Assembly (NCBI GenBank): GCA_026709085.1
Contig: JAPOTR010000048.1
Span: forward strand, 1-24,000
DNA length: 24,000 bases
Reading direction: 5' to 3'
Source: Cyanobacteria bacterium MAG CAR3_bin_5
Lineage (GTDB): Bacteria; Cyanobacteriota; Cyanobacteriia; PCC-6307; Cyanobiaceae
Shown here: positions 1 through 24,000 of the stretch, piece after piece
How the letters are laid out: the number at the start of each line of letters is the position of its first letter
Numbering within the stretch: the stretch's first letter is position 1
Position numbers and translations under genes: made by a program
The notes under the pieces: generated by a model
Seen by the model: the letters and a program-made list of their open reading frames with translations, nothing else
What the model was told of the DNA's origin: nothing
Databases searched by the model: none

Positions 1-243
1 TCAGGCACTAGGCTCTTCTACGGCCTGCAACAGTCCCTATTTCACAGGTTCCTTAACTTTCCAAATGCCACTGATTCCCTTTCATCTCGGTTGAGGAGTA
101 ACAGTAAGGAAGGGCAGCGGCGCTGTGCAGTAAGGCTGACACGGAGAGGAAATTTTTTCCAGTGGCTCCTTCTGTAAACTCCACAGCAGTGGCTTCTGAT
201 CGCCATGTGTTTGGCAGGACCAAGCATCTTCAGAAAGACTTGA

Positions 244-2004
244 TTAGTAGTCATCATCATCCATCAACTCGTTGTCAGATGCAGCGTTGCCTTGTAGTGA
301 GTCTCCGACAATTTGGCGCACTCTTGAAATGATAAGGTTGGCGCGTTCACGACAAAACTCTTCAAACCTGTTAATGGAGAAGCTGTCTGCCCATTGTGGA
401 TCTTCAGGCTCACCGGGAATGAGACAATCATTCACTCTCCTGCTCAAATCACCAAGTGGTATGCCTGCAGTACGCGCACGATCTACCATCTCTTTGAAAT
501 ACTCCTTTGGATAGGCTTCACCAAGATACAAATTTGAATCAGACAAGATTGTCATTCTATTGCAAATACTGTCTAACTTGTTTTTAGCTAAATTATGTAT
601 TTTGTTTGCATTTTTTGGAAAAATATGATGATCATGCAATTGAGATTCAAGTTTAATTTCATCACCAGTCCAAAAATCCTGACGAACACTAATAGCGAAA
701 ATATTCTGTAAAGATTTATATCTTACATCTGACGACTTGAGTGTAAGAAGACTTTCTGGATTCAGATCCACCGTTGGAGTTTCTGGTGGCTGACCTGTAC
801 AGGCATATTTCAACAAAGCCTTGAAATCCTGGCTCACTTGATAGTTTGATGACTGTGCCCGACTAGACTGCATAACTTTGCTGAAGTACCAGCGACGGAT
901 AATATCACGGTTTTCACTCCAAGGATCTACACGTTGCTCACGGAATATCAGGCTTCGAACTGCTGCCAGAGAGACGAGTAGACTGTGCCTTGGCAGTGTT
1001 TCTGGTCGGGCACCTTGTTTCTTGGCAAATCCATATGCCTCAGCAAGGGATTCTGATGCCATGTCCCATTCTTCATAAATCGATTGTGGTTTCAAATTCA
1101 TCAGACTACTCCTTGTGGGTTCCATATACTTGTACTTCGGATTATCTTGATTACAAGTAGCTGTCACAAGATATAAAACTTGGAGAATACGCTCACCATC
1201 AACGTCAAAATCTTTCAAGATCGGATGTTTCTCTTGTGTGCTTTGCCATAACTTACGCAGGTCTGGTTCAGGATAGAAGCGAGCGACAGCGAGATCAAAA
1301 GTCTTCAAACGTGTTCCAGTACTATTAATTGTTTCAAAAATTCGGCAGACAGATTCTATCTTACTACTTCTCTCTATTATAATAGCTGGCACTTTGTAGT
1401 TTCTTATAATCTCAAATATACCCTTTATTTTAGCCGCAGCTTCGCGACTTTCTTTTCTATCAAGTCTATCAAAATCTCCAGAATCTTCAATATACTCACT
1501 CACATAAACATCCGCTCTTGCTTGCTCTAGAACAATGTCGGCACGAAGAAATTGTCCCTTTTTATCTTTGCGATCTGGTGTATATTTCCCACGCTTGAGA
1601 CATGAAATCCATGAATCTTCTCCTTTTTCATGTGATTCTTTCATTTTCTTGAGATCAAAGTAGTAACATCTCTTCAAATCTGCATTTAGAAAAACACGAG
1701 CAATTGATGTGAGTCTCTGTTGACCATCTAAAATATAATATTCATTATCATCGACATTGTTCATCTGACTATTGTTCTCAGATGAATGAATTTCAGCTTC
1801 AATGGAACGAGCGTTGAATTGTAATTCTGAGTTTTTACTCAGTAAGAGTAAGGAACCAATTGGATATGATCGTGACATCGAATCAATCAGAAGTGTAGTT
1901 TGAGATTGCTTCCAAATGAATTTGCGTTGAAACCGCGGAATGGTGAGGGTTCCACCCCTTGCACGTCCGAGCAACTCGTTGAGGCTGTAGCTTGTGGTCT
2001 GCAA
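244..2004 (-). CDS. DUF262 N-terminal domain fused to a DUF1524/His-Me-finger-like C-terminal nuclease region; GmrSD/SspE-like type IV restriction-type defence protein
   Basis: 586-aa ORF. N-terminal IPRFQRKFIWK, PIGSLLLL, ILDGQQRLTSI and FETINSTGTRLKTFDL are DUF262 hallmarks. C-terminal LHDHHIFPKN...NRMTILSDSN resembles the H/N nuclease motif of DUF1524. The ORF is visibly AT-rich relative to trpB next door. Confidence 0.8.
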   Translation of the reverse strand: MQTTSYSLNELLGRARGGTLTIPRFQRKFIWKQSQTTLLIDSMSRSYPIGSLLLLSKNSELQFNARSIEAEIHSSENNSQMNNVDDNEYYILDGQQRLTSIARVFLNADLKRCYYFDLKKMKESHEKGEDSWISCLKRGKYTPDRKDKKGQFLRADIVLEQARADVYVSEYIEDSGDFDRLDRKESREAAAKIKGIFEIIRNYKVPAIIIERSSKIESVCRIFETINSTGTRLKTFDLAVARFYPEPDLRKLWQSTQEKHPILKDFDVDGERILQVLYLVTATCNQDNPKYKYMEPTRSSLMNLKPQSIYEEWDMASESLAEAYGFAKKQGARPETLPRHSLLVSLAAVRSLIFREQRVDPWSENRDIIRRWYFSKVMQSSRAQSSNYQVSQDFKALLKYACTGQPPETPTVDLNPESLLTLKSSDVRYKSLQNIFAISVRQDFWTGDEIKLESQLHDHHIFPKNANKIHNLAKNKLDSICNRMTILSDSNLYLGEAYPKEYFKEMVDRARTAGIPLGDLSRRVNDCLIPGEPEDPQWADSFSINRFEEFCRERANLIISRVRQIVGDSLQGNAASDNELMDDDDY

Positions 2005-2073
2005 GTGGTTGACCTCGCTGGTCCGAGTGGAAATCCAACTTTACCACACCCCGCGCCACCCCCACAATGCCCT

Positions 2074-3336
2074 TCACCCCACTTCCTGCCCCAACCGCTC
2101 CGCCACGCTGTTCACGTCTTTATCACCCCGGCCGGAGCAATTGATCACCACTTCCGTTCCTGACGGTAGGGTGGGGCAGAGGGTTTCCAGCCAGGCCAGG
2201 GCGTGGGCTGTTTCCAGGGCGGGAATGATGCCCTCAAGTTGACTGAGGCGCTGCAAGGCCGCCAGGGCCTCATCATCGGAGACAGCCACGTATTCAGCCC
2301 GGCCAATGTCTTGCAGGTAGCTGTGCTCCGGACCCACTCCTGGATAGTCCAGGCCGGCGCTGATGGAATGGGCTGCCAACACCTGCCCTTCCCCGTCCTG
2401 CAGCAGAAGACTCATGGCCCCGTGGAGCACGCCAAGCCGGCCTGCCGTCAGGGTGGCGGCATGGCGGCCGGTGGCTACCCCTTCACCGGCGGCTTCCACC
2501 CCGATGAGCCGCACCCGTTGATCCTCCACAAAGGGATGGAACAGTCCCATGGCGTTGGAGCCGCCCCCCACGCAGGCCATGAGCACGTCAGGATGGCGGC
2601 CGAAGGCCTCTTGACACTGATCCCTGGTTTCCTCACCGATAACCCGGTGGAAATCCCGCACCAATTGGGGATAGGGATGGGGACCGGCCACGGAGCCCAG
2701 GATGTAATGGCTGGATTCCACGTTGGTGACCCAGTCGCGGATGGCTTCGCTGGTGGCTTCCTTGAGGGTGGCGGCGCCCGCCGTGACGGGGCGCACCTCA
2801 GCCCCCAACAGACCCATACGGAACACGTTCAATGCCTGACGGCCCATATCCTCGGCCCCCATATAAATCACACACTCCAACCCGAAACGGGCGCAGACCG
2901 TGGCGGTGGCCACCCCGTGTTGACCGGCGCCGGTTTCCGCCAGGATCCGTGTCTTGCCCATGCGACGGGCCAGGAGCACCTGACCCAGGGCGTTGTTGAT
3001 CTTGTGGGCGCCGGTGTGGTTGAGATCTTCCCGCTTCAGCCACAGACGGGGACCACCGTCGGGGTGCTGGTAGTGCTCCGTGAGCCGGGTGGCTTCGTAG
3101 AGGGGGGTGGGCCGACCTACGTAGGTGCGCAGCAGGTGGTTCAGTTCGCTGGTGAAGGCCGGATCCCGCCAAGCCCGGGCGGTGGCCTGCTCCAGTTCCT
3201 GCAGGGCGGGAATCAGGGTTTCCGGCACGTACTGTCCCCCGAAGCGCCCGAAGCGGCCCCGGCTGTTGGGGCGCGTGGCGGGGGACAGGGCCTCTCCGCT
3301 GATGAGACCGGTCTGGGAGGGGGTCACGGTGAGCAA
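2074..3336 (-). CDS. trpB: tryptophan synthase beta subunit
   Basis: 420-aa ORF with [12 protein letters not shown], the PLP-lysine region [17 protein letters not shown], and GGGSNAMG. There is no in-frame ATG upstream of the conserved core, so the start is TTG at 3336 or GTG at 3327. Confidence 0.95.
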
Positions 3337-3351
3337 AGCGAAGGATCCAGT

Positions 3352-4458
3352 TTAACTGCGGCGATAGAAGGGGCGGCGCACCACCTGGGCGGCCACCTGT
3401 TGCCCCCGCACCTGCACCAACAGGTCCGTGCCGGGCTTAGCCATGGCGGGGGGTACGTAACCCAGGGCAACGGCATGGCCCAGGCTGGGGGACCAGCTTC
3501 CACTGGTGACCACTCCGATGATGTTCCCGGCAGTGTCCAGAATGGAATGGCCGTGGCGGGCAATGGCGCGCCCCTGGAGGACGAGGCCCGCCAGCCGTCG
3601 TGGCACACCCGTGCGGGTCTGGGCTTCCAAAGCCTTGCGACCGATGAAGGGATGGGGCATTTCCAGATGGACCAGCCATCCCAGGGAAGCCTCCAGAGGG
3701 GTGTGGCTGGCGTCCATGTCCTGGCCATAGAGGTGGAGGGCCGCCTCAAGGCGCAGGGTATCCCGGGCCGCCAGGCCACAGGGTTGCGCCCCGTGCTCCA
3801 GCAGCTCCCGCCACAATTGTTGCCCCCCTGCACGGGACACCAGCATCTCCACCCCGTCCTCGCCGGTGTAGCCGGTGCGGGCCAGAAACACCTGCTCATC
3901 CCCCCAGGCCAGTTGGCGATGGCCGAAACGGGGCAGCCCCTGCAGGTCCCAGCCCCGCAAACGCTCCAGCAGGGGCACGGCCCGGGGACCCTGCAGGGCC
4001 AGCAGCACCCCGTCCCCCTTGCGGTTGGAGACGGTGCAACCCCTGGGCAGAAGATGGCGCTCCAGCCAGGCGGTATCCGCGGCGCAGCGGGCGGCGTTCA
4101 CCACCACCACCACCTCATGGTCACCTGCCACCAGGCCACGGTCATAGACAATCAGGTCGTCAAGGATGCCCCCCTGTTCATTGAGCAGGACCGTGTACTG
4201 GGCTTCCCCCGGGCCAATGCGCCCCAGATCCGACGGCGCCAGCCCCTGGAGGGCGTCCTTCACCGCCGGTCCCCGCAGGGTGAGCACCCCCATATGGGAA
4301 ATGTCGAACATCCCGACGGCATTGCGCACAGCCCGGTGCTCCGCCACCACCCCGGCAAACTGCAAGGGCATGATCCAGCCGGCAAAAGGATTAAAACGCG
4401 CTCCAGCCGCCTGGGCAGCCCCGTGGAGGGGGGTGGTTTGACCGGTGCTGTGGTCCAT
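3352..4458 (-). CDS. gcvT: glycine cleavage system aminomethyltransferase (T protein)
   Basis: 368-aa ORF with an ATG start. It contains GWIMPLQF, AVRNAVGMFDISHMG, YTGEDGVE and ARDTLRLEA, typical of GcvT. Confidence 0.93.
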   Translation of the reverse strand: MDHSTGQTTPLHGAAQAAGARFNPFAGWIMPLQFAGVVAEHRAVRNAVGMFDISHMGVLTLRGPAVKDALQGLAPSDLGRIGPGEAQYTVLLNEQGGILDDLIVYDRGLVAGDHEVVVVVNAARCAADTAWLERHLLPRGCTVSNRKGDGVLLALQGPRAVPLLERLRGWDLQGLPRFGHRQLAWGDEQVFLARTGYTGEDGVEMLVSRAGGQQLWRELLEHGAQPCGLAARDTLRLEAALHLYGQDMDASHTPLEASLGWLVHLEMPHPFIGRKALEAQTRTGVPRRLAGLVLQGRAIARHGHSILDTAGNIIGVVTSGSWSPSLGHAVALGYVPPAMAKPGTDLLVQVRGQQVAAQVVRRPFYRRS

Positions 4459-4524
4459 GGACGGGGAGAAATGGCTGGGGTCCCTTCAGTCTGCCGTGGT
4501 GAGGGCGTGGCTCCTGTGCCGGGG

Positions 4525-5163
4525 TCACACCGGCCGGCGGGGTTTGCTGGTGATTTCCAGCACTTGGCGGCGGGCGCCGGGGTTGTCCAGGCACTCCAGA
4601 CAATAGCGGGCCACCAGGCGGCGAGGAATAACGCCTTGCTGCTGGGTGTTGGCGCCGCTCACCGCCAACTCCTGCTGCTCCAGATCCGTCTCCGCTTCCT
4701 TGAGGCCCCCCGGTCGCACAACGGTCCAGTTCAGACCACTGTTCTCCAGGGCCTCTTCTCCCCAACGCTTGCACACCAGGATCAGGCCGAACAGATTGAG
4801 GTTGTGCCAAAGCCGGCCGCTGCACAGGGAACTCACCAGCACCACCCGCCCCACGCCGGCCTGCTGACAGGCCTGCACCTGCCGTTGTACACCCTGGGCA
4901 TCCACCTGGAACGGCCCCAGGAGATTGGCGGACGGTCGCGCCCCTGTGGCCATCACCAGGCTGTGACAACCAGTCAGGGCCTCCACGAGTTGGGGCAACC
5001 GGCCAAAGTCCAGGCGCCGGACATCACAATCGGCCAGTGACGGGGGCAACCTGGAGGCTGGCCGCACCAGCAGCCGCACCGTCCGCCCCTGGGCCAGGGC
5101 CTCTTCAGCAACGCGAAAACCCGTACGGCCACTGGCGCCGCTGATGGCCACAATGTTGTCCAT
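4525..5163 (-). CDS. NAD(P)H-binding SDR-family protein (Ycf39/Tic62-like atypical SDR)
   Basis: Rossmann motif VAISGASGRTG sits right after the ATG at 5163. The track ORF extends to a TTG at 5190. LNLFGLILVCKRWGE and VVRPGGL resemble NAD(P)-binding NmrA/Tic62-like proteins. Confidence 0.8.
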   Translation of the reverse strand: MDNIVAISGASGRTGFRVAEEALAQGRTVRLLVRPASRLPPSLADCDVRRLDFGRLPQLVEALTGCHSLVMATGARPSANLLGPFQVDAQGVQRQVQACQQAGVGRVVLVSSLCSGRLWHNLNLFGLILVCKRWGEEALENSGLNWTVVRPGGLKEAETDLEQQELAVSGANTQQQGVIPRRLVARYCLECLDNPGARRQVLEITSKPRRPV

Positions 5164-5372
5164 AGCGCTTTGTATTCCAAGGCGGCTCAACTGTAAAAGA
5201 AACGGTGGGTCTGGCGTGAGATCCCCATGGCAACATCCTTGGGGTTCAAGACGTTGAGAATAACCCCGGTTCTGAATACGACACTCCCTTGTGCCTGGTC
5301 TGTTGGCCAGGATTTCCAGCCTTTCCTATGGGATAACCTCTCACCATGAAAAGTCAACCTGCGTCCCCATCT

Positions 5373-5400
5373 CGTCATTCCCGCTTTCGCGAGAATGACG
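5373..5400 (-). other. stable stem-loop in the tonB-SDR spacer (8-bp stem plus inner 3-bp stem capped by GAAA on the minus strand)
   Basis: CGTCATTC (5373-5380) pairs with GAATGACG (5393-5400). The inner CGC/GCG pair closes a loop that reads GAAA (GNRA) on the minus strand, which is the transcribed strand of the flanking genes. Confidence 0.5.
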
Positions 5401-5483
5401 AAAAAGAAGTGGGAAATCGCGATTTTTCATGGTCTCCTTATCCAGAACTCGGGTTTGGGTAGCAAAATGTTGAAAACAGGATT

Positions 5484-6275
5484 TTAACGCAGATTGAAAG
5501 ATATTGTGATAACCATCTCCCAGGTCTCTCTGATTTTCGCCATCTCATCAGGAAATGGGGGAAACGGCGCGGCACGTCGAATCGATGCCAAAGCTTCTTT
5601 ATTCAGCCGAATGTTATCGGTGTGTATTACGCTAGGAGGTTCCGAGAATTCACCATTGCGGTTGATAGAAACAGTCACCAGGACCTTCCCCTCAAACCCA
5701 CGCCTCTGCAAACTTTGAGGATAGTGTTTATGTCTTTCCACCTGTTCAGCGGCGGCTATTTTATATTCACTCTGTAACTGGGCCAGATCCACGTTATCCA
5801 GGATGGGTGTGGGCACCGCTGCCGTGGTGGTGGGCGGCGGCTCCTTCGTTGTAATCGTGATCAAGGGGGTGATGTCCTCATTGACAGCGGTTGTGGCCTC
5901 CCTGGCCGGTGTTTGTGGGATGGCCACCGGCGTCGGATTGACGGCAGTCACGGCTGGCTGTGACGCCGGTGCCGGCTGGATCGGCGCCACAACCACTTCG
6001 GGCTCCGGCGGGGGCTGCTCCACAGCCTTCGGGGTTGGCGGCGTTATCTCCGGCTCAGGCTGACGGCCCACCGGCGGCCTAGGCGCAGGGGGCGTCACTG
6101 CCGGGGTGGGGCTGGCTGGTGCGGGAGGGGTGGCCAGGGACACCAGAATGGGCTCGGTTGGCGGCGGCTCGCTATTGCGCCTGAACAGAGCCTGGGGCAG
6201 TGTGACCGCCGTCAGGGCGTGGACGGTCAGGGCGGTGGCAAACGCCATGATCCATTGGGGTGGGGAGAGGGTCAT
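5484..6275 (-). CDS. tonB: TonB-family energy transducer
   Basis: 263 aa with an N-terminal TM helix, a long Pro-rich spacer (PPAPASPTPAVTPPAPRPP...) and a C-terminal TonB domain (YPQSLQRRGFEGKVLVTVSINRNGE). It is the last gene of the exbBD cluster. Confidence 0.85.
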   Translation of the reverse strand: MTLSPPQWIMAFATALTVHALTAVTLPQALFRRNSEPPPTEPILVSLATPPAPASPTPAVTPPAPRPPVGRQPEPEITPPTPKAVEQPPPEPEVVVAPIQPAPASQPAVTAVNPTPVAIPQTPAREATTAVNEDITPLITITTKEPPPTTTAAVPTPILDNVDLAQLQSEYKIAAAEQVERHKHYPQSLQRRGFEGKVLVTVSINRNGEFSEPPSVIHTDNIRLNKEALASIRRAAPFPPFPDEMAKIRETWEMVITISFNLR

Positions 6276-6281
6276 GGCGGG

Positions 6282-6725
6282 TCAGGGATGATCAGGGACG
6301 GTCAGAAGCTGAAGTTGTTCAATCCCGGCGGCCCGCAGGCGGCTCATCACAGCCACCACCTCGGCAGCCCCTGCCGCTGCCGCAGCCCGCAGCACCAGGG
6401 GCGCATCCGTGCTCCCCGCCTCGGGATACGGGGCCAGGGCAAGCTGCAAGTTGTCCTGGGGCGCCATTTCCCCATTGAGGAAAAGGCGGCCCTGGGCATC
6501 CATGGACAGGGTCACGGCCTGGGGGGAGGACGGATCCTGGTTGATGGAGAGGGGCGGCTCGATTTTCACTTGTTCCGCTGCCGGCGTTCCCGCCAGCATG
6601 AAAAATATCAACAGAAGAAACACCATGTTAATGAGTGGCAGCACCCGCTGGTCGTCGTTCTTATCCCCTGCCCGGTGAAAGTGCATGGGGCGGCGCCGTT
6701 GAATGTTTATCGGAAGATCCATCAC
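6282..6725 (-). CDS. exbD: ExbD/TolR-family biopolymer transport protein (second paralog)
   Basis: 147 aa with PLINMVFLLLIFFML, the typical ExbD/TolR TM segment. It lies between the first exbD and tonB. Confidence 0.85.
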   Translation of the reverse strand: MMDLPINIQRRRPMHFHRAGDKNDDQRVLPLINMVFLLLIFFMLAGTPAAEQVKIEPPLSINQDPSSPQAVTLSMDAQGRLFLNGEMAPQDNLQLALAPYPEAGSTDAPLVLRAAAAAGAAEVVAVMSRLRAAGIEQLQLLTVPDHP

Positions 6726-6727
6726 TT

Positions 6728-7132
6728 CTACTCCCCCGTTCCCGCCTGCAGGAACGACACCCGATTGGCTCCTGCTCCCCGTAGTTGATCCAGCACGTTC
6801 ACGGCTTGTTGTAAAGACACCCCGTCGACAGGCTCCAGCACCACCTGTCGCTGGGGCTGAAGCGCGATCCGCTCCCTCAACCGGGCCAGAGAAACAGGTT
6901 GACCGTCAAGCTGCAGGGCATCCCGCCCGATGGTTACCACCAACACCCGGTCCTGTGCCTGTGTTGGCGCAGGGTTGCTATCGGAGATATGGAGATCAAT
7001 CCTGTTGGTGCGTTGCAAATTGGACACCAGCATAAAGAAGATGAGGAGGATAAAGACAACGTCAATCAAGGGGGTCAGGCTGACGGCGCCCCTGGAACGG
7101 CGCCCCTGGAACGGCGGGACGTGCAACGTCAT
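6728..7132 (-). CDS. exbD: ExbD/TolR-family biopolymer transport protein (first paralog)
   Basis: 134 aa with LTPLIDVVFILLIFFML. Its ATG overlaps the exbB stop as ATGA at 7129-7132. Confidence 0.85.
   Translation of the reverse strand: MTLHVPPFQGRRSRGAVSLTPLIDVVFILLIFFMLVSNLQRTNRIDLHISDSNPAPTQAQDRVLVVTIGRDALQLDGQPVSLARLRERIALQPQRQVVLEPVDGVSLQQAVNVLDQLRGAGANRVSFLQAGTGE
7083..7116. repeat. 14-nt tandem direct repeat, about 2.4 copies, inside the first codons of exbD
   Basis: ACGGCGCCCCTGGA occurs at 7083-7096 and again at 7097-7110, followed by a partial ACGGCG at 7111-7116. It encodes FQGRRSRGAV on the minus strand. Confidence 0.95.
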
Positions 7133-7836
7133 GGCGTCACCCTGGGGAGATCCTGGGAGAGGTCGGTGGTGAACACCCGCGTGGTCAGATCGTGCAATCC
7201 ATGGGTGAATCGTTCAATGCGGCTCTCCAGCAGGTTGAGCACCGCAACCACGGGAATGGCAACGCTGAGGCCGGCTGCCGTGGTGAGCAACGCCTCCCAG
7301 ATTCCTCCCGAGAGTGTTGATGGATTGATTGCGTTCTCGGCTTGTGCAATCTGTTGGAAGGCTTCAATCATGCCCAGGACGGTGCCCAGAAGACCCAGGA
7401 GAGGGGCCAGGGATGCCGTCACCTCCAGCAGCCGCAGATTGGCCCTGAGGGAGACCACAACAGCATGGCTGGCTCGCTCCACCTCCTCCCGCACCATGGT
7501 TGTCGGCAGGCGGTGATGCTGACCCCGGATTGCCTGGGCCAGCACCGCCGCGGCGGGGTTACGGCAGCGCCGCGCCACCTCCAGGGCCCGGGTCGATTCC
7601 CCCTCCAGATGCAACGCCAGCACGTGGCGCACCGTCTGCAACCGATGCAGTTCAAGGGCGTGAAATTGCCAAAGCTTGGCCACGGCAACCGTCAGCGCCA
7701 GCACCGACATCCCCAGCAACACAACAATGACCGGCCCGCCGGCATCAATCAGTCGCCCCACAGGCTGGAGTACCGCCAGTGGTTCCGCCGTGACCGGCGC
7801 CGCCTCAAGACGAACGGGGGCCAAAGAGGAAAGCAT
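7129..7836 (-). CDS. exbB: MotA/TolQ/ExbB proton-channel protein
   Basis: 235 aa with APLLGLLGTVLGMIEAF and GGIWEALLTTAAGLSVAIP, the conserved ExbB/TolQ TM2-TM3 region. Confidence 0.88.
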   Translation of the reverse strand: MLSSLAPVRLEAAPVTAEPLAVLQPVGRLIDAGGPVIVVLLGMSVLALTVAVAKLWQFHALELHRLQTVRHVLALHLEGESTRALEVARRCRNPAAAVLAQAIRGQHHRLPTTMVREEVERASHAVVVSLRANLRLLEVTASLAPLLGLLGTVLGMIEAFQQIAQAENAINPSTLSGGIWEALLTTAAGLSVAIPVVAVLNLLESRIERFTHGLHDLTTRVFTTDLSQDLPRVTP

Positions 7837-7843
7837 CGCCCTT

Positions 7844-7855
7844 TTGCTTAAGCAA
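7844..7855. promoter_or_regulatory. perfect 12-nt palindrome TTGCTTAAGCAA immediately upstream of the exbB start; candidate operator
   Basis: Read directly from the sequence. It sits 8 nt upstream of the exbB ATG at 7836. No known binding-site family was assigned. Confidence 0.3.
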
Positions 7856-8055
7856 GGCCCAGGCTAGCGCCTGCCTGGGGCCGTCAGCAGGAATCGTGGC
7901 CGCCGTTGCAGACCCATGGGCACAGGCGGGCGTGACGGGCTATTCATCGCCACGGCATCACACGGCATCGGGTGAGATCCGCCACACTCACTCAGCAATT
8001 CCAGGCTGTCGCAGCGGCAAACCGTTCGTACACTGGGGGGAATCGCACCGGCGCC

Positions 8056-8274
8056 ATGGATCCCAAGCTCACCTGGTACCTGAAGGCCCAGGCAGGGGTG
8101 CTCTTGCTCCCCGCCGGCCTTTGTCTCTTCGGCCAGGCCGTCATCAACAAGGGCTCGGATCAGCCCTGGTTCTGGCTGGGCGCCGCCAGTTTGATTGTCA
8201 TCAATACAGGCCTTGGTCTGATGATCGATTCCGGCTTGATCCGTGGATACCCCGGCTCCCGGGAGTCCTCCTAG
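8056..8274 (+). CDS. small hypothetical membrane protein with two predicted hydrophobic helices
   Basis: The internal ATG at 8056 of track ORF 7972..8274 gives MDPKLTWYLKAQAGVLLLPAGLCLFGQ...WFWLGAASLIVINTGLGLMI. No family was recognised. It is convergent with moaE. Confidence 0.4.
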   Translation: MDPKLTWYLKAQAGVLLLPAGLCLFGQAVINKGSDQPWFWLGAASLIVINTGLGLMIDSGLIRGYPGSRESS

Positions 8275-8292
8275 GGGAAGCACCGGGAAGGC

Positions 8293-8838
8293 TCATTCCG
8301 GCTTCCCGCCGCCGTAGGGCGTATTGCCGGGAACCCAGCGTTCCCCTGCCTGGCCCAACTCTTTTTTCCAGAAGGGGGCATGGTGTTTCAGGCTTTCCAG
8401 AATGGCCTGGCAACTGGCCAGGGCCTGCCCGCGCCCGTCCCCTGCCGTGGCCACCAGCACGATGGGATCCCCCACCGCCACGGCGCCCACCCGGTGCCAC
8501 ACCAGGGCCGCGCCGGCGCCGTGGCGTTCCAGTTCCTCGCGACAGATGGTGTTGAGCATGGTTTCCGTCATGCCCGGGTAATGTTCCAGCCAAAGGCTCC
8601 GCAGGAGTGCGCCATCCACGCCGGCGCCCCGCACCCGACCGATGAACTGGGCCTGGGCCGCATCCCTGCGCCCCCAGTCCGACAATGCCGCCAGGGGATC
8701 AAAGGGGCGATCCAGCAGTCGGACGGCAACGTTCACGGAATCACTGGCGCTTGGGGGCATGGGCAGAGTAGCCCGCCTCATCCGATAAGACTTGCGTAGC
8801 AGGAGTTCCTTCCGGTCTTGCCCGTTGCTTGAAGCCAT
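8293..8838 (-). CDS. moaE: molybdopterin synthase catalytic subunit
   Basis: LEHYPGMTE, VWHRVG...GDPIV and HAPFWKKE match MoaE. The true start may be an internal Met (8781 or 8760), because MoaE is usually about 150 aa. Confidence 0.85.
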   Translation of the reverse strand: MASSNGQDRKELLLRKSYRMRRATLPMPPSASDSVNVAVRLLDRPFDPLAALSDWGRRDAAQAQFIGRVRGAGVDGALLRSLWLEHYPGMTETMLNTICREELERHGAGAALVWHRVGAVAVGDPIVLVATAGDGRGQALASCQAILESLKHHAPFWKKELGQAGERWVPGNTPYGGGKPE

Positions 8839-8871
8839 CCTCTCAGCGATCCGGGCAAACCGGCTGGGTGT

Positions 8872-9036
8872 TCAGGGGAGCTTGGACAAGCAGGCTTCAA
8901 ACAGTCGGTCCATCTTGGCCTCCAGCCTGCCCGGTCCGTCTTTCAGTTCGTCAAACCGCTTGTCCAGCTTGTTCCACAGGAAGATCAGGACGGTGACGCC
9001 CACACCGGCCCAGACGCCCAGCGCAGTCACGATCAT
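8872..9036 (-). CDS. possible 54-aa single-pass membrane peptide (hypothetical)
   Basis: Hand translation gives MIVTALGVWAGVGVTVLIFLWNKLDKRFDELKDGPGRLEAKMDRLFEACLSKLP with a TGA stop at 8872-8874. It is below the ORF-track size cutoff. It looks more protein-like than the Ser-rich antisense ORF 8792..9190. Confidence 0.25.
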   Translation of the reverse strand: MIVTALGVWAGVGVTVLIFLWNKLDKRFDELKDGPGRLEAKMDRLFEACLSKLP

Positions 9037-9610
9037 CAACAGCGTTGGGCAACGGCGGGCATCGGACTGGCTGGCATATGGGAATAGCCTACATCTGAAT
9101 TACGCAAGCGATCCGGAGATGACGGTTGGATTGTTGAGTATGGAATCGTGCCTGTTCCCATTGGAAGCAGTACAGCGAACCCCCGGTTAATCGCTGGAGT
9201 TCTTTGTATTTTAAGGCACGGATGTTATAAGCACAATCATTCCGGACTGCCGTGGAGCCTATCTGTGGCTGCCGTGAATCGGTCCTCACCTGCCCCGCCT
9301 ATGGGGCAGGACGCGCCAGGACTCCGATCATGACTTCTGATCCAGAAGGAAGAGTGATGGCCAAGCGGATGCCATCAGGCCAACGGGACGGGACGACACC
9401 GCATCCCGCTCCTCTCCTGCTCCCTTTCCCCCTTGCTGTTGTCTTGCGTCTTGTTCACCCTGATGCGCTCCCAGTCTTCAGCCGTCGCCCCACAGCAGCC
9501 ATGCTGCATCCTGCTCCTGCGGGGGGCCGCTATTCAACGATGGCGGGAAAACCCGACTCCCCCGGTTTATCAGGTCATGAGCTTAGGATTGTCAGCACAT
9601 CTTTCTTGTT

Positions 9611-10741
9611 ATGACCAGTGGCATCGGCATCCGCACAGCCACGTCGGCCCACGGGCGCACCCGCGGTCAGTTGCACATCTACGACGGCGAAGGCAAGGGT
9701 AAGAGCCAAGCGGCCCTGGGGGTGGTGTTGCGCACCATTGGCCTGGGGATTTGCGAGCAGCAAAACACCCGGGTGCTGCTGCTGCGCTTCTTGAAGGGAC
9801 CGGGTCGCGCCTACGATGAAGACGCTGCCATCGAAGCGCTGCAGCAAGGGTTTCCCCATCTCATCGACCAGGTGCGCACCGGACGGGCGGAGTTTTTCTC
9901 CGCTGACGAGGTGACGGCATTCGACCGCCAGGAAGCCCAGCGGGGTTGGGACATTGCCAAGGGGGCCCTGGCCAGTTGTCTCTACTCGGTCCTGGTGCTG
10001 GATGAGCTGAATCCCGTGCTGGACCTGGGCCTTCTGGACAAGGACCAAGTGATCAAAACCATGGGACAGATGCCCGCCGACGTGGAAGTCATTGCCACCG
10101 GCCGCGGGGCGCCGCGGGAATTGACCCGCCTGGCGGACCTCCATTCGGAAATCTGCCCCCATCAGCACCAACCCACCGGCGATCACCGGATCGGGGGAAT
10201 CGAGATCTACACCGGCGAAGGCAAGGGGAAGTCCACCAGTGCGCTGGGCAAGGCGCTCCAGGCCATCGGGCGGGGCATCAGCCAGGACACCAGCCACCGG
10301 GTATTGATCCTGCAGTGGCTCAAGGGTGGGCAGGGCTACACGGAAGATGCCGCCATTGATGCCTTGCGCCAGAGCTACCCCCACCTGGTGGATCATCTGC
10401 GCAGTGGACGGGATGCCATTGTCTGGCGCGGTCAGCAGCAACCCATTGATTACGTGGAAGCGGAGCGGGCCTGGGAAATTGCCCGGGCCGCCATCAGCAG
10501 TGGCCTCTACAAAACGGTGATCCTTGATGAGCTGAATCCCACCGTGGACCTGGAGTTGTTGCCGGTGGACCCCATCGTGCAAACCCTGCTGCGCAAACCC
10601 AAGTTCACGGAAGTGGTCATCACGGGGCGCTGCAAGAACACCCCTTCCTACTTTGCCCTGGCCAATATCCACTCCGAGATGGTGTGCCACAAGCATTACG
10701 CCCAGCAGGGGATGAGCCTGAAACGGGGGGTGGATTACTGA
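9611..10741 (+). CDS. cobO: cob(I)yrinic acid a,c-diamide (cob(I)alamin) adenosyltransferase, tandem two-domain CobA/CobO form
   Basis: 376 aa with two homologous halves, each with a P-loop-like motif (YDGEGKGKSQAALG and YTGEGKGKSTSALG) and DELN. Only the second half ends with the CobA-type tail KHYAQQGMSLKRGVDY. An in-frame stop at 9584 fixes the ATG at 9611 as the start. Confidence 0.88.
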   Translation: MTSGIGIRTATSAHGRTRGQLHIYDGEGKGKSQAALGVVLRTIGLGICEQQNTRVLLLRFLKGPGRAYDEDAAIEALQQGFPHLIDQVRTGRAEFFSADEVTAFDRQEAQRGWDIAKGALASCLYSVLVLDELNPVLDLGLLDKDQVIKTMGQMPADVEVIATGRGAPRELTRLADLHSEICPHQHQPTGDHRIGGIEIYTGEGKGKSTSALGKALQAIGRGISQDTSHRVLILQWLKGGQGYTEDAAIDALRQSYPHLVDHLRSGRDAIVWRGQQQPIDYVEAERAWEIARAAISSGLYKTVILDELNPTVDLELLPVDPIVQTLLRKPKFTEVVITGRCKNTPSYFALANIHSEMVCHKHYAQQGMSLKRGVDY

Positions 10742-10835
10742 GCCCTTGGCTTCCCCGGGCATGAAACGCACCCTCCACTGAAACCACGGGAACCGCCCTG
10801 GTGCTCATAGCCGTGGCGAGCTCGGGGCTCGGGCA

Positions 10836-11297
10836 TCATGGGGGAGCGGTTGGCGGACGGCAACGTTGGATGTCATCACCTGGAATGACGCGGGATGGAG
10901 CGGGGCTGTATCCGGCCAGGCGCCGGGCAAGATGGTCCCGCAGACGATCATCCACCTCGTAGGCGGTCATGTCCAGGGATCCGAAGCCAAAGCCGCCCGT
11001 CAGCCGGCGGTAGAGAAACCACAGGCGCGTGCCCCCTGCCCGCCCCTGCATCCAATAGACGGCAGGCGTCATGAACCGGGCAAGCTGGTCTTTGCCTGTC
11101 CTTGCCCTGCGCTTCCCCGTGACGATGGGCGCCTGCTCCTGGGGCATGGTGTCTGCAAGGTTCAGTTGGAGCATCCAAGATTCCCACTGCGGCAGAACAA
11201 TACCAATCGTCTCATGCAAACTGGCGGCAATGCCTTGCCGGCTATTCCCCTCGCAGCAACTGAAGTTGCTGCTGCAGAACGCGCTCGAAATCAACAC
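10836..11297 (-). CDS. hypothetical ORF downstream of the endonuclease remnant; either a separate small gene (Met at 11174 or 11147) or a frame-displaced C-terminal part of the endonuclease
   Basis: It lies in the same frame as the first two endonuclease fragments. The protein-like stretch is GIVLPQWESWMLQL...TRLWFLYRRL...LDMTAYEVDDRLRDHLARRL. No family was confidently recognised. Confidence 0.35.
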   Translation of the reverse strand: MLISSAFCSSNFSCCEGNSRQGIAASLHETIGIVLPQWESWMLQLNLADTMPQEQAPIVTGKRRARTGKDQLARFMTPAVYWMQGRAGGTRLWFLYRRLTGGFGFGSLDMTAYEVDDRLRDHLARRLAGYSPAPSRVIPGDDIQRCRPPTAPP

Positions 11298-12035
11298 GGG
11301 TTACAGCGTCTGCCGCCAGGAGTCTCTCGCTGGATGCCTCCAGAGTCAACACTTCCCAATGACCGCGGATAAGCTGTCCGTCCTGCAGTTCGGGAACCAG
11401 CCACACCACGTCACCGGCATCCAGATCCTGACTGGGTTGTACCGATGGCCCCCCAAGGGCCGCGAAGAACGGACGATCTACGGCCACAGCAATCTTGGAA
11501 TGCCACCGGCGTAAGGTCGGCCCCTTGATCTGCAACTGGGGCATCAGCCGCTTGGCGCTGGATGACCGCCAATTCGGCCGACGCTCTCCATGCCCGCCCC
11601 GGAAAAATAGACGGCCTGCACTTCCAGACCAAACCATCTCAGCCCTTGACGCCGGGAGGCGATCACCAAATCAATTTTACCGGCCGGTTTCCCCGTGGTT
11701 GTGCTGCGCATGAACGGAACCTCCCGGGCCAGCAGCACGTCATCCGGTTGGAACCCGACAATGTCGGCCAGCCATCGAGTCACCATCCTGTCCTGCTCAA
11801 AGCGTGTGGGGCAGACAATGACGGGTTCACCAGCGACGCCACTGATGCGCTGCTCTGCCTCGCGCTAAGGTTGGATAGAGCACACGCCACCCCGTTTGTT
11901 GCACACCATCGGACGGAACGGACAGGTTGGCGGCGCCGCCTCTGCCATGGCGATTGCTGCATAGGCACGGCGCTCAGCCGGGGACAACGACAGCAGCGGT
12001 CGGCCGTACCATTCACCAATTCCGTAACGGCTCAT
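11242..12035 (-). pseudogene. NotI-family-like type II restriction endonuclease, disrupted by an in-frame TAG and at least one frameshift
   Basis: The ATG at 12035 overlaps the methyltransferase stop (ATGA). The N-terminus MSRYGIGEWYGRPLL...PTCPF...CNKRGGVCSIQP is Cys-rich like NotI. A TAG lies at 11865-11867 and the same frame continues as ...VIVCPTRFEQD...GKIDLVIAS...WFGLEVQAVYFSG (a D...ExQ core like NotI EIQTMDFHGSY). That frame stops at 11544. Coding then continues in another frame (11637..11242): KGPTLRRWHSKIAV...VVWLVPELQD. Confidence 0.6.
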
Positions 12036-12997
12036 GAGAATAAGGAGTCGCGGGTGATAACCAGTTCAGGAATGCGGGCGTGATGTCCGTTTTTCATGTC
12101 AACGACTACAGCGTGGAAGTGGTGTTCCCGAATGAGTTCAACCACCTGGGAGGAATAATCGTAGGTCATCAGGAAATCAGCATGACTGCGGGCCAGCGTA
12201 TGGAAAATCCGTGCATGGTCAACGGTGTTGTGCCTGTAGAGACGAGAACCGGCTCGCTTCCCGCCGGCAGCGGTGTAGGGCGGGTCCACGAAGAACTTGG
12301 TCTCCGGGTAATCTGCAAAGGTGTCCAGCATGCCCACGCCGTTACCCTCGTAAAACAACAACCGGTCAGCATGACGGGCGATGTCTCGAAGCCGCTTGGC
12401 CAGGGTGTCGGGATACCAACGGGAGCAGAGACCGCCGCCATTCTCGCCGTGGCGTGTCAGGGATGCCCCAGGCGCCAAAACGCCGCCCCGTCGTGTGCGA
12501 TTCAGCACCAGTGTGCGGAAACCATGGTCCAGTACAGACTGGGGCGCTTGCCGGGCAAGCTGTTCCACCCCGTCCCGGTCCGGTGAGAAGGCAAGAATCC
12601 GGGCGATCAGATCCTCTGAATGATCGAGGGCAGCACGCCAGAATGCTGATACATCCCGGTCAAGATCCACCATGAGGGCGCGATTGGCGCGCCCTTCCAT
12701 GACAGACGTCAGGGACACAATCCCGCCCCCGGCAAATGGTTCCATCAACAGGGGCGTGGGTGGACCATCACCCAACCACTTGCGGATGTGGGGAATCAGC
12801 CATGTTTTTCCGCCAGGGTAACGCAGGGGGCTCCGCTGGGGAACGCTGGCAACGTTCACGGCAGGCAGCGCTGACCTGTCAAACTCCTGAGCTATACCAC
12901 TCCTTTCCATCACTGGCGGAGCCGATGAAATCGCCCGAGTTGGCGGAGAAGGCTCCGGAGTTGTTGGCCATAGGTTGTGTTGTTCAGGGTCAATCAT
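12032..12997 (-). CDS. D12-class (Dam-like, alpha-group) DNA methyltransferase, probably N6-adenine
   Basis: 321 aa and intact. It has PLRYPGGK, the EPFAGGG SAM-binding motif and a C-terminal FVDPPY catalytic motif. Its ATG at 12997 overlaps the upstream ORF's stop; an alternative Met is at 12910. Confidence 0.88.
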   Translation of the reverse strand: MIDPEQHNLWPTTPEPSPPTRAISSAPPVMERSGIAQEFDRSALPAVNVASVPQRSPLRYPGGKTWLIPHIRKWLGDGPPTPLLMEPFAGGGIVSLTSVMEGRANRALMVDLDRDVSAFWRAALDHSEDLIARILAFSPDRDGVEQLARQAPQSVLDHGFRTLVLNRTRRGGVLAPGASLTRHGENGGGLCSRWYPDTLAKRLRDIARHADRLLFYEGNGVGMLDTFADYPETKFFVDPPYTAAGGKRAGSRLYRHNTVDHARIFHTLARSHADFLMTYDYSSQVVELIREHHFHAVVVDMKNGHHARIPELVITRDSLFS

Positions 12998-13533
12998 GTC
13001 AGTTTATATTTTTGACTCTCTAACTCTAATTGTTTGATGTAGGTTTTGGTCTCGGCTATCTCGCTGCGGAAGTAGCGTGTTGGCTTGAGGCACGCCTCAA
13101 TGGTTTTCAGTTCCTGAATGGCATGCTCTAGCGACTCGGCTGGTTTTGTACCTCTACTCTTCATTGCAGAAACGATTGCGTAGCCGCCAACTCCAAGTGC
13201 CACGACTGGCATGGCTAAGACTGTAACCCCAGCCGCCATGCCACCCCCAACAAGTGCTCCTGCCGTCGCTAAAGCTGTGGTAATTCCAGGAGCCATGAGA
13301 CCAGGTATACCCAAGCCATATAGCAAGGCAGTGGAACCTAGGCCACCCAATAAACTGCCACCAGCTGCTGCAGCCATTTCCAAGCCTGGCACATCTCTCT
13401 TGATCCGATTCAACACGGCCGTCACATCTTTCTCTGCCTCCTCCTTCATCTGCTGAACCGTTGCCTCGGGCAGGCTCCTGGGTAGGCCCAAAGCTGCCCA
13501 GGCAGAGAAATCAGAGCCTGGCATGGTCGTCAT
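12994..13533 (-). CDS. glycine/alanine-rich (glycine-zipper-like) membrane protein, hypothetical
   Basis: The likely start is the ATG at 13533 (MTTMPGSDF...); the track ORF extends to 13671 through GC-rich sequence that does not look protein-like. The central region GGSLLGGLGSTALLYGLGIPGLMAPGITTALATAGALVGGGMAAGVTVLAMPVVALGVGGYAIV is followed by a charged, coiled-coil-like tail. It is AT-richer than the adjacent methyltransferase. Confidence 0.6.
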   Translation of the reverse strand: MTTMPGSDFSAWAALGLPRSLPEATVQQMKEEAEKDVTAVLNRIKRDVPGLEMAAAAGGSLLGGLGSTALLYGLGIPGLMAPGITTALATAGALVGGGMAAGVTVLAMPVVALGVGGYAIVSAMKSRGTKPAESLEHAIQELKTIEACLKPTRYFRSEIAETKTYIKQLELESQKYKLT

Positions 13534-13679
13534 TCTGCACAAGGCGAGGTCGCATTTTACCGGATTCCCCCTCACTGCATCACCCCTGCCGCAACGCCAG
13601 CCGTCAGCCCCGCTCCACCCCTGCCCATGGGGGTAAGGCTTCTTGAGTCCGCCGATTGCCGCTCTGATCACCGCTTGGC

Positions 13680-14303
13680 GTGGCGTCCGGCCCTAAGCTG
13701 GTCCGCAGCAATCGCTTGTGTGTCCTGGTGCTTTGGCGCCCCCGACTGTCGCCACCCCCGTTGGGCGAGACGCAGCGGCTCAGTGCTGCCCAGGTGGAGG
13801 CTGCCCAGGGTCAGGTTGACGAGAACCACCTGTTGCAGCGCCTCTACGGCGTCGGCTTTGAGGAATTGCAGGTTCCCAACCCTGAGATGCGCCTGTTCCT
13901 CAGCCTGAAGCGGGAGGTGGATCTCCTGGAACTGGAGCGGATCACCACGGCAGTCGGTTGGCGTCCGCGCCCGATACGCCGGGTGCGGCGCGCCCTGCGC
14001 CACAGCCTGATGGTGGTGGGGGTCTGGCGTCATGACCCGTTTTTCCCCCGGCTGGTGGGCTTTGCCCGTTGCATCGGAGACGGGGTGATCAATGCCACGG
14101 TGTGGGACGTGGTGATCCACCCCGCCTATCAGGGAGCAGGGCTGGGGCATGGGCTCATGGCGTTTGTCGTGGGGCGACTCCGGGCCATGGGTATAGAGCA
14201 CGTCACCCTCTTTGCCGATCCCGGCGTCATCCGCTTCTATCAGAACCAGGGCTGGGAGGTGGAGCCCGATAACCAGCGCTGCTGCTTCTGGTATGCCTCC
14301 TGA
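13680..14303 (+). CDS. GNAT-family N-acetyltransferase (cyanobacterial Ycf52-like)
   Basis: The acetyl-CoA binding core is VWDVVIHPAYQGAGLGHGLMAFVV, followed by LFADPGVIRFYQNQGWE. The start is uncertain: GTG 13680, GTG 13794 or ATG 13887. Confidence 0.85.
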   Translation: MASGPKLVRSNRLCVLVLWRPRLSPPPLGETQRLSAAQVEAAQGQVDENHLLQRLYGVGFEELQVPNPEMRLFLSLKREVDLLELERITTAVGWRPRPIRRVRRALRHSLMVVGVWRHDPFFPRLVGFARCIGDGVINATVWDVVIHPAYQGAGLGHGLMAFVVGRLRAMGIEHVTLFADPGVIRFYQNQGWEVEPDNQRCCFWYAS

Positions 14304-14985
14304 GGCGGCCCCAACCCTGAGCTGGATTGTTCCTGCCCGTCAGGAAGCCGGCACGTTGGCGCTGCTGCTGGCTGACTTGCAGGACGGGCTGGTGGGGGAG
14401 GATGAGTTGATTGTCGTGGACGGGGAGAGCCGGGACGCCACCGGAACGGTGGCCCGGCTGCATGGGGCCCGTGTGGTGTCTGCCCCCCCCAGCCGTGGCG
14501 GTCAGTTGCGGCACGGGGTCTCCCAGGCCCGGGGACAGCGATTGGTGTTTATCCATGCCGATTCCCGCCTTGCCGGTGGCGCGGAATTGAGCCGGTGCCT
14601 GCGCCGGTTGCCCTCTGGTCAGGCCCGTTGTTTTCGTCTCAAGGTGGACGATCCCCATCCATGCTTCCGGGTCCTGGAACGGCTGGTGGCCCTGCGCACC
14701 ACCCTGCTGGGACTGCCCTACGGAGATCAGGGGCTGGTGCTGGACCGCCGTCTTTACGAAGCCTGTGGCGGCTTCCGGGACCTGCCCCTGATGGAGGACG
14801 TGGATCTGGTTCTGCGCCTGCGCCAGTGGGGTGGAGTGCGGCAGTTGCCCTACAGCATTCGCACCAGCGCCCGCCGCTGGCGGCGCCATGGCCTGCTGCG
14901 CACCAGTCTGCTCAACATGATCCTGATGCTGCGCTGGCTCCTGGGGGAGAAGAGCGAAACCCTCAAGCGGGACTACTACAGCTAG
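14293..14985 (+). CDS. family-2 glycosyltransferase, TIGR04283-like
   Basis: The ATG at 14293 overlaps the GNAT stop. LSWIVPARQEAGTL, ELIVVDGESRDAT and LVFIHADSRL form a GT2 DxD-type core. PYGDQGL and LPLMEDVDL are typical of the TIGR04283 group, which pairs with DUF2064. Confidence 0.8.
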   Translation: MPPEAAPTLSWIVPARQEAGTLALLLADLQDGLVGEDELIVVDGESRDATGTVARLHGARVVSAPPSRGGQLRHGVSQARGQRLVFIHADSRLAGGAELSRCLRRLPSGQARCFRLKVDDPHPCFRVLERLVALRTTLLGLPYGDQGLVLDRRLYEACGGFRDLPLMEDVDLVLRLRQWGGVRQLPYSIRTSARRWRRHGLLRTSLLNMILMLRWLLGEKSETLKRDYYS

Positions 14986-15011
14986 GGTTTCCCTGCAGCA
15001 CCAGGTCACCA

Positions 15012-15380
15012 TTGGCAACCGATACCCCCGAGGAACAGTCCGGGACCGGTTCTCCCGGCTCTGCAGAGCCCCTTGACGCCTTGGGAGGCACGGTCCTCCC
15101 CAACCATGAGCGTTGGGAGTACTGCGTCATTCACGTGAACGAGGACACGTCACAGCAGCCTTCCGCCACAGCCGCCAGCGAGAAGCTGGGGGGCTCCATG
15201 AGTCCGGATTTCATTGAGCAGCAGTTCCCCGACCAATACAGGCGCAAGCCCTCCCCTCATCCGGCGGAGCAGTTGGGCCGCTTCCTCAACAAGATGGGCG
15301 GCAAGGGCTGGATGCTCACCAACATCACCAGCCTGGGTCCCCTGCAGATGTACATCTTCCGGCGGCGCAAGTTGGGTTGA
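15012..15380 (+). CDS. DUF4177-like small protein
   Basis: The C-terminal part of track ORF 14595..15380 contains ERWEYCVIHVN ... LNKMGGKGWMLTNITSLGPLQMYIFRRR, the DUF4177 pattern. There is no in-frame ATG, so the candidate starts are TTG at 15012 or 15081. Confidence 0.45.
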   Translation: MATDTPEEQSGTGSPGSAEPLDALGGTVLPNHERWEYCVIHVNEDTSQQPSATAASEKLGGSMSPDFIEQQFPDQYRRKPSPHPAEQLGRFLNKMGGKGWMLTNITSLGPLQMYIFRRRKLG

Positions 15381-15401
15381 GGTCAACGGCCGCCGGTCGG
15401 T

Positions 15402-16103
15402 TCAGAGAAGATTCGGTTCCGCCGGGACTGCCAGCCAGGGTTGTAGATCCTCCAGGCGGTCCACGTCAGCGCGAGAACCCAGGGTATGCACCTGAAAACC
15501 ACTGGCGCCAGCCCGTTGTCTTGTCAGGGCTCCCACCGCGGGGCCACCCCAGGGAAGACCACTGAACAGACCGGCATCAAAGCAGCGCTGCCCCATCAGC
15601 CAATATCCGCCGTCCCGGGCCGGACCCAGCACAAGGGGCTTCTCCCCCATGCTGAGGAGTTGGAGCGCTTGACGCAGGTCTGCGGTTTCCAGTCCCAGGC
15701 AGTCACTTCCCAGGAGCACCACGCCCCGATGGCGCCGGGCCAGCCCCCAGCGAACCTGGCGGGCCATGCGGCAGCCCAGGTTCCCCCCACCTTGCCGGCC
15801 CAGACTGGCGCCGGGGGCGGAATACCCCAGGGGCGCCAGCCAGCGGCGCCACGCCTTGAGGCCGGCCCCTGTCACCGCCAGATGACGATGGACCAGTCCT
15901 TCCCGCACCAGAGGCTGAACCAGGGAAAGCACGTGAATCAGGAGCCGGGACTGAATGGTTGCCGCAGCCACGGGATGGATGGAGCAGGCCAGACGTCGCT
16001 TGCAGCGGCCAGGGGCAGGCCAGCGGGACAGGACCACCACCAACCAGGGTGGGCGGCGCCGGAACGACGTCGGGCCTGTCCGCCGGGACTGGGGCCACGG
16101 CAT
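15402..16103 (-). CDS. DUF2064 / TIGR04282-like glycosyltransferase-fold protein
   Basis: 233 aa with an N-terminal VVVLSRWPAPGRCKRRLA (the DUF2064 AKxPxPGxVKTRL-type motif) and DGGYWLMG. Its ATG at 16103 abuts the htrA stop at 16104-16106. Confidence 0.8.
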   Translation of the reverse strand: MPWPQSRRTGPTSFRRRPPWLVVVLSRWPAPGRCKRRLACSIHPVAAATIQSRLLIHVLSLVQPLVREGLVHRHLAVTGAGLKAWRRWLAPLGYSAPGASLGRQGGGNLGCRMARQVRWGLARRHRGVVLLGSDCLGLETADLRQALQLLSMGEKPLVLGPARDGGYWLMGQRCFDAGLFSGLPWGGPAVGALTRQRAGASGFQVHTLGSRADVDRLEDLQPWLAVPAEPNLL

Positions 16104-17267
16104 TCAGAACAACTCCAGGTCCAGTTCCTCGGGCGCCACCATCAGGGTTCTGGGCAACCCTTGCCGCTCGATGTCCAGTCTTAGCGGTTCCCCAACACGA
16201 CCCCGGTCCACCTGCACCTGCACCTGGGCGGGTGTGCGCACCTCAACTCCCGCCACGGCCCGAATCACGTCACAGGGCTGAAGATCGGCCTGGGCAGCGG
16301 GATGATCCGGCAGCACGTCCACAACCGCCACACCATCGGTCTCCGGGTAGGTGCAGCCGTCCTCCGCCTGGTTGATCTCGGCAGCAAGCTCCTGGGTGAT
16401 GCGGCGCAAGCTCACCCCGATGAACGGATGACTGGCCCGCCCATGGGCAATGATCTGCTCGCCAATGTCCCGGGCCTTGTTGATGGGGATGGCAAAGCTG
16501 ATGCCCCCGCCCGGGGATGTGCGAATGAACGTGTTGATGCCGATCACCTGAGCATGGTCGTTAATCAGCGGCCCGCCGGAATTGCCGGGATTGATGGCTG
16601 CATCCGTCTGGATGTAGGACACCCGCGACCCGCCCGGAACTCCGGTTGTGCGGTCTGTGGCGCTCACGATGCCCAGGGAGACGCTGTTGTTGAGGCCAAG
16701 AGGGTTGCCGATGGCAATCGCCCACTCTCCGGGACGCACCTCGTCGGAGTTGCCCAGCCTGGCAACGGGCAGGTTCTCGGCCCCGTCAATCTTGACGATG
16801 CCCAGGTCCGTGACCACGTCGGAGCCCAGCACCTGGCCCGTATAACTGCGACCACTGCGCAGGGTCACCGTGACCCTTTCCGCACCTTCCACCACATGGT
16901 GGTTGGTGAGCACGATGCCATCGGAGCGCGTGATAAAGCCTGAGCCCTGGCCTTCAGGAGGACTGTCCTCCAGGGGAGGGACATCTCCCGGAAAGATGTG
17001 GAAGGGGAAGTGGTCCTGCGCCTGGAGGGTGTCGATGCGCACCACGCTGGGACCCACCTTTTCCACCGCCGCAACGACAAAGTCCCCTGGCAGGGACTTC
17101 AACAGAGGGCGCTCGGCGGCATCACCCCTATCGCTGCCGGACGGCTGCCCCGGACCGGCAACGGAACCGGCTGCCTGATCACGGCGGCCGGGTGACCAGA
17201 GGGTAGGCAGGGAGGCACAGCCCGCAAGGACGCAACAGAGGCCCAGCAGGACGATCCGTGTGGGCAT
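16104..17267 (-). CDS. htrA: HtrA/DegP-family serine protease with a C-terminal PDZ domain; probable lipoprotein
   Basis: The catalytic triad context is TNHHVVEGA, VVTDLGIVKI and GNSGGPLIN. A PDZ-like tail is present. The preferred start is Met at 17267 (MPTRIVLLGLCCVLAGC, with lipobox LAGC); the track ORF extends to 17324. Confidence 0.9.
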   Translation of the reverse strand: MPTRIVLLGLCCVLAGCASLPTLWSPGRRDQAAGSVAGPGQPSGSDRGDAAERPLLKSLPGDFVVAAVEKVGPSVVRIDTLQAQDHFPFHIFPGDVPPLEDSPPEGQGSGFITRSDGIVLTNHHVVEGAERVTVTLRSGRSYTGQVLGSDVVTDLGIVKIDGAENLPVARLGNSDEVRPGEWAIAIGNPLGLNNSVSLGIVSATDRTTGVPGGSRVSYIQTDAAINPGNSGGPLINDHAQVIGINTFIRTSPGGGISFAIPINKARDIGEQIIAHGRASHPFIGVSLRRITQELAAEINQAEDGCTYPETDGVAVVDVLPDHPAAQADLQPCDVIRAVAGVEVRTPAQVQVQVDRGRVGEPLRLDIERQGLPRTLMVAPEELDLELF

Positions 17268-17522
17268 ATGGGGCAGAGGACGGGGCACGGGATGATGGCG
17301 CTGACAGCCAGGGAATCGGCTCACTCCACAGGGCCTGTACGGGGGATTCTAGGTCTCTCCTCCGTGCCCGGGCAACAGGGAGGCCTGATGCTCCCATACA
17401 AATCCGCCAACCGGACCAGGGGCGTGCAGTTATCGGTGTGGTTCATGGGGCGCCGCCATGGACGGGACTTCCTGCTAGAGAAGGGAGCCTGAAACTCCAC
17501 CGCGCAAGGGGCAAGCGCTCCG

Positions 17523-18932
17523 TTGGATAAAAACCAGTCAGGCGCCGAGCTGTGGCGTGATATCTGCCATGAACTCCGGAAGAACCTGAGCAAACCCAGC
17601 TATGCCACCTGGATCGAGCCCGTTGGGGGCGCCAGGTTCGATGGGAAGCGCCTGGAACTTCTTGCCCACAACCCCTTTGCGGCCAACTGGTTGCGGAAGA
17701 ACTATCAAGACCTGATTCGCCAACTGGCCTCCGGTATCGCCGGGCCGCCTGTTCAGGTGCTCATCAAGGATGCTCCGCTCGGTAGCCAGCCGTCCCCGCA
17801 GGCCGGTCCTGGCGCCACGCCACCGGCCCCTGGCGCCCCCGTTGCGGATCCCCCGGGAACGGATCCCGCCCATCGGGCTGTGACAATCGGCTCCTCGCCA
17901 TGTCAGGGGCCCACCAACGGCAGGGGCCTCAATCCCCGCTACCTGTTCAGTCGGTTCGTGGTGGGGGGCAACAGCCACATGGCCCATGCAGCCTGCATGG
18001 CCGTAGCAGAGTCCACCAGCAAGCGTTTCAATCCCCTGTTTCTGTGTGGCAATGCCGGCCTGGGGAAAACCCATCTCATGCAGGCCATCGGCCACCAGCG
18101 CCTTCAGGTCAAGCCCCAAGACCGGGTTGTCTACGTCACCACCGAGCAGTTCACCAACGACCTGATCACGGCGATCCGCAAAGACAGGACCCAGAGTTTC
18201 CGGGACGACTACCGGCAGGCGGATCTGATTCTGGTGGACGACATCCAGTTTCTTCAGGGCAAGGAGTACACGCAGGAGGAGTTTTTCCACACCTTTAACT
18301 GGCTGCATGAGTCGGGCCGCCAGGTTGTGTTGGCCAGTGATCGTCCCCCCGGCCGGATCTGTCAACTCCAGAATCGGCTCATCTCCCGCTTTTCCATGGG
18401 TCTGGTGGCTGATATTCAATCCCCCGACCTGGAAACCCGCATGGCCATCCTCCACAAAAAGGCCGACCAGGACAAGGTGGATCTGCCGGAAGAGTTGATC
18501 CACTACATTGCCTGCAATTTCATCTCCAACATCCGTGAACTGGAGGGGGCGCTGACTCGTGCAGTGGCCTACTGCTCCATTACGAGCCAGCCCCTGAGCG
18601 CCAGGGCAGTGGCGCCCGTTCTGAACATGCCCGCCGAGCCGACGCCGGTGAGCCCCAAACAGATCATTGAAAGCGTCGCCCAGGTGTGTGCAGTGGCGGC
18701 GGCAGATCTGCAAGGCAATGGCCGCAACCGGATCGTGAGCCAGGCACGCCAGATGGCCATGTATCTACTACGGCAGCACACCAGCCTGTCCCTCGGCAGA
18801 ATTGGCCAATGCTTCGGGAGGAAGGACCACACCACTGTGCTCTACGGGATTCGACGTATCCGTAAGGCTCTGGGCAACGACCCCGAGTTGGCCCAGCAGA
18901 TGGCAAAAGTGCATAACCGGCTGGGGATATGA
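17523..18932 (+). CDS. dnaA: chromosomal replication initiator protein DnaA
   Basis: 469 aa with the AAA+ Walker A LFLCGNAGLGKTHLMQAIG, the box VII region, and a C-terminal DNA-binding domain (MAMYLLRQHTSLSLGRIGQCFGRKDHTTVLYGIRRI). It starts at TTG 17523, because the in-frame stop at 17490 leaves no ATG. Confidence 0.95.
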   Translation: MDKNQSGAELWRDICHELRKNLSKPSYATWIEPVGGARFDGKRLELLAHNPFAANWLRKNYQDLIRQLASGIAGPPVQVLIKDAPLGSQPSPQAGPGATPPAPGAPVADPPGTDPAHRAVTIGSSPCQGPTNGRGLNPRYLFSRFVVGGNSHMAHAACMAVAESTSKRFNPLFLCGNAGLGKTHLMQAIGHQRLQVKPQDRVVYVTTEQFTNDLITAIRKDRTQSFRDDYRQADLILVDDIQFLQGKEYTQEEFFHTFNWLHESGRQVVLASDRPPGRICQLQNRLISRFSMGLVADIQSPDLETRMAILHKKADQDKVDLPEELIHYIACNFISNIRELEGALTRAVAYCSITSQPLSARAVAPVLNMPAEPTPVSPKQIIESVAQVCAVAAADLQGNGRNRIVSQARQMAMYLLRQHTSLSLGRIGQCFGRKDHTTVLYGIRRIRKALGNDPELAQQMAKVHNRLGI

Positions 18933-18941
18933 AGCAACCCT

Positions 18942-18964
18942 GCCTGGAGGAATTTCCAGGCTTT
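18942..18964 (+). terminator. putative intrinsic terminator of dnaA
   Basis: A 7-bp stem GCCTGGA/TCCAGGC (18942-18948 / 18955-18961) with a 6-nt loop starts 10 nt after the dnaA stop. It is followed only by TTT, so the U-tract is weak. Confidence 0.35.
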
Positions 18965-19147
18965 AACAATATGGCAATATGGCAGAATATCTCTATGGGG
19001 AAATGGCACTTTGCAATGAAAGTCCAGAAGTCCAGAAATATTGGCTAAGTCAATTCCAATTCTAAATCAACCGCAATTTGGAAGGTCAGGGTGTGCATGG
19101 GCTGTTGAGATGGGGATAGGGAAGTTGCCCATGTTGGCTTCAGCGCC

Positions 19148-19685
19148 TCAAGGAGAGTTTCTATGGTGATGGTCTGCGCAAGGGCACTCTGTCCAGCAGG
19201 GGTCGTTGTTCATGTTGCGACCCTGCCGGATCAAGTGGCGGCGCCGCGAAGCCAAAGAGCCACCCCATGGCGGTGGGACCACGACGGGCCAGTCTGCGGA
19301 AGACCCTGTTGCGGCTGATGCGGGCATTGTGACAGACCGCCAGCTTGGCACTGTCGGCAAAGGAGATGCCGGTCTTCTCGCCGCAGAAAGAATGTAGGAG
19401 CAGGTCAAAGGGCGGGGTGCAGGCTCACAAACCGGCCATAACTGGGGAGAGCGCCAAAGCAGTCCCGGTACTGGCATCTCAGACTATAGCGCCAGCAATA
19501 CTTGAAGCCCTTGTAGCTCGAGATATGGGCAACAGCGCCAGAATGAAGAGCATCTCCCCGAGGGAGAGCTTGCCCGCTCTCCTGCGCTGGCGATCTGAGG
19601 GGATCAAGAGGTGACGTTCCTACTGCTCAAAGAGCTTGGCAAAGCCATCCGGACAACAGAACAGGGCAATGGTGGATTCATGCAT
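19148..19685 (-). mobile_element. degraded IS982-family DDE transposase remnant (in-frame stop, frameshifts, 3' truncation)
   Basis: Hand translation across three frames gives MHESTIALFCCPDGFAKLFEQ*, then ..GKLSLGEMLFILALL.., then ISSYKGFKYCW...[13 protein letters not shown], then [38 protein letters not shown]. This is colinear with IS982 transposase motifs (YCxxDDFxK, LPxYxxF, ADSxKLxVC, GKSSMGWFYGFKLH). The region carrying the second D and the E is absent. Confidence 0.65.
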
Positions 19686-19715
19686 GAGGGGGTCTTCCGC
19701 TTGCGTAGACGGCAC

Positions 19716-19749
19716 GGTTCCCCAATCGGCATAGCCTGATTGGGGAACC
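19716..19749. repeat. perfect 12-bp inverted repeat with a 10-nt spacer
   Basis: GGTTCCCCAATC (19716-19727) and GATTGGGGAACC (19738-19749) are exact reverse complements. They lie just upstream of the transposase remnant's start. Confidence 0.9.
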
Positions 19750-19881
19750 TCCTCCTCAAGCCCACCGCATCGCCAGCCCCGCAAAGGCTGGCTCTCTGCT
19801 CCTCTTATCCAGAACTGGGGTAAGGTAGTCAGGATTCGGGTAGGCACTCACGTGTATAATTCCTTAAATATTGAATATAGC

Positions 19882-20391
19882 TCAGGGTTCCTCAAAGTAA
19901 AACTTTGCCGCGTCAGCCAACAATCTGTCAAGTTCTGTTTCAGGCGGCCCATAGAAAAAGAGGCTAATCTCTTCCTTGTGTATTTTCTTTTCTTCTTCAT
20001 TTAATAAACAACGTGAACTAATTTCTTTTTGTATGGCAAGTAGTTTTCCTTTAGATAAACCTATTTCTTCCTCCCAATCTTGAGCATTTCGGCTAGCCAT
20101 TGCCCCTCCAACAATTCCCCAGTTCATCATTCTCATAGTGTCATCTTGTCTTTTTATGACTTGCTTTTCTCTTAACACAATAAGTTCATCTTTTTCTTCT
20201 GCTCTTGCTTCTAATAATGTTTCACAGTCCATCTTAGTATAGATATTCTCTTCTGTCAATTCAATCGCATCAATTTGATGGGGTGCTTTGGTTTGAGGAC
20301 TGTAACATGAAGACAGGACGAAACTAACCATGGCTAATAGGAAATAGCCTTTCAGTCTGGGGAGATGGGGGGGGGGTGGAGAGCATGGCAA
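19882..20391 (-). CDS. hypothetical lipoprotein (low-GC, Glu/Lys-rich)
   Basis: 169-aa ORF with the signal/lipobox LKGYFLLAMVSFVLSSC. It is strongly AT-rich compared with its flanks. The in-frame start is only a TTG at 20391, and the nearby ATG at 20386 is out of frame because of the C10 tract. No family was recognised. Confidence 0.6.
   Translation of the reverse strand: MPCSPPPPHLPRLKGYFLLAMVSFVLSSCYSPQTKAPHQIDAIELTEENIYTKMDCETLLEARAEEKDELIVLREKQVIKRQDDTMRMMNWGIVGGAMASRNAQDWEEEIGLSKGKLLAIQKEISSRCLLNEEEKKIHKEEISLFFYGPPETELDRLLADAAKFYFEEP
20367..20376. repeat. G10 (C10 on the coding strand) homopolymeric tract in the 5' end of the lipoprotein gene
   Basis: Counted directly in ggagat-gggggggggg-tgga. 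It encodes the PPPP run of the ORF. Confidence 0.95.
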
Positions 20392-20648
20392 GCAAAAAGC
20401 AAATCACCTTCCATCCTGTCCCTGAGACCTTGCTTCTGTCAAGTTACAGAATATTGCAACTTTGAAGTCCCAAGCCATGCCGCTGACCGGCTCTCTATCG
20501 AGTTTATCAAGGGCATCCCCCTCCCAGCAGGAGGGACTCCAGGGACTCTTCAAGGAACTCTTCATCAGGCGAGGTTCCTTTCGCGCCCCACAACGCACCG
20601 CTTCCTGTTGTCTCCACTGACCCCACCTTGGCCTTCCGTGACTCCTTT

Positions 20649-21098
20649 TCAAAGCATCAAGGCGTTGTCGTCCTCCAGAATGGCCTGCCAGGAGCGTAGA
20701 TCGAGGAACAGTTCTTCCAGGGTGGTCTCCCGCAGGGTTTTGGCCAGGGAACGGTGGAGACGCCGCTCCAGCATGGCCAGCACCTGATCCGTGGCGGTGT
20801 CTTCATGGTTGTGGTCACGGTTGGATGAGGGCCTGGCCTGTTGCAGCCGCTCCCCCACGGCGCCAGCCACCTCCTCCAGACAGATGGAACCGGCCGGCCG
20901 GGCCAGCCCATAGCCCCCTGCCCGGCCCCGGTGGGCCACAACCAGCCCGGTGCGCCGCAACTGCAACAAAATCTGTTCCAGCATGGGGGCGGGAAGCTGC
21001 TGGCGCTGGGCAATGTGGGTCACGGAGCAGAGGGTCTCCCGTTCCTGGGCCAGGGTCAGGAGGGCCTTCAAGGCGTAGAGGGTGCGACGTTGCAGCAT
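20649..21098 (-). CDS. Rrf2-family (BadM/Rrf2) transcriptional regulator
   Basis: 149 aa. The N-terminal winged-HTH region YALKALLTLAQERETLCSVTHIAQRQQLPAPMLEQILLQLRRTGLVVAHRGRAGGYGLARP is typical of Rrf2. Confidence 0.9.
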   Translation of the reverse strand: MLQRRTLYALKALLTLAQERETLCSVTHIAQRQQLPAPMLEQILLQLRRTGLVVAHRGRAGGYGLARPAGSICLEEVAGAVGERLQQARPSSNRDHNHEDTATDQVLAMLERRLHRSLAKTLRETTLEELFLDLRSWQAILEDDNALML

Positions 21099-21129
21099 GG
21101 GTCCATTGGGGAGGGAGGGGCGCCGGCGC

Positions 21130-22668
21130 TCAGGAGCGGCGGCCCAGGCGGGCCAGAACGTTTTCCATCACGTAGCCGAACAGAACCGGATCCGGCGCGG
21201 TCTGTCCCACGTCGTCCAATCCCAACTCCCCCCAACGCTCCGTAATGCGGGCCTCGGTGGCGGCATCCCGTTCCAGGGCTTGTCCCCAGTCGTGGCGCCG
21301 CTCCGGGCCGATCTTGGTGGTGGCGTCAATGGCCATGCGGCCCCCCAGACCGATGCGTTCACTGGCAAAATCCAGGCTGTCGAAGGGACTATCGGCAATC
21401 ACCAGCAGATCCCGTTGGGGATCCACCTTGGCGCTGACGGCCCAAAGCACCTGGCGGGGATCCCGCACGTTGATGCTCCCGTCCACCACCACCACGAACT
21501 TGGTGTAGGTGAACTGGGGCAGCACCCCCCAGAACGCCATGGCGGCCCGCCGCGCCTGTCCCGCATAGGCCTTGTCGATGGCAATCACCGCCAGCTTGTA
21601 GCTGAGGGCGTCCATGGGCAGGAAAAAGTCCTTGATGTCCGGGATCTGTTTGCGCAGGATGGGGGTATAGATGCGGTTGAGGGCGATGGCCAGCATGGCC
21701 TCCTCCTTGGGGGGACGCCCGCTGAAGGTGGCCAGGAAGGTGGGTTGCCGGCGATGGGTGACCGCCTTCAGGCGGATCAGGGGGGAGTCCTCGATGCCGC
21801 CGTAAAAGCCCATATGATCCCCGAAGGGGCCGTCCGCCTGGCGTTCCCCCGGATGAATCCGCCCCTCCAGCACGATTTCACTGTGGGCGGGCACCTCCAG
21901 GTCAACGGTGCGACAGCGGGCCAGACGCACCCCCTTACCGCCGTACAGCCCGGCAAAGAACCACTCCGAGAGATTGACGGGGATGGGGGTGGCGGCAGCC
22001 AGAATCAGCAACGGATGGACCCCGACGGCAACGGCCACCTCCAGGGGTTTGCCCATGGCCTCCGCCTTGCGCAGGTGGCGCGCCCCACCCCGCACCGAGA
22101 GCCAATGGACCGTCATGGTGCGGGGCGACTGGCGCTGCAGCCGGTAGACCCCCACGTTGGGCACACCCGTCTCCGGATCCTTGGTGATCACCAGGCCCAG
22201 GTTGACAATGAATCCCCCGTCCCCCGGCCAGGGGCGCAACAGGGGCAGGGCATCCAGATTCGCCGCTTCCCCCTCCAGCACCACCTGTTGACAGGGGGGC
22301 AGCAGATCCCGGTCCGGGCGCGCCCGCAACACGTCCCACAGCAGGCCACCCATGGCCAGTAGCTCCTTGGGGCGCTTGGGGGGCTGGGGTTGCTGCAGGG
22401 TGGCCAGGCGTTCACCAAGGCGCTCCAACTCCTCCGGCTGCTCCATGCCCATGGCCCACACCACCCGCTCCACGGTGCCCAGCAGGTTGATGGCCACCGG
22501 CCATGGGCTGCCGATCACGTTGTCAAACACCAGGCCGGGGCCACCCATGGCCAGCACCCGATCCGCAACGGCCGCCAACTCCAGATCCGGATCCACGGGC
22601 GCCGTGATGCGCCGCAACTGGCCCCGCTCCTCCAGGAGCGCCAGAAACCGGCGGAGATCTTGCCCCAT
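21130..22668 (-). CDS. ubiD: UbiD-family (prenylated-FMN dependent) decarboxylase, 4-hydroxybenzoate decarboxylase-like
   Basis: [30 protein letters not shown] at the ATG at 22668 matches the usual UbiD N-terminus; the track ORF extends to 22707. It also has GVYRLQ and [10 protein letters not shown]. Confidence 0.92.
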
Positions 22669-22722
22669 GGAGCCACAGCCAATCACCCCGCTACTGTGGC
22701 AGGCCATGGACTCTGTGGTGTG

Positions 22723-23460
22723 ATGAACTTGCGCTATTGCCCCACGCCGGAGGCGGCGCCCGCCAGTGGCCAGCCCGATGCGGCGGTGGTCATCGACGTG
22801 CTGCGGGCCACCACCACCATTGGCTGGGCGCTACACAACGGCGCCGCGGCGGTCCACGTGTTCGCCCATCTGGATGCCCTGCGGCAGGCGGCTACGGCAG
22901 TGTCCCAGGACAAACGCCTGCTGGCGGGGGAACGGGGCGGGCGGCCCCTGGAGGGTTTCGATCTGGGCAATTCTCCGGTGGCGGTGACCCCGGCGGTGGT
23001 GGAGGGCAAGGAATTGTTCCTCAGCACCACCAACGGCACCCGGGCCCTGGAGCGGGTGCAGGCCGTTCCCCGGGTGTTCACCTGCTCCCTCAACAACCTG
23101 GCGGCGGTGGCGGCACGGTTACGGGCGGTGGCCGCAGGCCAGGTGTGGATTGTGGGCAGTGGCTGGGAGGGGAGTTATTCCCTTGAGGACAGCCTGGCCG
23201 CCGGCGCCCTGCTCCACACCATGGCCACGGCCCTGGGCAGTGATCCCCAAACCCTCTGCGCCAACGACGAAATGACCGCCGCCGGCGCCCTCTGGCAGGT
23301 GTGGCGCCACAACCCGGAAGCCTGTTTGCGGCTGGCCACCCATGGTCAACGGCTGCAACGCCTCGGCAACCACGACAGGGACTTTTGCTGCTGCGCTGCC
23401 GTCAACAGCCTGGCGGTGGCGCCCACCCAGGTGCGCCCTGGGGTGTTCGGGCTGGGTTGA
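22723..23460 (+). CDS. comB: 2-phosphosulfolactate phosphatase family protein
   Basis: This is the C-terminal 245 aa of track ORF 22390..23460, starting at the ATG at 22723. [12 protein letters not shown] and [19 protein letters not shown] are ComB signatures. It is divergent from ubiD. Confidence 0.88.
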
Positions 23461-23616
23461 GGGCTTGGAGCGAAGTCGTCAGAGACAACAGGGCAGCCCT
23501 GTTTCCGCCCCCTCAGGCCGGAGTGCATGGCGCCAGCCTGTGGATGGTGTGCCCCTGGCTGGAACAGAGCACCGTACTGTCTTTCCTACCCTGCTGTCTC
23601 AGCACCCATAACACCC

Positions 23617-24000
23617 ATGAGGTCTCTCATTCGCTCACTCCAATCGATTGGAAAACCTCTGGGAACTTCAGACTCGCCACCGACTGCACGATGGGCCTGG
23701 CTACTTGGCATCGCCCTTGCTTCCGGCCTGCTGCTTAGACTGGTCAGGGTCTCCCTCAACCATGGAGTATATGATCACGATATTGATACTTTCCTGTATA
23801 TGGCATGGCGGCTTCTGGAGGGAAATTTACTATTCATTGATCATTACGATTCAAAGTTTCCAATTGTTCAATATCTTTATGTGCCTTCTTTTCTTAGTGG
23901 AAGCATCTTTGGTCATCGTCTGGTCACTTTTGCAGTGGCTACAGCGACAGCGTTACTGTTCTATCGCTGTCTCCGATCTCTACAGCAGCTTGGCTTTCTG
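23617..24000 (+). CDS. partial (5' end) polytopic membrane protein, possibly a GT-C-type/DUF2029-like glycosyltransferase
   Basis: The hand-translated ORF is open from the ATG at 23617 to the window end: MRSLIRS...RWAWLLGIALASGLLLRLVRV...YDHDIDTFLYMAWRLLEGNLLFIDHYDSKFPIVQYLYVPSF... It is not in the ORF track, presumably because it has no stop within the window. The function is a weak guess. Confidence 0.5.
   Translation, partial: MRSLIRSLQSIGKPLGTSDSPPTARWAWLLGIALASGLLLRLVRVSLNHGVYDHDIDTFLYMAWRLLEGNLLFIDHYDSKFPIVQYLYVPSFLSGSIFGHRLVTFAVATATALLFYRCLRSLQQLGFL

Follow-up and report, generated by a model that had tools for sequence, protein, structure and literature searches.

A decaying copy of a probable composite restriction-modification island with a putative Bunzi-like membrane protein in a sponge-associated cyanobacterium

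When the window, a 24,000-nt stretch of contig JAPOTR010000048.1 (Cyanobacteria bacterium MAG CAR3_bin_5), was analyzed, a three-gene cassette between cobO and a GNAT gene was best explained as a composite restriction-modification (R-M) island whose copy here is decaying. According to this explanation, which we consider probable though far from certain, the island is specific to Candidatus Synechococcus spongiarum-like cyanobacteria and its leading gene, encoding the membrane protein X, was recruited from Bunzi-like modules. A full island would consist of a promoter-like region, X, a D12 m6A methyltransferase (M), a NotI-family nuclease (R), an Eco57I-like methyltransferase and a BsuBI/PstI-family nuclease. 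M and R would represent an ordinary, widespread type II pair and X the unusual part. Only M is fully intact in the window, and thus the locus would be at most an orphan adenine methyltransferase with a remodelled X; M is the only gene predicted to be clearly functional.

Gene order, junctions and genomic contexts

The features of the cassette and its flanks are listed in Table 1.

Table 1 Features of the X-M-R cassette and its surroundings (positions in the window)
Feature	Position	Strand	Remark
cobO	9611-10741	+	converges on cassette
Second-methyltransferase stub, Eco57I-like (gamma-type)	10839-11174	-	112 codons; tblastn
R (NotI-family nuclease pseudogene)	11242-12035	-	Pfam NotI fragments; lesions by alignment to L001
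R 5' fragment ORF (nuclease start)	11865-12035	-	56 aa
M (D12 methyltransferase) ORF	12032-12997	-	321 aa, intact
X (membrane protein) ORF	12994-13533	-	179 aa
Upstream region, conserved	13554..13644	-	homology between islands; -10-like box
GNAT gene	13680-14303	+	diverges from cassette

The initial annotation had described three minus-strand genes that are linked through ATGA overlaps and lie between cobO and the GNAT gene, and these genes and the two junctions were verified. The X stop overlaps the M start at 12994-12997 (ACATGATTG), and the M stop overlaps the R start at 12032-12035 (TCATGAGCC). Among relatives, the X/M overlap is kept in 7 of 9 loci and the M/R overlap in all of them (9/9). 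In this clade only, the N-terminus of M is extended by about 35 aa (alignment A4), and it is due to this extension that M overlaps with X. The GC3 values of X (0.52) and of M and R (0.63) are below those of the flanking core genes (0.72-0.80), and the cassette is therefore compositionally foreign. Neither a tRNA gene nor an obvious attachment site was found to flank the island.

Islands of different contexts become homologous 60-115 nt upstream of X. Within this conserved region, the X start codon is preceded at a distance of about 20 nt by a -10-like GGTAAAAT (TAAAAT at 13559-13554), and 8 loci agree in all of the GGTAAA(A/T)T columns. This region is a putative promoter, and X, M and R would be transcribed together from it. 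The -10-like box was not called by the sigma-70 consensus scan, and in a promoter/terminator scan of the cassette no signal exceeded that expected from shuffled sequence.

In sponge-associated cyanobacteria, the genomic contexts in which the X-M-R block was observed number at least four. A second R-M pair often follows the block, and one 2.72-Mb genome contains the block twice. The first context (GNAT...cobO) includes the window, L001, L002 and L008, together with L003-L006, which have a different downstream flank. The second (GAPDH) consists of L007, L011, L012 and L185-L187, the third (ChlI-like) of L013 and L014, and the fourth (another D12 R-M...CobN) of L015 and L016. Gene order, ATGA junctions and the upstream region are common to these contexts, in line with the earlier view that X, M and R form one unit. 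In the sequences compared, the combination of X with R-M genes was seen only in sponge-associated cyanobacteria.

The methyltransferase and the nuclease remnants

M had been called an intact D12 methyltransferase, and this was confirmed, as its full 321-aa ORF matches Pfam MethyltransfD12 (PF02086) with an E-value of 5e-11. In PADLOC the best and nearly full-length match was PD-Lambda-5_B (3.3e-39), and MTase_II was matched at 2.4e-23. The FAGGG (FxGxG, AdoMet-binding) and DPPY (catalytic) motifs are present in M and invariant in alignment A4. From its sequence, M is a D12-class (Dam-like) N6-adenine DNA methyltransferase. Its dN/dS is 0.10-0.24, and a database protein (P0072) is 100 % identical to it. 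Related D12 methyltransferases were compared at 80 loci from diverse metagenomes, of which 67 include a NotI-family gene. X is present in only the sponge-cyanobacterial one of the 80, in agreement with the earlier remark that X is no standard R-M component.

In the case of R, the fragments in the window match Pfam NotI with E-values of 1.2e-19 and 1.5e-4, and the intact orthologue in L001 (283 aa) with 1.2e-45. When R was aligned to this orthologue, exactly two disabling lesions were observed. The first is a TAC to TAG nonsense change at codon 57 (11865-11867) and the second is a 58-nt frameshifting deletion at codons 151-170 (window position ~11585). The initial annotation was thus right about the decay of a NotI-like endonuclease and wrong about its extent, as the remnant ends at 11242. 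We rejected 10836-11241 as part of NotI; this part contains the second methyltransferase stub instead, which is 42-47 % identical to the N-terminal ~100-120 residues encoded by an Eco57I-like gene (459-492 aa). The second R-M pair, an Eco57I-like methyltransferase and a BsuBI/PstI-family nuclease, is intact in L003, L012 and L013 (PADLOC MTase_II 4e-206 and REase_II 2e-120; Pfam Eco57I and BsuBI_PstI_RE), and the remainder of this pair appears to have been deleted in the window lineage.

The NotI-family gene is intact in L001, L002, L003-L005 and L013, and independent breaks were observed in the window, L008, L009, L012 and L015. X and M are kept at these five loci where R decayed. This would be expected if X were a membrane-disrupting abortive-infection toxin checked by the methyltransferase or by methylation, with the module outliving the nuclease, as had been proposed for this locus. 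We regard this idea as highly improbable. X is indeed a hydrophobic Gly-zipper hairpin from a defence-associated family, and the best PADLOC match of M is the methyltransferase of PD-lambda-5, a two-gene system of an E. coli prophage which its discoverers call a compact(ed) 'RM+Abi' (PMC9519451). However, a methyltransferase that outlasts its nuclease is an ordinary outcome of R-M decay, and the cassette has no counterpart of PD-Lambda-5_A. X is also the first gene of the operon and presumably constitutively expressed, and it survives with an open frame in L185-L187, where IS elements took the place of M or of all the R-M genes. Nothing in the sequence or the context points to toxicity, to a link between X and methylation, or to an abortive-infection module guarded by methylation.

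The membrane protein X and its family

X is a Gly/Ala-rich membrane protein with an N-terminal helix, a hydrophobic Gly-zipper hairpin and C-terminal helices, and its hydropathy peak lies at residues 92-117. The membrane ORF had been taken as intact. However, most X homologues have about 230-245 aa, and the copies in the window and in L001 are in-frame deletion derivatives from which about 54 codons are gone. The lost segment includes 'PTLSRRSLLLQAASLLAL...AVA', a twin-arginine-like signal or anchor, and the deletion junction in the window is near 13494/13495.

Searches of X against Pfam, NCBIfam and PHROGs returned nothing usable, and the tested homologues had no Pfam match either. When X was modelled by AlphaFold2 using a 65-sequence alignment, the mean pLDDT was 57.7, with values lower than 40 across the Gly-rich transmembrane region. 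A profile search against PDB sequences returned only coiled-coil or ion-channel noise. We also considered X as a helix-turn-helix controller, as in C-protein R-M operons. This candidate was rejected because X has no helix-turn-helix and no Pfam or NCBIfam domain, and is hydrophobic and Gly/Ala-rich.

X is under purifying selection. Its omega is 0.33-0.57 (bootstrap upper bounds 0.49-0.79), with the lowest values, 0.10-0.47, in the C-terminal helices. If the observed divergence had come about by random substitution, the ORF would have stayed open with a probability of 0.001-0.006. Non-synonymous change is 3-5 times faster in X than in M and R, the N-terminal segment was deleted or frameshifted in several lineages, and one X allele was swapped while M remained 99 % identical. 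These three observations count against the recruited-partner explanation given at the outset. The relaxed constraint and the tolerated N-terminal lesions would also suit a different history, in which X is a Bunzi-like leftover whose BnzB was displaced by R-M genes and whose reading frame is kept open as a leader only for the expression of M. The M start embedded in the X stop is consistent with this, as is the absence of any BnzB-like sequence from the window and L001-L016 in tblastn searches. A pure leader ORF would be free in its amino acids, however, and an omega near 1 would thus be expected. The omega of X is lower, with all upper bounds below 1, and we consider this history very unlikely.

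The X family is large and consists of ~180-aa proteins, with at least 1387 X clusters including Enterobacteriaceae, Firmicutes and other groups. When close and distant X homologues were compared with the PADLOC profile of BnzA, E-values of 1.4e-8 to 6.7e-12 were obtained at positions ~300-417 of 544. The window X itself matches BnzA weakly (E=0.01) in a Gly/Ala-rich region prone to compositional bias, which is a further point against recruitment from Bunzi-like modules. Residues 91-169 of X partially match PADLOC PDC-M09A (7e-6; 7.2e-6 unrounded), and the homologue P0002 matches it with 2.8e-6. Neither the composition of the candidate system PDC-M09 nor mechanistic work on it was found in the literature searched.

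Outside cyanobacteria, an ORF downstream of X could be called at 74 loci, and at 64 of these a BnzB homologue (450-470 aa; PADLOC 1e-53 to 5e-75) directly follows X. One family locus (L057) has an X-BnzB fusion. BnzB has no PDB-sequence profile match and no Pfam domain. Bunzi consists of BnzA and BnzB, and BnzA was described with a TerB domain (Millman et al. 2022, bioRxiv 10.1101/2022.05.11.491447). No TerB domain was found by Pfam in X or in the tested homologues. Two long X-like ORFs (614-aa and 703-aa; L090 and L057) were considered as TerB-containing BnzA and rejected, as neither has TerB; the one in L090 results from in-frame read-through from an ADP-ribosylglycohydrolase located upstream. 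Because their match covers the transmembrane core of BnzA, the X-family proteins resemble Bunzi partners without TerB, and X would accordingly look like a TerB-less BnzA-like protein. The association of X with defence suggested in the initial annotation is supported by this apparent core match and by the usual position of the family upstream of BnzB. With regard to the mechanism of Bunzi, the literature searched contained nothing beyond a 'membrane surveillance' idea.

Recurrent adjacency of X homologues to methyltransferases, which the initial annotation had proposed as a check, was not observed outside the clade, where 0 of 80 X loci carry an M-type methyltransferase or NotI. The link between X and the methyltransferase is a single-lineage event. 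Because this link arose once, in one clade, the recurrence of the block in several contexts could reflect block movement or duplication and not functional dependence, which also counts against the recruited-partner explanation. X may instead be an independent small membrane protein at the 5' edge of the island that travels by block duplication, conversion or rearrangement, its co-transcription with M being incidental; this is possible, if rather unlikely. The lack of methyltransferase neighbors outside the clade agrees with it, and X alleles recombine separately from M. The difference in GC3 between X and M or R suggests a separate origin, and the survival of an open X frame in L185-L187 suggests that X does not need M or R, a further point against the recruited-partner explanation. 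On the other hand, the X/M overlap has been kept at dS values of up to 0.5-0.9, the block always begins just upstream of X, and each cyanobacterial X with recovered context adjoins M-R or M-R remnants. Moreover, elsewhere the family provides the first gene of a two-gene module with BnzB.

Under the recruited-partner explanation, X in this clade would have parted from BnzB and would now lead an R-M operon, to which it is coupled translationally. It may add to defence as a membrane-embedded partner, and its most likely role would be that of a membrane sensor or anchor, or of a separate membrane-acting layer beside restriction. A bolder proposal is that a Bunzi-type hairpin was rewired from BnzB to a type II R-M pair, resulting in a membrane-coupled R-M system. 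X might then bring restriction to the place where phage DNA enters, or activate it there, or it might provide a membrane back-up when restriction fails. We consider this proposal speculative and distinctly unlikely. If the rewiring were true, it would be a natural swap of a sensor or effector module between unrelated defence systems. Should X really cooperate with the R-M enzymes, the operon would be the first of type II R-M to include a membrane component of its own, and a concrete example of a module exchanged between Bunzi and R-M. An X homologue working without BnzB and TerB would help to define the own role of the membrane core. The survey also reveals that TerB-less 'X + BnzB' pairs are numerous.

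Comparison with known systems

The cassette resembles type II R-M systems with a D12 methyltransferase and a NotI-family (PF12183) nuclease in the motifs and the PF02086 and MTase_II matches of M, and in the full-length NotI-family orthologue of R. In addition, M and R are adjacent and overlapping, and the same pairing is found in most related loci (67/80). It differs in the translationally coupled membrane-protein gene upstream of M. The order is also different, with M followed by R here and R upstream of M in most relatives, and in the window R is a pseudogene with no intact adjacent cognate nuclease.

With PD-lambda-5 the cassette shares a methyltransferase of the PD-Lambda-5_B type, which has non-standard partners in both systems. 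However, PD-Lambda-5_A was matched by neither X, nor the NotI fragments in the window, nor the intact NotI orthologue, and the nuclease of the cassette belongs to the classical NotI family.

Zorya and Kiwa are defence systems that pair a membrane component with a nuclease. If the preferred explanation holds, the cassette would likewise combine a membrane protein and DNA-targeting enzymes in one operon, which is an analogy of mechanism and not a classification. No homology was observed except one weak ZorA match of a single distant X-like ORF, and X is a single small hairpin protein and not a MotAB-like motor.

X can also be compared with Bunzi, as it appears to align to the transmembrane core of BnzA and its family is found upstream of BnzB outside cyanobacteria. 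X differs from BnzA in its size (~180 aa) and in being without TerB. Unlike the other family members, the cyanobacterial X has an extra twin-arginine-like N-terminal segment, and the cyanobacterial loci carry an R-M pair in the place of BnzB.

Composition and decay of the cassette

The cassette consists of three minus-strand genes, named here X (Gly/Ala-rich membrane protein), M (D12-class m6A methyltransferase) and R (NotI-family nuclease). As initially annotated, they are joined by ATGA overlaps, both readable in the sequence (X/M and M/R junctions), and are flanked by cobO and a GNAT gene. By composition the block is foreign: X has a GC3 of 0.52 and M and R have one of 0.63, versus 0.72-0.80 in neighbouring core genes.

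Features of the cassette and other segments of the window
Feature	Position	Strand
X ORF	12994-13533	-
M ORF	12032-12997	-
M N-terminal extension (~30 codons)	12911-12997	
R start ORF	11865-12035	-
R lesion 1, TAC to TAG, codon 57	11865	
R lesion 2, 58-nt deletion, codons 151-170	about 11585	
End of NotI homology (alignment to L001)	11242	
ORF resembling Eco57I-like methyltransferase start	10839-11174	
cobO, flanking	9611-10741	+
GNAT gene, flanking	13680-14303	+
17-nt inverted repeat arms	10892-10908, 13605-13621	
GmrSD_N/DUF262-family gene	244-2004	-
DDE_Tnp_1_3-like segment	~19298-19588	
41%-GC patch	19882-20500	

For all three products, the nearest relatives come from sponge-associated cyanobacterial metagenome bins, from which we infer a Candidatus Synechococcus spongiarum-like symbiont as host. 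X shares 95% identity with a protein from 'Cyanobacteria bacterium MAG CAR4_bin_6', and M shares 100% with the homologous protein P0072 and 89% with one from 'Synechococcus sp. UBA8638'. Published work has addressed how abundant R-M systems are in sponge-associated cyanobacterial symbionts.

The D12 assignment of M held: the gene is intact, matches Pfam MethyltransfD12 and has FAGGG and DPPY motifs that are invariant in the alignment. Its clade-specific N-terminal extension ('MIDPEQHNLWPT...') is the source of the X/M overlap and is missing from the ~287-aa homologues of other phyla, whose conserved core begins near residue 39. All indels in the extension are in-frame, which argues that it is translated and that the ATGA-coupled start is probably used.

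The broken frames downstream of M match Pfam NotI, and by alignment the gene is 97% identical to its intact orthologue (283 aa, NotI match 1.2e-45) in the related cyanobacterial locus L001, relative to which it carries two disabling lesions. The decayed NotI-like nuclease was thus correctly recognized, but its remnant is shorter than first described. The ORF beyond it was rejected as NotI; it shows 42-47% identity to the first ~100-120 residues of the Eco57I-like methyltransferase that, in the related loci L003, L012 and L013, follows NotI and precedes a BsuBI/PstI-family nuclease. Hence the window retains the stub of a second R-M pair. NotI has been independently broken in at least five lineages.

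On either side of the cassette lies one arm of the 17-nt inverted repeat (94% complementary), the first in the conserved stretch preceding X and the second within the stub; this may be due to chance. The GmrSD_N/DUF262-family protein (586 aa; Pfam 5.5e-33, PADLOC HEC-05 1e-29) is a second defence gene of the window, unrelated to the cassette. It was probably acquired horizontally and sits in a 39-40% GC island (GC3 0.34 vs 0.72-0.80 in core genes). Near dnaA, a segment with 76% identity to the DDE_Tnp_1_3 transposase fragment adjoining the L013 island copy and the adjacent 41%-GC patch, whose ORF 19882-20391 has no Pfam match, look like IS debris.

The island in sponge-associated cyanobacteria

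X immediately precedes M and NotI, or what is left of them, in four flanking contexts: GNAT...cobO (window, L001, L002 and L008; L003-6 with another downstream flank), GAPDH (L007, L011, L012 and L185-187), a ChlI-like gene (L013 and L014) and another D12 R-M pair...CobN (L015 and L016). DNA homology between contexts begins 60-115 nt upstream of X, and a GGTAAA(A/T)T box ~20 nt before the X start codon is invariant in eight loci. The ATGA overlap is kept in 7/9 loci for X/M and in 9/9 for M/R. Within the sponge-cyanobacterial clade, the trio is a unit.

X itself had been described as intact, which needed correction. Most cyanobacterial homologues have 230-245 aa and the N-terminus 'MTIPGSD...PTLSRRSLLLQAASLLALYVVTVPGPAVA|LGLP', a segment with a twin-arginine-like motif, a hydrophobic stretch and an AxA site that may represent a Tat signal or N-terminal anchor. 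In the window and L001, the first 13 or so codons are kept and followed immediately by 'ALGLP', so that about 54 codons are lost in frame. The same segment is affected by a different, frameshifting lesion in L008.

Between long-form copies, omega of X was 0.33-0.57 (bootstrap upper bounds 0.49-0.79) with a minimum in the C-terminal helices (0.10-0.47), compared with 0.10-0.24 for M and 0.15-0.20 for intact R. The chance of the X ORF staying open under random substitutions at the observed divergence was 0.001-0.006. X is therefore under protein-level selection, looser than that on M and R, and since omega is below 1, a role as a pure 'leader ORF' is disfavoured.

When the window was compared with L008, the flanks were 97-100% identical and M 99% identical (dS 0.021), whereas X was strongly divergent (dN 0.27, dS 0.41). 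The divergent tract coincides with the X ORF (window 13000-13495 vs L008 6061-6600); therefore X alleles swap on their own, probably by gene conversion from paralogous islands. The copy closest to L008 X is that of L011, from a different context. X also persists where IS elements displaced M (L185 and L186) or everything downstream (L187). L011 and L013 are island copies about 80 kb apart in the same 2.72-Mb genome, and most of M is lost in L011. Their NotI segments (L011 7320-8588 vs L013 7398-8666) are 99.4% identical although X is only 84% identical, which indicates recent intragenomic conversion.

The X family and its partners

No Pfam, NCBIfam or PHROG domain was identified in X. Its sequence has two hydrophobic Gly-rich stretches, one strong and the other weaker, with amphipathic helices on either side. 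The family has at least 1387 clusters, and scanning 185,579 species genomes yielded 80 loci in Enterobacteriaceae (including a plasmid), Gluconobacter, Methylococcales, Firmicutes, Synergistetes and others. Among the 74 of these with a callable downstream ORF, 64 have an L022-homologous protein of 450-470 aa directly after X, often overlapping. These downstream proteins match PADLOC BnzB (1e-53 to 5e-75), the partner of BnzA in the two-gene anti-phage system Bunzi, so the expected tie to defence genes was borne out. X proteins match the BnzA profile at positions about 300-417 (best 6.7e-12), and L057 encodes an X-BnzB fusion (5869-7980). Thus X is best read as a predicted TerB-less BnzA-like membrane core.

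Such short X + BnzB pairs (e.g. L027 5905-7867 and L038 5830-7760) are widespread in Enterobacteriaceae (including a plasmid), Firmicutes, Synergistetes and others, often near AbiE, HicAB, PemK, WYL or prophage genes.

The proposed recurrent adjacency of X to methyltransferases applies to the four sponge-cyanobacterial contexts but not elsewhere: no M-type methyltransferase or NotI occurred within about 6 kb in any of the 80 non-cyanobacterial X loci. Conversely, a NotI-family gene adjoins a related D12 methyltransferase in 67/80 metagenomic loci, only one of which, the sponge-cyanobacterial contig L105, has X. From these counts, D12 + NotI is an ordinary type II pairing and the X-R-M combination a single-lineage innovation. 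No BnzB-like sequence was found in the window or the cyanobacterial loci.

Interpretation and relation to known systems

There is good support for reading the block as a decaying copy of a composite R-M island that is specific to this clade and begins with the gene for a Bunzi-type membrane protein. In the window, R has been inactivated, only a stub remains of the second R-M pair, X is without its N-terminal segment, and M alone is clearly predicted to be functional. From the conserved coupling, the selection on X and the behaviour of its family elsewhere, we infer within this one clade that X cooperates with the R-M enzymes; it could serve as sensor, as anchor or as a second layer acting at the membrane. 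The main competing view treats X as an independent neighbour of the R-M genes, as independent allele exchange and survival of X without M weaken the case for tight functional coupling. The methylation-guarded toxin first suggested found no direct support.

Bunzi has been validated experimentally as a defence system, and 'membrane surveillance' is the extent of its suggested mechanism (10.1101/2022.05.11.491447; 10.1101/2025.09.30.679545). BnzA was described there with TerB plus transmembrane helices, whereas X shares the transmembrane core without TerB. The locus is a variant type II R-M system that has recruited a Bunzi-like membrane gene, in keeping with the modularity known from defence systems.
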